Positions 1 to 64,000 of a DNA stretch of 64,000 bases are shown here, piece by piece. The notes under the pieces were generated by a model. That model ran no database searches and had not been told where the DNA came from. It was given only the letters and a program-made list of their open reading frames with translations. Position numbers and translations under genes: made by a program. Position 1 is the stretch's first letter; each line of letters opens with the position of its first letter. The DNA comes from a bacterium (GTDB lineage: Bacteria; Bacillota; Clostridia; Oscillospirales; Acutalibacteraceae): contig JALFLK010000005.1 in the NCBI GenBank assembly GCA_022774755.1, positions 11,733 to 75,732 on the forward strand, read 5' to 3'.

Positions 1-152
1 ATTTTTAGTCTATATTTTTTAGCATATAATATACTGTAGTAAACAGGCTCTGCAACAGTCACTTGGGCGACAAGCAGAGCCGGCAAAATACAGAATGGAG
101 ATTTTTTAAAAACACTTCCGTTATTCTGCTTTTATTCTGAATTCATTATTTA

Positions 153-1058
153 TCAGCCCATACATTTTACCATTACGGCTTTCTGAGCATGAAGGCGGTT
201 TTCTGACTCTTCAAAAATTTCTTTTGCGTGCTCTTCAAAAATATCTGCGGTAATTTCTTCGCCTCTGTGCGCAGGCAGACAATGAAGCACCATACAATCC
301 GTATTGGTAACGGACATAAGCTCTTTGTTGACCTGGTAACCCTTAAAGGCTTCGCACCTTGCGATTCTCTCCTGCTCCTGTCCCATAGAAGCCCAAACAT
401 CGGTGCAGACAACATCTGCTCCCTGTGCAGCCTCAACAGGATTGCGGAGCATTGTGAACTTGTCGCCGTACTGTGCGGCAAAATTCAGAATATGCTGGGG
501 CGGTTCAAAATTTTCGGGACATGCAACAGAAATGCTCATACCCGTGCTTAATGCGCCTACAATAAGAGAATTCATCATATTGTTGCCGTCGCCGATAAAG
601 CACATCTTCAAGCCCTCAAGCCTGTCTTTAAACTCCCTGATTGTCATTAAATCCGCAAGCACCTGACAGGGGTGACAATAGTCCGTAAGTCCGTTGATTA
701 CGGGAATGTCTCCGTATTTTGCCAGATTTTCAACCTCCTCCTGTTTAAAGGTGCGAATCATTATTCCGTCGAGAAAACGAGACAACACTCTTGCTGTGTC
801 TTCAACAGGCTCGCCTCTGCCTATTTGCAAATCGTTTGAGGACAAAAACAGAGGGTATCCGCCTAACTGCACCATACCTACTTCAAATGAAACACGAGTA
901 CGGGTGCTGGCTTTTTCAAAAATCATTCCCAGAGTTTTACCCTTTAAGACCTTATGCTCAATACCGTGCTTTTGCTCGTATTTAAGCTGATCCGCAAGGT
1001 TAAGGCAATCTATAATTTCACGAGGAGACCAATCCTCAAGCTTAAGCAAATTCTTCAT
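153..1058 (-). CDS. argF: Ornithine carbamoyltransferase
   Basis: STRTR carbamoyl-phosphate motif, HPCQ, HCLP; last gene of arg operon. Confidence 0.97.
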   Translation of the reverse strand: MKNLLKLEDWSPREIIDCLNLADQLKYEQKHGIEHKVLKGKTLGMIFEKASTRTRVSFEVGMVQLGGYPLFLSSNDLQIGRGEPVEDTARVLSRFLDGIMIRTFKQEEVENLAKYGDIPVINGLTDYCHPCQVLADLMTIREFKDRLEGLKMCFIGDGNNMMNSLIVGALSTGMSISVACPENFEPPQHILNFAAQYGDKFTMLRNPVEAAQGADVVCTDVWASMGQEQERIARCEAFKGYQVNKELMSVTNTDCMVLHCLPAHRGEEITADIFEEHAKEIFEESENRLHAQKAVMVKCMG

Positions 1059-1059
1059 T

Positions 1060-2232
1060 TTACAAGCACTCCTTAAGTGTTTTCTCTAAAATTGCCACAG
1101 CCTCGTCAAGCTGTGCGCAGGTTATGTTAAGTGGCGGCAACATCCTAAGCAGAGATTTTGCCGTTATAATCAGCAAGCCGTTCTCCACGCATTTTTCGGC
1201 AATTTTGTGGGCGTCGCCCTTTTCAAGCTCGATTCCCACCATAAGTCCCAGATTGCGGACTGACTTAATACCGTTTACCGATTGAAGTTTATTTTTAAGG
1301 TATTCTCCCTTATCGGTAACCTCCTGCAAAAACTCCGGCTTAGAAACAATGTCCAGAACGTAGTTTGCTCCTGCACATACTACCGGATTACTGCCGAAGG
1401 TTGTGCCGTGAGTAGAGGGCGACAAAACATCTTTGAGCTTTTCCGTGCAGAGGCAGGCGCCGATTGGCAGGCCACCGCCCAGCCCCTTAGCCGTTGTTAT
1501 AACATCGGGCACAATGCCGTAATGCTCAAAGGCATACAGCTTGCCTGTTCTGGCAACACCTGTCTGAACCTCGTCGATAATAAGCAAAATATCTTTTTCC
1601 GTACAAAAATCACGGACAGCTTTAACATAGTCTTTATCAAGAATATTAACTCCGCCCTCACCCTGAACGCACTCCATAATAACGGCGCAGGTTTTATCAT
1701 TGGCAGAGAGCCTTAAAGCGTCTAAATCATTTGCAGGAACATATGAAAAGCCCTCAGTAAAAGGGAAAAAGTAGTTATGAAAAACATCCTGTCCCGTAGC
1801 AGAAAGGGTGGTTACCGTTCTGCCGTGAAATGAATTTTGCAGAGTAATTATTTCGTTTCTGTCATTGCCGTATTTATCAAAGCTGTATTTTCTTGCAAGC
1901 TTAATTGCACATTCGTTTGCCTCGGCTCCGCTGTTGCCGAAGCATACCCTTGAAAATGGCGTAAGTGAGCAGAGCTTTTCTGCCAAATCTGCGGCAGGCT
2001 TGCAGTAAAAATAGTTTGACATATGCTGAATTGTGTTAAGCTGTTTTGCAACAGCCTCGGTGTAGCCCGGGTGGCAATAACCCAAAATATTAACGCCTAT
2101 GCCGGAGCTGACATCAAGATACTTTTTTCCATTTTCGTCATAGGCATAAACGCCCTCGCCCCGAACCAACTCAACATCATACCTGCCGTAGGTATGCATT
2201 ATGTATTGTGAATCTTTATCTTTTGTATTCAT
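1060..2232 (-). CDS. argD: Acetylornithine aminotransferase
   Basis: Class III PLP motifs SFHGRT, DEVQTG, TTAKGLGGG; arg operon context. Confidence 0.95.
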   Translation of the reverse strand: MNTKDKDSQYIMHTYGRYDVELVRGEGVYAYDENGKKYLDVSSGIGVNILGYCHPGYTEAVAKQLNTIQHMSNYFYCKPAADLAEKLCSLTPFSRVCFGNSGAEANECAIKLARKYSFDKYGNDRNEIITLQNSFHGRTVTTLSATGQDVFHNYFFPFTEGFSYVPANDLDALRLSANDKTCAVIMECVQGEGGVNILDKDYVKAVRDFCTEKDILLIIDEVQTGVARTGKLYAFEHYGIVPDVITTAKGLGGGLPIGACLCTEKLKDVLSPSTHGTTFGSNPVVCAGANYVLDIVSKPEFLQEVTDKGEYLKNKLQSVNGIKSVRNLGLMVGIELEKGDAHKIAEKCVENGLLIITAKSLLRMLPPLNITCAQLDEAVAILEKTLKECL

Positions 2233-2237
2233 TTATT

Positions 2238-2663
2238 TCATTCCTTTTTTGAGTCTTTGTAGGAATAGACAAAGACATCCTCTCTCTTTTCAAATCCGAA
2301 ATCACGCCAAAAGCTCTGACCTGTTTCGTTGTTTTGATAGCAGAAAATATGGATTTTATCAATGCCGTCTTCAAAAATTTTATCCGTTGCCGCTTTGGCG
2401 AGCTTTTTGCCAATTCCGTGTCTGCGAAATTGGGGCATCACCGCCATATGGTGAATAAAGCCCCGTCTGCCGTCGTGACCTGCCAAAACAGTGCCCACGA
2501 TTTTTCCGTCAATTTCGGCAACCATACTCATACCGGGATTTCTCGCTAAATACTTTTCAATTCCCTGACGGCTGTCAGCTTCGGACAACGCTCTTTTGGA
2601 CGTTATCTGCCACATAGAGTAAATTTGGTCGTAGTCCTCAGGCTTCATTTCTCTGATTATCAT
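2238..2663 (-). CDS. GNAT-family N-acetyltransferase (YpeA-like)
   Basis: Acetyl-CoA motif V.PQFRRHGIG; GHDGRRG motif; between argB and argD. Confidence 0.85.
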   Translation of the reverse strand: MIIREMKPEDYDQIYSMWQITSKRALSEADSRQGIEKYLARNPGMSMVAEIDGKIVGTVLAGHDGRRGFIHHMAVMPQFRRHGIGKKLAKAATDKIFEDGIDKIHIFCYQNNETGQSFWRDFGFEKREDVFVYSYKDSKKE

Positions 2664-2672
2664 AAAATCCCC

Positions 2673-3524
2673 TTAATAAAACATTGTTCCTATACCTTCG
2701 TCGCTGAACAGCTCAAGCAAAATAGAGTGTTCAATCCTGCCGTCGATTATATGAGCTCTGCTGACGCCGCTTCTTACTGCGTCAACACAGCAATCAACCT
2801 TAGGAATCATTCCGCCTTTAATGATGCCATCTCTCTTAAGTCCCGGAACCTCGCTGACATTGACAACGGAAATAAGGGAGCTTTCATCGTTTACATCTCT
2901 CAACAGACCCCGTATATCGGTCATAAGAATCAGCTTTTTAGCCTTAATCTTTGCGGCAATCTGAGCCGCCGCCAGGTCGGCGTTAATGTTATAAACCTCG
3001 CCGTCAAAACCGCAGGCTACGGTGGCGATTATGGGAATATAATTATTGTTTACGGCGTCGTAAATGGCTTTGGGATTTACCTCTTTAATTTCTCCAACAT
3101 AGCCTAAGTCCTCGCCTGTTATCAGCTTTTCGGCCATCAGCATTTTTCCGTCAAGACCGCACAGACCGATTGCGCTTCCGCCGTGTTCTTCAAGGAGCTT
3201 TACAAGGCTTTTGTTTACCTTGCCTGCCAAAACCATCTGAACAATGTCGATAGTTTCCTTATCGGTAACTCTCATACCGTTAATAAACTTGGACTCTTTA
3301 CCTGTTTTTTCAAGCATTGAGCTGATTTCCGGGCCGCCGCCGTGAACAAGCACAACATTTATTCCCACCAACTGCATCAGCACAATATCGCTCATAACGG
3401 CGCTTTTAAGCTGTTCGTTTATCATAGCGTTTCCGCCGTATTTTACAACGATTGTTTCTCCCGAATACTGCTTTATATAGGGCATTGCCTGAATAAGCAC
3501 CTTTGCCCTGTTTGATAAATCCAT
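2673..3524 (-). CDS. argB: Acetylglutamate kinase
   Basis: VVKYGGNAM, VHGGGP, NINAD, GGMIPK motifs. Confidence 0.97.
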   Translation of the reverse strand: MDLSNRAKVLIQAMPYIKQYSGETIVVKYGGNAMINEQLKSAVMSDIVLMQLVGINVVLVHGGGPEISSMLEKTGKESKFINGMRVTDKETIDIVQMVLAGKVNKSLVKLLEEHGGSAIGLCGLDGKMLMAEKLITGEDLGYVGEIKEVNPKAIYDAVNNNYIPIIATVACGFDGEVYNINADLAAAQIAAKIKAKKLILMTDIRGLLRDVNDESSLISVVNVSEVPGLKRDGIIKGGMIPKVDCCVDAVRSGVSRAHIIDGRIEHSILLELFSDEGIGTMFY

Positions 3525-3557
3525 TAAAATTCCTCCAGGTTTCCTTGTCTTTCGGCA

Positions 3558-4781
3558 TTATGTGCGGTAGTCGCCGTTTATTTTTACATAGTCATAGGTA
3601 AGGTCACAGCCGTAGGCTTCTGCCTCAGCGTTTCCGTCCTTTAATGATACAACAATTTCTATCTCTTTTTCAAGTAAAATTTCTTTTGCCTTTTCCTCAC
3701 AGAATTCTAATCCTGCGCCGTTTTTACAGACATCTATTACACCTTTGTCGGATTTAAACGAAACATCCACTTTTTTTATATCTACATCCATTCCGCTGTA
3801 ACCGATAGCGCAAAGTACTCGCCCCCAATTTGCGTCTGCTCCGAACATAGCCGCCTTTAAAAGGCTTGAGCATATAACGCTTTTTGCAACGCCTTTTGCA
3901 TCCTTCTTTGTTTTTGCTCCGCTCACGCTGCAAACAAGCAGCTTTGTTGCGCCCTCGCCGTCGGACGCCAGCTTTTTTGCAAGCACTTTAAATGCCGCTG
4001 TCAAGCCTGCAACAAAGGTTTTATAATCTTGATTTTTTTCTGTGATTTCCTTATTACCTGCTTTTCCGGAAGCAAGTATTGCCAAGGTATCGTTAGTTGA
4101 GGTATCGCCGTCAACCGAAACCATATTAAAGCTGTCCTCAACTGCCTCAAGTAATGCCTCTTTGAGCATTTCTGATGACACGGCGGCGTCGGTGGTAACA
4201 AACGAGAGCATCGTTCCCATATTGATATGAATCATTCCACTGCCCTTGGCTATACCGCCTATTGTAACCTTTTTGCCGTCCAAGGTAAGCTCCAGCGCCA
4301 TTTCTTTTTTCACGGTATCGGTTGTCATAATAGCCTCGGCGGCGTTTGTTCCGCCCTCCTTAGAGAGCTTACCCTTCATCATTTCAACGCCTTTTTCGAT
4401 TGGCTCAATAGGGAGAGTCTGTCCGATAACACCTGTTGAGGCGACAATAACATCCTCTTCCTTAACGCCCAAAGCCTCAGATGCCAGACGGCACATAGCC
4501 TGAGCTTTTTCGTATCCGTCGCTGTTACAGGTATTGGCGTTGCCTGAATTCACAATAACCGCCTGCGCCTTGCCGTTTTCAAGGTGCTCCTTTGTAACGG
4601 TGATTGTATCGGACTTAACAAGGTTTTTTGTAAAAACCGCCGCAGAGTTGCACAGTGTATCACAGTAAATAAGCGCAAGGTCACGCTTTGTAGTATTGGA
4701 AGGCTTAACGGAGGCGCACACGCCCTGAGCCGTAAATCCCATAGGTGAGGTCACTCCGCCCTCTATAAACTTATAATTCAT
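3558..4781 (-). CDS. argJ: Glutamate N-acetyltransferase / ornithine acetyltransferase
   Basis: KGSGMI..NMGTML autoproteolysis site, DTSTND, ADANWGR. Confidence 0.97.
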   Translation of the reverse strand: MNYKFIEGGVTSPMGFTAQGVCASVKPSNTTKRDLALIYCDTLCNSAAVFTKNLVKSDTITVTKEHLENGKAQAVIVNSGNANTCNSDGYEKAQAMCRLASEALGVKEEDVIVASTGVIGQTLPIEPIEKGVEMMKGKLSKEGGTNAAEAIMTTDTVKKEMALELTLDGKKVTIGGIAKGSGMIHINMGTMLSFVTTDAAVSSEMLKEALLEAVEDSFNMVSVDGDTSTNDTLAILASGKAGNKEITEKNQDYKTFVAGLTAAFKVLAKKLASDGEGATKLLVCSVSGAKTKKDAKGVAKSVICSSLLKAAMFGADANWGRVLCAIGYSGMDVDIKKVDVSFKSDKGVIDVCKNGAGLEFCEEKAKEILLEKEIEIVVSLKDGNAEAEAYGCDLTYDYVKINGDYRT

Positions 4782-4800
4782 ATTATCACCTTAAAACAAA

Positions 4801-5838
4801 TTAAAATGCAGGGGGAACAATGTCAAGACCTGTTTTTTCGTCAAGGCCGAAGATAATGTTCATATTCTGTATAGCCTGACCGGCGGCGCCTTTGACCATA
4901 TTATCAATAGCACCGCAGGCAATAAGCTTATTTGCTCTTTTATCGTGATGAAGAGAAATATCGCAGAAATTAGAGTACTTAATGTTGTGAATATCTGCGT
5001 TCATTCCCTGGGGCAGTAGCCGTACGAAATACTCGTCTTTGTAGAAATCTTCGTAGGCTTTTCTGATTTGCTCAAATGTAACGCCCTCTTTAATATCAGC
5101 GTAGCAGGTAGCAAGGATTCCCCTGTTCACCGGAAGCAAATGAGGTACAAATGTAACCGTAACCTTTTTTTCCGCAAGCTTTGAGAGAGTCTGCTCAATT
5201 TCGGGGGTGTGGCGGTGAGAAGCCACCTTATATGCGTGGAAGCCCTCGTTAAGCTCGGGATAATGGTTGCTCTGAACAGGCTTTCTGCCTGCACCCGTCA
5301 CTCCGCTTTTGCAGTCGCATATAATGCCCTTTGTTTCAACCAAGCCCAGCTTTACAGCCGGTGCAAGGGCTAGAGGAGCGCAGGTTGTATAGCATCCGGG
5401 ATTTGCAATAATTTTCTGACCCTTATGAATATTCTCTCTGAAAAGCTCCGGCAAACCGTAAACAGCCTCAGCGTGAAGCTCCTTATCCAAAAACTCGCCG
5501 TTGTACCATTCCTTATACTCGTCCTCGCTTTCCAGGCGGAAATCAGCCCCCAAGTCAATAAAAGCTTTTTCCTTAGAAACGCACTGCTTTGCCAATTCCT
5601 GAGAAAGTCCGTGAGGAAGTGCGGCAAAAACAACATCGCTTTTCTCAACCACTTGTTCCTGAGTTTCGCACTCCATATCGTTTATATTCAAATAAGCAGG
5701 GTAAACCTCCGACAGCTTCTGTCCCTGAAACGACACCGAGCTGACGGCAGTCACCTGCGCCTGCGGATGATTTGTAATAAGCCTTACAAGCTCTGCGCCT
5801 GCGTAGCCTGTTGCTCCCACAATACCTACTTTTATCAT
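4801..5838 (-). CDS. argC: N-acetyl-gamma-glutamyl-phosphate reductase
   Basis: GATGYAG Rossmann, NPGCY catalytic Cys, DNMVKGAAGQA. Confidence 0.97.
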   Translation of the reverse strand: MIKVGIVGATGYAGAELVRLITNHPQAQVTAVSSVSFQGQKLSEVYPAYLNINDMECETQEQVVEKSDVVFAALPHGLSQELAKQCVSKEKAFIDLGADFRLESEDEYKEWYNGEFLDKELHAEAVYGLPELFRENIHKGQKIIANPGCYTTCAPLALAPAVKLGLVETKGIICDCKSGVTGAGRKPVQSNHYPELNEGFHAYKVASHRHTPEIEQTLSKLAEKKVTVTFVPHLLPVNRGILATCYADIKEGVTFEQIRKAYEDFYKDEYFVRLLPQGMNADIHNIKYSNFCDISLHHDKRANKLIACGAIDNMVKGAAGQAIQNMNIIFGLDEKTGLDIVPPAF

Positions 5839-5961
5839 TTACCTCAATCCTTTTTTCTCTCCGAGCAGACAGCGTCATCTATTTTGAAAACTTATATTAT
5901 CAGCTCTTAAACACTCGGTAATATTTCTGCAAAAATCTTATTTATCCGTGCAAAAGAAATC

Positions 5962-7338
5962 CTAATTTTTCTCCAGCAGTTTCTTTATTCTCTGAGCCTG
6001 AGCCTTTACATTGCCGCTGTTTGGGCCGCCCAAAACCTTTCTGTCGTTTGCGCACTTTTCAAGAGTTATCGCCTGATAAACTCCCTCGTCAAACACATCA
6101 CAGATTTTCCGATATTCTTCAAGGGGAAGCTCCTCTAAGGTTGTTCCCTTTTCAATGCAGACTGCAACCAGCTCGCCGGTAGCTTTGTATGCGTCCCTGA
6201 AAGGTACGCCCTTCTTTGTAAGATAATCGGCGCAGTCGGTAGCGTTAATAAATCCACCTGCCGCCGCTTTGCGCATATTATCGGGCAAAACCTTCATAGT
6301 TTCAATCATCGGCGTAAATGCAGTTAGGCACATTTTGACCGTATCAACAGCGTCAAAAATCGCCTCTTTATCCTCCTGCATATCCTTATTGTAAGCAAGG
6401 GGAATACCCTTCATAACTGTAAGCAGGGTCATTGTATCGCCGAAGACTCTTCCGCTTTTTCCCCTTACAAGCTCTGCAATATCGGGATTCTTTTTCTGTG
6501 GCATTATGGAAGAGCCTGTTGAAAATGCGTCATCAAGCTCAACAAATTTAAACTCCCAGCTGCACCACATAATAATCTCTTCGCTGAATCTCGAAAGATG
6601 AACCATAACTATCGAAAGAGCCGAGGCAAGCTCCATACAATGATCCCGGTCTGAAACACCGTCAAGGGAATTATTTGTAACTCTCTCAAAGTCCAAAAGC
6701 GAAGCCGTCATATTTCTGTCAATGGGATATGTCGTGCCTGCCAGAGCACAGCTGCCCAGCGGCATTTCGTCCATTCTCTTCCGGCAATCGTCAATGCGTG
6801 AAATATCCCTTAAGAACATTTCGGCATACGCCAAAAGGTGATGTCCGAAAGTGATAGGCTGTGCACGCTGAAGATGTGTATATCCCGGCATAACCGTATC
6901 GCTGTATTCTTCTGCCTTATTGCAGAGGACTTCAACAAGCTTTCCAAGCATTTCTTTAAGGTTTACCGCCTCTTTTTTAAGGTAAAGCTTAATATCAAGG
7001 GCAACCTGGTCGTTTCTGCTTCTTGCAGTATGGAGTCTTTTGCCGTTATCACCCAAACGCTTTGTAAGCTCACCCTCAACAAATGTGTGAATATCCTCGC
7101 ACTCCATATCAATTTTGAGGTCGCCGTTTTCTATATCTTTTTCAATGCCTTTAAGACCCTTGACAATGTCCTCGGCTTCTTCTTCCTTGATTATTCCGCA
7201 TTTGCCAAGCATGGTTGCGTGTGCAATACTGCCCTCTATATCCTCTTTATACATACGGCTGTCAAAGCTTATTGAGCTGTTGAAGTCGTTGGTTGTTTTT
7301 GATAAGGCTTTTTGGAAGCGTCCTTTCCAAAGCTGCAT
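5962..7338 (-). CDS. argH: Argininosuccinate lyase
   Basis: HTARSRNDQ, GSSIMPQKKNPD signature. Confidence 0.97.
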   Translation of the reverse strand: MQLWKGRFQKALSKTTNDFNSSISFDSRMYKEDIEGSIAHATMLGKCGIIKEEEAEDIVKGLKGIEKDIENGDLKIDMECEDIHTFVEGELTKRLGDNGKRLHTARSRNDQVALDIKLYLKKEAVNLKEMLGKLVEVLCNKAEEYSDTVMPGYTHLQRAQPITFGHHLLAYAEMFLRDISRIDDCRKRMDEMPLGSCALAGTTYPIDRNMTASLLDFERVTNNSLDGVSDRDHCMELASALSIVMVHLSRFSEEIIMWCSWEFKFVELDDAFSTGSSIMPQKKNPDIAELVRGKSGRVFGDTMTLLTVMKGIPLAYNKDMQEDKEAIFDAVDTVKMCLTAFTPMIETMKVLPDNMRKAAAGGFINATDCADYLTKKGVPFRDAYKATGELVAVCIEKGTTLEELPLEEYRKICDVFDEGVYQAITLEKCANDRKVLGGPNSGNVKAQAQRIKKLLEKN

Positions 7339-7494
7339 TTAATCACCTCTGATGTTAATTACCAAATTCCCTGCGGAATTTAAAAGGCAGAAATTTTTGT
7401 GCAAAACCTGCGTTTGACACGCCTTTTGTTTCCGCCTTATAAAAACGCTTTGAGGGCAGAGTGTTCCTCTGCCCTATACAAAGTCAAAATGTAA

Positions 7495-8718
7495 TTATTT
7501 AATAAGTCCTTTTTTAGCACGAACCTTAATGGGCAAACCGAACAGATTGATAAATCCTGCGCTGTCATTTTGGTCGTAAACCTCATCCTCGTCAAAGGTT
7601 GCAATCTCCTCATCGTAGAGAGAATAAGGACTTGTAACTCCTGCGTCAATAATGTTGCCCTTATAAAGCTTAAGCTTAACATCGCCTGTGACTGTCTGCT
7701 GTGTTGAGTCAACAAAAGCGGACATTGCCTCACGCAAAGGAGTGAACCACTTGCCGTCATATACAAGGTCGGCAAAAGCATTGGAAAGATTCATCTTATA
7801 GTGCTGAGTATCTTTATCAAGGCAGATTTCTTCAAGCTTGCTGTGAGCGTGGTAAAGGATTGTTCCGCCGGGTGTTTCATAAACGCCCCTGGACTTCATA
7901 CCTACAAGGCGGTTTTCTACCATATCGATAATTCCAATTCCGTTTTTACCGCCTAATTCGTTAAGCTTAGCGACGATTTCTACTGCGCCTAACTTTTCGC
8001 CGTCAACTGCAACGGGAACACCCTTGTCAAAGCTGATTGTCACATAGGTGGGCTTGTCGGGAGCCTGCTCGGGCGAAACGCCCAGTTCAAGGAAGCCCTC
8101 TTTGTTATATGTAGGCTCGTTTGCAGGATTTTCAAGGTCAAGACCTTCGTGGCTTAAATGCCAGATGTTCTTATCCTTGCTGTAATTTGTTTCTTTGTTT
8201 ATCTTCAGAGGAATATTCATTTTTTCTGCATATTCAATCTCTTCTTCACGGGATTTAAACTCCCATGTTCTCCAAGGAGCGATAATTTTCATATCGGGAG
8301 CATATGCTTTAATTGCAAGCTCAAAACGAACCTGGTCGTTGCCCTTGCCCGTACAGCCGTGACAAATTGCATCTGCGCCCTCTGCCTTTGCAATTTCCAC
8401 AATTCTCTTAGCAATAATAGGGCGTGCAAAGGACGTACCTAAAAGGTACTTACCCTCGTACTTTGCGCCTGCCTTAAGAGTAGGCCAAACATAATCCTCG
8501 ATGAATTCCTTGTTTAAATCTTCAATATAGAGCTTGGAGGCACCTGTAGCCAAAGCCTTCTCCTCAAGTCCCTCTAACTCAGAGGCCTGTCCCACATTAC
8601 CGGAAACGGCAACAACCTCGCAGTTATCATAATTTTCTTTAAGCCATGGAATTATAATCGAAGTATCAAGTCCGCCGGAATATGCCAAAACTACTTTTTT
8701 AATCTTGTTGTCTGCCAT
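7495..8718 (-). CDS. argG: Argininosuccinate synthase (start at MADNK after GGAGG RBS)
   Basis: [33 protein letters not shown]. Confidence 0.97.
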
Positions 8719-8750
8719 AATAATTGCCTCCAAAGGTTAATTTTTGTTAA

Positions 8751-8811
8751 TGACGCACCGGATAAATCATTTGTGCAAACTTCTTTTCTGCGTGATTTAT
8801 TCAGTGGTTTC
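8751..8811 (+). mobile_element. Internally deleted copy of MITE-like repeat, flanked by TTAA
   Basis: Right end GCGTGATTTATTCAGTGGTTTC matches copies at 41844 and 56123; flanked by TTAA at 8747-8750 and 8812-8815. Confidence 0.6.
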
Positions 8812-8826
8812 TTAATTACAAATGCT

Positions 8827-8854
8827 ATTATACACCTATTATGCAAAATTGCAA
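8827..8854 (-). promoter_or_regulatory. Sigma-A promoter of arg operon
   Basis: TTGCAA-16 nt-TATAAT on minus strand upstream of argG. Confidence 0.6.
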
Positions 8855-8860
8855 GAGTTT

Positions 8861-8878
8861 TCTGCATAAATATTCAAA
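8861..8878. promoter_or_regulatory. ARG box (ArgR/AhrC operator)
   Basis: TCTGCATAAATATTCAAA resembles TGMAT-wwww-ATKCA, just upstream of the arg -35. Confidence 0.65.
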
Positions 8879-9107
8879 ATTTTTAAAAAATATTTTTTGC
8901 GCCCCCTTGATAATAAGGTTGATTACCGCTTATTTGCTGAACTTTCGGCTAATTAACAAAATTACGGCAAAATGTATATTTTAATGAATATTATGTATAT
9001 TATCTTATTTTCATTGAATATTATACATTTTTATGATAAAATCAGTTAAAACAGCGGTGAACGGCACCGTAAAATCTAATAATCAATGCACGAAAGGTTG
9101 ATGCAGA

Positions 9108-9614
9108 ATGTCATTCAAAGAAATCAAACCACAGCAGATAAACGACAATCCATTTAAGCTTATCGGCAAGGACTGGGCGCTTGTGAGCGCAGGCACCAAA
9201 GAAGAATTTAACACAATGACCGTAAGCTGGGGCGGCGTAGGCGTTATGTGGGGCAAAGACGTTGCCTTTACCTTTATAAGACCTCAAAGATACACCATGG
9301 AATTCCTCAAAAAAGAGGACTGCTTTACAATGTCCTTTTTTGACGAGAAATACAAAGACGCCCTGACCTTCTGCGGAAGCAAAAGCGGAAGAGATTACGA
9401 CAAGCCCAAAGAAACCGGGCTTACTCCCGCTTTTACCGAGGACGGAATCCCGTATTTTGAAGAAGCAAGGCTTGTGCTTGTGTGCAAAAAAATGTACGCT
9501 CAGAACCTTAATGCAGAAAGCGTTATTGATAAAGAGAATGTAGAAAAATGGTACAAAGACGATTTCCACAAAATGTTTGTGAGCGAAATTAAAAAGGTGC
9601 TTGTAAAAGAGTAA
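9108..9614 (+). CDS. Flavin reductase-like (flavoredoxin) protein
   Basis: NTMTVSWGG, FIRPQRYT, CGSKSGRD motifs of the FMN split-barrel family. Confidence 0.85.
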   Translation: MSFKEIKPQQINDNPFKLIGKDWALVSAGTKEEFNTMTVSWGGVGVMWGKDVAFTFIRPQRYTMEFLKKEDCFTMSFFDEKYKDALTFCGSKSGRDYDKPKETGLTPAFTEDGIPYFEEARLVLVCKKMYAQNLNAESVIDKENVEKWYKDDFHKMFVSEIKKVLVKE

Positions 9615-9678
9615 AATCTACATTTTCATATATGCCTTATAATTTTCAAATTAAAATATAGTGTGAATCATTGCGCGA

Positions 9679-9707
9679 ATCGGGCAGAGTTTCTGCCCGA
9701 TTTTTTT
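9679..9707 (+). terminator. Rho-independent terminator
   Basis: ATCGGGCAGA/TCTGCCCGAT stem followed by a T tract. Confidence 0.75.
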
Positions 9708-9718
9708 CGGATTTTTTC

Positions 9719-10519
9719 TTATTCGTTCTCATCTTTGCCGCTGCGCCGTCTTTTCCTGCCGATATGATAGGAAATACCGCTGACAGCCAAAAGTACGAAC
9801 ATTATAACGCCGCCGCAAATAAATGCAGATAAATAATTATCGCCCTTTGACACAGACAAACGCTGTATTTCGCCGTCGCCTGATTGAGATTTTTCCGGCT
9901 CCGCCTGAATCTTTTGCAGATTCTCTGTGCCGTTGTCGTCCTTGCTGTTTTCCAACGAATCATCGCTTTTTAATGCTTGCGATGATTTTCCGGCAGTACC
10001 CACCGAAGATGATGCCTTAGCCGTCTTTTTTGTGCCTGCGGAGCTATTGGCTGAAGATGAAGCAAGCAGAGCTTTACAGCTTCCTCCCTGCGCCGGGACT
10101 GTATCAAGGGTATTTGTAACGCAGTCGAACACGGAAAAATCAAAGGTTGTTTCCTCCGTTAAATTTTCCGCTTTAAAATCAACGGTAAAAAGTTCCTCTC
10201 CGTGGGATAAATCCACGCCCTCTTGGTTAAGGTAAATAATGCTCAAACAGCCTTCTTCCGAATTAAAATCCAGTTTTGCCTTATCCGAAAGCACCGAAGC
10301 ATCACGAAAATTCACCGTGCTGTTGTCATAGGTTATAACAAACTTAACAGCGGACAAAGTTTCTTCGCCTTTACCGCAAAAGGCAAGGGTAAATATTCTG
10401 TTGTTATCAGTTACGGCGTCCTCCGCATAAAAGCTCACATTTTCCGCACATTGTGCAGAAAACCCCAAGGACATAAGCAACGCCGAAAGTAATATTGACG
10501 CAAAAATTTTGATTTTCAT
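9719..10519 (-). CDS. Single-cohesin-domain protein with Ser/Ala/Lys linker and C-terminal membrane anchor
   Basis: Signal peptide; LSAVKFVITYDNSTVNF and GEELFTVDFKA cohesin-like strands; C-terminal TM helix plus RKRRR tail. Start uncertain (10519 or 10540). Confidence 0.65.
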   Translation of the reverse strand: MKIKIFASILLSALLMSLGFSAQCAENVSFYAEDAVTDNNRIFTLAFCGKGEETLSAVKFVITYDNSTVNFRDASVLSDKAKLDFNSEEGCLSIIYLNQEGVDLSHGEELFTVDFKAENLTEETTFDFSVFDCVTNTLDTVPAQGGSCKALLASSSANSSAGTKKTAKASSSVGTAGKSSQALKSDDSLENSKDDNGTENLQKIQAEPEKSQSGDGEIQRLSVSKGDNYLSAFICGGVIMFVLLAVSGISYHIGRKRRRSGKDENE

Positions 10520-10529
10520 TTTTTCATTT

Positions 10530-11264
10530 TTAAATAACAAATCCGCCGTTTACCCCCAAAAGCTGCCCCGTAATAAATTCTGCTTTTTGCGAAGCCAAAA
10601 ACACCGCCGCATCTGCAATATTTTTCGGTGTTCCCAGCTTTTGCAGGGGCGTTTCATCTTTAAGCTGACACACATCTTCTTCGCTGAATGACGACATCAT
10701 ATCAGTCATAACTACCCCCGGAGCAATGGCGTTTACCCTTACTCCGCTTGGTCCGACCTCTTTTGCCAGCGCCTTAGTCAAACCGATTATCCCCGCCTTG
10801 GCTGTGCTGTAATGCACTTCGCAGGAGGCTCCTGTCTGACCCCACATTGAGCTGATATTGATAATAACTCCGCTTTTTTTGCTTATCATATAGGGCAAAG
10901 CCGACTTACAGCAGTAAAAAACGCTGTCAAGGTTTATCCCCATCATTCTGCGCCACTGTTCGGCAGTAATATCGGTGAACAAGCTTTGCTCCGAAATTCC
11001 GGCATTGTTTAAAAGCACATCCACTCCACCGAAATTTTCTTCTATTACCGAGAACATATTGCAAACCTGCGTGTAATCGGAAACATCGCATTTCACTGCA
11101 AGAGCCGGCACACGGTAGCTTTCCGTAATAACATCCGCAAGCCGGCGTGCCTTTTCCTCGCTGTTATTATAATTCAGCACAACTGCATACCCCTGCTGTG
11201 CAAAGGCAACAGCAAGTGCACTGCCGATACCCCCGGACGCACCCGTAATCAATGCTGTTTTCAT
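10530..11264 (-). CDS. fabG: SDR oxidoreductase, FabG/YmfI-like
   Basis: TGASGGIG, NNAG, YSTAK catalytic motif. Confidence 0.8.
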   Translation of the reverse strand: MKTALITGASGGIGSALAVAFAQQGYAVVLNYNNSEEKARRLADVITESYRVPALAVKCDVSDYTQVCNMFSVIEENFGGVDVLLNNAGISEQSLFTDITAEQWRRMMGINLDSVFYCCKSALPYMISKKSGVIINISSMWGQTGASCEVHYSTAKAGIIGLTKALAKEVGPSGVRVNAIAPGVVMTDMMSSFSEEDVCQLKDETPLQKLGTPKNIADAAVFLASQKAEFITGQLLGVNGGFVI

Positions 11265-11429
11265 TATAATCACCGCCGATACTATATGGCAATATTATAC
11301 CATTTTAAACTTCCCAATAAAAGTGTTTTGTCTTATTCTTTTCTTGAATTTCGGCGTATTCCTATTTTTTTCACAAAAAGGAAGGATATATATAAACCGC
11401 CCTTTGCCGTTTTGCGGTTAAAATCAATA

Positions 11430-11458
11430 AGGGATAAGAGAACGTATCTCTTATCCCT
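11430..11458 (-). terminator. Stem-loop terminator
   Basis: AGGGATAAGAG/CTCTTATCCCT inverted repeat downstream of the 11508 gene. Confidence 0.6.
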
Positions 11459-11507
11459 GTGAGCATACAAAACAACTTGATTTCTAATAATTGTAAATGC
11501 TGTGTTT

Positions 11508-13283
11508 TTATTGAAGCGAGAATTTGTATATGTAGTATTCACCTACAACATCTGTCTTTTGTACGCTTATATTGTTACCTGACCCATAATATTTTTCAAG
11601 ATACGTTTTCATCATATCTGTTTGTGGGTTAGGGCTGTCATCAACAAAATATACGCCGTCTTCAAGCAGATATGAATACAGATTATCGGTTCCGAAATTC
11701 TTCACTTCTTGCATATAATACGGAAGCTTACCGTATGTGCAATTAAAGTAAATGCTATTTTCAGTAACTGATTCCCTGCTGACATATATAATGCTATCCA
11801 CACCTTTGGGTAAAGAAACAGTACGGCTCAGTTCCAATTTCTTGTCTTTATTATCATCAATATATTTTTGCAAATCCATCTGGTCTTGGCTGACTCTAAA
11901 GCAATCAAAGTAAACATTAGATTTGTTTGACAAATAATTACCAACTAAGAACAAAGGTATAGCGAGCAATAACAAAACAGCCAAATTCACTTTTCTGTAC
12001 TTAAAATACAACCTACTGAAAATACATTTGAACTCCGTTATCGAGAAAGAATACAAAAGATATACCGTGGCGGCAAGCAACAATACATATACTGCCCTGT
12101 ACGGCACTTTTGAAGAAAACCACAGATAATAATAGAACCCGAAAACAGATATACCCAGGAACAATGGGATAAAATAATTTCTTTTCTTCATCAGTATAAT
12201 GAAAGAAAGAAAAATAATTCCGAATGCAAATAATGCAATACCCTTATCTGCCAATGCCCTCATTCCGCCTATTTCATCAACAATCATATTTTTTAAGATT
12301 CCGATATATGATTTGTTTTGGCTGTTATAGTTCTGCTGTATAGATTTAATTTCCTTTAATTTTTCTAACGAAAACGCACCCTTATCGTCGAGATATCCTT
12401 GCCTTAACATCTCTATATCGTTAGCGTCAATGCCTATCTTATCATATTCTTCCTTGCATTGTTCATAATCCGGAATGGGATAATCCCATACCGCAGAACG
12501 GGCGGCAGTATATTCGCAATAGTAGCTAAGCCCGTCATTTTGCTTAACAATGAAATTTTCCGATATATTTATGCCAAAGCATAAAGCTACCAAAGATATT
12601 GCGATTATAAGTCTTCTCTTCTCAAAAATTACAAGGAAAAGCTCTTTTATTTTTCTCGTACCTTTTTCGATGGCAAAATACTCCGATAACGATTTTCCGA
12701 CAACATAGAAACACACCATCACTAATGACGCTTCAAAAATCATAAATCTTATAAGCGAACCTATAAGTACAAAAGCAGCGCCTACACATACGCCCAATCT
12801 GTATTTATCTTTATTAACATAATGAATTATGCACAAAAATCCGGCAACAGTCAAAAGAGCCGGCATTCGTGTAAAAGAGATTTGCTCATAATGGGATACC
12901 GCAAAAAAGCTGGTAATAAACAGAGTAAAAAATGTTGCAACAACTGCATTAAACTTATCTGTAAAAACCACAGTTATAGCAGTAAATGCACACAGCGAAA
13001 GAAACAAAAACACCAATACATATGCGTTTAAAGGATAAATAATATTTTGAATAAAGCCTACAAATGCACAATAAAGATAGCTAATGAAATGAAAATCATA
13101 ACAACCGTTTGCAATCCAATCCGCATATCCTGCATCATCTGCCATTTCATAATTCAAAGAATAAACTATTAGATAAAAAACCAGAATACCCACATTCAGC
13201 AACAAAGAATACAAGAGCTTAAACAATGCAGTATTTTTCTTTTCCCTCATACTGTTCAACAACTCTCCCATAAAATTAAACAA
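11508..13283 (-). CDS. Polytopic membrane protein, possible GT-C fold glycosyltransferase
   Basis: About 11 TM segments, acidic YEMADD motif after TM1, large extracellular loop and C-terminal domain; visibly AT-rich. Confidence 0.5.
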   Translation of the reverse strand: MFNFMGELLNSMREKKNTALFKLLYSLLLNVGILVFYLIVYSLNYEMADDAGYADWIANGCYDFHFISYLYCAFVGFIQNIIYPLNAYVLVFLFLSLCAFTAITVVFTDKFNAVVATFFTLFITSFFAVSHYEQISFTRMPALLTVAGFLCIIHYVNKDKYRLGVCVGAAFVLIGSLIRFMIFEASLVMVCFYVVGKSLSEYFAIEKGTRKIKELFLVIFEKRRLIIAISLVALCFGINISENFIVKQNDGLSYYCEYTAARSAVWDYPIPDYEQCKEEYDKIGIDANDIEMLRQGYLDDKGAFSLEKLKEIKSIQQNYNSQNKSYIGILKNMIVDEIGGMRALADKGIALFAFGIIFLSFIILMKKRNYFIPLFLGISVFGFYYYLWFSSKVPYRAVYVLLLAATVYLLYSFSITEFKCIFSRLYFKYRKVNLAVLLLLAIPLFLVGNYLSNKSNVYFDCFRVSQDQMDLQKYIDDNKDKKLELSRTVSLPKGVDSIIYVSRESVTENSIYFNCTYGKLPYYMQEVKNFGTDNLYSYLLEDGVYFVDDSPNPQTDMMKTYLEKYYGSGNNISVQKTDVVGEYYIYKFSLQ

Positions 13284-13295
13284 ATCAATTTAAAA

Positions 13296-14501
13296 TCACT
13301 TTGCCTTGGATTTTTTCTTTGCAGGTTTCTCTTTGATTATACTGTGATTAAGGAAAAAACTCATTATAGGCTTGCTGATAAGCTTTATAAACACGCCTAC
13401 CACATATGCTCCTGCAAGGCTGAGCACGATTGTAAGGGGCACAATCCGAATATATCCGATAAAGTAGTCGCCAAAGCCTTTGACAATCGTAGAAATGTTC
13501 TTATAGAACCACTGGTCGCAGAACCATGACAACAGGTAAAACGAAAGGCTCACGCTTGAAATGCTTGCAAAAATGCTCCTAATAACCCTGTTTTGGGTGT
13601 TTATATTATAAATAATAAGGAAGAAGCAAACCGCCGTAACCATAGTGATTAAGTCGCCATTATCGGCGTACATAGCGGAGAAGAAGGTTTTTCCGCCGTC
13701 TGCACCTGTAATTTGCACCTTAAACGCCTGATAAAACAAGCACAGCACCAAAATCAGGCTCAGCAAAAGTTTATTCACCTTAAAGCTGAACTCTCTTATG
13801 TATTTGCCTACAACATAATATGCAACCGGAAAAAACGTTGCGGCGAAGAAGCTGGGCATCATACCGATGCCTGTGTCTTCAAACTTGAACTTATTGACAG
13901 ACATTGGCAATACGCTTAAAACGATGCAGGCAATCATCATTGTCGTTTTCTTTTTTTGGCTGTCAAGAGAATTGTACGCAATATCGATTATCGGCATTAA
14001 AACAAACAAAGATACGTACATATTTACATACCAGCCGTAGCTTGGCAGATTACCGCTCCACCAGCTTTGAAGAAGCCTGTACGGAGTAAGCGTTGGGTCG
14101 GCCGGGTTTGTGGATACTGCAAGCTTGTACCAGATTACAAGGAGTCCGATAAGCAGGCTGTTTACGATAATCGGCGTTATTTTTACATAATGCCGTTTTG
14201 ACAAATCCGCCGGGTGATAGTAGCTAAGCGCACCCGAAACGAGCATAAACAGCGGAACGCAGATAAAGAATAAATCTCTGACAACGGTTGTAAGTATAAA
14301 TCCCGTTGTGTCGCCCGTTCCGATTGAATAATAGTAATAGTGACCGTTATACAAAAAGAAATGCACACTGGGCACAAAAAACATTGCAATAACCTTTACA
14401 AGATCCAAACCGAAATCACGCTTGTCAATGTTGCGTACATTGAAAAAGAATTCCGAAAAGGTCATATGTTTAGGCTGTGCCTTTTGGTTTACCTTTGCCA
14501 T
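13296..14501 (-). CDS. Acyltransferase family 3 (OafA-like O-acyltransferase)
   Basis: R..GLDLVKVIAMFFV..VH, VPLFMLVSG, WYVNMY; multiple TM helices. Confidence 0.85.
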   Translation of the reverse strand: MAKVNQKAQPKHMTFSEFFFNVRNIDKRDFGLDLVKVIAMFFVPSVHFFLYNGHYYYYSIGTGDTTGFILTTVVRDLFFICVPLFMLVSGALSYYHPADLSKRHYVKITPIIVNSLLIGLLVIWYKLAVSTNPADPTLTPYRLLQSWWSGNLPSYGWYVNMYVSLFVLMPIIDIAYNSLDSQKKKTTMMIACIVLSVLPMSVNKFKFEDTGIGMMPSFFAATFFPVAYYVVGKYIREFSFKVNKLLLSLILVLCLFYQAFKVQITGADGGKTFFSAMYADNGDLITMVTAVCFFLIIYNINTQNRVIRSIFASISSVSLSFYLLSWFCDQWFYKNISTIVKGFGDYFIGYIRIVPLTIVLSLAGAYVVGVFIKLISKPIMSFFLNHSIIKEKPAKKKSKAK

Positions 14502-14526
14502 TTCATACCTCCGATTTGATTATATT

Positions 14527-15357
14527 TTATTCCGATAATTTATCTTTAATTTTCTGCGCCGCATCTGCAAGATAATTTCCGCCGAAAGCCTCAATTCTTC
14601 CCGTATCAACATATGTTGCCATTTCGGGGTCTATGGGCACCTGTGCAAGGAGCTCCGTTCCCATCTTTTCAGCAATTTCGGCTGTTTTGCTATCGCCGAA
14701 AATATTGTGAATCTTGCCGCAGTCGGGGCATTTAAAACTGCTCATATTTTCTACAACGCCCAATATCGGTATATCCATCATATTTGCCATTTTAACTGCC
14801 TTTTCAACAATCATAGACACCAAATCCTGGGGAGAAGTAACAACCACTATACCGTCAACGGGGATACTCTGGAACACCGTCAGAGCAACGTCGCCTGTTC
14901 CCGGAGGCATATCCACAAACATATAGTCTATATCCTGCCAGATAACATCCGTCCAGAACTGCTTAACGGTTCCTGCGATAATAGGGCCTCTCCAGATAAC
15001 CGGGTCGGTTTCGTTGGGGAGCAGAAGATTGATAGACATAACTTCAATTCCTGTTTCAGTTACAACAGGGAAAAGTCCGCTGTCGTTTCCCTGACACTTT
15101 TCCTTGATGCCAAAGGTCTTTGGGATTGACGGACCCGTTATATCGGCGTCCAACACAGCCGTCTTATAGCCCATATTGTTAAAGGCAACCGCAAGGCTTG
15201 AAGTAACAAGGCTTTTTCCTACTCCGCCTTTGCCTGATACAACGCCGATTACCTTTTTAACCTTGCTTAGGGGATTCAGCTTTTCGTAAAAATCTTCCTT
15301 TGTCTTTTTTTCGCCGCAGCTCTCGCTGCAGCTTGAGCAATCATGATTACAACCCAT
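14527..15357 (-). CDS. mrp: Mrp/NBP35 (ApbC) Fe-S cluster carrier ATPase
   Basis: SGKGGVGKS, DADITGPS, DMPPGTGD, ENMS..CP.C; N-terminal C..DC..C...C. Confidence 0.92.
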   Translation of the reverse strand: MGCNHDCSSCSESCGEKKTKEDFYEKLNPLSKVKKVIGVVSGKGGVGKSLVTSSLAVAFNNMGYKTAVLDADITGPSIPKTFGIKEKCQGNDSGLFPVVTETGIEVMSINLLLPNETDPVIWRGPIIAGTVKQFWTDVIWQDIDYMFVDMPPGTGDVALTVFQSIPVDGIVVVTSPQDLVSMIVEKAVKMANMMDIPILGVVENMSSFKCPDCGKIHNIFGDSKTAEIAEKMGTELLAQVPIDPEMATYVDTGRIEAFGGNYLADAAQKIKDKLSE

Positions 15358-15596
15358 ATTTATTCCTCCGTAAATCCATATTTACCGAAACTCAGTATAT
15401 TCATTTTATTATAACACATAATCCGGCAAAATAAAAACTTTTTTTGCGTCGGGCAGACAGAATCGTGGAATCATCAAACTTCTATGCCCGATCCCGATGT
15501 TATATTAAGTACTTTAATTTCTTTGTTTCGTGCAGACAGGCAGTAAATTTAAAAATTTTACCAAATGATAAATCTAAATAAAGCTAATATAAAATG

Positions 15597-15640
15597 CCCC
15601 ATACATCAGGTAATGCTGAACACACCTGACATATGGGGTG
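15597..15640 (-). repeat. 44-bp hairpin repeat, copy 1 (terminator-like, after glgP)
   Basis: 38/44 identical to 47790-47833. Confidence 0.75.
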
Positions 15641-15661
15641 TTGTATTTTGATAAAAACTTC

Positions 15662-15710
15662 CAATCCCTCAGTCAGCTTCGCTGACAGCTCCCTTTACCA
15701 AAGAAAGCTT
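15662..15710. repeat. REP-like palindromic repeat
   Basis: CAATCCCTCAGTCAGCTTCGCTGACAGCTCCCTTTACC, hairpin GTCAGC/GCTGAC; partial copy at 47885-47912. Confidence 0.55.
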
Positions 15711-15830
15711 TGTCGGCCTACTTGCTAAAGGAAATACATCTGATGGGAAAAGCCACAAAGTGACAAAAGGAAATAATACTCTCATATAAGGTTTACAAGG
15801 CATAAAACACCCTGCGGACGATGATTAAAA

Positions 15831-18206
15831 TCAGTCCTTCTTGCCCTTATAATTTGTGTGCCAAATTTCTTTAGCATACTGGAGTATAGCACGGTCAGAG
15901 CTGAACTCGCCTGCATTTGCAACATTCTTAAGGCACTTTCTGCCGAAAGCAACCCTGTCGGAGTAGTCGGCGTTAGCCTTAATCTTTGCGTCAACATAAA
16001 GAGGCAAATCATAAATTACAAAGTAGTGGTCGGGTGCATGCCAGGAAGCTCCGTCAAGGAGAGCTGAATGAAGCTCTGCAAAGCTGCCCTCGCCCTTTGC
16101 GCCGTTATCGCTGAAGGTACCGTCAACCAAAGTATCCACAACTCTCTTGATTTCGGGATTTGACTCGTAAATCTTTCTGGGGTTGTAGCCCTCTGCTTTC
16201 AATCTGTCAATATCCTCAACTCTTGCGCCGAAGATATACTCGTTCTCTTCGCCTGCCTGCTCGGCAATTTCGATGTTAGCGCCGTCGTATGTGCCCAGTG
16301 TAACTGCGCCGTTAAGCATAAACTTCATATTACCTGTACCTGAAGCCTCAAGACCTGCTGTTGAAGTCTGCTCTGAAACATCAGCGGCAACAACGATTTT
16401 TTCTGCGTAGGATACGTTGTAGTTAGAAAGGAAGTAAACCTGAAGCTTGTCCTTTGTATCGGGGTCGTTGTTTACAAGCTTGCCGATTTCGTTGATATAC
16501 TTAATGATAGCCTTAGCTCTTGCATATCCGGGAGCTGCCTTTGCGCCGAAGAGGAACACCGTTGGATTCCAGTTAGGCAGTTTGCCCTCTTTTAACTTGA
16601 AGTAAATGTCCATAATGGAGAATGCGTTAAGGAGCTGTCTCTTATACTCGTGCAAACGCTTAACCTGAACATCAAAGATAAAGTCGGGGTTTACATCAAA
16701 GCCATCCATTTTCTTGATATAAGCTGCAAGCTGTTTTTTCTTTGTCTTTTTAATCTTGTTAAACTCTTTTACAACAGCGTCGTCTTCAGCAAGGCTGTTA
16801 AGCTTAGAAAGCTTTGAGAGGTCTGTCTCCCAGCCCTTGATGCCGTGGTCGTTTAAGAACTTGGCAAGCTCGGGGTTGCAAAGACCAAGCCATCTGCGCT
16901 GTGTGATACCGTTTGTTTTGTTCTGGAATCTTTCGGGGTAAACCTCGTACCAATCCTTAAGCACGTCGTTTTTAAGGATTTCGGTGTGAAGCTTTGCAAC
17001 GCCGTTTACATATACGGAAGCGTAGGTTGCAAGTCTTGCCATATGAACTGCGTTATCGGCAATAATGCGCATCTTTGCAATTTTATCTTCCGGAAGTCCC
17101 TTGCCCTTAAGCTCGTGATATTCTTTTTCGTTAATCTGCTCGATAATTGAGTAAATCTCGGGAATAACATCTCTCATAAGGTCGATGCTCCATTTTTCAA
17201 GAGCCTCGGCAAGTACTGTGTGGTTTGTATAGTTAAATGTCTTTCTTGCAATTTCGAAAGCCTGGTCAAAGTTCATGCCCTCTTTCTCAAGAAGACGAAC
17301 AAGCTCGGGGATACATACAACAGGGTGAGTATCGTTAAGCTGAATTGTGTTGTCCTCTGCAAAGTGACTGAAATCATTGCCGTACTTTTCTTTGTAGCGA
17401 GCCAGGATGTCCTGCAATGAAGCGGAGCAGAAGAAATACTGCTGTTTAAGGCGGAGCACCTTGCCCTGGTGAGAATTGTCGTTAGGATAAAGTACCTTGG
17501 AAATATTTTCTGCGTCATTCTTAGCCTTTACGGCGGCGTCATAATTGCTGTTGTTAAACTGTGCAAAGTCAAACTCCTCAAGAGCCTCTGCCTGCCAAAG
17601 ACGAAGGGTGTTAATATTCTTTGTACCGTAACCGATAACAGCCATATCGTAAGGAACAGCCTTAACTGTCTGCTCTCTGAAGGATACTGTTACAGCCTGG
17701 TCCTCTCTTCTGATGCACCAAGGGTCTTCAAAGCGCTGCCAGTCGTCTGCAACCTCAACCTGATAGCCGTCTTTAATAAGCTGTTTAAAAAGGCCGTACT
17801 TGTAGCGAATTCCGTAACCGTCAAGAGGAACCTCCTGTGTTGCCGCACTGTCAAGATAGCAAGCTGCAAGACGTCCCAAACCGCCGTTACCCAAAGCTGC
17901 GTCGTCGATATCTTCAAAAACATTGATATCGAAGCCCTTTCTCTTTAAGAGAGTCTTAGCCTCGTCCAAAGCGCCGATGCAGTAAAGGTTGTTGTAAATC
18001 ATACGACCCATAAGGAACTCAGCAGAAAAATAGTAAGCTCTTCTTGATTCAGCGTGCTTTTTCTTGCTTCTTGCCCAGTTGTCACCGATTTCGCCCATTA
18101 CAGCCTTGCCCAATGCAAGGTGAAGCTGTGACGGTGTCAGGTTTTCGGGTTTTTCACAATACATTTCTTTTGCAGAAATTTTAAGATTTTCCATTAAGTT
18201 ACCCAT
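15831..18206 (-). CDS. glgP: Glycogen/maltodextrin phosphorylase
   Basis: LGNGGLGRLAAC, QLNDTHP, VKRLHEYKRQ, EASGTGNMK PLP site. Confidence 0.96.
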   Translation of the reverse strand: MGNLMENLKISAKEMYCEKPENLTPSQLHLALGKAVMGEIGDNWARSKKKHAESRRAYYFSAEFLMGRMIYNNLYCIGALDEAKTLLKRKGFDINVFEDIDDAALGNGGLGRLAACYLDSAATQEVPLDGYGIRYKYGLFKQLIKDGYQVEVADDWQRFEDPWCIRREDQAVTVSFREQTVKAVPYDMAVIGYGTKNINTLRLWQAEALEEFDFAQFNNSNYDAAVKAKNDAENISKVLYPNDNSHQGKVLRLKQQYFFCSASLQDILARYKEKYGNDFSHFAEDNTIQLNDTHPVVCIPELVRLLEKEGMNFDQAFEIARKTFNYTNHTVLAEALEKWSIDLMRDVIPEIYSIIEQINEKEYHELKGKGLPEDKIAKMRIIADNAVHMARLATYASVYVNGVAKLHTEILKNDVLKDWYEVYPERFQNKTNGITQRRWLGLCNPELAKFLNDHGIKGWETDLSKLSKLNSLAEDDAVVKEFNKIKKTKKKQLAAYIKKMDGFDVNPDFIFDVQVKRLHEYKRQLLNAFSIMDIYFKLKEGKLPNWNPTVFLFGAKAAPGYARAKAIIKYINEIGKLVNNDPDTKDKLQVYFLSNYNVSYAEKIVVAADVSEQTSTAGLEASGTGNMKFMLNGAVTLGTYDGANIEIAEQAGEENEYIFGARVEDIDRLKAEGYNPRKIYESNPEIKRVVDTLVDGTFSDNGAKGEGSFAELHSALLDGASWHAPDHYFVIYDLPLYVDAKIKANADYSDRVAFGRKCLKNVANAGEFSSDRAILQYAKEIWHTNYKGKKD

Positions 18207-18211
18207 TGTAA

Positions 18212-19699
18212 TCAATCCTCCATACGTCCGTATTCTTTGGACATCGCTTTTAATTTATGAGAAAGCTCCTTTGTAAGAGCTTTTTTATCAATTCTCCAAA
18301 CCCAGTTGCCGCCTAAGGTTGAAGGCGTATTAAATCTTGCCTCCGTTCCCAAGCCCAGTATATCCTGCATCTGAATAATTGCATAGTCAGCCTTGCTTTC
18401 GTAAGCGGTTCTGATAAGGCCCCAGTTAAAGGGCTCGTCATCGGGCATTTTGCAGTATTCTCTTGCATAGGCAACATCCTTGGGCTTTGCGGTCTTTGTC
18501 CAGCCCATAAGTGTATCGTTGTCGTGAGTACCGGTGTAAACAACGCAGTTTTCGGTGTACTTATGGGGCAGGTAGTCGTTCTCCTCATCGCTGTCAAAAG
18601 CAAACTCAAGAACCTTCATTCCCGGATATCCGCTGTCCTTCAACAGTTGAATAACGCCCGGAGTAAGAGTTCCCAAATCCTCTGCAACAATGGGAATATC
18701 GCCTATTGTTTCTTTCATCTTTTCAAAGAATTCTATGCCCGGACCCTCTTTCCACTCGCCGTTGACGGCGTTTTCGGCAGGGTAGGGAATAGCATAGTAG
18801 CTGTCGAATGCTCTGAAGTGGTCAATTCTGGTAATATCAAAGAGCTTTGAAGCCGCCTTGATTCTCTCAAACCACCACTCGTAGTCGGTTGCCTTAAGAT
18901 AATCCCAGTCATAAAGGGGATTGCCCCAAAGCTGACCTGTTGCGGAGAAATAATCGGGCGGACAGCCTGCAACGCAGACCGGGTCGCCGTCGTCATAAAG
19001 CCAGAACACCTCGGGATTTGCCCAAGTGTCGGCGCTGTCCATAGCAACATAAATAGGCATATCGCCCAAAATCTGAATGCCCAGTCCGTTTACATAAGCA
19101 CGAAAGCTCTCCCACTGCTGATAGAACTTAAACTGAACAAACTTCCAAAAGTCAATTTCATCCTTAAGCTTGCGCTCATAGCGCCTTACGGCTGCTTCCT
19201 CGTGCATACGGATACTCTCGTCCTCCCATTCGGTCCAGGACTTCATATCGTTCTGCTTTTTCACAGCCATATAGAGGGCGTAGTTTTTCAGCCACTTGCT
19301 GTTTTTCCTCTTAAAGCTTCTGAATTCCTTTTGGTCAAGCTTTTTAAAGTTATTGTAGGCAATTTCCAGCACCTTAAAACGGCTGTTGTAGATTTTTTCG
19401 TAATCTACCTCAAACTGATTGTTGCCCCAATCGAACTTCTTAATCTGAGCTTTGGTCACAAGCCCCTCTTCGCAGAGCATATCCAAATCTATCATATACG
19501 GATTGCCAGCATAGGTAGAAAAGGACTGATATGGAGAGTCGCCGTAGCTTGTAGGTCCGACGGGCAGAATCTGCCAGATTTTTTGTCCCGATTTCTTTAA
19601 GAAATCGGCGAACTTGCGTGCTTCCTTGCCGATTGTGCCGATTCCGTAGGGCGACGGCAATGCAGTAATCGGCATAAGGATTCCTGCAACACGAGCCAT
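18212..19699 (-). CDS. malQ: 4-alpha-glucanotransferase (GH77)
   Basis: GDSPYQSFS, WGNPLYDW, RIDHFR, AEDLG, YTGTHDN. Confidence 0.96.
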   Translation of the reverse strand: MARVAGILMPITALPSPYGIGTIGKEARKFADFLKKSGQKIWQILPVGPTSYGDSPYQSFSTYAGNPYMIDLDMLCEEGLVTKAQIKKFDWGNNQFEVDYEKIYNSRFKVLEIAYNNFKKLDQKEFRSFKRKNSKWLKNYALYMAVKKQNDMKSWTEWEDESIRMHEEAAVRRYERKLKDEIDFWKFVQFKFYQQWESFRAYVNGLGIQILGDMPIYVAMDSADTWANPEVFWLYDDGDPVCVAGCPPDYFSATGQLWGNPLYDWDYLKATDYEWWFERIKAASKLFDITRIDHFRAFDSYYAIPYPAENAVNGEWKEGPGIEFFEKMKETIGDIPIVAEDLGTLTPGVIQLLKDSGYPGMKVLEFAFDSDEENDYLPHKYTENCVVYTGTHDNDTLMGWTKTAKPKDVAYAREYCKMPDDEPFNWGLIRTAYESKADYAIIQMQDILGLGTEARFNTPSTLGGNWVWRIDKKALTKELSHKLKAMSKEYGRMED

Positions 19700-19849
19700 A
19701 ATATCAACTCCGTTTACTTTATATTTAATTTTCATAACGATTCAAATATTCAAGACGCCCAGAACAGGGCAATATATCTCAGTTTGAAAGTATTTTAACA
19801 TATTTGTATTTAATTGGCAATAGTTTATTTTACTTTTAATTTACCAAAT

Positions 19850-20413
19850 TTACATTTGCCCTGTCAATTCCGTCAAAACCCTGTATAATGCAACATTACT
19901 TGCTCTTTCTCGGACTTTGTCCCTGCCGGCAGAGCCGTTTTTGTCCAAAAAGGCTTTAACTGCATATTTTTTGCCCTCTGTATATATGCCTATATACACA
20001 AGTCCCACGGGTTTTTCGGCTGTTCCGCCGTCGGGTCCTGCTATGCCGGTGGTGGAAACGCCTATATCCGCCCCGGAAATTTTCGCCGCACCCTGAGCCA
20101 TTTCAACAGCGCACTGCGCCGAAACTGCGCCGTACTTCTTCAAGGTTTCCTCCTTTACTCCCAAAATATTCATCTTTATGCGATTTGCATAAGAGCATAC
20201 TCCGCAGTCAAAAACCGCCGACGCTCCGGGAACATCGGTTATCCTCTTGGAAATCAGTCCGCCTGTACAGCTCTCTGCCGTTGCAAGCTTTTTACCCTTG
20301 CTTATAAGAGTCTTTACAACCGTCTCCTGCAATTTTTCGGGCTTTATGCCTTTTTCTTTAAACTCTTTCTTCAGAGAGTCCGCCGTACAGGTTCCGAAAA
20401 TCAGTTTTCCCAT
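19850..20413 (-). CDS. CinA C-terminal / PncC nicotinamide-nucleotide amidohydrolase
   Basis: AESCTGG, TTGIAGP.GG...KPVGLV. Confidence 0.9.
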   Translation of the reverse strand: MGKLIFGTCTADSLKKEFKEKGIKPEKLQETVVKTLISKGKKLATAESCTGGLISKRITDVPGASAVFDCGVCSYANRIKMNILGVKEETLKKYGAVSAQCAVEMAQGAAKISGADIGVSTTGIAGPDGGTAEKPVGLVYIGIYTEGKKYAVKAFLDKNGSAGRDKVRERASNVALYRVLTELTGQM

Positions 20414-20567
20414 ATTTTCCTCCCGTATTATATAATGGAAATTTTGACAATAAATTCATCAATAAATATTTTATCATTACCCCTTGCTTATTGCAATAAT
20501 TATAATTGTTTGATATATTAAAATATACAATATGCAAATATGCAAAAACTTGAAAGGCGGCGTCGGT

Positions 20568-21293
20568 ATGGCTTGGTTTTTTACCGAAGAAAATATTACC
20601 TCAAATCAATATGTTATAAGCGGAGAGGACGCAAAACACATCGAAAAAAGCCTGCGTATGAAAAAAGGCGAAGAGCTTACCCTATGCACTCCCGACCAAA
20701 GCCAGTGCCTTTGTGAAATAGCAGATATATCTCCAAACAGCGTTGTTGTTAATATTAAAGATAAATTTCCCTGCAAAAACGAGCCGTGTACAAGGATAAC
20801 TCTTTATCAGGCTTTGCCGAAAGGGGACAAAATGGACTATATTGTCCAAAAATGCGTTGAACTGGGCGTGAGCGAAATCGTACCCGTAATTTCCGCACGG
20901 TGTATTTCACGCCCTGACGAAAAATCCCTGAAGAAAAAAACCGCAAGATGGCAGAAAATTGCCTTGCAGGCGGCTATGCAGTCCAGACGGGGGATTATTC
21001 CAAAGGTGAGAGAAGCTCTGAGCTTTTCAAAGGCGGTAAACTGCGCCGACCACAGCCTCAACATCATATTCTATGAATGCGGCGGCGACAGCGTAAGGGA
21101 AATTATTACATCTGTTCCCGATTCCGTCGGAATGTTCATCGGCAGTGAGGGCGGTTTTGAGCAATCCGAGGTGCAGGCAGTTTTGGACAAGGGCGGAAAA
21201 TGCGCTACATTGGGCAGGCGGATTCTCCGTGCCGAAACAGCTCCCCTTGCGGCGCTTTCAATAATAATGTATCAAACAGGTAATTTTGATTAA
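20568..21293 (+). CDS. rsmE: 16S rRNA m3U1498 methyltransferase
   Basis: KHI..SLR, KMDYIVQK.VELGV, IGSEGG, LGRRILRAETA. Confidence 0.95.
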   Translation: MAWFFTEENITSNQYVISGEDAKHIEKSLRMKKGEELTLCTPDQSQCLCEIADISPNSVVVNIKDKFPCKNEPCTRITLYQALPKGDKMDYIVQKCVELGVSEIVPVISARCISRPDEKSLKKKTARWQKIALQAAMQSRRGIIPKVREALSFSKAVNCADHSLNIIFYECGGDSVREIITSVPDSVGMFIGSEGGFEQSEVQAVLDKGGKCATLGRRILRAETAPLAALSIIMYQTGNFD

Positions 21294-21306
21294 AGGTGGA
21301 ATGATT

Positions 21307-22008
21307 ATGATAGGAATAATTTGCGCTTTAAAAATCGAGGTTGAGGGAATACATAATATGATGAGCAATCCTCAAACTACACATTATGCAAGAATGTCCT
21401 TTATTAGAGGAACTATTAAGGGTAAGGAGGTTGTTGCCGTTGAATGTGGTATCGGCAAGGTAAACGCCGCTGTCTGCGCCCAGGCGATGATAGATTTATT
21501 TAAGCCCGATTTAATAATCAACAGCGGTATTGCAGGCTCTTTAAGCGAGGATTTATCAATCGGCGATATAGTCGTTGCAAAGGATGTTGTTCAGCACGAT
21601 ATGGACGGCACGGAAATGGGCGACCCTCCGGGAGAAATCTGGTTTAACGACGAAAAGCGAATTGAAATCCCTGCCGACTCAAGGGTAAGCAAAGCTCTTG
21701 AAAACGCCTGCCTTAAGCTTGAAAACACTAAGACTCTTGTGGGCAGAATTGCCACGGGCGATGCCTTTGTAGCCTCTGTTGACAGGCGCCTTGCCATCGC
21801 AGATAAATTTAACGCCGACGCCTGCGAGATGGAGGGCGGAGCTATCGGTCAGGTATGTTACCGAAACGGCGTTCCCTTTGCAATCCTGCGCAGTATATCC
21901 GACGACATAAATCAGAACGAATTTATGGACTTTGAAAAATTCCGTAAGCTTGCAAGCGAAAAATCAATTCGGGCAATTTCTTATTTTATTGAAGATTTTG
22001 ACTGCTGA
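21307..22008 (+). CDS. mtnN: 5'-methylthioadenosine/S-adenosylhomocysteine nucleosidase
   Basis: GIGKVNAA, NSGIAGS, EMEGGA, RSISD. Confidence 0.93.
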   Translation: MIGIICALKIEVEGIHNMMSNPQTTHYARMSFIRGTIKGKEVVAVECGIGKVNAAVCAQAMIDLFKPDLIINSGIAGSLSEDLSIGDIVVAKDVVQHDMDGTEMGDPPGEIWFNDEKRIEIPADSRVSKALENACLKLENTKTLVGRIATGDAFVASVDRRLAIADKFNADACEMEGGAIGQVCYRNGVPFAILRSISDDINQNEFMDFEKFRKLASEKSIRAISYFIEDFDC

Positions 22009-23470
22009 AAAATTCGGAAAACTCCATACCTCTGTTAAACTCAAGGTGCTTTATTATAAAGCGCCTTTTATTTTCGCCGTAAACATAAATTGCCGTACTG
22101 CACAGTCCGCTGTGCCTTTGGGGCAGGCTTTGGCTTATGCGGACGCATCGGATTTTATCGGCAGGAACAACCGTTACGGTGTAGGTAAGCCTTTTAAAGT
22201 AAGAAACAACCGCCTTTTCTCCGTCAAAATAAAGAAACGCCCTTTTAAAGGCAAAAATCCTCGTAAAATACAACGCCGAAAATACAATCAGCAAAAATGC
22301 CGTCAGCGGATACAGGGGTATGGGCTCAAAGGGCAAAAGCTCTCCCAATGCCGAGAGCAAGCCTATTATTCCTATTAAAGCAACGGGAAAATATAAATAT
22401 GCCCGTCTGCCTCTTTTGGGCGGTTGGGCGTAAAAACCGTTTTCGCAGTACTTATAATTTTTCTTTTCCCCTATTCCCTGCAAAAGTTGTTTTTCGGTTG
22501 CCGGCACCAAGACTCTCTTTCCTCTATGCTCCAACCCCTGTCCGCTTACAAAAAAGCCCACGCTCCACATTGAAAAAAGCCTCATCAGCAGGCTTTGGCG
22601 AAGCTGATATGCTCCTATTTTACTGACTGAGGCGATAAAGACGGTTTTATAAATCCAGCCTCGGACAATAACAAGGTACTTTAAGCTCCGTGACAGAAAA
22701 AATCGAAATCCGCCGTAGTTGATTACGGTCAGCACAAAAGAGACCGCAAGCCCTGCAAGCAAAAATCCCGCCAATGAGGAAAGCTCAGGCGGTAAGCCCG
22801 TTTGCCGAATATAGGGCGAAAGGTCAACGCTTTTATACACAAGCTCACTGTAATACTTCCCGAAAAGCTGACCTGTTTTGCTTAAAAACGGCACAAAAAA
22901 CACAAGCCCTGCAAAGGCGTTTGAGCCCGACACCGCCATAATAATAATTTTTATAATATCAGCTTTGTATTCGTGGGCAGATGTTCCTCTCAACTTGGAC
23001 ACAAAGACTTTGCCGTTTTTTCTGCCTGTAAAAAACACAAACCGACCTTTTCTTCCCTGCGCCCCTAAATTTAAAGTTACCCTGCATTTTTTCAGAAAAG
23101 CCGAAAAGGGACTGACGCCTATTATTACGGACTCTGCTCCGGTCACCGGCACTTTCGACCTTTTCTTGAAAAACACGCCTTTCTTTATCAAAAGGCTGCG
23201 GGCTGTTTTTGGGGAAGGTAATTTCTCCGGGGAGTTTTTCTTTTTATATGTGTGGGAAATCAAAATCAGCTCTTTGCTTTTTACCTGTAAAATTCCGAAA
23301 AACAGAATCGCCGACGCAAGCAGAATATTAAACCCGTAGGCGACCACGATTTCTATAACACTTTCAGGCGCAACAATCAACGAGGGCAAAACAGTAATAA
23401 AAGCAAGGGGCAGGTATCCTCTTATGATATAAAAAGCCTCAAAGTAACTGCACCTAATCCTTTGCTTCAA
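21986..23470 (-). CDS. Membrane protein with bacterial PH (bPH_2) domains, YdbT-like
   Basis: TM pairs followed by PH-like segments (KI..V.I.QS..QR..GL); paired with upstream short partner. Confidence 0.65.
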   Translation of the reverse strand: MKQRIRCSYFEAFYIIRGYLPLAFITVLPSLIVAPESVIEIVVAYGFNILLASAILFFGILQVKSKELILISHTYKKKNSPEKLPSPKTARSLLIKKGVFFKKRSKVPVTGAESVIIGVSPFSAFLKKCRVTLNLGAQGRKGRFVFFTGRKNGKVFVSKLRGTSAHEYKADIIKIIIMAVSGSNAFAGLVFFVPFLSKTGQLFGKYYSELVYKSVDLSPYIRQTGLPPELSSLAGFLLAGLAVSFVLTVINYGGFRFFLSRSLKYLVIVRGWIYKTVFIASVSKIGAYQLRQSLLMRLFSMWSVGFFVSGQGLEHRGKRVLVPATEKQLLQGIGEKKNYKYCENGFYAQPPKRGRRAYLYFPVALIGIIGLLSALGELLPFEPIPLYPLTAFLLIVFSALYFTRIFAFKRAFLYFDGEKAVVSYFKRLTYTVTVVPADKIRCVRISQSLPQRHSGLCSTAIYVYGENKRRFIIKHLEFNRGMEFSEFFSSQNLQ

Positions 23471-23921
23471 CTTTTCCTCCTAAAGACTTAACCCGTCCGA
23501 AATATTGCCTTATTCTTTCCGCTTCCGTGTATTCTATCTGAGAAATTAAAATTCTCCCTGCGCCGGGGCAGACTATCCCTGCGGTGCAAAGAGAATATCG
23601 CCTTTGCAGAGGGTTTTCAAATATGTCAACATACATAACGCTGTTTAACGGAACAGTATAGCAAAGGGTAAATAAAAAACCCTTTTTCACCTTTATTCTC
23701 TGACAGTTTAAGCTGTATCGGTAATTTTCATAGTATTTTTTTGCAAAATAAAAGTAAGAAACGCAAAACACGCCGAATAACGCAAGCTCTGCCCACACTC
23801 CGTAAACGCCCCTTAAAAAGCCTGTAAAAACTGCTGTTACTGCAATCAAAGAACAGCCTGCAAAAATAATAACAAGATATGCCCTGAACACTTTCAGAGC
23901 GTTTTTCGGCAAATGCTCCAA
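23454..23921 (-). CDS. bPH_2 domain membrane protein, YdbS-like
   Basis: Two TM helices then YRY....IKVKKG.L, ENPLQRRY. Confidence 0.7.
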   Translation of the reverse strand: MEHLPKNALKVFRAYLVIIFAGCSLIAVTAVFTGFLRGVYGVWAELALFGVFCVSYFYFAKKYYENYRYSLNCQRIKVKKGFLFTLCYTVPLNSVMYVDIFENPLQRRYSLCTAGIVCPGAGRILISQIEYTEAERIRQYFGRVKSLGGKVEAKD

Positions 23922-23982
23922 GCTATCGCTTCCCTTCGGATTTACGGGGCAAAAATAAGCCTATGTACCCACAATTCAAGTA

Positions 23983-24011
23983 TTGACAACGGTATGGATA
24001 TTATGTAAAAT
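23983..24011 (+). promoter_or_regulatory. Sigma-A promoter for ilvB leader
   Basis: TTGACA-17 nt-TAAAAT. Confidence 0.75.
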
Positions 24012-24027
24012 ATTCTTAATATAAAGA

Positions 24028-24286
24028 TAAAAAGCGATGATCGGGACAAATCCCCGGGCAGGTTTCTTAAAGAGAGTCGGCGTTTGGTGCAAGCCGTCAG
24101 AAAGACCCGAGGGGTATCACCCGCAGCAAAACCGTCTAAAGCTGCCGCCGTTAAACGGTTTCGGGCGTTCTCCGTTACAGGGACAAATCGGCGACGCCGG
24201 TTTATGAGGTTTTCTTTAGAAAACGAAAAAGAGTGGTACCACGGAGTTTACGCTTCGTCTCTTAATTGAGACGAGGTTTTATTTTT
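24028..24286 (+). ncRNA. T-box riboswitch, probable Ile specifier (ATC at 24116-24118)
   Basis: AGAGA and GGTGCAA stem I boxes, GAGTGGTACCACGG T-box at 24231-24244, terminator CTTCGTCTC/GAGACGAGG plus T tract. Confidence 0.9.
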
Positions 24287-24298
24287 ACTTTATTTTAG

Positions 24299-24367
24299 GG
24301 AATTTCTGAATAAATCACGAAAAAAGCCGACGGAGCAATATGAGCAGGCGATTTACTCAGCGGTTTT
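24299..24367 (-). mobile_element. Internally deleted, inverted copy of MITE-like repeat
   Basis: TTAG-GGAATTTCTGAATAAATCACG joined to AAAAAAGCCGACGGAGCAATATG..CGATTTACTCAG; matches reverse complement of both ends of the 56123 copy. Confidence 0.65.
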
Positions 24368-24405
24368 TCATATTATTTATTATTTGCATAAAGGAATGGT
24401 AACAG

Positions 24406-26070
24406 ATGGAATTAAAAGGCGCAGAAATCATTTGTGAATGTCTTTTGGAGCAGGGAGTTGACACGGTATTCGGCTACCCCGGAGGTGCGGCGCTGAACAC
24501 CTATGACGCACTGTATAAGTACAGCGACAGAATCAACCACATTCTTACTGCTCACGAGCAAGGTGCGTCTCACGCAGCTGACGGATACGCAAGGGCAACA
24601 GGCAAAACAGGCGTTGTTATTACTACCTCAGGCCCCGGCGCAACAAATATTGTCACGGGACTTGCCACCGCACACATTGACAGTATCCCCCTTGTTGCCA
24701 TTACAGGCAATGTAAACACCGACCAGCTGGGCAGGGACTCCTTTCAGGAGGTTGACATTGTTGATATCGTAAAGCCTGTTACCAAGGCAAGCTTTCTTGT
24801 AAAAAGCATTGACGCCCTTGCCGATACAATCCGCAGGGCTTTTACCATTGCAAATGAGGGCAGAAAAGGTCCTGTGCTTGTCGATGTTCCAAAGGATATA
24901 ACGGCGCAGACTTACAGCTATGAGCCTGTTAAGCCTGAGGGCAGACAAACCGTTCCGGTAAAAAACAAAGAATCGGTTGCAGAGGCTCTGGAGCTTATTA
25001 AGCACGCAGAAAGACCGATTATTTACGCAGGCGGCGGAATCATCAGCAGCGATACTTCGGAGAAATTCAGAAAATTTGCAGAGCTTGCAGACGCTCCCGT
25101 TTGCTGTTCCCTTATGGGGCTTGGCTGTATTCCTGCCGACCACAGACTGAATATGGGCAATATCGGTATGCACGGCGGATACGGAACAGGCGTTGCAACC
25201 TCACAATGCGATTTAATAATTGCCTGCGGTGCAAGATTCTCCGACCGTGTTGCAGGCGACAGGGAAAAATTCGGAAGTCAGGCAAAAATTATTCAGCTTG
25301 ATATTGATGAAAATGAAATCAATAAAAATGTAAAAGTTTACAATTACATTTTGGGAGATATGGAGAGCATACTGGATGCACTGTGCGAAGATTTGCCTCA
25401 GCAAAGCCACAGCGATTGGGTCAACAAACTCAATCAGCTGAAAGAAGAATCAGAGGTCAAATCCCAATATCCTCAATTTGCAAGCCCAAAACAGGTTATT
25501 GATAAGGTAAACAGTCTTAAATCAGGTGACGATGTTTTTGTTACCGATGTAGGTCAGCATCAGATGTGGATTGCGCAGTACGCCGATGTTATGTGCCCCA
25601 GAACCCTGCTGACCTCAGGCGGAATGGGTACTATGGGCTTTGGTATGGGTGCCGCAATCGGTGCCCAGACGGCTTTCCCCGATAAAAAGGTTATTCTCTT
25701 TACAGGCGACGGAAGCTTTCATATGAACTTTAACGAGCTTGTAACTTTGAAAAGCTACAACCTGCCAATCATTGTAATCGTGATGAACAACACCGTACTG
25801 GGTATGGTAAGGCAATGGCAGAAGCTGTTTTACGGCAAGCGTTTTTCTCAGACCGACCCCAAGCGTGCAACGGACTTTATCGCCCTTGCGTCAGCCTTTG
25901 GAATCAAGGGTATGAGCATTAACAGCGCAGAAGAGGTTGACGCTGTGCTCGAAAAGGCTTTTGCTTTAAACGAGCCGGTTGTAATCGACTGCAAAATCAG
26001 CCCTGATGAAAATGTACTGCCTATGATTCCTCCGGGAAAAACTGTTGATGATATAATTGTTGATATGTAA
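24406..26070 (+). CDS. ilvB: Acetolactate synthase large subunit
   Basis: FGYPGGA, HEQGA.H.ADGYAR, TSGPGATN, GDGSF.MN ThDP motif. Confidence 0.96.
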   Translation: MELKGAEIICECLLEQGVDTVFGYPGGAALNTYDALYKYSDRINHILTAHEQGASHAADGYARATGKTGVVITTSGPGATNIVTGLATAHIDSIPLVAITGNVNTDQLGRDSFQEVDIVDIVKPVTKASFLVKSIDALADTIRRAFTIANEGRKGPVLVDVPKDITAQTYSYEPVKPEGRQTVPVKNKESVAEALELIKHAERPIIYAGGGIISSDTSEKFRKFAELADAPVCCSLMGLGCIPADHRLNMGNIGMHGGYGTGVATSQCDLIIACGARFSDRVAGDREKFGSQAKIIQLDIDENEINKNVKVYNYILGDMESILDALCEDLPQQSHSDWVNKLNQLKEESEVKSQYPQFASPKQVIDKVNSLKSGDDVFVTDVGQHQMWIAQYADVMCPRTLLTSGGMGTMGFGMGAAIGAQTAFPDKKVILFTGDGSFHMNFNELVTLKSYNLPIIVIVMNNTVLGMVRQWQKLFYGKRFSQTDPKRATDFIALASAFGIKGMSINSAEEVDAVLEKAFALNEPVVIDCKISPDENVLPMIPPGKTVDDIIVDM

Positions 26071-26133
26071 AATTTTATTCTGCAATAAATCATTGATAAC
26101 ATACATTGATTTATGAAAAACCAATAAAGCAGT

Positions 26134-26202
26134 AAAAGCCCCGCAGGACTTTGCCAAACGGACACAATCATGATCCGTCAAAGGTAAACTCCTGCGGGGT
26201 TT
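26134..26202. terminator. Long bidirectional hairpin between convergent genes
   Basis: CCCCGCAGGA/TCCTGCGGGG outer stem with inner CTTTG/CAAAG and ACGGA/TCCGT stems. Confidence 0.65.
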
Positions 26203-26263
26203 GATTTTGATATTAAAACAATATTTTATTTAATTGTACTCATAATAAAAGATAAACGGCAAT

Positions 26264-27442
26264 TTATGAAAGAACATAAATATTTACATTTCTTCTGCCG
26301 AAATTTACGCATTGGTCGTAGGTCGGGTAAAATAAATCTACTATTGCCGAACCGCTCATCAATGCTCCGCCTGTGTCAACCGCCGTTGCATAACCGTAAA
26401 CATAGCTTCCGTCGGAGGCTTCAATATAAAGCCTTGTTCCGTAGGGAATAATGTTGGGGTTTACTGCAACTCCGCCCTGGTATGCAGGCACTCCTGTTGC
26501 GGTGCAGGCGCCCGGTGCGGCTGTGTATGCAGTACCTGAGCCTGTAATAATTCTGCTGTAAGAAACGGTGTTTCCGTTTTCGTCAACAAATGTGCTTCCT
26601 CCCGATGAGCTTAAACCTTCAAAGCCTGCGGTCTGTGCGGTTTCGGGCTGACCCTCAAGGACAACCTTGTCAACAGGCTCCTTTGTAACATTTTCGGATA
26701 CAATCTGTGTGTCAGATTCCTTGCCGTCAACATATCTTACTCTTTTTGTAATCTCTTTTAAACCGTTTTCGCCGTCGGTTTCAACACGGGTTTCACCCTC
26801 GTCAAGGTCGGAATCAATCTTAGTCACGGTGTCAAAGGGAATTTCCTCTGACTCTGTTACCTCTTGATAGGTGACACGCTGAAGCTTGATATCTATTCCC
26901 TCGGTAATCAAGTCACCGAAGTCGTAGTTGCAGACATCTTCTCTGCCGATAGAACATCCTGTTTCTTTGATAGCCTGGGCAATATTTCCCAAAGGCGCTA
27001 CCGTCGCCCGTGTTTTTCCGTCGGCAGTTATGGTTACATTTGCGCCGTCGGAAATTTTAATAATCATATTTTCTTCCAGCGGTGTGTTCGGCGCAGGAGA
27101 CACCGCCTGCTTTGTTCCAAGGATTACCTTTGCGCTGTTGAGTGCGTCGGCAACTGTGCCTTGGGCAACATTTACTTTTTGCTTAACACCGTCGTTTACA
27201 ATAACGACATCATAGGGTTTATCGGTTTTAATATCAAGGGATCCGTTGCTGTTACCGGCTTTAGCTAAATTGTCGGACATTTCGGTATTGTCCTCAAAAA
27301 GAAGCGAGCCGTCGTTTGCCTTAGCTTCGTTCTGTCCTGCAGAGACTGCGGTAACAGAAAAAACTGATGTTACTACCAATGCCAAACACAAGGCGATTAC
27401 AAATAGTAATATCAGGCGCTTTTGGCTGAATTTTTTTAACAT
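26264..27442 (-). CDS. YabE/Sps-like secreted protein: DUF348 + G5 + 3D domain (putative lytic transglycosylase)
   Basis: N-terminal TM/signal, DUF348-like repeats, G5 (GENGLK...), 3D motifs TAY, AVNP.IIPYGT, AVDTGG, VDLF. Confidence 0.88.
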   Translation of the reverse strand: MLKKFSQKRLILLFVIALCLALVVTSVFSVTAVSAGQNEAKANDGSLLFEDNTEMSDNLAKAGNSNGSLDIKTDKPYDVVIVNDGVKQKVNVAQGTVADALNSAKVILGTKQAVSPAPNTPLEENMIIKISDGANVTITADGKTRATVAPLGNIAQAIKETGCSIGREDVCNYDFGDLITEGIDIKLQRVTYQEVTESEEIPFDTVTKIDSDLDEGETRVETDGENGLKEITKRVRYVDGKESDTQIVSENVTKEPVDKVVLEGQPETAQTAGFEGLSSSGGSTFVDENGNTVSYSRIITGSGTAYTAAPGACTATGVPAYQGGVAVNPNIIPYGTRLYIEASDGSYVYGYATAVDTGGALMSGSAIVDLFYPTYDQCVNFGRRNVNIYVLS

Positions 27443-27503
27443 AAATAAATCTCCTTTGCGACAAACTTCAAGTTTTTTACGGGGCTTTTGTTTGTCTTGT
27501 GGA

Positions 27504-27532
27504 ATTATAGACTTGCTTTTGTGAAATGTCAA
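27504..27532 (-). promoter_or_regulatory. Consensus sigma-A promoter
   Basis: TTGACA-17 nt-TATAAT. Confidence 0.8.
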
Positions 27533-27680
27533 ATGTAAAGAATTCAACTTTTTGTGCAAATTTTACATTATTTTTCTCTCATATTCTCCCCTGACCTAAG
27601 TATAATTCTTTGCGAGAATTATACTCTTTGTTTTATAGGTAAGAATGACGAATTTGCAAGTCACCGATTTGTTACTTGTT

Positions 27681-27697
27681 TGTAACAAATTTGTAAT
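27681..27697 (+). promoter_or_regulatory. WalR (YycF)-like binding box
   Basis: TGTAAC-N5-TGTAAT; third half-site at 11-bp period; just upstream of a second putative -35 (27654-27659). Confidence 0.5.
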
Positions 27698-27973
27698 ATA
27701 TTATGTATATGCTTATCCAAATATTACCTCAAACGCCCATTACGCCTGATTTTTAATTTTTTCGCTTTTTGTAAGATGTTGTTATTTGCTGTAACTATTT
27801 CATTTATTTGCGGTATTTTATTATAATTATTTTTCTTATATATGTTTAATTTTTTCTTTAAAACAAGATGACAGACAACCCATACCAATATATTTTTGCA
27901 AAAAAATGAGCGATGGAAAATCCAACGCTCATTTTAAAAATCTTTTCTGTTTTGCGCTTAAAAGCAATTACAA

Positions 27974-29149
27974 TCAATAGTTTTCAGCCTTAACCTGGAA
28001 ATAGCTTTGAGGATGCGCGCAGACAGGGCATACCTCGGGAGCTTTTTTGCCCACTACAATATGACCGCAGTTAATGCACTGCCAGATAACGTCGCCGTCT
28101 TTTGAGAACACAACGCCGTCCTTAACATTCTTAAGCAAAGCCTTGTAGCGCTCTTCGTGCTCTTTCTCAATTTTTGCTACGCCCTCGAACAAATCTGCAA
28201 TTTCGTTAAAGCCCTCCTCACGGGCTTCCTTTGCAAATGTAGGGTACATATCTGTCCACTCGTAATTCTCGCCGTTTGCTGCATCCTGAAGATTCTCTGC
28301 GGTGTCTTTGATTCCGCCGTTTAAAAGCTTAAACCAAATCTTTGCATGCTCTTTTTCGTTATTTGCAGTCTCTTCAAAAAGCTGAGCAATCTGAACATAT
28401 CCGTCCTTTTTAGCCTTGCTTGCATAGTAGGTGTACTTGTTCCTTGCCTGTGACTCGCCTGCAAAAGCAGCCTGCAAATTAGCCTCTGTTTTACTTCCTT
28501 TTAAATCCATAGTAATCTCTCCTTTTTCATTGGTATCGGGTATTATTTTTTCAAAATCTGCTGCGCCGTGCTTGCAAAGAGGGCAAACAAAGTCGTCGGG
28601 CAGATTTTCTCCTTCATAAATATATCCGCAGATTTTACAAACCCATTTAACCTTTGCGGAAGCCTGAACCTTCGGCTTAGGCTTAATGTTTTTATGATAA
28701 TAATCATAGGTCAGCGACTTTTCGTCCGACAAAACCTTGGCGTCGGTTACATCGGCAACAAAGGTTGTGTGAGTTCCGTTATCATAGGTTTCAATAACGC
28801 TTCCGCTGATATACGCATTGGAATAATTCGGATAGAAGCAAACGCCGTTTTCGCCGTAAGATGTTGAACGCTTGTCAACAAACTTTTCGTAATCCTTTCC
28901 GCTGTGGAAACCGAAATGCTCAAATACCGAAAAAGGTGTACTTTCCGTAAGGCACGATACATTGAACTTGCCGGTTCTCATAATCATATCGTGTGTATAG
29001 TTGCCCTTATTAACCGTAACAGATACTCTGTTGGGCTGAGATGTAACCTGAATCAGCGTATTTATAATACAGCCGTTATCCTTATTGTTTTCACTTGCGG
29101 TTAAAACATACAAGCCGTAGCTTATGTTAAACATTGCTTTACTATCCAT
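27974..29149 (-). CDS. Flavin reductase-rubredoxin-rubrerythrin fusion protein
   Basis: ISYGLYV flavin-reductase domain; [12 protein letters not shown] rubredoxin; [20 protein letters not shown] di-iron rubrerythrin with C-terminal CINC..CPVC. Confidence 0.9.
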
Positions 29150-29163
29150 AAAATCACTCCATA

Positions 29164-29178
29164 TGATAATTATTACTG
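29164..29178. promoter_or_regulatory. Possible Fur/PerR box
   Basis: TGATAAT-T-ATTACTG, 7-1-7 like, next to the RBS of the rubrerythrin fusion. Confidence 0.35.
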
Positions 29179-29242
29179 ATTTATGGTATTATCTCATAAA
29201 ACATAAAATAATTCAATAGTAAAACTGTATAAATAGTTGTTA

Positions 29243-30937
29243 TTATTTTTGTTGCTTTTTAAAACCGTCTTTCAGGCTTACTGCACGGTTAAACACCAAA
29301 TGCTCCGGTGAGCTGTCTTTGTTATCAGCGCAGAAATAACCAAGGCGCATAAACTGGAAGCGCTGACTGGGCTGTGAATTCAGCAGGCTTTTCTCAACCT
29401 TGCAGGTTTTGCGGATTTCAAGAGAATCGGGGTTGATATAATCAAGGAAGTTTTTGTCCCCCGAATCCGGGTCGGGCACCGTAAACAGGTTATCGTAAAG
29501 TCTTACCTCTGCGTCAACATAGTTTTTAGCGTCAACCCAATGAATGGTACCCCTTACTTTTCTGCCGTCGGGAGTGTTTCCTCCCCTTGTTTCCGGGTCG
29601 TAGGTTGCGTAAACCTCAACAACATTGCCGTTTTCGTCCTTTTTACAGCCTGTGCATTTAACTATATAGGTAGATTTAAGCCTTACCTCGTTGCCCGGAT
29701 AGAGCCTCTGATACTTTTTGATAGGCTCCTCCATAAAGTCACTGCGCTCAATGTAGCTTTCACGGGAGAAGGTTACCACCCTTGTGCCGTCCTCGGGGCG
29801 GTTAGGGTTGTTTTCTACCGTAAATTCTTCGGTCAAATCCTCGGGATAATTGGTGATTATCAGCTTTATGGGGTCGATAACCGCCATAACACGGCTTGCG
29901 CTTTCGTTTAAATCCTCTCGCAGGCAATGTTCAAGAAAGCTGTACTCAACAATGGAATTAACCTTTGAAATACCGATATTATCGCAAAAGCTTCTGATTG
30001 CCTTAGGCGTGTAGCCTCTTCGGCGAAGTCCGCAGATTGTAGGCATTCTGGGGTCGTCCCAACCGCTTACATAGCCCTCTTCAACCAAAGTGCGGAGCTT
30101 ACGCTTTGACATTACGGTGTTGTTGATGCCCAGCCTTGCAAACTCAATCTGTCTGGGCTTTGACGGAACGGAAACATTCTCAATTACCCAGTCATAAAGA
30201 GGACGGTGCGCCTCAAACTCCAATGAGCAAAGGCTGTGGGTAATGCCCTCCATAGCGTCCTCAATAGGATGGGCAAAGTCATACATAGGATAAATGCACC
30301 ATTTATCTCCTGTTCTGTGGTGGGTAATGCGATTGATTCTGTAAATTACCGGGTCACGCATATTAAAATTACCCGAAGCAAGGTCGATTTTTGCTCTTAA
30401 TGTCATCTTGCCGTCTTCAAACTCGCCGTTTTTCATTCTTTCAAACAAATCCAGGCTTTCCTCAATAGGTCTGTCACGGTAGGGACTTTTTGCAGGAGTA
30501 GTCAGGTCGCCTCGGTTCTCCCTCACCTGTTCCGGAGTCAGTTCGCACACATATGCAAGACCTTTTTTGATTAGTTCCACCGCAAAGCGGTACATATCGT
30601 CAAAATACTCCGACGCATAGTAAAAGTTATCGCCCCAGTCGTAGCCCAGCCAATGAATATCCTCTTTTATTGCGTCAACATACTCCACATCCTCTTTGGT
30701 GGGATTTGTGTCGTCCATACGCAGATTGCACATTCCGTTATATTTATCCGCCGTGCCGAAGTCAATGTAAATTGCTTTGGCGTGGCCAATGTGCAGGTAG
30801 CCGTTGGGCTCGGGCGGAAAACGGGTGTGAACCTTTTTACCCTCGTACTGACCGCCCTTAGCTATATCCATATCTATAAAATCGTGAATAAAATTTGAAG
30901 GCATTGTGCTTTCAAAGGTGTTTTTTTCTTCTGACAT
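29243..30937 (-). CDS. glnS: Glutamine--tRNA ligase
   Basis: [14 protein letters not shown] (HIGH), MSKR, DDPRMPT. Confidence 0.96.
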
Positions 30938-30955
30938 TTATCATTTCTCCCATTA

Positions 30956-32401
30956 TTATGATAATTTCTCAAGTCCGGTTTCAAGCCGTCTGAGTGATTC
31001 CTCTCTGCCTAAAATATCGAGGATTTCAACTGCCCCTCCGGGAGTTACGGTTTTTCCTGCGGCGGCAATTCTTACAGGCCACATAACCGTTCCGTTTTTA
31101 AGCTCTTTTTCCTGCGCCATATTGATAAGGCAGTCGTGAATCGAGGTGTTGTCCCAGTAAGGCAGAGCTTTAAGCCTTTCATACGCCTCCTGTAAAACTC
31201 CGGGAGTGTTTTCAAGGTTTGTTTTGCTCTTTTTATTTACAAAAAGCTCCTTGTCATACTCCGGAAGCTCTGCAAAAAAGTCCAGCATTGCAGGGATTTC
31301 CGTCAGCTTTACAACTCGTTTTTGCAGAATTTCCGCAAATTTTTCCCAAGGCATCTCTTTATCGCCGAAAACCTGACGGTAATAAGGCATTGCAACAGAT
31401 GTGAATTCCTCAGGACTCATAGCCCTAATGTATTCGCCGTTAAACCATGATAATTTATCATAATCAAAAACAGCCGGCGATTTGCTGATTCCGTCAATGG
31501 AAAATGCCTGTTCAAGCTCTTTAAGCGTAAAAATCTCCCGGTTGTCCTTGGGACACCAGCCCAAAAGCGCAATATAGTTGATAATTGCCTGAGGAAGATA
31601 GCCCTCTTTGATTAAATCCTCAAAGCCTGTTGCGCCGTGGCGCTTGGAAAGCTTTGAAACCGAGCCGTCCTCATTTTTGCCCATAATCAGGGGCAAATGA
31701 ACATAGGTGGGAATCTCCCAGCCAAACGCCTGATACAGCAGATTATATTTCGGAGTAGAGCTTAAATATTCGCTTCCCCTTACCACATGAGTAATGCCCA
31801 TTGTGTGGTCGTCGATAACATTTGCAAAATTATATGTTGGGTAGCCATCTGTTTTAATAAGAATCTGATCCTGAAGCTCCGAATTTTCAACGGTTATTTC
31901 GCCGAAAACAGCGTCCTTAAAGGTAGTGCTTCCCTCAAGGGGCATTTTTTGTCGGATAACATAGGGAACACCCTCTTTGAGAAGCCTGTCGATTTCCTCC
32001 TGGGGCAAATCACGGCAATGCCTGTCGTAGCCGCCTCCGACGGTGTCCTCCTGTAATTTTTCAAGGCGCTCCTTAGTGCAAAAGCACCTGTACGCCTTGC
32101 CCTCTTTTATTAGCTGTTGCGCATAAGGCAGATACATATTCTTTCTTTCGCTTTGAACGTAGGGACCGTAATCACCGCCGATGTCGGGGCCTTCGTCGTG
32201 CTTCAGTCCTGCAATTTTCAGCGTATTGTAGATAACATCCACAGCGCCGTCCACATAGCGTTCACGGTCGGTATCTTCAATTCTCAGCACAAATTTACCG
32301 CCCTGACTTTTGGCGATAAGGTATTCGTACAGAGCTGTTCTCAGGTTGCCCACATGCATAAAGCCCGTTGGGCTTGGAGCGTATCTTGTTCTTACATCCA
32401 T
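30956..32401 (-). CDS. gltX: Glutamate--tRNA ligase
   Basis: RYAPSPTG.MHVG, LRIEDTD, KLSKR. Confidence 0.96.
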   Translation of the reverse strand: MDVRTRYAPSPTGFMHVGNLRTALYEYLIAKSQGGKFVLRIEDTDRERYVDGAVDVIYNTLKIAGLKHDEGPDIGGDYGPYVQSERKNMYLPYAQQLIKEGKAYRCFCTKERLEKLQEDTVGGGYDRHCRDLPQEEIDRLLKEGVPYVIRQKMPLEGSTTFKDAVFGEITVENSELQDQILIKTDGYPTYNFANVIDDHTMGITHVVRGSEYLSSTPKYNLLYQAFGWEIPTYVHLPLIMGKNEDGSVSKLSKRHGATGFEDLIKEGYLPQAIINYIALLGWCPKDNREIFTLKELEQAFSIDGISKSPAVFDYDKLSWFNGEYIRAMSPEEFTSVAMPYYRQVFGDKEMPWEKFAEILQKRVVKLTEIPAMLDFFAELPEYDKELFVNKKSKTNLENTPGVLQEAYERLKALPYWDNTSIHDCLINMAQEKELKNGTVMWPVRIAAAGKTVTPGGAVEILDILGREESLRRLETGLEKLS

Positions 32402-32562
32402 AATATTGATTCCTTTCAGCAGGTTTGAATACTTAATAATACTAAAATCAGCATTTAGTTAGATTTTTGTATAACACTATACTAAGTTATTTTATCACAT
32501 AACAAGCGGTATTACAATTATTTTCCGTTATTTTTTAATCAACTTAACCCCATTATCTCATT

Positions 32563-32596
32563 ACAGAAAAAACACCGCCCATATGAGCGGTGTTTT
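32563..32596. repeat. Terminator-like direct repeat, left boundary of AT-rich island
   Basis: ACAGAAAAAACACCGCCCATATGAGCGGTGTTTT; differs from 35662-35696 by 2 mismatches and 1 indel. Confidence 0.75.
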
Positions 32597-32669
32597 AATG
32601 AGTGTTTTATTCATAAATAAACTTTGCTTTCATTTTGCTGATCAAACACAGACAAAAATTGAAGTCGAT

Positions 32670-33119
32670 CTATATAAGGTTTTTAATATCAACATCCGAT
32701 GTATCAATTTTATTAAATAATGCCTCTCCTTCAGTATTTATGAAGGTAAAATCATTATCTGTTATAATTCCGCCAGACGATTTCTCAGCAACAGATTGCT
32801 TAACGACATATGCAACTCCATCTGAATAGTTATTTACACCTAAGTACCCCTTATCATTAATATTAAATTTACCTTTACCTGATGAATCATATACTGTACC
32901 ACCAATAATAAATCTTCCTTCTTTAATAGCAGGCACTCCTGTTTGTTTAAACGGCTCTAAAACTGTGTTCCAGTCTTTATCAAATACGGCAACAAAATTT
33001 TCGTCATCTTTTCCTATAAGCGGTAATGCGATTATGTTGTCACTAAAACACAACTTACTCTTGTCTTCATTTTCAAAGTACTCCCAACTTATCTTTTCGA
33101 GAGAGGCAAACTGATTTTC
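32670..33119 (-). pseudogene. C-terminal fragment of a WG-repeat-like protein
   Basis: FSDNII, AVFDKDWNTV, NYSDGVAYV, FINTEGE resemble WG beta-repeats; no RBS or clear start; frame opens directly after the upstream TGA. Confidence 0.5.
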
Positions 33120-33734
33120 TCATTTCGGTTTTTCTTCTCCGCATCCGCAAGTACCCACATAGTTTTGATTGATTCTTCCGCATTTAGGACATTGCCACTC
33201 GTTTACCTTGTGATTATCATAGTAACCGTTACTAACTCTCTTTGCTCCGCATTGACTACAGCTGCTCATTGAGCTCTGATTCCTCATTCCGCAACTGGGG
33301 CAAATCCATGAATCATTTAAAATCGGAGATGAGACTAAATGCACTTGCCTTGATACAATTCCTGACATATATTGCTCATATTGGTCATTCGCCGATTTAT
33401 CCATTCCTTTTGCACCAATCAAAAAAATTGAACCCACTACCCAAAAAACTACTCCTATAATAACCGCTGTTACCAATTCTCTTTCTTGTGAAGATGTTAT
33501 GTATCCAAAATACACCTTTGTACTCATAATTTTTGAAATAATTACAATTGCTCCTATTATGTCACAAATAATTGAGAGAACGCACAGTACATAATAGCCT
33601 GGATGGTTTGAATGATAATCCTTCAAAAATTCTTGCTTACTTTTGACTTGTTGTGTAACTCCTAAAGGAGCCCCACACATTTGGCAATAATTAATATGGT
33701 CCGGATTTTGTTTTCCGCATTTTGAACAATACAT
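33120..33734 (-). CDS. Membrane protein with N-terminal zinc ribbon and two C-terminal RanBP2-like zinc fingers
   Basis: CSKC..CQMC; two TM helices; WICPSC..CSQC; WQCPKC..CGC. Confidence 0.8.
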   Translation of the reverse strand: MYCSKCGKQNPDHINYCQMCGAPLGVTQQVKSKQEFLKDYHSNHPGYYVLCVLSIICDIIGAIVIISKIMSTKVYFGYITSSQERELVTAVIIGVVFWVVGSIFLIGAKGMDKSANDQYEQYMSGIVSRQVHLVSSPILNDSWICPSCGMRNQSSMSSCSQCGAKRVSNGYYDNHKVNEWQCPKCGRINQNYVGTCGCGEEKPK

Positions 33735-33752
33735 AATATTCTCCTAATAATC

Positions 33753-34238
33753 TTATGGTTTTTTTGTACCGCAATCGCATATATTGGTGTCGCCTTGATG
33801 CCTTTTTCCGCAATTCGGGCAATACCATATTTTGTCATTTTGAGCGACTGTATATAAACTGTCTCCTGTAGTTTGCGCAACCTGTTGATTATTACCTTTT
33901 ATTGCTGCATACAGTTTTGCTGTTTTTTCTTTTGCTTAATTTTCAAAATTTTTTATTTCCTGAATGGAATCATAATCTTCGATTTCTTTTCCCAATAGTG
34001 CAGCTTCAATATTTTCAAGCTTATTCAATACAGATGCAAGCCAGCCAAAAAACAAACCCAATAAACCAAATAATATCCATGTTTCAAGCATCAGACCAAT
34101 ATTGAAAGCATATTCTTTATGTGAATCATACCACACTGAATATGTAGTTATTTGACATGTGAAACCTAATACAATTCCAAATATAGCACCTGCAATCACA
34201 ATTAAAACTGATATTACTTTAAATTGTTTACTTTTCAT
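33753..34238 (-). pseudogene. Two-TM protein with C-terminal zinc ribbon, interrupted by in-frame TAA at 33936-33938
   Basis: Frame continues 60 codons past TAA to WYCPNCGKRHQGDTNICDCGTKKP*, homologous to the C-terminus of the next gene. Confidence 0.75.
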
Positions 34239-34249
34239 TTTACCACCTA

Positions 34250-35083
34250 TTATTTCTTCATTTCTATTAAGTGATACTTTATCTGATAATGTTCAAGCAT
34301 TTTTGCAATGTTGTCAACATAACAGCCCATAATACCAACACATAACAATGTCAATAAAGTTGAAATAATTATACCGACTGTTACTCCTATTGCCGCTGAA
34401 AAACCAATAAGTTTGGACAGGGGCTCAAACACAAAGAATAAAGCTACAGCTACTGCAATAGCAACAATAACACATACAGCCGCTAAAAATATGCAATAAC
34501 CTCTTAACATACCCGGTTTGTTTTCCTTTAGTTTCTGTTTGATAGGCTCGTTAACTTCCATTGATGTTACAAGTTCAAGTAAATCTCCGATCGCTTTATA
34601 TCTTGCATAGTAGTTTATGTAATAAATAACACATACGGCAATATTAATTGCTAACGGAATCACAGGCAGGCAAATAAAGCATTGTGCCTGTATTGATTTT
34701 GTAATAATTATAAATAAAGCACATATTATATTTGACACCAAATTTATTATAAACATTATTAGACCGAACACCCTGTATCCTGACGCTGGTAAAACAAAAA
34801 ATCTCCTGCTCATAGGATATATACTGTCACTTCTTTCGTAATCAATCATGTCGGTAAAGCAATACATTGAAGAAAACTCCATATAGCTAAAAAATACGCA
34901 AATAATCGCACACAAAACTATTACGATTTGTATTGCCACAGTTATTTGTGACACAAACGGGAAGTATGTCCCTGCCAACGAAACAGCCGGAACTACGAAA
35001 ATAACACTGAATAACGCACTAAGCACCGACAATGCAAGTATAGCTATTGCATAAATCTTGTAAATTATAGTTCGTGCATACAT
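34250..35083 (-). CDS. Hypothetical six-TM membrane protein
   Basis: Three hydrophobic hairpins; RBS AAAAGGGG before ATG at 35083. Confidence 0.7.
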   Translation of the reverse strand: MYARTIIYKIYAIAILALSVLSALFSVIFVVPAVSLAGTYFPFVSQITVAIQIVIVLCAIICVFFSYMEFSSMYCFTDMIDYERSDSIYPMSRRFFVLPASGYRVFGLIMFIINLVSNIICALFIIITKSIQAQCFICLPVIPLAINIAVCVIYYINYYARYKAIGDLLELVTSMEVNEPIKQKLKENKPGMLRGYCIFLAAVCVIVAIAVAVALFFVFEPLSKLIGFSAAIGVTVGIIISTLLTLLCVGIMGCYVDNIAKMLEHYQIKYHLIEMKK

Positions 35084-35289
35084 AAAAAAACCCCTTTTCA
35101 TAATGGAAACAGATCAGCCTAGTGTGATTTATTCCCAAAAATTCGTAAATTTCTCATAATTTTAATATATAATAACGCAGATTTTCACACTTGTCAACTA
35201 AAATTCTAAGTTTTTGCATATTTTTTAAAAATTATTCGCATAATTTCTATAATAAAGATACTACCAAACCTGAAAGAAGTGATTGAATT

Positions 35290-35619
35290 TTGATAGGAGA
35301 AAGATTGCAGGAACTCAGAAAAGACATGGGGCTTTCGCAGGCGGAATTCGCCAAAATTTTGGGAGTATCTCACTACACAGTTTCCTCATACGAATGTAAC
35401 AGAAGCGACCCAGACGACAACGCAAAAATCACTATTGCTAAGCTGTTTGATGTATCCGTTGACTATCTGCTGGGTTTGATTGACGAGCCGTTGTCTTATA
35501 ACAGAAAAAAAGTCAGCGTATCTGTACCAAGCGGATTCAGCGACGCTGATTTTAAAAATATAAAAGAATATATCAAATTCTTGGAATTCCAAAAGAACAT
35601 CGAAAACGCAGAAATATGA
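35290..35619 (+). CDS. XRE-family HTH transcriptional regulator
   Basis: LQELRKDMGLSQAEFAK.LGVS...VSSYE, FDVSVDYLLG. Confidence 0.9.
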   Translation: MIGERLQELRKDMGLSQAEFAKILGVSHYTVSSYECNRSDPDDNAKITIAKLFDVSVDYLLGLIDEPLSYNRKKVSVSVPSGFSDADFKNIKEYIKFLEFQKNIENAEI

Positions 35620-35661
35620 AGTTTAATTTACTTTTAAGAAAACAAATTTTTACTTATATAA

Positions 35662-35696
35662 ACAGAAAAAAACACCGCTCAAATGAGCGGTGTTTT
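35662..35696. repeat. Terminator-like direct repeat, right boundary of island (bidirectional terminator)
   Basis: AAACACCGCTCAAATGAGCGGTGTTTT hairpin with A/T tracts on both sides. Confidence 0.75.
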
Positions 35697-35756
35697 TTGC
35701 AAGACAACAAATGTCCGTATTAAATTTGAGATAAACTCTGAAAGACTCGGTGCAGA

Positions 35757-36530
35757 TTAACCGAAGAATTTAGCCGGCACTTCGTTAAGCCCCTGCATAA
35801 GCAAAAGAGCATTGTCTTCACACTCTTTCTTTGCGCTTTGGTCTTCTGAAACATCTAAAGCGGCACAGTAGAACGGCATACCGTCAGAAAGGAATGTTGC
35901 ATATGCAGTGAATTGAATGCTTGCTTCGTATATACCGCCCAGATCCCTTGTCGTATAGTGAAAGGTTCCCTGGCTTTTGCATACATCGTATGTTTTTGAC
36001 TGCGCCTGAACCTTTTCATTTGAAGTGCTTTCTATAGTCATATACGGCTCTTTCCCGTCTCTGAGCACCATTATATCCGTTGGTGTCGGCGGCAATTCAA
36101 ACTCAATATTCTGGCAGAAAACATACTCCATTCCGGGCAAAATATCCTCGTTTGATTTAATAGAATCTAAATCCAGATTATAATCTTCTGCAAATAATTT
36201 ATCTCCGCTTGCAACCGTTAATACCACCGGAGCGTCGTCCAAGACGTCGCTCATTGCACCCAAATTGCAATCATAGCCTACAATGGAATCATTCCATATA
36301 ACATAGTAGGAAGATTCACTGTCATCAGCACCTACCTTAGAGCAAAGTACCTTTGACCAGTCAAAGCCATTCGTTGCAGAGGATGCAGAGGTTTCAGAAA
36401 TTGCCGAGCTTTCCTTCTTTACGCTGTCTATGTCTGTTGGTCCTACGGCGCCGGTATCTTTTGACTCACAGCCGTACAGCGCAAAAGTCAGCATAACCGT
36501 GCACAAAATCAATGATACTACTTTTTTAAT
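35757..36530 (-). CDS. Putative lipoprotein (probable ATT start at 36530)
   Basis: (M)KKVVSLILCTVMLTFALYG-C lipobox; GGGGAG 8 nt upstream of ATT. Confidence 0.6.
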   Translation of the reverse strand: MKKVVSLILCTVMLTFALYGCESKDTGAVGPTDIDSVKKESSAISETSASSATNGFDWSKVLCSKVGADDSESSYYVIWNDSIVGYDCNLGAMSDVLDDAPVVLTVASGDKLFAEDYNLDLDSIKSNEDILPGMEYVFCQNIEFELPPTPTDIMVLRDGKEPYMTIESTSNEKVQAQSKTYDVCKSQGTFHYTTRDLGGIYEASIQFTAYATFLSDGMPFYCAALDVSEDQSAKKECEDNALLLMQGLNEVPAKFFG

Positions 36531-36707
36531 TTATTTTTCTCCCCTATAATTCAGCATATAAATTATAGCCAATTTACTTTGATTTTAGTATAAATTTGTA
36601 TATTTGTCAACATAATTTACCCTGAAATTCTCTGTCTATTGAAATGTGTAATATTTTAAAGATTTATCATCTTAATTTCAGGAAATATCAAACCTATGTC
36701 CTATGCC

Positions 36708-36735
36708 AAAAAACACCGCCCGACGGACGGTGTTT
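36708..36735 (-). terminator. Terminator related to the island repeats
   Basis: AAACACCG/CGGTGTTT stem downstream of the GH25 gene. Confidence 0.65.
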
Positions 36736-36754
36736 GATTTATCGATTTTTATGC

Positions 36755-38680
36755 TTACTGAATAATGTTAAGGTTATATATGTAACTGCAGTCGGAGTTT
36801 CCGCTTATGCCGTCAACCTGCTCGGTAAATGTGTACTGGTGAATATCGGCGTCTATATTGCTCATATCGCCGTCAATCTGTGCAAGCCACACGGAATAGC
36901 CTTCGTCTATCAGCTCATAACGGTCAAGATAATCGTTCCACCAGTTAAGAAAAGTATATACGCCTGCCTCATACCCGCTATTTTCCATTACAGAACACCA
37001 ATTCCGTGCTAAGCTCATTAAGCCGCAAGAGGATTGATAACTTTCCTCTAAATCGTAATATATCGGCAAATCAAAGCTCTTTCCGCCTATTGTTTTAAGG
37101 CAGTTATAAGCTTCCTCTCTTGCCTCGGACGCACTTTCCGCATAGCTGTACCAATATGCTCCGACTTTAAGTCCTGCGGCCTTTGCATTGTAATAGTTTT
37201 GATTAAATTTGCTGTCCTCTTGCCCACTGTCTTTGCCGTAGCCTGCTCTGATTATCACATAGTCATAGCCGTCGCTTTTGACCTTGTTAAAATCCACATT
37301 ATCCTGCCATACCGAAACATCAAGACACTTGACAACGCTGCCTTTCACCTCTATGGAGGCTTTGCACTGAACACCGTTGTAAAGCTTAGCAAAAATATCT
37401 GCTTTGCCCTGCTTTTTGGCAAAAATCTGCGCCTTGTTACCGCCTGCACCGTTGATTTCTATTACCTCGGGATTTGAGCTTTCATATTCATAGCTCTCTG
37501 TGCCTGACTCAAAATCAACCGTACAGGAAACGGTGCATCTCTCGCCAACCTTGATTTTCTGCGACACATTTTCAAAAGACACGCTTTGAGGCTCGCTGAA
37601 GACATTAACGGTACAGCTTGCATACACGCCGTTTGACAAAATACACTTTATTGTCGTTGTGCCCGGTGAATTTGCAGTAACAATACCGTATTCCATTGTT
37701 ACATCCGCTATATCAGTGTTATCCGAATAATAATCCCTGTGATATGCGTATGTTCCGGGGTCCTGATTGTAGCTGTTTAAATCAAATGTTTCTCCCACAC
37801 CCAAGTTAATTTCATACGCATTAAGACCTATTTTCATGCTTTGGGGAAGCACCCTGACAGTACAGCTTGTGTATATGCCGTTTGACATTATACATTTTAC
37901 GATTGTTGTGCCTGTCGCCTTGGCCGTAACAAGTCCACCTGCAACGGCAACTTCTGCTATGTCCGTGTTATCGGAATAATAATCCCTGTGGTAAGCATAT
38001 GTACCGGGGTCCTGATTGTAGCTGTTTAAGTCAAAGGTTTCGCCTATTCCCAATTCAAGTTCCGTTGCATTAAGAGAGAGCTTTGTGCTTTGGGGCTTAA
38101 CATTTATCTTAAAAGTATCGCTGCTGCCCGATGATATTGTCGCCGTTATCACCGCGGTGCCTGTGGATTTTGCCGTAATTACTGCAAGGCTGTCGCTTGC
38201 TGATGTTATGCTTGCCACATCTTCGTTACTGCTCTGCCAAACGGTATCGGCATTATCTCCGCTGATTTCGGCAAATAAATCAAAGGTTTCTCCTATGCCG
38301 AGGTTCTCGTAATCATCATAATATGTAAAGTTAATCTCAGCCGGGGCAGTTGTTGCCTCCGTGGGCTGAGTTGTTTCCTGTTTATTTGATGCGTTGCTGT
38401 CATTCTCTCCTGAATGGGACAGCATCCGCTGTATTTCGGTGACATCGAAAATATCAACTTTGCCGTCATTATTTGCGTCATAATCCTTATCATGCGGTAA
38501 ATCTGTGAGCCTTGCAATATACATCTGTATTTGTGCTGCATCGTAAATACTGTAATTTTCCGCCGCCGATACGGCAAATGCAGTTCCAAAAATAACCGAA
38601 ATCGCAGTAAGCGCCGTAATGAGAATTTTGCTTTTGCTGAACCTTTTGCTTAACCTGTGCATTTTGTGCCTCTTTTTCAT
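36755..38680 (-). CDS. Secreted GH25 muramidase with N-terminal partial dockerin and four Ig-like (Big_2) repeats
   Basis: YDANNDGKVDIFDVTEIQ dockerin loop; .GETFDL Ig repeats; LDVSVWQ, IIRAGYG, YYDLEE GH25 motifs. Confidence 0.88.
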   Translation of the reverse strand: MKKRHKMHRLSKRFSKSKILITALTAISVIFGTAFAVSAAENYSIYDAAQIQMYIARLTDLPHDKDYDANNDGKVDIFDVTEIQRMLSHSGENDSNASNKQETTQPTEATTAPAEINFTYYDDYENLGIGETFDLFAEISGDNADTVWQSSNEDVASITSASDSLAVITAKSTGTAVITATISSGSSDTFKINVKPQSTKLSLNATELELGIGETFDLNSYNQDPGTYAYHRDYYSDNTDIAEVAVAGGLVTAKATGTTIVKCIMSNGIYTSCTVRVLPQSMKIGLNAYEINLGVGETFDLNSYNQDPGTYAYHRDYYSDNTDIADVTMEYGIVTANSPGTTTIKCILSNGVYASCTVNVFSEPQSVSFENVSQKIKVGERCTVSCTVDFESGTESYEYESSNPEVIEINGAGGNKAQIFAKKQGKADIFAKLYNGVQCKASIEVKGSVVKCLDVSVWQDNVDFNKVKSDGYDYVIIRAGYGKDSGQEDSKFNQNYYNAKAAGLKVGAYWYSYAESASEAREEAYNCLKTIGGKSFDLPIYYDLEESYQSSCGLMSLARNWCSVMENSGYEAGVYTFLNWWNDYLDRYELIDEGYSVWLAQIDGDMSNIDADIHQYTFTEQVDGISGNSDCSYIYNLNIIQ

Positions 38681-38849
38681 ATCAGAAAGTATAAAATAAG
38701 TGCTTTTTCGTTTTATTTAACCATTTTAAAAACGAACTTGCAATAAAATTGTAGTAAATTTTTAACAATTTGTCAAGTTTTTAATATTTTTAGCTTTTTT
38801 GATTGCTTTAGAGAATTGAGCGACTGACTTATATACACAAATAATACGC

Positions 38850-38888
38850 AAAAAACCCGAAATCTGTATAAAACAAATTTCGGGTTCT
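38850..38888 (-). terminator. secA terminator
   Basis: AACCCGAAAT/ATTTCGGGTT stem with a T tract on the minus strand. Confidence 0.7.
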
Positions 38889-38929
38889 TATACATCATTT
38901 ATCAGCGGACATAAACTTTTTGTTATTTA

Positions 38930-41800
38930 TTATTCATCTCTGCCGCAGCACTTCTTGTATTTTTTACCGCTGCCGCAGGGACACGGGTCGTTTCTGCCGA
39001 CTTTTTTGCCTTTTCTGACGGTTTTGTTTACGGTGTCGGTTCCGTCGGAGGATGTAGCCGTAGGCTTTGCAACCTGTTCCCTTTTAAGCGCAAAGGTAAC
39101 AGGGTTTGGCTTTGGCTGTTCTTCGCCCTTATTTAAGATAACCTGATGGGCTGCGGCGGCCTTTTCCTCTGCAAGGCGCTTTGCCTCCTCAAAAGCTTTT
39201 TGGCGTTTCTGAATTTCCAGAACACGCTTAGGCGCCACAAGCATAAGCTTTACGGTATCCTCACGAATGTTCTCAATCATCTCGTCAAACATACCGAAGC
39301 CTTCCAGCTTATACTCAACAACAGGGTCGTGCTGACCGTAAGAACGCAGGCGGATACCTGTTTTAAGCTGTTCCATATTGTCGATATGATCCATCCAATG
39401 GGTATCAACGCTCTTGAGCAGATAAACACGCTCCATTTCACGCATTGTATCATTGTCAACAAGCTCTTCGTTTTCTTTGTAGATTTCCTTTGCGTCGGCG
39501 ATAATCATATCTCTGATTTCGTCAGCCTCAATCCTCTCAAATTCCTGAGGAGTAAAGGTGTATTTGCTTTTATCCTTTATGAGCCAGTCGCCGTAAAATT
39601 CAAGAAGTCCCTGCAAGTTCCAGTTCTCGTGCAGGCCCTCGGGCAGATAGTGCTTGACATTGGTGTCGATTGTCTGCTCAAGCATACCGATAATTGTATC
39701 TCTCAAATCCTCGCCGTTCAATACCTGGTCACGCTGTTTGTAGATAATCTCACGCTGGCGGTTCATAACATCGTCATACTGGAGGACATCCTTACGAATA
39801 CCGAAGTTCCTTGTTTCTACCTTTTCCTGAGAGCTTTCAATTATATTGGAAAGCATTTTGTTTTCAATGGGCATATCTTCGTCAACATTAAGGCGTTCCA
39901 TCATAGCCTTCATTCTGTCGCCGCCGAAAAGGCGCATCAAATCGTCTTCACAGGAAAGGAAGAAACGGCTGGTACCGGGATCGCCCTGACGGCCGGAACG
40001 ACCACGGAGCTGATTGTCAATACGGCGTGACTCGTGACGCTCTGTACCGATTATGTAAAGTCCGCCTGCCTCTTTAACCTTTTCTGCCTCGCCTTTGATT
40101 TCGTCTTTATATTTCTGATTTAATTCCGAGAAAGTTTTTCTTGCGTCCAGAATTTCCTGATTGTCTGTTTCTGCAAAGCCCGTTGCCTCTTCAATCATTT
40201 CTTCGCTGTAATTCTGTTTGCGCATAGACGCCTTTGCCATATACTCTGCGTTACCGCCCAGCACAATATCGGTACCACGGCCTGCCATATTGGTTGCGAT
40301 TGTAACTGCTCCGAACTTACCTGCCTGAGCTACAATTTCCGCCTCTTTGTCGTGCTGTTTTGCGTTGAGGACATTGTGCTTTATGCCTCTCTTTTTAAGC
40401 ATTTTGCTCAAAAGCTCTGATTTTTCAATGGAGATTGTACCTACAAGCACCGGCTGTCCTTTGCTGTGGCACTCTTCAATCTGGCTGATAACCGACTTAA
40501 ACTTGCCCATCTCCGTTTTAAAGATTACATCAGGCAAATCAACTCTTGCCAGAGGCTTGTTTGTAGGAACTTCCACAACATCAAGGCTGTAAATCTCTTC
40601 AAATTCCTGAGCCTCTGTCTGGGCGGTACCTGTCATACCGCTGAGCTTATTATAAAGACGGAAGTAGTTCTGGAAAGTAATGGTGGCAAGAGTTTTGCTT
40701 TCGTTCTGAATTTTTACGCCTTCCTTAGCTTCAATCGCCTGGTGCAGACCCTCGTTAAAGCGTCTGCCGTACATAAGACGGCCTGTAAATTCATCGACAA
40801 TAATAACCTCGCCGTCTTTAACAACATAGTCAACATCCAGCTTCATAACTCCGTTAGCCTTAATCGCCTGGTTAATGTGGTGCTGATAAGAAAGGTTGTC
40901 AGGGTCGGAAAGGTTTTCAAGTCCGAAAAACTCCTCCGCCTTTTTGACGCCGTTTTGAGTAAGGGTGGCGGTTTTCTGCTTTTCATCTACAATATAATCA
41001 ATCTGATTTTCGGCGTAAAAGCTCTCCATATCCTCTTTTGTATCCACTTCGGCAAATCTGTGAACCTTAAGTGTTTTTGCAAAGGCGTTCGCCTTGCTGT
41101 AAAGGTCGGTGGATTTATCTCCCTTGCCGGAAATAATAAGCGGAGTTCTCGCCTCATCAATCAGGATTGAGTCCACCTCGTCCACGATTGCAAAGGCATG
41201 GCCACGCTGAACCTTCTGCTCCTTGTAAACAACCATATTGTCACGGAGGTAGTCAAAGCCCAGCTCGTTGTTTGTTCCGTATGTAATGTCGCAGTTATAT
41301 GCGGCTTTTCTCTGATCGTTGTCAAGGTCGTGAACAATAAGTCCCACGGTAAGTCCCAGATAGCGGTAAAGCTTGCCCATCCACTCGGAGTCACGGCGTG
41401 CAAGGTAATCGTTGACGGTTACAATGTGAACGCCCTCTCCGGTAAGTCCGTTAAGGTAAGCGGGCAAGGTTGCCACCAGAGTTTTACCTTCACCTGTTTT
41501 CATCTCGGCAATTCTGCCCTGATGAAGAACAATTCCTCCCAAAATCTGTACGGGGAAATGCTTCATTCCCAAAACACGCCATGACGCCTCTCTGCAAACT
41601 GCAAATGCGTCGGGCAGAATATCGTCGGTGGTTTCTCCGTTTGCAAGGCGCTTTTTGAGTATGTCTGTCTGGGATTTAAGCTCAGACTCGCTCATATCTG
41701 CATATTTGCTCTCAAGAGCAAGCACCTTATCGCACAAGGGCTGAATTCTCTTTACCTCTTTTTTGCTGTAATTGCCGAAAAATGACCTAAATATATTCAT
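38930..41800 (-). CDS. secA: Preprotein translocase subunit SecA
   Basis: [52 protein letters not shown]. Confidence 0.98.
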
Positions 41801-41843
41801 AAGTTACATTCCTTTCACTGTTGTTCCGTATTATAGAGCTTAG

Positions 41844-41961
41844 GGAAACACTGATTAAATTGTTTTTTCATATTGCGCCGTCAAATTTTTTGAGCAAACC
41901 GGCGAAAAATATTCAAGCAAGATGTGCAAACAGCTTTCAGCGTGATTTATTCAATGTTTCC
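41844..41961 (+). mobile_element. MITE-like element (118 bp) with TIRs and TTAG target duplication
   Basis: Starts GGAAACACTGATTAAAT, ends ATTTATTCAATGTTTCC; TTAG on both flanks; no ORF of note. Confidence 0.8.
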
Positions 41962-43359
41962 TTAGCTTACTGCCGAAGCCTTCAGGCTTTCAGCCGCCTG
42001 AATCATAGCCGCACGGGCGACGGGGCCTGCATTTGAAAAGCCCATACCTCCGTGTTCCACTACCGCCGCAAAAGCAAGGGGGCAGTCCTCGTCGGTGGAA
42101 AATCCCACCATCCAGGCGTTAGGCTCCTTGCCCTCGCCTGTTTCGCCTGTTCCCGTTTTGGCGCATACCGTCAGTCCGCCGAACAGGCCGTCTCCGTAAT
42201 AATCGGATATTGTATATCTCATAAGCTCCTTAAGCTTAGCAGCCGTTGAGGGGCTTACAAGCTCGTCTTCCTCCGTACCCGGCAGGGTTATGCCCAGCTT
42301 TGTGAAGAAGGACGTGGAGTCATCCATAAAATAGGGCGTTTTTGTTTTTCCGCCGTTAGCTATTGCTCCGCATATAATCGCCATCTGCATAGGATTAACC
42401 ATATCGTCGTACTGGCCTACACCCGACCATGCAAGCTGATTGGTATTTGCGTTGCTTACATCGTAATTGCCCTTGGCGGTTTCCACTCCGCTTACGGTAA
42501 AGCTTGAGTTAATTCCCATTTTTTCAGCGGTTTGCGTAAGCTTATCTGCTCCCAGCTCTACGGCAAGCTCTGCAAAAACAATGTTGCAGGAATGAGCCAT
42601 AGCCTCTTTAAATGTTATTTCGCCGTGATATTCCATACAGGTTACGTCGCTTCCGCCGATTTCTTCTTTTTCTGCACAATAAAATGTTCTTGATTCAATA
42701 TCGGGGATATTTTCAATAGCGGCAGCGGCGGTTACAATCTTAAAAATCGAACCCGGAATATAGCTGGAGGACAACACATGGTCGAGGTAAACGCCCTCGT
42801 ATTCATCCTGATTATCCTCTGTTATTTCGGGAGGAGCCTGAGGGTCGTAGCCCTTTGAGCTGACCGAGCAGATAACCTCCCCGGTTTTGTAATTATATAC
42901 CACGCAGGCTCCGTCTCTGCCGTCGAGGACTTCGTAAGCCGCCTTGCAGGTTTCTGCGTCAACGGTGAGCCTGATGTCGTTGTGAGTTTTAAGGGTTTCG
43001 GGCATACCGACGCCCCAGATGAAATTGTAGCCCGTCAGCTGTGAACGGTACATACTCTGAACAGAGGTTGATATATTAAGTGAGTTGTCGCCTACAATAT
43101 GGAGCAGAGCCTCTCTTGTATCGGCGTCCTGATGATAAACTCGCTCACCGTCCACCGATTGAGCCAGAATCTCGCCGTTTCTGTCGTATACGGCACCTGC
43201 CTGCTCAAGCCCTCCGCTGCCGGAGATGTGACCGTTATAAGCCTGGTCAACCCAGTCTGAGCAATTTGTCAGCAAGAGAAATGTAAAATAGCCCAATCCG
43301 CACAAAAATGCCAGCGCCACTAACATTATCAGCCAACTTCTTTGAAGTGTTCTTTTCAT
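41962..43359 (-). CDS. Class B penicillin-binding protein (PbpA-like transpeptidase)
   Basis: SIFK (SxxK), SCN (SxN), KTGT (KTG) motifs; N-terminal TM helix. Confidence 0.9.
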   Translation of the reverse strand: MKRTLQRSWLIMLVALAFLCGLGYFTFLLLTNCSDWVDQAYNGHISGSGGLEQAGAVYDRNGEILAQSVDGERVYHQDADTREALLHIVGDNSLNISTSVQSMYRSQLTGYNFIWGVGMPETLKTHNDIRLTVDAETCKAAYEVLDGRDGACVVYNYKTGEVICSVSSKGYDPQAPPEITEDNQDEYEGVYLDHVLSSSYIPGSIFKIVTAAAAIENIPDIESRTFYCAEKEEIGGSDVTCMEYHGEITFKEAMAHSCNIVFAELAVELGADKLTQTAEKMGINSSFTVSGVETAKGNYDVSNANTNQLAWSGVGQYDDMVNPMQMAIICGAIANGGKTKTPYFMDDSTSFFTKLGITLPGTEEDELVSPSTAAKLKELMRYTISDYYGDGLFGGLTVCAKTGTGETGEGKEPNAWMVGFSTDEDCPLAFAAVVEHGGMGFSNAGPVARAAMIQAAESLKASAVS

Positions 43360-43533
43360 AAACGGCATCCTTTCTCAAAAGTCCCCTCTGCAGTGGCAGA
43401 GCGCTTAACCAAACCGAAATAATAAGCTAAACAGAAACGATAAATCAAACCAAAATAATGTTATATATCCTTGTTTTAACAAATATGTGTCGGTTTTGTG
43501 TTGATATTTAAAAATATTCTCAGGAAGAAATGA

Positions 43534-45207
43534 TTATTTCTTTACAGCATATGTTCTTTCGTCCGCAGCCTTAATAAACGCCAAAAGTCCCCAGCAGGAA
43601 ATCATACTTGAACCGCCGAGGCTGATAAAGGGAAGCGTAACGCCGGTCAAAGGCAGAATATCGGTTGCGCCGAAAATATTAAGCGCCATCTGAATAACAA
43701 GCAGTCCTGCAGCACAGCACGCCGTTACGGAATAAAATGTGCTTCGGCTTCTTGTTGTAACGCTTCTTGCATAAATAATCAGCGCCATTATTGCGATTGC
43801 AACCGTAAAGGCAACTATAACGCCAAGCTCCTCGGCTACAATTCCGAAAACAAGGTCGCTTTCGGAGGCAAACACATATTTCAGACATCCGTTGCCTACA
43901 CCGACGCCGAAAAGTCCGCCGCTTGCTATATATGTAAGCACTCTCGCCATCTGAAAACCGGCGTTCTGGGGGTCTTCCATTGCGTGTCCCCAAACGGCAA
44001 AACGGCTGGCGATGTAAGGTTTAAACTTCAGTACGATTGTTCCGCCGAACACAGCCGCCGCAACAGCCAGTATAACGGTTTTGAAATCGCCGGAACGCAT
44101 AAACGCCATAAGCAAAAATGTGGCGAAGAAAATAAGCGCAGTTCCGAAGTCGCCCATAAGGGCAAGTCCGCCAACGCATACGGCGGAGAATATGATAAAT
44201 TCCAAAAGGTTTTTCTTGGTCTGCATTACATCGAGGCTTGAAGCGCCCACGATTATGTAAATTACCTTTACAAATTCCGAAGGCTGAATTGACACTCCGC
44301 CGATTTTAATCCAGTTGGCTGCGCCGTAGCTTATCTTGCCGAACACTATGCTGACGCCCAGCAGACAAACAGCCAGAATCATAAGGTAAATTCGGAATTT
44401 TGCAATACGGTCGGGGTCTTCTATAACCTTTATAATAATGCAGAACAGTATCATTCCCGCAACGGCGGCTACAAGCTGAACAAATGCGCTTTTCAGTTCC
44501 TGCCGTACAAGCAGAACAGCGCCTATTCCCGTAAGGAACAACGCCAGGGATTCAAGCTCAAAGTTCACCCTGCGGAGTATCACCGTTGAAACAAAGAAAA
44601 ATCCCCATTCTGCAAACGCCAAAAGTCCGAACACCGCCATGGGTGTGTAGTCTCTAACCTCGTTTGTGAAGCACGCCTCCACCGTAAGGAAAAAGTGGAA
44701 CAGCGTTATTAAAAGCAAAAGCTTATAGGGCTTTATTGCAGGCTTGTTGCTGACCTTTGAGAAAAACCAGGTAGGGCCTAATTTTTCGTGAAATTCCTCT
44801 CCTCTTTTAAAGGTAAAGGTCGAGTAGCCCACGGTGATTTTGTCGTCAATATAAACCTGGGTTCTGCCGTGGGTCTTTTTGCCGTTTACATAAGTACCTG
44901 TCTTGGAGTCGGTATCGTTAATAAACCAGCCCTCTTTTCGCCTGAGCAAAACGCAGTGGTTTCTCGACACCGCAGGGTCGTCAACAAAAATATCGCTTGC
45001 TTTGCTTCTTCCCAGGGAATTTTCCCAAAAAAGCACGGGTATTTTTAAATCAGTAACCTCATTGTGAAGCAACACAAGGGGTTTTTCGGGACGGCGGCGC
45101 CTTCTCATAGAGGCGTAGCACTGGTAAACGATAACTATTGCATAAACAGGCAGCAGCATCCTGAGAGCCACCACGGCAATGTCCATAATTACTGTCATTT
45201 TAGTCAA
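43534..45207 (-). CDS. FHA-domain fused FtsW/RodA/SpoVE (SEDS) protein
   Basis: LGRS......DDPAVSRNH..L, DS.TGTYVNG FHA motifs; IQPSEF.K, GDFGTA, GVTLPFIS.GGSS SEDS motifs. Confidence 0.9.
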   Translation of the reverse strand: MTKMTVIMDIAVVALRMLLPVYAIVIVYQCYASMRRRRRPEKPLVLLHNEVTDLKIPVLFWENSLGRSKASDIFVDDPAVSRNHCVLLRRKEGWFINDTDSKTGTYVNGKKTHGRTQVYIDDKITVGYSTFTFKRGEEFHEKLGPTWFFSKVSNKPAIKPYKLLLLITLFHFFLTVEACFTNEVRDYTPMAVFGLLAFAEWGFFFVSTVILRRVNFELESLALFLTGIGAVLLVRQELKSAFVQLVAAVAGMILFCIIIKVIEDPDRIAKFRIYLMILAVCLLGVSIVFGKISYGAANWIKIGGVSIQPSEFVKVIYIIVGASSLDVMQTKKNLLEFIIFSAVCVGGLALMGDFGTALIFFATFLLMAFMRSGDFKTVILAVAAAVFGGTIVLKFKPYIASRFAVWGHAMEDPQNAGFQMARVLTYIASGGLFGVGVGNGCLKYVFASESDLVFGIVAEELGVIVAFTVAIAIMALIIYARSVTTRSRSTFYSVTACCAAGLLVIQMALNIFGATDILPLTGVTLPFISLGGSSMISCWGLLAFIKAADERTYAVKK

Positions 45208-45476
45208 TGCCCTTTCTGCCGCAGTTTCTTTATGCTCTTCACATATAACGGATTATCTGCGGCAAGTATTACAAGTATTGTAAATGTCTGTTAACAACAC
45301 CTATTTTTCCACTTTAATGATAATTATTCAAAGTATAATATATCCTAAAACCGACCCAATGTCAACAAATGGAACGGGTATTTTTTTGCAAATTTCCAAT
45401 AGCGAAAAAAATTCCACTGTTTTCCCTTTTATTTTGCAAAATAAGTGATTTTACGCAAATTTTCCGACAAAAACTA

Positions 45477-45505
45477 TTGTAATGTTTTTTAAAAAGCTAT
45501 ATAAT
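45477..45505 (+). promoter_or_regulatory. Sigma-A promoter of IscU-like/GGGtGRT operon
   Basis: TTGTAA-17 nt-TATAAT. Confidence 0.6.
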
Positions 45506-45603
45506 ATCTGCGTATGAGTGGATTTGCGGAGCCGCCGCCTGCTTGTGCGGTGTGTTCAGTTATCAGGGCTCAAACAATTATTATTGTGAAAGGAGAAGTA
45601 CAT

Positions 45604-46296
45604 ATGATTTATTCAAAAGAAGTTGAAAATATGTGTACTGTTGCAAAGGGACCTAAGCACGGTCCGGCACCTATTCCCGAAGAGGGTAAATGGGTAAAAT
45701 CTTACGATATCAAAGACATCTCCGGTCTTTCTCACGGTATCGGTTGGTGTGCGCCTCAGCAGGGCGCCTGCAAGCTGACCCTTAACGTAAAAGACGGTAT
45801 TGTTGAAGAGGCTCTTGTTGAAACCATCGGCTGTTCGGGTATGACTCACTCTGCGGCTATGGCGGCAGAAATTCTGCCTAACAAAACCCTCCTTGAGTGT
45901 CTTAACACCGACTTGGTTTGCGACGCTATCAACACAGCTATGAAGAATATTTTTGAACAGCTCGTTTACGGCAGAAGCCAGACGGCTTTCTCCGAGGGCG
46001 GTCTTCCCGTTGGCGCCGGTCTTGAAGACTTGGGCAAGGGACTTCGTTCTCAGGTAGGCACAATGTTCTCTACCAACAAAAAAGGCGTTCGTTATATGGA
46101 AATGGCAGAGGGATACGTTCTTAAAACTGCTCTTGACGAAAACAACGAGGTATGCGGCTATCAATTTGTTAAGCTTGGCAAAATGATGGAGGATATCCGC
46201 CACGGCGTTGAGCCTAATGAAGCTTATAAAAACAACATCGGTCAGTACGGTCGTTTTGACAATGCGGCTAAGTACATTGACCCCCGTGAAGAATAA
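45604..46296 (+). CDS. IscU/NifU-N-like protein with C-terminal extension
   Basis: Three IscU-spaced Cys motifs (GWCAP, IGCSG, LVCD); AAAGGAG RBS. Confidence 0.85.
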   Translation: MIYSKEVENMCTVAKGPKHGPAPIPEEGKWVKSYDIKDISGLSHGIGWCAPQQGACKLTLNVKDGIVEEALVETIGCSGMTHSAAMAAEILPNKTLLECLNTDLVCDAINTAMKNIFEQLVYGRSQTAFSEGGLPVGAGLEDLGKGLRSQVGTMFSTNKKGVRYMEMAEGYVLKTALDENNEVCGYQFVKLGKMMEDIRHGVEPNEAYKNNIGQYGRFDNAAKYIDPREE

Positions 46297-46317
46297 TAGG
46301 TAAGGAGGAACTTAATT

Positions 46318-47322
46318 ATGGCAGTAACATTTGAAAGTAAAGAAAGAAGAATGCCTAAAATTGAGAAATGCCTTGCCAAATACGGTATCGCAAGTCTTGA
46401 AGAGGCAAGAGAGCTTTGCAACAACTTGGGCTTTGACCCTTATCAGATTGTTAAAGATGTTCAGCCAATCGCATTTGAAAATGCAAGCTGGGCTTACACC
46501 CTGGGCTGTGCAGTTGCAATCAAAAAAGGCGTTACAACAGCCGCTGACGCAGCCGAGGCTATCGGCGAGGGTCTTGAGGCTTTCTGTATTCCCGGTTCTG
46601 TTGCGGAGCAGAGAAACGTAGGCTTAGGACACGGTAACCTGGGCGCAATGCTCTTAAGGGATGAAACAAAGTGCTTCGCATTCCTTGCAGGTCACGAAAG
46701 CTTTGCCGCTGCCGAGGGCGCTATCGGTATTGCAAGAAACGCTAACAAGGCAAGAAAAGAGCCCCTGAGAGTTATCCTCAACGGCTTGGGCAAGGACGCA
46801 GCTTACATTATTTCGAGAATCAACGGCTTTACATATGTTAAAACAGAGTTTGATTACTTTACAAGCGAGCTTAAAATCGTTGAAGAGAGAGCTTTCTCCG
46901 ACGGCGAGCGTGCGGCTGTACGCTGCTACGGCGCTGACGATGTTCGTGAAGGCGTTGCAATTATGCAGCACGAGAATGTCGGCGTTTCAATTACAGGTAA
47001 CTCCTCCAACCCCACACGTTTCCAGCACCTTGTTGCCGGCACATACAAAAAGTGGGCTATCGAAAACGGCGTTAAGTACTTCTCAGTTGCTTCCGGCGGC
47101 GGCACAGGCCGTACGCTTCATCCCGATAATATGGGTGCAGGTCCTGCTTCTTACGGTCTTACAGACTCTATGGGTCGTATGCACGGCGACGCTCAGTTTG
47201 CAGGTTCTTCTTCTGTTCCTGCTCACGTTGAGATGATGGGTCTTATCGGAATGGGCAACAACCCAATGGTAGGCGCAACAGTTGCCTGCGCAGTTGCAGT
47301 TTACGAGGGATTAAAGAAATAA
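46318..47322 (+). CDS. GGGtGRT family protein (function unknown)
   Basis: SGGGTGRTLHPD signature; FLAGHESFAAAEGAI; PAHVEMMG. Confidence 0.92.
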   Translation: MAVTFESKERRMPKIEKCLAKYGIASLEEARELCNNLGFDPYQIVKDVQPIAFENASWAYTLGCAVAIKKGVTTAADAAEAIGEGLEAFCIPGSVAEQRNVGLGHGNLGAMLLRDETKCFAFLAGHESFAAAEGAIGIARNANKARKEPLRVILNGLGKDAAYIISRINGFTYVKTEFDYFTSELKIVEERAFSDGERAAVRCYGADDVREGVAIMQHENVGVSITGNSSNPTRFQHLVAGTYKKWAIENGVKYFSVASGGGTGRTLHPDNMGAGPASYGLTDSMGRMHGDAQFAGSSSVPAHVEMMGLIGMGNNPMVGATVACAVAVYEGLKK

Positions 47323-47342
47323 TTGTTTCACACCTTGATTTT

Positions 47343-47372
47343 AAGCGGAAAGCATTTGCTTTCCGCTTTTTT
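47343..47372 (+). terminator. Rho-independent terminator
   Basis: AAGCGGAAAGC/GCTTTCCGCTT stem plus T tract. Confidence 0.85.
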
Positions 47373-47496
47373 GTTTCTCTAAACGTTCCAAAAAGCAATA
47401 TATGTAATTTATCCCCTAAAAAATGCAATTTACCGAAAAAGTCTTTTAAAATTTTTGAGCTTTTGCCATAATATTAACAGTCAAGGGGGAATGCAG

Positions 47497-47721
47497 ATGA
47501 AAATCAACGTTATTCACGACAGTGGCTGTGAAGAAACAGAGGTTACCATAAAATGCGCCTATGTTGACGATAATCTTCAAAAGGTTATCAATTTGCTGGA
47601 ATCTGAAAACCCCTTTGCCCGACCGTTTCTCTCCTTACGCTTTCTGCTTTTTCCGCCCCGGGTTTTTCGCTCCGAGTTTTTCGCTCCGAGTTTTTCGCTC
47701 CGGGCAGACAGTATCATCTAA
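47497..47721 (+). pseudogene. Truncated LytTR-family regulator (N-terminal ~38 aa only)
   Basis: MKINV.....EETEVTIKC...DD....VI.LL is typical of stand-alone LytTR N-termini; the remainder is low-complexity repeat. Confidence 0.6.
47662..47703 (+). repeat. 3 x 14-bp tandem repeat GTTTTTCGCTCCGA
   Basis: Read directly from the sequence. Confidence 0.9.
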
Positions 47722-47789
47722 TCGCAAACTTCCTTGCCCGACAATTAAACACTTAGAAAGGTTCATATAAAAGTTCACATAATCAAAAA

Positions 47790-47833
47790 CCCCATACACC
47801 AGGCAATGCAGATAACACCTGATATATGGGGTG
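47790..47833 (-). repeat. 44-bp hairpin repeat, copy 2 (terminator-like, after carD)
   Basis: Homolog of 15597-15640; T tract on the minus strand. Confidence 0.75.
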
Positions 47834-47992
47834 ATTTTATGTATTGAAAAAGTTTACATTCACCAACGATTTTGCAGACAAAAGGACAGCTCTCCTTACA
47901 CAGGGGAGCTTTATTATCCTGCCTTTATAAAATGAAACCGAATAAACTGTCGTCACAAATAACAAAATGCCGAAACTGCACAAAAGCCTTTA

Positions 47993-48514
47993 TTAACACA
48001 AATGTTTCAAACCGCACAGGCTAAGCTTCTTCCTTATCAGCGGCAAGACCTCGTCGGGGCTGATATTCAGCACAAAAGCAAATTCGTCAAACAGCAGTTT
48101 TTCTGCTTCTTTTAAAATTCTTTCATCGGAAGAATGGAGCTTTTTGCCTATTTTCTCCTTTTCGCTTCTTCTGAAAAACAGCGTCTTGATTACCCTTGAT
48201 ATTTCCTGTCTGTTTCCGCCTGAGAGTACCTTTTTGTAGCAGTCTTTTCTTTCCGATTCGTTTTCTATCCAAATGTATTCATCTTCGGGGATATGCTCTA
48301 TAATTTGTTCAACCTCTTCGCATGTGAGAACCCTGTGGAGTCTTGAATACAAAAGCTGATTATCCAGCGGTACGAAAATCGTATCCCGCCTGTCGTAAAC
48401 AGGTTTCAGCACCAGATATTTTTTTATTTCTCCGCCGAATTTCCGCTCTGCTATTGATGTTACTATGCAAACTCCCTGTGACCCGTACACAACGGCGTCG
48501 TTCACCTTATACAT
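47993..48514 (-). CDS. carD: CarD/CdnL family transcriptional regulator
   Basis: YKVND.VVYG..GVC.V..I, L..AEKLL..E.AFVL. Confidence 0.88.
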   Translation of the reverse strand: MYKVNDAVVYGSQGVCIVTSIAERKFGGEIKKYLVLKPVYDRRDTIFVPLDNQLLYSRLHRVLTCEEVEQIIEHIPEDEYIWIENESERKDCYKKVLSGGNRQEISRVIKTLFFRRSEKEKIGKKLHSSDERILKEAEKLLFDEFAFVLNISPDEVLPLIRKKLSLCGLKHLC

Positions 48515-48669
48515 TCAGATATTTTCCTTTCCGATAAGCTTTATTTACGCTTTCAATCAAAACACTTTCCATAAATTTCTTATTGTTATTATACCACTTG
48601 CGGCTGAAAAATGTCATAGGCATTTTTTACAAAAAATCAGGCTGTATCGGAAACTAAAAGCCATAAAAA

Positions 48670-50097
48670 TTATTTATCCACAACGGGAATTTCTGTTTTG
48701 TCGTATTCATCAAGACGGTTGCCGTACAGATAATAATTTGTCTCCTTTTTTACAACTCCCGACAAAAGCAAAACGGCAATCAGGTTTGGAATAGCCATCA
48801 AAGCGTTGAGAATATCGGCAATATCCCAAACTAAATTAAGGGTGATAACGGGGCCTACCAATATTACAAACAAGAACAGAAGCCTGTACGGCACCATCAG
48901 CTTTGTGCCGAAAAGATACTCGATGCATCTTTCGCCGTAATATGACCAGCCCAAAATTGTTGAATACGCAAAGGATACTATTCCCACCACAAGTATGGGC
49001 GTGCCAACATAGGGAATCTGCGCAAATGCCGCTGATGTAAGCTGTCCTCCCTCAATGCTTTCAAGGCTGATTTGGGGATTTTTAAGCACCGAGCTTACAA
49101 GCACAAGTCCGGTCATAAGGCAAACAACAACCGTATCCCAAAAAGTTCCCGTTGAAGAAATCAGCGCCTGACGGACAGGGTTGCGGGTCTGCGCAGCCGC
49201 TGCAACAATAGGAGCAGAACCCATACCGGATTCATTGGAGAAAAGTCCTCTGGCAATTCCGTAGCGTGCGGCCGCCATAATGCCTGCGCCTGCCAAACCG
49301 CCGATTGCGGCTGAGGGAACAAAAGCAGATTTTAATATCAGCAAAACAGTTTCGCCAAGCATATCAAAGTTGAAGCACAAAACCACAATACAGCCAACCA
49401 CATAAAATACCGCCATAAGCGGAACAAGCTTTGAGCATACATTGGAGATTGTCTTTACTCCGCCGAAGATTACAACAGCCGTAATAAAGGCAATAACAAC
49501 GCCTACAATAACGGAAACTACCGAAACATCATAGCCGAAAATGTTGATTATGTAAGATTTGTCAGGGTCAAAGGTGGACTGCATAATGCTTGAAATAGCG
49601 TTTACCTGTACGCCGCCGCCGATTCCGAATGCCGCAAACGCCGCAAATAACGCAAACAGCACTCCAAGCCACTTCATTTTCAGTCCTCGTTCCAGAACAT
49701 ACATAGCTCCGCCTAACATTCTGCCGTCTTTGGTTTTTACCCTGTATTTTACCGCAAGCAGGGATTCGGCGTACTTTGTGGCTATGCCGAACACGCCTGC
49801 AATCCAGCACCAAAAAACGGCTCCCGGTCCGCCCAGGGCAATAGCTGTGCCTACGCCTATAATGTTGCCCGTTCCGATTGTGGAGGCAAGGGCGGTTGTA
49901 AGCGCCTCAAAGGGACTTATATCCCCTGTGGAATCGGGGTCGGGTGTTACCGAAAGTTTTATTGCCCTAAGGGTTTTCTTCTGCATAAATTTTGTTTTGA
50001 AAGTCATAAACAGATGAGTTCCCAAAAGCAAAATTATCATGGGCCAACCCCAGAGAAAACCGCTTATGTTTTGTATAATTTGGTTTACGATTTCCAT
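48670..50097 (-). CDS. Alanine/glycine:cation symporter (AgcS family)
   Basis: LASTIGTGNIIGV, GGPGAVFW, RGLFSNESGMGS. Confidence 0.93.
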   Translation of the reverse strand: MEIVNQIIQNISGFLWGWPMIILLLGTHLFMTFKTKFMQKKTLRAIKLSVTPDPDSTGDISPFEALTTALASTIGTGNIIGVGTAIALGGPGAVFWCWIAGVFGIATKYAESLLAVKYRVKTKDGRMLGGAMYVLERGLKMKWLGVLFALFAAFAAFGIGGGVQVNAISSIMQSTFDPDKSYIINIFGYDVSVVSVIVGVVIAFITAVVIFGGVKTISNVCSKLVPLMAVFYVVGCIVVLCFNFDMLGETVLLILKSAFVPSAAIGGLAGAGIMAAARYGIARGLFSNESGMGSAPIVAAAAQTRNPVRQALISSTGTFWDTVVVCLMTGLVLVSSVLKNPQISLESIEGGQLTSAAFAQIPYVGTPILVVGIVSFAYSTILGWSYYGERCIEYLFGTKLMVPYRLLFLFVILVGPVITLNLVWDIADILNALMAIPNLIAVLLLSGVVKKETNYYLYGNRLDEYDKTEIPVVDK

Positions 50098-50158
50098 AAT
50101 TTCATCTTCCCCCGTTGGATTTTATTTTTTATATTCTATTTAATATATTTATATATTA

Positions 50159-50803
50159 CTATATATAATTCCTTAATTCTTCAAGATTTTTGCAAATGCA
50201 GAAAAGCCTCTCCTTTGTTGCTCTGTCGGGCGTATCAAGGTCGGGTATCATTATCGTGTTAAGTCCTGCGTCATAAGCGGAAACAACGCCGTTTGGCGAA
50301 TCCTCCACTGCAATACATTCCTTTGGCAAAAGCCCCAGCTCTTTGCAAGCTTTCAGGTAAATATCCGGCTTAGGCTTGCCGTTTTTTACCATTGAGGCAC
50401 AGATTATTTTATCAAAAAAGCCGTATAAATCTGTCATTTTTAAATATTTCTCTGTTTTTTCAATGCCTGTCGCCGTTGCAAGGGCAATCTTCAGTCCCTT
50501 TTCTTTGAGATACTTCAGGGTTTCAAAGGCCTTTGGCTTTGTTTCGATTCCCTTTTCCTCTATATACTTATCCATAAGCTCAATTCTTTTGTTGTGAACC
50601 TTGTAATAATCAAAGTCCTCGCCGAAATAGCCTTTGAGCTTTTCTATTGCAAAGGGGCGAGCCATACTTCGGATTGAAAGAGCGTGAAATTCCTGCATAT
50701 TATATCCGTAAAACTGCGCCGCCCTGCACCAAAATTTTACATAGAGCTTTTCCGTATCCAGCAAAACTCCGTCCATATCAAAAACTATGCCCTTTATATT
50801 CAT
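50159..50803 (-). CDS. HAD-family phosphatase (beta-PGM-like)
   Basis: FDMDGVLLDT, KPKPDIY, VEDS.NG. Confidence 0.9.
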   Translation of the reverse strand: MNIKGIVFDMDGVLLDTEKLYVKFWCRAAQFYGYNMQEFHALSIRSMARPFAIEKLKGYFGEDFDYYKVHNKRIELMDKYIEEKGIETKPKAFETLKYLKEKGLKIALATATGIEKTEKYLKMTDLYGFFDKIICASMVKNGKPKPDIYLKACKELGLLPKECIAVEDSPNGVVSAYDAGLNTIMIPDLDTPDRATKERLFCICKNLEELRNYI

Positions 50804-50807
50804 ATAA

Positions 50808-51791
50808 TCACTGTCTTTTTCTGAATTTTGATTTATTTTGTTCTATTTCCTTTATTTCGTTGTATTTTGTTTTATTTTCTTTTCCTTTAAACTCCGCATT
50901 AACCGTAAAAATTCCGCCGCATACAAGCACAAGAGAAATGATATTTACAGGCGTAAAAACATTTTCAAAAAGCAGTATGCCCGAAATAATTGTGCCGAAA
51001 ACAGGCACCAGAAGATTAAAAACAGAAATTCTGCTGACAGGGTGATATTTAAGCACCGCTGTCCACAGCGTAAACGCAGCCGCAGAAACAAACGCAAGAT
51101 ACAAAAGCACCGCTGAATTTGCCGTGGAAAAAATGTTTATTCTTCCGCCGAAAGCAAACCCCGACAAAAGCAAAACGCCTCCGCCCAGCATAAGCTGAAA
51201 GGCGGTAACCGTTACGGCGTCACGGCTGTTCATAAAGCCTTTTGTCAGCAAATTGCCCACTGCGGCGCACAGGGTTGAAAGAAGTACCATTCCCTCGCCC
51301 ATAAGGCTGAAACCGATAGCTCCGCCCTGTAAAAGGCTCATTAACGCAACTCCTGCAAAGCCTGCCAAACAGCCGATTACCTTTGGAGCTGTCAGCCTGT
51401 CGTTTTTGAAAAACAAAGGTGAAAGAATCACCACAAAAAATGACATACAGGCTGTTATTACCGAGGTTGCCGAGGCGGTGGTAAAGCCTACGCCGATGTA
51501 TGAAAACACATATTGAAGCGCCGTCTGCACAAGTCCCAAAAGAAGAACCGGAGCAATATCGGATTTTTGCATTTTTAAAGGCTTTCTCCGTGAAGCACAG
51601 CCGAATATGTAAACCATCAGACCGCCCAGAAAAAACCTTGCCCCTGCAAAAACAAGCTTTGAAGGAATATCGCCCTGCTGAATTGACATCAGCTCATAGC
51701 CGTATTTAATTACAGGGAACGCCGTTCCCCACAAAAGGGTGCATACTACCGCCGTGAAATAGGCGGTTTTTCTATTTATTAAAAAGGACAA
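50808..51791 (-). CDS. DMT/EamA family transporter
   Basis: LLWGTAFP, two EamA repeats, TTG start after TAAGGAG. Confidence 0.88.
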   Translation of the reverse strand: MSFLINRKTAYFTAVVCTLLWGTAFPVIKYGYELMSIQQGDIPSKLVFAGARFFLGGLMVYIFGCASRRKPLKMQKSDIAPVLLLGLVQTALQYVFSYIGVGFTTASATSVITACMSFFVVILSPLFFKNDRLTAPKVIGCLAGFAGVALMSLLQGGAIGFSLMGEGMVLLSTLCAAVGNLLTKGFMNSRDAVTVTAFQLMLGGGVLLLSGFAFGGRINIFSTANSAVLLYLAFVSAAAFTLWTAVLKYHPVSRISVFNLLVPVFGTIISGILLFENVFTPVNIISLVLVCGGIFTVNAEFKGKENKTKYNEIKEIEQNKSKFRKRQ

Positions 51792-51801
51792 GTTACAAGC
51801 T

Positions 51802-51928
51802 CCTTATAGCAGAATAACCTTATAACAGAATAATCTTATATCAAAACAACCTTATAGCAGTACAACCGTACAACATAACAACCATATATCAGAATAACAG
51901 TATAACAAATAACCTTATTGCGGAATAA
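51802..51928 (-). repeat. 8 x ~16-bp degenerate tandem array (consensus TTATTCTGYTATAAGG on minus strand)
   Basis: Units read directly; the last unit supplies the RBS of the DMT gene. Confidence 0.85.
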
Positions 51929-51958
51929 AAAAATTTTGATTTATCCGATTTTCGGTGA

Positions 51959-52879
51959 TTATCTCAAATACTCCTCAGCCGAATGAACTGCGTTTGCACC
52001 GTCGGCAACGGCTGTTACAATCTGTCTTAAGGGTTTTGTGCGCAAATCTCCTGCGGCAAAAAGCCCCGAAAGGCTTGTTTTGCAGTTTTCGCCTGCCTTT
52101 ATAAAGCCTGCGTCGTCAACCTCTGCAAGGTTTTTAAAAAGTCCGTTTACGGGGGTAATGCCAACGGCTATAAACACGCCATCGGTTTTTATTTCTGTCA
52201 CAGCTCCGTCTGCCACACTTTCAACCGTAACGGAGCTTACCGTGTTTTCACCGTTAATTTCCGTAACTCTGCTGTTGAGAACAAGCTCGACATTTTCCTT
52301 TTGCATAAGCCTGTTCACAAGCAAATTTGCCCCTCGGAAGGATTCCCGTCTGTGGACGACATACACCTTTTTGCAAAGGTTTGAAAGATACAAAGCGTCG
52401 GTAAGGGCAGTATCTCCGCCGCCGATAACAACCGCCGTTTTGCCTCTGTAAAATGCGCCGTCGCAATGAGCGCAGTAGCTCACTCCCTTTGCGGTGAGCT
52501 TTTCCTCTCCCGGAACGCCCAAATGTCTGCTGACTGCTCCTGTTGCGGCTATTACCGTCCTGAATTTTTCCTCTGCGCCGTCTGTAAAGCCTATTGTGAA
52601 AATACCGTCGGATTTTTTGACGGATACAATCTCTTTGTTGACAATCGTCACTCCTGCGTTTTGCGTATGACGGCTGAAAACATCAGCAAGGGAAAATCCG
52701 TCGGCAGAGGGAATACCCAAATAATTTTCAATTTCACCTGTGTTTATTATCTGGCCTCCGCTGAGAGGGTATTTTTCGTATAAAACACAGCTCAGTCCTG
52801 CCCTAACGGCATACAAGCCGGCGCACAATCCGGCAGGACCGCCACCGATAACGGCTATATCTTTTATAACTTCCACCAT
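51959..52879 (-). CDS. trxB: Thioredoxin reductase
   Basis: GGGPAG, SYCAHCDG redox motif, GGGDTA, FAAGD. Confidence 0.93.
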   Translation of the reverse strand: MVEVIKDIAVIGGGPAGLCAGLYAVRAGLSCVLYEKYPLSGGQIINTGEIENYLGIPSADGFSLADVFSRHTQNAGVTIVNKEIVSVKKSDGIFTIGFTDGAEEKFRTVIAATGAVSRHLGVPGEEKLTAKGVSYCAHCDGAFYRGKTAVVIGGGDTALTDALYLSNLCKKVYVVHRRESFRGANLLVNRLMQKENVELVLNSRVTEINGENTVSSVTVESVADGAVTEIKTDGVFIAVGITPVNGLFKNLAEVDDAGFIKAGENCKTSLSGLFAAGDLRTKPLRQIVTAVADGANAVHSAEEYLR

Positions 52880-53022
52880 TTTATCATCCTCTTTGCAAAA
52901 TTCCTTTGCATACATATTTTTCATACATTTATTATGAAAACTCATACTCTGATACTCTAAAGATATTCTAAATATTAAAATCTGATTTTATCAGTTCAAT
53001 TCAGTATCGTTGTAATTCCCTA

Positions 53023-54042
53023 TCAGCGAAATTCCAAAACATTTTCAAAGAAAAAGTTTTTGCCCGAAACTTCCGTGGGATTTGCGCAGTCGGAAGAATA
53101 AACCGCCGTCAGCTTTGCAAACGCCGCCTCACGGCTTATGTTATACATAGGAACCCCGCCGTCAGCCAAAAGCTTCCTTGTGGTGGCGTAAAGATTTTCT
53201 CTGTTTTTAATGGAACAGAGGTAAAAATCAACGCCGTTCTCTTTGCATTGTTTCAGCAAATCCAAAGCTGTTGAACCTCCCTCGGTGCAAAGAGTGCCGG
53301 AATGGTAGCTCAGGTGCAGAATTGCTTTGATGTTCGGGGATAAGTTTATGCGGGAATAATCAATCCCGGGGTAGGGGGTTATCATTTTTACACAGTCCGA
53401 AAGCCTTGGAACACCTTGCAGAATCGGACTTCTTCTCTGCATTAACTGCTCCGGGGTCGGATTAAAGGGGCTTTGGTTAAGGGTAACCTTACCCTGACAA
53501 TACCTGCCCAAAGGCGTACCCGTAAAATCTGAGAATCTGTCCAGAAACCTGTCAGCCTCGCACAATCTGGTACCAAGGTAAATATCCGCCTGTTCGCCTG
53601 TTCCGTAAGAAACATAAACGCCCGGGGCATTTACCGATTTTATAAACTCAACAGCTCCGCAAAAGTTTAAAAAACCGTTGCTTTTTGGGTTTTCAAGGGG
53701 ATAATCCGCCGCTGTAAGCACTATGGGAATTTTAATAAACGAAAGGCAAACCCCGAGAATTGCCGAGGTGTAGCTTAATGTATCGGAGCCGTGGGTTACG
53801 ATTATGCCGTCATAGCCTGCTTTTTCGCCGTCAAGTATGCAGTCGGTCAGGCTGTTCCAATGGCGGTAATTTATATTTTCGCTTAATACACTGCAAAGAT
53901 TCACAGCGTCAAAATCCGCAGTACCGGGGAATTTTTCCTTATACATTTCTGTAATGGGGCAGGAAAATCCTTTAACATCTATTGTTTTATTTTTTACCGT
54001 ACTTCCTATTGTTCCGCCTGTTAAAACGGTGAGTATCTTCAT
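53023..54042 (-). CDS. L-asparaginase (type I-like)
   Basis: TGGTIG and VTHGSDT catalytic Thr/Ser motifs. Confidence 0.8.
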   Translation of the reverse strand: MKILTVLTGGTIGSTVKNKTIDVKGFSCPITEMYKEKFPGTADFDAVNLCSVLSENINYRHWNSLTDCILDGEKAGYDGIIVTHGSDTLSYTSAILGVCLSFIKIPIVLTAADYPLENPKSNGFLNFCGAVEFIKSVNAPGVYVSYGTGEQADIYLGTRLCEADRFLDRFSDFTGTPLGRYCQGKVTLNQSPFNPTPEQLMQRRSPILQGVPRLSDCVKMITPYPGIDYSRINLSPNIKAILHLSYHSGTLCTEGGSTALDLLKQCKENGVDFYLCSIKNRENLYATTRKLLADGGVPMYNISREAAFAKLTAVYSSDCANPTEVSGKNFFFENVLEFR

Positions 54043-54125
54043 ATTTATGCGCTCCAAACAGCAAAATAAACGGGAAAAATCATTTTTATTCAGACTAAAC
54101 GCCGTTATAACGCCTAAAAAACAAC

Positions 54126-54162
54126 AAAAGGATAAAGCCTCGCCGCCGAGCCTTTATCCTTT
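54126..54162. terminator. Hairpin terminator after tkt
   Basis: AAAGGATAAAG/CTTTATCCTTT stem. Confidence 0.65.
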
Positions 54163-54178
54163 GTAGTATTTACATAAT

Positions 54179-55123
54179 TCAGCCTTTTACAACCTTAGTA
54201 ATAACCTTGGCAATATTATCCTTACAAAGTCCGAAAATCTCCAAAAGCTCCTTAGCCGGACCGCTGTAACCGAATCTGTCCTCAACGCCGATTCTTGTTA
54301 CGGGAACGGGGCATTTTGAGCTTGTTACCTGACAAACTGCGTCGGCAAGTCCGCCGATAATATTATGCTCCTCAACGGTGATAATTCTGCCTGTTTCCTT
54401 TGCGGCTTTTACGATTATCTCCTCATCGATAGGCTTGATTGTGTGAATGTTAATAAGTCTTGCGTTTATTCCCTGAGCTTCCAGCTCTTTTACGGCTTTA
54501 AGAGCTTCGTTTACAACAAGACCAGTTGCAATAACCGCAACGTCATTACCTTCGTGGAGGGTTATACCCTTGCCAAGCTCAAATTTATATGTTGCAGGGT
54601 CGTTAAAGCTGTCTATGGCAAGTCTGCCCAAACGAATATATACGGGACCCTGATACTCAACAGCCGCCTTTGTTGCCGCCATCATCTCGTAGTGGTCGGC
54701 AGGGTTAAGCACTACCATACCCGGGAGAGTTCTCATAAGCGCAATATCTTCAAGGCACTGGTGAGTTGCGCCGTCCTCGCCTGTGGAAATTCCTGCGTGA
54801 CTTCCTGCAATCTTAACATTAAGGTGGGGATAAGCTATTGAATTTCTGATTTGCTCAAAGGCTCTGCCTGTTGCAAACATAGCAAAAGAAGCGGCTACCG
54901 GGATTTTACCTGTTGCTGCAAGACCTGCGGCTACACCCATCATATTGCCCTCTGCAATTCCGCAGTCGAAGAATCTTTCGGGGTACTCTTTTTTGAAAAT
55001 AGAGGTTTTTGTTGCCGCCGCCAGGTCAGCGTCAAGCACAACAATGTCTTTGTTTGTTTTTGCAAGCTCGCAAAGAGCCATTCCGAAGCTTTCTCTGGTT
55101 GCTTTTGTAATAATCTCCGCCAT
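54179..55123 (-). CDS. tkt: Transketolase, C-terminal subunit
   Basis: GIAEGNMMG, GEDGATHQ, EEHNIIGGL. Confidence 0.93.
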   Translation of the reverse strand: MAEIITKATRESFGMALCELAKTNKDIVVLDADLAAATKTSIFKKEYPERFFDCGIAEGNMMGVAAGLAATGKIPVAASFAMFATGRAFEQIRNSIAYPHLNVKIAGSHAGISTGEDGATHQCLEDIALMRTLPGMVVLNPADHYEMMAATKAAVEYQGPVYIRLGRLAIDSFNDPATYKFELGKGITLHEGNDVAVIATGLVVNEALKAVKELEAQGINARLINIHTIKPIDEEIIVKAAKETGRIITVEEHNIIGGLADAVCQVTSSKCPVPVTRIGVEDRFGYSGPAKELLEIFGLCKDNIAKVITKVVKG

Positions 55124-55971
55124 CAGATTTCACCCTCCAGTTCTGCAAGCTGTGCGTTAAGCTCTGCGGTAGCCTGCTCAAACTGTTCCTTATTGGGAGC
55201 AGTTCCGTGCCAGCCAACCTGATTTTCCATAAAGGATACGCCCTTGCCCTTAACGGTTTTTGCCAAAATTGCCGTAGGCTTGCCTTTGGTTTCTCTGGCA
55301 TTGTTAAGCGCATTTTCTATATCGTTAAAGTTGTGACCGTCGATTTTTATAACATTAAATCCAAAGCTTTCAAACTTTTTGTCAAGAGGCTCGATTCCGC
55401 AAACCTCTTCTACCGGGCCGTCAATCTGAAGTCCGTTCTGGTCAACAATGATAACAAGGTTATCAAGGTTATTATGAGAAGCAAACATAGAAGCCTCCCA
55501 AACCTGACCTTCCTCGCACTCGCCGTCGCCTAAAACGGCATAAACACGGTAATCTCTGCCGTCAAGCTTAGCCGAAAGAGCCATTCCGCAGGCGGCGGAA
55601 ATTCCCTGTCCCAAGGAGCCTGTGCTCATATCAATGCCGGGGGTTCCCTTCATATCCGGGTGACCCTGAAGCATTGCGCCCACATGCCTAAGACTTTCAA
55701 TCTCGCTCCAGTCAAAGTAACCCTTCAGCGCAAGGGTTGCATACAAGCTGGGGCAGCAGTGTCCTTTTGACAAAACAAAACGGTCTCTGTCGGGGTTTTT
55801 GGGATCGTCGGGGTAAACGTTCATCTCTTTAAAGTAAAGATAGGTAAAAATATCCGCAGCGGATAAAGAGCCTCCCGGATGTCCCGATTTTGCGTTGTAG
55901 GTTCCCAAAATCGCTCCGATTCTGGACTTACAGGCAAGAATTTTAAGGGTGTTTTCTTCTTTGAGATTCAT
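55123..55971 (-). CDS. tkt: Transketolase, N-terminal subunit
   Basis: SGHPGGSLS, LSKGH, TGSLGQG, GDGECEEGQ.WE..N ThDP motif. Confidence 0.93.
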   Translation of the reverse strand: MNLKEENTLKILACKSRIGAILGTYNAKSGHPGGSLSAADIFTYLYFKEMNVYPDDPKNPDRDRFVLSKGHCCPSLYATLALKGYFDWSEIESLRHVGAMLQGHPDMKGTPGIDMSTGSLGQGISAACGMALSAKLDGRDYRVYAVLGDGECEEGQVWEASMFASHNNLDNLVIIVDQNGLQIDGPVEEVCGIEPLDKKFESFGFNVIKIDGHNFNDIENALNNARETKGKPTAILAKTVKGKGVSFMENQVGWHGTAPNKEQFEQATAELNAQLAELEGEI

Positions 55972-56122
55972 CTTACAGCCTCCAGTCAGAATTTTACATT
56001 CATTCCATACAGGGTGTATTTTATCATATATTGTCGCTTCTATTTTTCGCATATGCAAAATTAAATTAAATTTATATTGAAAAAAAGAATTTCTATGATA
56101 TAATTTTATTGTGAATTTTTAG

Positions 56123-56239
56123 GGAAACTCTGATTAAATCGTTTGTGCATATTGCGCCGTCAGATTTTTTGGTAAACCGGCGGAAAATATGCAAGCAAGG
56201 TGTGCAAACAGCTTTCAGCGTGACTTATTATGTGTCCCC
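56123..56239 (+). mobile_element. MITE-like element (117 bp), TTAG duplication
   Basis: Colinear homolog of 41844-41961; TTAG at 56119-56122 and 56240-56243. Confidence 0.8.
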
Positions 56240-56290
56240 TTAGGTTTTTATACAGCTTATGACTTTTTGTACTTTAAAGGTTGTGGAATT

Positions 56291-57055
56291 ATGCTTTTGA
56301 CGGTTGATGTTGGCAACACAAACATTAAGATGGGCATCTTTGACAAACAAACGCTTAAATTTAAGCTGACCTGCTCAACGGATATACGCAAAACCTCCGA
56401 CGAATTTGCCGCAGAATTTTACACCTTTTTCAAAATTCACGGCATTGACGAAAAAGCCATTGACGCTTCAATTATCAGTTCCGTTGTGCCCAAGGTTACA
56501 AGGCCGCTTAAAGAGGCAATAAAAACCGTTACCGGCACGAAAAGTCTGGTTGTCGGTCCGGGAATTAAAACAGGACTTGATATAAAAATCGACCGTCCCG
56601 AAACCCTGGGCGCAGACATTGTTGCAGGCAGTGTTGCCTCCTGCCGGAATTACAGCTGTCCCAACATTACGATTTTTATGGGTACGGCTACGGTTGTTGT
56701 TTATAACGACGAACACGGAAGCTACTGCGGCGGCGCAATTATGCCCGGCGTGGGAATTTCGCTGGACGCTTTGACATCTCACGGAGCTTTGCTTTCTTCC
56801 GTTGATTTAACGGCCCCCAAAAAAGCTATAGGCACCAACACCGCCGACAGCACCCGTTCCGGTGTTGTGCTGGGCAACGCCTTTATGATTGACGGCTTTA
56901 TTGAAAGGTTTATGCAGGAAGCGGGCAGGGAATGTACCGTTATTGCAACGGGCGGTCTTGCTCCTCAGATTACAAAAAACTGCAAACATAAAATTATTAA
57001 CGACGAAAACCTGATTTTGGAGGGTCTGCGGATTATCAGCGAAAGAAACCGCTGA
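56291..57055 (+). CDS. coaX: Type III pantothenate kinase
   Basis: LTVDVGNTN, LGAD, MGTAT, ATGG. Confidence 0.93.
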   Translation: MLLTVDVGNTNIKMGIFDKQTLKFKLTCSTDIRKTSDEFAAEFYTFFKIHGIDEKAIDASIISSVVPKVTRPLKEAIKTVTGTKSLVVGPGIKTGLDIKIDRPETLGADIVAGSVASCRNYSCPNITIFMGTATVVVYNDEHGSYCGGAIMPGVGISLDALTSHGALLSSVDLTAPKKAIGTNTADSTRSGVVLGNAFMIDGFIERFMQEAGRECTVIATGGLAPQITKNCKHKIINDENLILEGLRIISERNR

Positions 57056-57214
57056 AATCAAACAATAATGCTCCCGAAATCAGTATTTTAAAATCAGTAT
57101 TTCAAAAACAAAACAGAATATGCTTTTACTTGATGCATAAGGCGATTTGCCTTTTGTAAATAAATTGCGTTTCACCCGATAATACAGATTGGGGAAACAG
57201 CAGGAGGTTATTTT

Positions 57215-57814
57215 ATGAAAACCAAAGAAGCAAACAAAATTTTCAGGCTTACGGGGCTGGGCATCTTGACGGCGATTATCGTCGTACTTCAAATTGTGGC
57301 AACGTTCTTCCCCACCAAGCCCTTTGCAATTACCCTTGCGCTTATTCCGATTGTAATCGGAGCCGCAGTATTCGGCTCAGGCGCAGGTGCATACCTGGGC
57401 GCCGTGTTCAGCGTTGTTGTAATTGCAATGTGTATCTTCGGCTTTGACATAGGCGGAGCAATGGTTTGGAACGCAAACCCGATTATGTGTATTGTCGTAT
57501 GTATGCTCAAGGGTACAGGCGCAGGCTTTTGCTCGGGCTTGGTTTACAGGGTAATCAGCAAAAAAAGCCCCACAGTGGGAGCAATCGCCGCAGGCGTCGT
57601 CTCTCCTATTGTAAACACCGGCGTCTTTATACTGGGCTTGCTGTTGTTTTTCAGACCTGTGCTTGAAGCGTGGGCAGGCGGAACAGACATAATCTATTAT
57701 GCGCTCATTACCCTTACGGGTGTAAACTTCCTTGTGGAGCTGGGCGTAAACCTGGTTGTAAACCCTGTCATCGTAAAAGTTGTAAACATTGTTCAGAAAA
57801 GCATAAAGAAATAA
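57215..57814 (+). CDS. ECF transporter S component, probably pantothenate (PanT)
   Basis: Six TM helices, IP.VIGA.VFG...G motif, NTG.F; adjacent to coaX. Confidence 0.75.
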   Translation: MKTKEANKIFRLTGLGILTAIIVVLQIVATFFPTKPFAITLALIPIVIGAAVFGSGAGAYLGAVFSVVVIAMCIFGFDIGGAMVWNANPIMCIVVCMLKGTGAGFCSGLVYRVISKKSPTVGAIAAGVVSPIVNTGVFILGLLLFFRPVLEAWAGGTDIIYYALITLTGVNFLVELGVNLVVNPVIVKVVNIVQKSIKK

Positions 57815-57880
57815 ATCTATCTGCGGGCGGTTTATCCGCCCGTAATTTTTACCGTAGTGCTGTAAAAACAAGGTGATTGT

Positions 57881-58858
57881 ATGCAAAAAAATATATACGG
57901 TTTGTTAAGTCAGGCCTCCGGGTACATCTCGGGAGAAGAAATATCAGAAAAGCTGGGAATATCCCGTCAGGCTGTTTGGAAAAACATCAATAAGCTGAAG
58001 GAGCAGGGCTTTGTAATTGAATCCGTTACAAACAGAGGCTACCGTCTTATAAAAACTCCCGACAACCTTTGCAAGCTTGCCATGGACGGATATTTACAAA
58101 CCGACAGCTTGGGAAAAAATGCAATAATTCTTGACTCCTCACCCTCTACAAACGACAGCTTGAAAGCTCTTGCGTCACAGGGAGCGCAGGAGGGCACCGT
58201 GATTGCCGCAAGAGAACAGACCAAAGGCAAGGGCAGACTGGGCAGAAGCTGGGTTTGCAAAAAAGACGAAAGCCTTACCTTTTCTCTTTTGCTCAGGCCT
58301 AAGGCAGCTCCTGCTCAGGTATCCGCCGTTACTCCCCTGACAGGACTTGCCGTTTGCAGGGCGGTAAGGGATTATTACGGTATCGACTGCAAAATCAAGT
58401 GGCCTAACGATATAATAGTAAACAACAAAAAACTGGTTGGAATTCTGGCTGAAATGGGTGCGGAATTTGACGCCGTTGAATACATCGTTCTGGGAATCGG
58501 CATTAACACAGACCAGGAGGAATTTCCAAAAGAAATCGCAGACAAGGCAACCTCGATTTTTATTGAAACGGGAAAACACACCGACAAAAACCGATTTTTA
58601 GCTGTCCTGCTGAAATATCTTGAGGAAGAATTTATGTCCAACGGAGAATGCAGGTTATCTTTAGAGGGCGACAAGCTGGAGCTTTACAAGGAGCTTTGCG
58701 CAACCCTGGGCAGAAAAATAAGCTTTTTCAGAGGGAGCGAAAAAATCAGCGCCTTTTCCCGGGATATTGACTCAAAGGGAGAGCTTTTGGCAGAGGACGA
58801 AAAAGGCAGGATATTCACCGTCAACTCAGGTGAGGTTACGGTGCAAGGGATATATTGA
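57881..58858 (+). CDS. birA: Bifunctional biotin ligase/repressor
   Basis: N-terminal HTH (ISGEE...LGISRQAVWK), STN, QTKGKGRLGRSW, KWPND, KL.GIL. Confidence 0.95.
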   Translation: MQKNIYGLLSQASGYISGEEISEKLGISRQAVWKNINKLKEQGFVIESVTNRGYRLIKTPDNLCKLAMDGYLQTDSLGKNAIILDSSPSTNDSLKALASQGAQEGTVIAAREQTKGKGRLGRSWVCKKDESLTFSLLLRPKAAPAQVSAVTPLTGLAVCRAVRDYYGIDCKIKWPNDIIVNNKKLVGILAEMGAEFDAVEYIVLGIGINTDQEEFPKEIADKATSIFIETGKHTDKNRFLAVLLKYLEEEFMSNGECRLSLEGDKLELYKELCATLGRKISFFRGSEKISAFSRDIDSKGELLAEDEKGRIFTVNSGEVTVQGIY

Positions 58859-58936
58859 TTTAAATAACACTAGGATATGTAGATTTTAACGGCAACCTTG
58901 ACACCTGTGCAGGGTATATATTGATTTAAATAACAC
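58841..58936 (+). repeat. 30-bp direct repeat of birA 3' end separated by 36 bp
   Basis: 58841-58870 versus 58907-58936, 28/30 identical. Confidence 0.85.
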
Positions 58937-58963
58937 ACAATTACCGAATATAAAACACACATT

Positions 58964-58995
58964 ATGACCCGAAGCTGGATTTCGGGTCATTTTTT
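58964..58995 (+). terminator. birA terminator
   Basis: ATGACCCGAA/TTCGGGTCAT stem plus T tract. Confidence 0.8.
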
Positions 58996-59134
58996 CTATG
59001 AAAACGGCAGTTATTTAAGATGCCGTTGCCCTTTTGCACAAATACGCCCTATGTTTTATATTCATTCTGCCCATAGAGTTTTTAATCCCACAATGATAAA
59101 ATATAGCTGATAAATCTATTAAGAGGTGATACAC

Positions 59135-61090
59135 GTGAAAGCTAAAAAAATCCTTTCCGCCGTTTTGGCGGCGGCGATGCTCTGCTCTGCCGCAATTACC
59201 GTAAACGGTGCGGAAATCTCCCAAGATGTTTCTTCGTCCGTTACAAGTGCCGCTGAAACAGGCTTGTACGCTCACGGTGTTTTGGGCAATTCTGCCGAAA
59301 CCGAGGCTTGGCAATGCTGGCAATGGAACGACAGTAAAAACTGTTTTTATTTTTACCTTCCCTCGGGAGCTGACGACCAAAAGGTAGAGCTATACAACAA
59401 CAGCGCAAATCAGGCTGAGTTTGACGGTACGGTTATTGAGCCGTATTCAAGTGCTACCGTAAGTTACAGCACAACCGTCAGCAGTACCGCAAAGCTTAAC
59501 GGAAGCACAAACAAGGTTAAATTTATGAAATCTACCGCCGAGGCGGCAATTTATCTTAACAACCTTAACGCCGACGGAAACGGCACCGGCTTGTGGGAAT
59601 ATTTAAGCAATGACAAGGAAAACTCAGCCTCCGCAACAAGTGCAATTATTGGCAGCGACGGCACTGTGGACAACACAGCCGTTAAAAAAATCAAAGGCAG
59701 AGGAAACTCCACCTGGTACAAGGACAAAAAGCCTTTTAACATTACCTTTGACGCAAGGGTTTCAATAGCAGGTATGGAAAGCGGTAAAAAGTATTCTCTT
59801 CTTGCAAATTATCAGGATTCTTCACTTTCAAGAAACCGTTTCCTGTATGATTTATCCGACAGCGTGGATATGCCCTATGCCTCTGATTCAAGATATGTTG
59901 ATTTTTATGTTGACGGCAAGTATAAAGGCTCTTATCAGGCAGCTCAGAAGATTGACACAGGTAAAGGAAGTCTGCTTTCGGATATTGACGAAGCAGGTTA
60001 TATGAATCCTGACGGAACCTTTGCAGAAAACTTTGCATTTGTATGCGAGGTTGACGCTTCAGCAGGAGACGCCGACTATTATTTCAATTCCGACAGCGGA
60101 AACAAAATAACCCTTAAAACTCCCGAGCTTGATTACGGTGCAGAGTATTACGACCGGGTGCTTGCTTATGCAAAATCAAAGTTTGACCCAATGTTTGACG
60201 CAATCAAAAACAAAGTATCTAATTTAAACGATTATGTTGATGTTGAATCCCTTGCAAAAATTTACCTGATTAACGAATTGGGCAAAAACTGGGATTCGGG
60301 CGTTTCAAGCCTTTACTTCACCTACAAGCAAGACGCCGACGGAAACTGGAAGTTCTTTGCTTCTCCCGTTTGGGATTATGATAACTCCCTGGGCAACGCA
60401 ACAGGCGTTGAGTATGAGCTTTCAAATATGGGTGTGTCCGATTATGAAGAGCCGACCGGCTGGTGGTGCAAATATAAGGGCGGCAATAAAGGGGCAAAAA
60501 CCTCGAGCAACATTATGTTTAACACAGCAAGGAATACAACCGTAATGGAGCTTGTTCCGAGAATTTGGTTTGAGGAGTTCGTTCCTGCTCTTAACGCCTT
60601 TGCAAACAACACCTCAACCGACGAAAACTTCTACTCAAGAGACAAGTATTACAGCCTTATAAGCGGTTCCGCAGAGATGAATTACACCTTAGGCTGGCAG
60701 CTTTACACAAGCAGCTGGATTTGCGACCACTCCTCGCTGAACATTTGCAGATATGATTACAGCACAAAGACATATTCGCAGGATTCAAGCGCAACCCATT
60801 ACGACACAAACACCTTTAAAGGTGAATTTGACTACGCTGCTGACTGGATGATGAGCAGAGCCGCTTGGTTAAGCTCTCAGTTTGCATCAAGTTACACTCC
60901 CTCCTACACTCTCGGAGATGTAAACCTTGACGGAACGGTAAATATCAACGATGTTTCCGTGCTCCAGTCTTATCTTGCAAAATTAACATCTTTGTCAGAC
61001 ACAGCTATGCTCGCCGCTGATGTTGACCAGAACGGCGAAATAAGTATACTTGACGCAACCGCAATTCAAACTGCACTTGCAAAGCTGTAA
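59135..61090 (+). CDS. Secreted CotH-family kinase with C-terminal dockerin
   Basis: Signal peptide; KGRGNSTW, LLANY.D.S..RN, PVWDYD CotH motifs; GDVNLDG/ADVDQNG duplicated dockerin. Confidence 0.88.
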   Translation: MKAKKILSAVLAAAMLCSAAITVNGAEISQDVSSSVTSAAETGLYAHGVLGNSAETEAWQCWQWNDSKNCFYFYLPSGADDQKVELYNNSANQAEFDGTVIEPYSSATVSYSTTVSSTAKLNGSTNKVKFMKSTAEAAIYLNNLNADGNGTGLWEYLSNDKENSASATSAIIGSDGTVDNTAVKKIKGRGNSTWYKDKKPFNITFDARVSIAGMESGKKYSLLANYQDSSLSRNRFLYDLSDSVDMPYASDSRYVDFYVDGKYKGSYQAAQKIDTGKGSLLSDIDEAGYMNPDGTFAENFAFVCEVDASAGDADYYFNSDSGNKITLKTPELDYGAEYYDRVLAYAKSKFDPMFDAIKNKVSNLNDYVDVESLAKIYLINELGKNWDSGVSSLYFTYKQDADGNWKFFASPVWDYDNSLGNATGVEYELSNMGVSDYEEPTGWWCKYKGGNKGAKTSSNIMFNTARNTTVMELVPRIWFEEFVPALNAFANNTSTDENFYSRDKYYSLISGSAEMNYTLGWQLYTSSWICDHSSLNICRYDYSTKTYSQDSSATHYDTNTFKGEFDYAADWMMSRAAWLSSQFASSYTPSYTLGDVNLDGTVNINDVSVLQSYLAKLTSLSDTAMLAADVDQNGEISILDATAIQTALAKL

Positions 61091-61168
61091 TCTTGCAAAA
61101 CTATAATGATATATTGTAAAACTATAGTGATATATTAAAATCAAACGATTTTGCAAAGCTATAAAATT

Positions 61169-61198
61169 ATCCCCATACCCTGCGGTATGGGGATTTTT
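61169..61198. terminator. Bidirectional terminator
   Basis: ATCCCCATAC/GTATGGGGAT stem between convergent genes. Confidence 0.75.
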
Positions 61199-61288
61199 AT
61201 AAGCAAAATTTCGCTTAATAAATTTTGCTTAATTTGTTTTTATGTCCGATTTGCTGTTACGCTTCTACAGGCTTAATTTAATTTTGTA

Positions 61289-62665
61289 TTATTGCAAGGG
61301 GGCAGATTTAACAACGCTTTTGCCTCGCCAGGTTCCACGGAGCCACCGAATCAGCACCACGATGCCCCGCAATATTTCGTCGCAAGCCATTGCTATCCAG
61401 ACGCCAACAAGTCCTAAATCAAAGACAATACCCAGCAAAAATCCCAAGAGCACCGACACGCCCCACATTGAGGCTATGCCCAGAACCGTGGGGAATTTTA
61501 CATCTCCTGCGGCTTTCATACTGTTAATAATTACAAGGTTTGTGCTTCGTCCGAATTCAAGGAATATTGCAATAAACATAACCTGACTGCCCAGGGCAAT
61601 TATATCCACATCAGATGTAAACAGTCGGAATGTAAAGGGACTTACAAAATAATTCAGAGCCGCTATGGCGACGGAAATTACAATGGCGCTCCGCATAGTT
61701 TTAAGCACACGCTTATAGGCAAAATCGTAATCTCCTGCGCCGACGCCGTGACCTACCTGAATTTGCGTTGCCATTGCCATAGAAAGCGCATACATATACG
61801 CAAAATTACATAGAATAGTTGCATATATCCTTGTGTTAATGGCAACGATTCCCATTGTGTTCACAATTATCGAAAGTACTATCTGGGACATATTATAAGA
61901 TATATTTTCCCCTGCAATAGGAAGTCCCAGCCGCAACAGCCTTTTGAGAATATCAAAGGGAAAGGGTCTGAGATAACTCAGCGAAAGCTTGCCGTCGATA
62001 GCAATCCTGAAATATACTATTGCAATAACAAGTACAACCAGTCTGCCGGCAGAGGTGGATATTGCAACGCCTGTTACGCCTAAGTTAAGGAATTTCAGAG
62101 GACCGTACAGGAAGCAGAAGTTTCCTGCGATATTTAAAATATTCATAGCAAATGCAAGGAACATTCCCGCCATTGTTTTGCCGTTGCTTCTGAAAATCTG
62201 GTCAAAGGCGTCGAATACAGCCTGAGTAAATATAAATCCGCCGACAATCTGCATATATATATTTGCGTCGCCCATCATCTCTGCGGGAACATTCATAAAC
62301 ACAAGGAGCTGTCTGCTGAAAAGATAAACTATAAGGCTGATTACCGCACTTAAAAGCAGATTAAACGCAATAGAAACAGTGTATACTTTGCCGATTTCTT
62401 TTTTCTTGCCTGCGCCCAGATACTGAGAAACCACAACGCCTGTGGCTGAACTGATAATAGAGAACGCCAGGGTCAGAAATCCCAGAACCTGGTTTGCGTT
62501 GCCCACTGCGCCTACGGAGGTGTCGGAATAATTTGAAAGCATTATTGTGTCTATGTAGCCGAGGCACATACCCAACAAACACTGAACAAATATAGGCCAT
62601 GCGAGACGTATAACGGATTTTTGCATAACCGAATCGGGCTGATTTTTTTCCTTAATATTTTCCAT
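61289..62665 (-). CDS. MATE family efflux transporter
   Basis: LAWPI, D..ML, VSQYLGA, GD.KFP, WIAMA.DE..RG. Confidence 0.92.
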   Translation of the reverse strand: MENIKEKNQPDSVMQKSVIRLAWPIFVQCLLGMCLGYIDTIMLSNYSDTSVGAVGNANQVLGFLTLAFSIISSATGVVVSQYLGAGKKKEIGKVYTVSIAFNLLLSAVISLIVYLFSRQLLVFMNVPAEMMGDANIYMQIVGGFIFTQAVFDAFDQIFRSNGKTMAGMFLAFAMNILNIAGNFCFLYGPLKFLNLGVTGVAISTSAGRLVVLVIAIVYFRIAIDGKLSLSYLRPFPFDILKRLLRLGLPIAGENISYNMSQIVLSIIVNTMGIVAINTRIYATILCNFAYMYALSMAMATQIQVGHGVGAGDYDFAYKRVLKTMRSAIVISVAIAALNYFVSPFTFRLFTSDVDIIALGSQVMFIAIFLEFGRSTNLVIINSMKAAGDVKFPTVLGIASMWGVSVLLGFLLGIVFDLGLVGVWIAMACDEILRGIVVLIRWLRGTWRGKSVVKSAPLQ

Positions 62666-62874
62666 GTATTGTCTCCTTTTATTTTGATTTGACACAAATG
62701 ATGATTGCGTTTATAATGCATAATATACACTATGCATTTTGATTTTTCAACTGTTAATTTTTTGATTTTCCGCTGATTTTACAAATATTTGACGAATTTT
62801 TCATCATTAAAATTTGTTTAATTACTATAATAAAAATGCTGACTGAATTTTTTGAATTTGGAGGAATAAAAGGT

Positions 62875-63459
62875 ATGAATATTTGCGTTTACGGTTCGTC
62901 AAGCGAACATATTGCAGAAATATACAAAGAAGAAAGCGAAAAATTCGGCGAGGTTATTGCCAAAAAAGGCTGGGGACTTGTTTTCGGCGCAGGAAAATAC
63001 GGTTTAATGGGCGCTGTGTCAAGGGGTGCTTTAAAGGGAAACTGCAAAAATATAATCGGCGTTGTTCCCGACTTTTTCAAGGGCAGAGGCGTGTTAGCGG
63101 AATACTGCACTGAGCTTGTATTTACAGAAACAATGCGCCAGCGCAAGCAGTATATGGAGGACCATTCCCAAGCTTTTGTTATGCTTCCGGGCGGAATCGG
63201 AACCTACGACGAATTTTTCGAGATGATTACCCTTAAACAGCTGGGCAGGCACGAAAAGCCAATTATAATTTACAATATCAACGGGTTTTTTGACCCTATG
63301 TTTGAGATGCTCAATCATGCAATTAAAGAAAAATATATGACAGAGCATGTTCTGAAGCTTTTTACCGTGGTTACTTCCGCAAGCGAGGCTGTATCTGCAA
63401 TAGAAAACTATACCCCCGATATGTACGACAAGTATGATGTTTTTAGTCAAAACCAATAA
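62875..63459 (+). CDS. LOG family (TIGR00730) nucleotide monophosphate nucleosidase
   Basis: ICVYGSS, GLMGAV, M.QRK, LPGGIGTYDE. Confidence 0.9.
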   Translation: MNICVYGSSSEHIAEIYKEESEKFGEVIAKKGWGLVFGAGKYGLMGAVSRGALKGNCKNIIGVVPDFFKGRGVLAEYCTELVFTETMRQRKQYMEDHSQAFVMLPGGIGTYDEFFEMITLKQLGRHEKPIIIYNINGFFDPMFEMLNHAIKEKYMTEHVLKLFTVVTSASEAVSAIENYTPDMYDKYDVFSQNQ

Positions 63460-63473
63460 GGCAGGGTTAGCTT

Positions 63474-63656
63474 ATGAATCGAAAATCAAACTGCGAGTTT
63501 TGCTCTTATTATGCCTACGATGGGATTTTGGATTGCTATTATTGCTCGGTGAATTTGGACGAGGACGAAATGGAGCGATTTCTGCGCCGTTCCACAGAGG
63601 GATGTCCTTATTTTAACCTTTATGACGAGTACAAAATCGTGCGGAAGCAAAACTGA
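63474..63656 (+). CDS. Small Cys-rich protein (DUF6472-like)
   Basis: CEFC..Y.YD.....YYC..NLDEDE..RF.....CPYF...DEY..VRKQ. Confidence 0.7.
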   Translation: MNRKSNCEFCSYYAYDGILDCYYCSVNLDEDEMERFLRRSTEGCPYFNLYDEYKIVRKQN

Positions 63657-63737
63657 TTTTTCTATATTTTTTAGATTTATAACTATAAAGCCGGAATAAG
63701 CTTACTGCCGGCAATTTACTTTTAGACAGGAAAATTT

Positions 63738-64000
63738 ATGAAAAGAACTCTGTATATTTCCGATTTGGACGGAACCTTGCTTAACAGTCAGGTAGAAATT
63801 TCATCCTACAGCGCAGATGTTATAAACCGCCTTGTCAGAGAACAAGGGCTTATTTTTTCTTACGCTACGGCAAGGTCGCCGGTTACTGCGTTTCCGGTAA
63901 CAAAAAATCTTTCAACAAATATTCCCGCCGTTGTTTATAACGGCGCTTTTATTGTGCAGAACAACAAATACATAACCGAAAACTACTTTGACCCTTCCGA
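63738..64000 (+). CDS. Cof-like HAD hydrolase (truncated by window end)
   Basis: MKRTLYISDLDGTLL...ATARS...YNGA. Confidence 0.85.
   Translation, partial: MKRTLYISDLDGTLLNSQVEISSYSADVINRLVREQGLIFSYATARSPVTAFPVTKNLSTNIPAVVYNGAFIVQNNKYITENYFDPS

What the first reader, a model, noticed from the sequence alone, without database searches (positions are those of the whole stretch)
45604..47322. IscU-like + GGGtGRT operon: a conserved, uncharacterised Fe-S system
This is a self-contained two-gene unit with its own promoter, strong RBSs, a terminator, and codon usage like highly expressed genes (TTC/TAC/AAC/ATC). The IscU-like protein keeps three scaffold-type Cys motifs but has an extra N-terminal segment and a ~110-aa C-terminal extension, and there is no cysteine desulfurase nearby. 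The partner has a Gly-rich GGGTGRT loop and conserved His/Glu/Cys motifs. Hypothesis: a two-subunit Fe-S enzyme or an alternative anaerobic cluster-assembly complex. I know of no assigned function.
Basis: partly seen in the sequence, partly recalled or inferred. Interest (0 to 1): 0.7.

Follow-up and report, generated by a model that had tools for sequence, protein, structure and literature searches.

The report
Conserved NifU-like plus GGGtGRT gene pair
This is an ordinary copy of a very widespread, very conserved and highly expressed two-gene unit of gut and rumen anaerobes, whose function nobody has worked out; it is most likely a two-subunit iron-sulfur enzyme, not a cluster-assembly machine.

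Summary
Window 45604-46296 (A, 230 aa) and 46318-47322 (B, 334 aa) form a stand-alone bicistronic operon with a promoter-like site, two strong ribosome-binding sites and a real terminator. Its codon bias is the strongest in the window.

B is a full-length member of Pfam PF14057 "GGGtGRT" (E 1.8e-194). A is only distantly IscU-like: it scores below the family thresholds, keeps one of the three canonical IscU cysteines in place, and carries its own four invariant cysteines.

A sits directly upstream of B in essentially every locus examined (about 155 of 160; the rest are cut by contig ends). These loci span Clostridia, Bacteroidota, Actinomycetota, Vibrio and Methanobacteriaceae. Both proteins are 15-20 points more conserved than SecA.

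A confident model of B (pLDDT 86) has no analogue in the PDB. Papers up to April 2026 still call the pair uncharacterised. It is expressed in proportion to iron, as Fe-S client enzymes are.

One new lead: a sister clade (about 50% identity) always sits in an operon with phosphoglycerate mutases and a histidine phosphatase.

Best reading: a two-subunit Fe-S enzyme linked to phosphorylated C3 metabolism. The reaction is unknown.

The parts
45477..45505 (+). Promoter-like site: TTGTAA, 17 nt, TATAAT
   Evidence: 10 of 12 matches. Related loci also carry a TTG...-TATAAT pair 50-110 nt upstream of gene A. Consensus match only; the transcription start was not mapped.
45506..45603 (+). 5' leader of about 98 nt, with ribosome-binding site GAAAGGAG at 45588-45595
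   Evidence: Read from the sequence. No Rfam family matches. Folding is no better than shuffles (z = -0.43). Across 77 loci only the Shine-Dalgarno sequence is conserved.
45604..46296 (+). Gene A, 230 aa: an IscU/SufU-fold-derived subunit. About 30 aa N-terminal segment, IscU-like core at about aa 30-113, and a conserved 115-aa C-terminal extension with an invariant Gly-rich stretch (YGR.Q.AFS..GL..G....DL).
   Evidence: NifU_N scores 16.9 bits, below the cutoff of 22. A profile against the PDB hits IscU at E = 6e-4, over aa 49-113 only. IscU and SufU are the top Foldseek hits of the low-confidence model.
45748..45921 (+). Codons of the four invariant cysteines of A: C49 (45748-45750), C56 (45769-45771), C77 (45832-45834), C106 (45919-45921). 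This is the proposed Cys4 metal or cluster site.
   Evidence: Invariant in alignment A7, which includes the sister clade and the archaeal copy. Only C77 aligns with a canonical IscU cysteine (C63). Ligand role is inferred, not shown.
46302..46308 (+). Ribosome-binding site AAGGAGG of gene B, inside the 21-nt gap between the genes
   Evidence: Read from the sequence. The A-B gap is 15-106 nt in 78 Clostridia loci. The two genes overlap by 8-11 nt in the sister clade.
46318..47322 (+). Gene B, 334 aa: GGGtGRT protein (PF14057). N-terminal helical bundle (aa 1-113), Rossmann-like alpha/beta core (aa 119-258) and a C-terminal region.
   Evidence: E = 1.8e-194, profile positions 1-326 of 327. Model pLDDT 86.3, pTM 0.88. 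No PDB or BFVD analogue.
47092..47130 (+). Codons of the S259-GGGTGRT-LHPDN271 motif. This is the Gly-rich loop after the last core strand, proposed to bind an anion or phosphate.
   Evidence: Most positions (S259-T266, H268, P269, D270) are invariant in 100 sequences including the 50%-identical sister clade. It is the lowest-confidence loop of the model (residues 261-265 and 272-278 have pLDDT below 50), as expected for a ligand- or partner-dependent loop. Function inferred.
47343..47378 (+). Intrinsic terminator: 11-bp stem, 4-nt loop, T-run
   Evidence: -17.7 kcal/mol, z = -4.63, 0 of 200 shuffles fold as well.

Best explanation
The operon encodes the two subunits of one conserved, abundant, iron-dependent Fe-S protein. 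It is an enzyme that consumes Fe-S clusters, not a machine that makes them.

Subunit A is derived from the IscU/SufU fold. Its metal site is re-wired to four invariant cysteines (C49, C56, C77, C106), which I infer hold a stable cluster. It also has a conserved 115-aa extension that I infer docks on B.

Subunit B (GGGtGRT, PF14057) has a fold with no solved analogue: a helical bundle plus a Rossmann-like core. Its invariant residues are H105, H126-E127-S128, E133, R146, K159, R167, T226-S229, K245, the S259-GGGTGRT loop, H268, D270, R287, H289 and H303. They look like a binding site for an anionic, probably phosphorylated, small molecule.

The most likely substrates are phosphorylated C3 acids of lower glycolysis (phosphoglycerate type). 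The reaction itself is not known.

Shown: operon anatomy, universal A-B pairing, extreme conservation, the absence of solved structural relatives, iron-proportional expression (from the literature) and the sister-clade operon.

Inferred: cluster binding, the A-B complex, the phosphate site and the substrate class.

My confidence that this is a two-subunit Fe-S client enzyme is about 0.55. My confidence in the phosphoglycerate-type substrate is about 0.25.
For: Pairing:
- A lies directly upstream of B in 78 of 80 Clostridia genome loci; the other two are cut by contig ends.
- The same holds in 77 of 80 diverse metagenome loci, plus one where the genes overlap.
- It also holds in Methanobacteriaceae, Collinsella, Parabacteroides and B. 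finegoldii, and in Vibrio and Persicobacter.
- Sister-clade A' and B' overlap by 8-11 nt, which suggests translational coupling.
- No neighbour is conserved, so the pair is a functional unit in itself.

Conservation:
- A is 74-89% and B 79-88% identical in genomes where SecA is 62-69% identical.
- B is 68-82% identical across phyla.
- Among 1.84 billion representatives the family collapses into essentially one 50% cluster with no remote relatives.

Expression:
- Codon bias is the highest in the window.
- Strain-identical metatranscriptome contigs have depth 20-56 over A-B, against 13-16 over the flanking genes.
- Metaproteomes report high abundance in many taxa (PMC11204068, PMC7035244).

Iron:
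- BT0173-74 fall 11-12.8-fold on iron depletion (PMC10434189).
- In C. pasteurianum the GGGtGRT protein is 7.1-fold and 2.2-fold higher, and one spot of the adjacent NifU-related protein 3.7-fold and 2.9-fold higher (a second spot gave mixed values), in iron excess. Hydrogenase and PFOR behave the same way (PMC5395762).

Link to phospho-C3 metabolism:
- In five independent sister-clade lineages the genes sit in the operon ApgM phosphoglycerate mutase - A' - B' - membrane protein X - His_Phos_1.
- One lineage adds a GpmI-type iPGM.
- The ApgM scores 517 bits against an equivalog cutoff of 489.
- In B. thetaiotaomicron, transposon insertions in BT0173-4 came out of the same screen as pfkA and a peptidase that controls pyruvate kinase. 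All relieve glucose repression of Cur (bioRxiv 10.64898/2026.04.10.717545).
Against: - No cluster, complex, ligand or activity has been shown for any member.
- The only attempt to model A together with B gave an unusable A part (pLDDT 25-60), so the interface and the geometry of the four cysteines are untested.
- Four-Cys ligation argues against a Lewis-acid dehydratase cluster of the aconitase type and leaves the chemistry open.
- Mainstream pairs, including this window, are never next to glycolytic genes. The phosphoglycerate link rests on a paralogous clade that may have a different substrate.
- The B. thetaiotaomicron mutants grew normally on glucose and the Cur effect was only 2-fold.
- The four cysteines could hold zinc, as in SufU.
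Confidence: 0.45

Rival explanations
1. An alternative Fe-S cluster assembly, carrier or storage system of anaerobes. A is the scaffold on which a cluster is built, perhaps from free sulfide without a desulfurase. B is its accessory or loading factor, or the complex stores Fe-S when iron is plentiful.
For: - A is the only part with any similarity to a known family, and that family is the IscU/SufU scaffolds.
- No desulfurase is needed if sulfide is used, which fits sulfide-rich habitats.
- In Collinsella the pair lies 1.9 kb from the suf operon.
- High abundance and induction by iron would suit a storage role.
Against: - A fails the IscU criteria tested: score cutoffs, C37, D39, C106, LPPVK and a desulfurase partner.
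- From general knowledge, four invariant cysteines suggest a stable rather than a transferable cluster.
- From general knowledge, assembly systems are usually kept up or induced when iron is scarce. This pair is strongly repressed then.
- Organisms with the pair also have full Suf/SufU.
- The sister-clade operon with phosphomutases has no obvious place in cluster assembly.
Confidence: 0.2
2. A metal- or redox-sensing or servicing module: a metallochaperone or regulator. It would load, repair or control metal-dependent enzymes such as the Mn/Co-dependent phosphoglycerate mutases, and so tune glycolytic flux instead of catalysing a step.
For: - In the sister clade the genes are flanked both by metal-dependent mutases (ApgM, GpmI; Pfam 'Metalloenzyme') and by a His_Phos_1 protein, a family I know to be metal-independent. 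This pattern resembles metal-sparing gene sets. A Fur-family gene lies nearby in one locus.
- The B. thetaiotaomicron phenotype is regulatory and mild, without a growth defect.
Against: - From general knowledge, very high abundance and codon bias are unusual for a chaperone or sensor.
- B has no P-loop NTPase signature or fold match to the known metallochaperone GTPases.
- Mainstream pairs are not linked to any client gene.
Confidence: 0.12
3. A redox or detoxification enzyme of anaerobes: a reductase for a small oxidant or for a nitrogen or sulfur species. It would use the A cluster for electron transfer from ferredoxin or rubredoxin.
For: - Four-Cys ligation suits electron transfer.
- Scattered neighbours are redox proteins: rubredoxin, TlpA/OsmC and a nitroreductase, and a FAD-binding protein.
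- It is reported alongside rubrerythrins in the gut isolate proteomes.
- It is down-regulated together with hcp in B. thetaiotaomicron.
Against: - None of these neighbours recurs.
- No flavin or NAD motif or family match is seen in B.
- This reading does not explain the phosphomutase operon of the sister clade.
Confidence: 0.1

Closest known systems
GGGtGRT protein family (Pfam PF14057) with its NifU-like partner, e.g. Bacteroides thetaiotaomicron BT0173-BT0174 and Clostridium pasteurianum F502_05012/F502_05017
   Same: B matches the family profile end to end. It has the same length, the same motif and the same upstream partner. Identity to Bacteroidales copies is 73-74%.
   Different: Nothing of substance. 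The window copy is a typical Ruminococcus/Oscillospiraceae member, 92-95% identical to MAG proteins. The family itself has no known function or structure.
IscU / NifU N-terminal domain / SufU Fe-S scaffold and sulfur-transfer proteins (PF01592, TIGR01999, TIGR01994)
   Same: Weak but consistent sequence similarity over A aa 49-113 (E = 6e-4 with a profile). The G-C-[GS] cysteine (A C77 = IscU C63) is kept. IscU and SufU are the top structural matches of the poor A model (probability 0.97-1.0).
   Different: - Below all curated cutoffs.
- IscU C37 is replaced by Q53 and D39 by A55, and A's C106 aligns elsewhere, so IscU C106 has no aligned counterpart (IscU H105 was not covered by the alignments).
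- Two new cysteines flank the old site.
- No LPPVK motif.
- A 115-aa conserved extension is added.
- No desulfurase partner.
- Regulated in the opposite sense by iron.
Two-subunit Fe-S hydro-lyases of anaerobes (L-serine dehydratase alpha/beta, class I fumarase/tartrate dehydratase alpha/beta), as a functional analogy only (from general knowledge)
   Same: Two adjacent genes, abundant, iron-dependent, oxygen-sensitive lifestyle, and acting on small hydroxy or phospho acids.
   Different: No sequence or fold similarity was found. Those enzymes use three-Cys clusters with a free iron, whereas A has four invariant cysteines.
Sister-clade operon ApgM - A' - B' - X - His_Phos_1 (loci L081-L084, L086, L088, L090, L096-L097)
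   Same: A' is 53% identical to A and B' is 46-55% identical to B. All catalytic-looking invariant residues and the four cysteines are kept.
   Different: A' lacks the first roughly 10-20 residues, including C11. The genes are embedded in a five- or six-gene operon with phosphoglycerate mutases, a histidine phosphatase and an uncharacterised membrane protein. The window pair stands alone.

Membership tests
GGGtGRT (Pfam PF14057) | Full-length match to the family HMM above the gathering score | tested here: met
   645.4 bits against a cutoff of 27. Residues 5-330 match profile positions 1-326 of 327.
GGGtGRT (Pfam PF14057) | Conserved GGGTGRT motif in a protein of about 330 aa | tested here: met
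   G260-T266 in a 334-aa protein. Invariant in 100 aligned members.
GGGtGRT (Pfam PF14057) | Empirical feature (not part of the Pfam definition): NifU-like partner gene immediately upstream | tested here: met
   Window gap of 21 nt. Found in 78 of 80 and in 77 (plus 1 overlapping) of 80 loci; the rest are cut by contig ends.
IscU / NifU_N scaffold (PF01592, TIGR01999, TIGR03419) | Score at or above the curated cutoff | tested here: not met
   Pfam 16.9 bits against 22. NCBIfam 19.9 against 187.9 and 15.8 against 192.4.
IscU / NifU_N scaffold (PF01592, TIGR01999, TIGR03419) | Three cluster-ligand cysteines at the canonical positions (E. coli C37, C63, C106) | tested here: not met
   HMMER alignments: C77 aligns with C63. 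Position C37 is Q53 in A. A's C106 aligns to a helix residue of A. fulgidus IscU, not to the third cysteine. A has its own invariant set C49/C56/C77/C106.
IscU / NifU_N scaffold (PF01592, TIGR01999, TIGR03419) | Asp39 and His105 at the site; LPPVK chaperone-binding motif | tested here: not met
   The D39 position is A55. C106 is preceded by Val, not His, and no LPPVK is present in the 230-aa sequence. The list of IscU hallmark residues is from general knowledge.
IscU / NifU_N scaffold (PF01592, TIGR01999, TIGR03419) | Genomic or functional partnership with a cysteine desulfurase | tested here: not met
   None within about 9 kb in the window. No recurrent neighbour in 160 loci. The only case seen is Collinsella, where the suf genes are 1.9 kb away across a transposase.
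IscU / NifU_N scaffold (PF01592, TIGR01999, TIGR03419) | IscU-like three-dimensional fold | tested here: inconclusive
   IscU and SufU chains are the top Foldseek hits (E about 0.02-0.05, probability 0.97-1.0, 85-120 columns). However, the model of the A part has pLDDT of only 25-64.
IscU / NifU_N scaffold (PF01592, TIGR01999, TIGR03419) | Binds and transfers an Fe-S cluster | not testable with these tools
   Needs anaerobic biochemistry.
SufU sulfur-transfer protein (TIGR01994) | Score at or above the curated cutoff | tested here: not met
   12.7 bits against 92.5.
Tubulin/FtsZ-type GTP-binding domain (considered because its signature GGGTG[ST]G, recalled from memory, resembles GGGTGRT) | Fold similarity to FtsZ or tubulin | tested here: not met
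   No FtsZ or tubulin chain appears among the Foldseek PDB hits shown (best hit overall E = 0.02). The only relative seen was phage PhuZ at E = 0.57 in BFVD.
Phosphofructokinase family (considered because of partial Foldseek hits) | Significant structural or sequence match | tested here: not met
   Only about 150 columns of a generic Rossmann-like layer match: E 0.04-0.09, TM 0.23-0.25, 12-14% identity. No Pfam PFK hit.
Known anti-phage defence or phage families | Match to PADLOC or PHROGs models | tested here: not met
   No PADLOC hit for A, B or the sister-operon proteins. In PHROGs, run on the sister-operon proteins only, there was a weak NifU-like hit for A' (E = 1e-4) and a hit for the His_Phos_1 protein to phrog_12933 of unknown function (E = 3.8e-25).

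The most novel reading that the evidence does not exclude
B founds a new enzyme fold. Together with a re-purposed IscU-fold cluster subunit, it catalyses a still unrecognised Fe-S-dependent reaction on a phosphorylated glycolytic C3 intermediate. That reaction would be a hidden, highly expressed step of central metabolism shared by gut and rumen Bacteroidota, Clostridia, Actinomycetota, some Proteobacteria and methanogens.
Probability: 0.3. Interest if true: 0.85.

Novelty: new member of a known kind. Interest (0 to 1): 0.58.

Why it matters
The pair is among the most conserved and most abundant proteins of unknown function in gut and rumen anaerobes. It is more conserved than SecA, it is seen in many metaproteomes, and it responds strongly to iron. 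No structure, ligand or reaction is known for it.

Assigning its function would fill a gap in the metabolic maps used for microbiome modelling. It would also probably reveal a new protein fold and a new use of the IscU fold.

- four candidate ligand cysteines;
- a list of invariant residues in B;
- evidence that it behaves as an Fe-S client and not as an assembly factor;
- a sister operon that points to phosphoglycerate-type substrates.

The window copy itself adds nothing unusual to the family.

Tried and rejected
1. Remote homology for B: phmmer and a profile against the PDB, and phmmer against 1.84 billion representatives. Only one tight family came up, with no link to any other family.

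2. Fold search with a confident B model against the PDB and BFVD. Nothing scored below E = 0.02. The CooS-V/CODH, SHMT and PFK rows are poor superpositions (rmsd 6-20 A).

3. Modelling the complex through the natural read-through fusion P0125. MAFFT misplaced either the A-only or the B-only sequences in larger sets (A1, A2, A5). The small correct alignment A6 gave pLDDT 60.6 with an unusable A part.

4. Internal homology between the A extension and the B core, suggested by those MAFFT misalignments. Rejected by hhalign (probability 0.1).

5. Apparent domain fusions of B (proteins of 390-570 aa). They are assembly chimeras, duplications or frameshifts.

6. Conserved neighbours of mainstream pairs: none.

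7. A regulatory RNA or a conserved operator in the leader: none.

8. Defence-system or phage origin of the sister operon: no support.

9. The metagenome scan aimed at the sister clade returned only mainstream members. It was reused for the pairing count.

10. Cluster look-up for organism names returned none.

11. Literature searches for 'GGGtGRT', 'PF14057' and BT0173/BT0174 found no functional study. The PF14057 hits are Plasmodium gene identifiers.
Full report
**What is in the window**

Two same-strand ORFs occupy 45604-46296 (A, 230 aa) and 46318-47322 (B, 334 aa). The mechanical ORF for A begins at 45514. B follows after 21 nt, behind AAGGAGG.

A promoter-like TTGTAA-17-TATAAT lies at 45477-45505, and a hairpin plus T-run at 47343-47368. 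The hairpin is far more stable than shuffles (-17.7 kcal/mol, z = -4.6). The 98-nt leader is not (z = -0.4), and it matches no Rfam family.

Both genes have the highest share of C-ending F/Y/N/I/H/D codons in the window: 0.65, against 0.43 +/- 0.09 for 43 other ORFs. This exceeds even the glycogen phosphorylase gene (0.61), at ordinary GC3.

The flanking genes are:
- upstream, on the opposite strand: SecA, a PBP and FtsW-FHA;
- downstream: CarD, an alanine symporter, a HAD hydrolase, an EamA transporter, a TrxB-like protein and an asparaginase.

No cysteine desulfurase or Suf gene is among them.

**What the proteins are**

B matches Pfam PF14057 'GGGtGRT' from end to end (645 bits) and no NCBIfam model.

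A hits NifU_N, IscU and SufU models only below their cutoffs. A profile of A reaches IscU chains in the PDB at E = 6e-4, and only over aa 49-113.

In those alignments:
- A's C77 (G-C-S-G) corresponds to IscU C63.
- IscU C37 and D39 correspond to Q53 and A55.
- A's C106 aligns elsewhere than IscU's third cysteine.
- A has no LPPVK motif.

Across A proteins from Clostridia, a methanogen and the sister clade, four cysteines are invariant: C49, C56, C77 and C106. H44, W48, D107 and a Gly-rich stretch in the 115-aa C-terminal extension are invariant too.

A is therefore an IscU-fold derivative with a re-wired four-Cys site, not an IscU. Even the poor model of A finds IscU and SufU as its best structural matches. 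I count that as weak support for the fold only.

**Pairing and conservation**

- In 80 genome loci (Oscillospiraceae, Christensenellales, Clostridium and others), A lies 15-106 nt upstream of B in 78. The other two are cut by the contig end.
- In 80 further loci from diverse metagenomes it is adjacent in 77 and overlaps B in one more.
- The same order holds in Methanobacteriaceae, Collinsella, Parabacteroides and Bacteroides finegoldii, and in Vibrio and Persicobacter.

No neighbour recurs. At most 3 of the 80 metagenome loci share any flanking gene; among the 80 genome loci only an upstream SecA recurs (13 loci). The pair is a self-sufficient unit.

B is 68-82% identical across phyla. In genomes where SecA is 62-69% identical to the window's, A is 74-89% and B 79-88% identical.

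An exhaustive search of 1.84 billion cluster representatives found 1870 hits. Nearly all are fragments or frameshifted copies of one tight family. The only genuinely divergent full-length member is P0270 at 50% identity. The 'long' versions are assembly chimeras or duplications. P0125 is a stop-codon read-through of A into B.

**Structure**

With a 100-sequence alignment that includes the 50% clade (A3), AlphaFold2 gave a confident model of B (pLDDT 86.3, pTM 0.88). It has a seven-helix N-terminal bundle, a Rossmann-like alpha/beta core (119-258) and a C-terminal region. The GGGTG loop (261-265) and residues 272-278 are the only low-confidence parts.

Foldseek found nothing below E = 0.02 in the PDB. 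The best hits cover about 145 columns of a generic Rossmann layer at TM about 0.24. Nothing came up in BFVD either. A sequence profile against the PDB found nothing. B therefore has no solved relative.

The residues invariant across both clades are rich in His, Arg, Lys, Ser and Thr, and sit at the ends of the core strands. They include GHG105, AGHES128, GLGK159, ITGNS229, SGGGTGRT266-LHPDN271, GRMH289 and SSSVPAH303. This is the usual place for a phosphate or anion site. That reading is inference.

An attempt to model A with B through the P0125 fusion failed for the A part.

**What is known from papers**

Every paper in the library that names the family treats it as uncharacterised. That includes an April 2026 preprint.

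Useful facts from those papers:
- In B. thetaiotaomicron, BT0173-74 are down 11-12.8-fold on iron depletion (PMC10434189).
- In C. pasteurianum the GGGtGRT protein is 7.1-fold (early) and 2.2-fold (late) higher in iron excess, and one spot of the adjacent NifU-related protein 3.7-fold and 2.9-fold (a second spot gave mixed values). This is the pattern of hydrogenase and PFOR (PMC5395762).
- Transposon insertions in BT0173-4 came out of the same screen as pfkA and the peptidase that controls pyruvate kinase. They give a 2-fold loss of glucose repression of Cur, with no growth defect.

Metatranscriptome contigs identical to the window cover A-B at depth 20-56, against 13-16 for the flanks. This measure is crude.

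**The new lead**

Searching with P0270 exposed a sister clade. B' is 46-55% identical to B and A' is 53% identical to A. A' lacks the first residues, including C11.

In five independent lineages these genes sit in one tight operon, with overlapping stop and start codons: ApgM-type phosphoglycerate mutase (517 bits against an equivalog cutoff of 489) - A' - B' - a 315-332-aa membrane protein X with no known family - a His_Phos_1 protein. One lineage adds a GpmI-type mutase. One copy lies in a plain chromosomal context next to IleRS, Fur and YpeB/SleB. No defence-system model matches; the only phage-family (PHROG) matches are a weak NifU-like hit for A' and a hit of the His_Phos_1 protein to a PHROG of unknown function.

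This is the only gene-context signal the family offers. It points to phosphoglycerate-like phospho-acids. The B. thetaiotaomicron screen points, more weakly, to glycolysis as well.

**Interpretation**

The best-supported reading is that A and B are the two subunits of one abundant Fe-S client enzyme. A supplies a Cys4-bound cluster on a re-purposed IscU fold. B supplies a phosphate-binding active site of a new fold. The substrate is probably a phosphorylated C3 intermediate.

That alternative is not excluded.

Still inferred: cluster binding, complex formation, the site and the substrate. The mainstream pairs show no metabolic neighbours. Four-Cys ligation does not suggest a classical dehydratase. 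The B. thetaiotaomicron phenotype is mild.

**Novelty and verdict**

The window copy is an ordinary member of a family catalogued in Pfam and named by NCBI. Several papers have noted the family as an abundant unknown, so the finding is not new as an entity. The family's function, structure and chemistry remain open, and a specialist would regard it as a good target.

I file it as a new member of a known but uncharacterised kind, with interest about 0.58. The most novel reading not excluded is a new fold catalysing a hidden Fe-S-dependent step of central metabolism, which I put at about 0.3.

Noticed in passing
window 24028-24265 (+) and 24406-26070 (+): A T-box leader (Rfam RF00230, 101.5 bits) lies upstream of a TPP-dependent enzyme with the acetolactate-synthase domain set.
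   Followed up: partly
window 43534-45207 (-): An FtsW/RodA-family protein carries an N-terminal FHA domain. It is followed by a transpeptidase PBP at 41962-43368 and SecA at 38930-41800.
   Followed up: no
window 59126-61090 (+): A CotH-domain protein with a type I dockerin. This fits a cellulosome-bearing Ruminococcus, as do the best genome matches.
   Followed up: no
proteins P0121, P0122, P0241, P0249, P0261, P0320, P0408, P0409; P0125: Public collections hold many over-long 'GGGtGRT' proteins. They are assembly chimeras (ABC transporter, SusD or Tex fused to B) or internal duplications. I suspect the gene's extreme conservation causes contigs of different species to be joined. P0125 is a stop-codon read-through that joins A and B through 8 residues.
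   Followed up: yes
L081 7005-7958; L086 6992-7972; L088 2067-3065; L090 3808-4770; L096 5996-6943: Protein X of the sister operon has two N-terminal membrane helices and conserved motifs (EH.ATH.YAH..RD, PIRVK, NLFGF.CVE, LKT.AD). It matches nothing in Pfam, NCBIfam or the PDB.
   Followed up: partly
L180 5791-5982 (Parabacteroides distasonis): A 63-aa ORF with two predicted membrane helices is wedged between A and B and overlaps the end of A by 8 nt. It is absent in Bacteroides finegoldii, where the gap is 19 nt.
   Followed up: partly
L179 1-3373 and 5248-7005 (Collinsella aerofaciens): The pair lies 1.9 kb downstream of sufB-sufD-sufS-sufU, with a transposase gene between them. This is the only case seen of proximity to Fe-S assembly genes.
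   Followed up: no
phage collection hits H11-H16 (e.g. MT835590.1 4632-5588): Six unannotated 'Bacteriophage sp.' contigs from human faeces carry B or fragments of it at 70-98% identity. They may be mis-binned bacterial DNA rather than phage genes.
   Followed up: no
plasmid collection hits H1-H10: Records labelled as plasmids that carry the pair are non-mobilizable replicons or fragments of 40 kb to 1.8 Mb (Vibrio sp. THAF, Persicobacter, gut isolates). They look chromosomal or chromid-like, so the pair is not evidently plasmid-borne.
   Followed up: no
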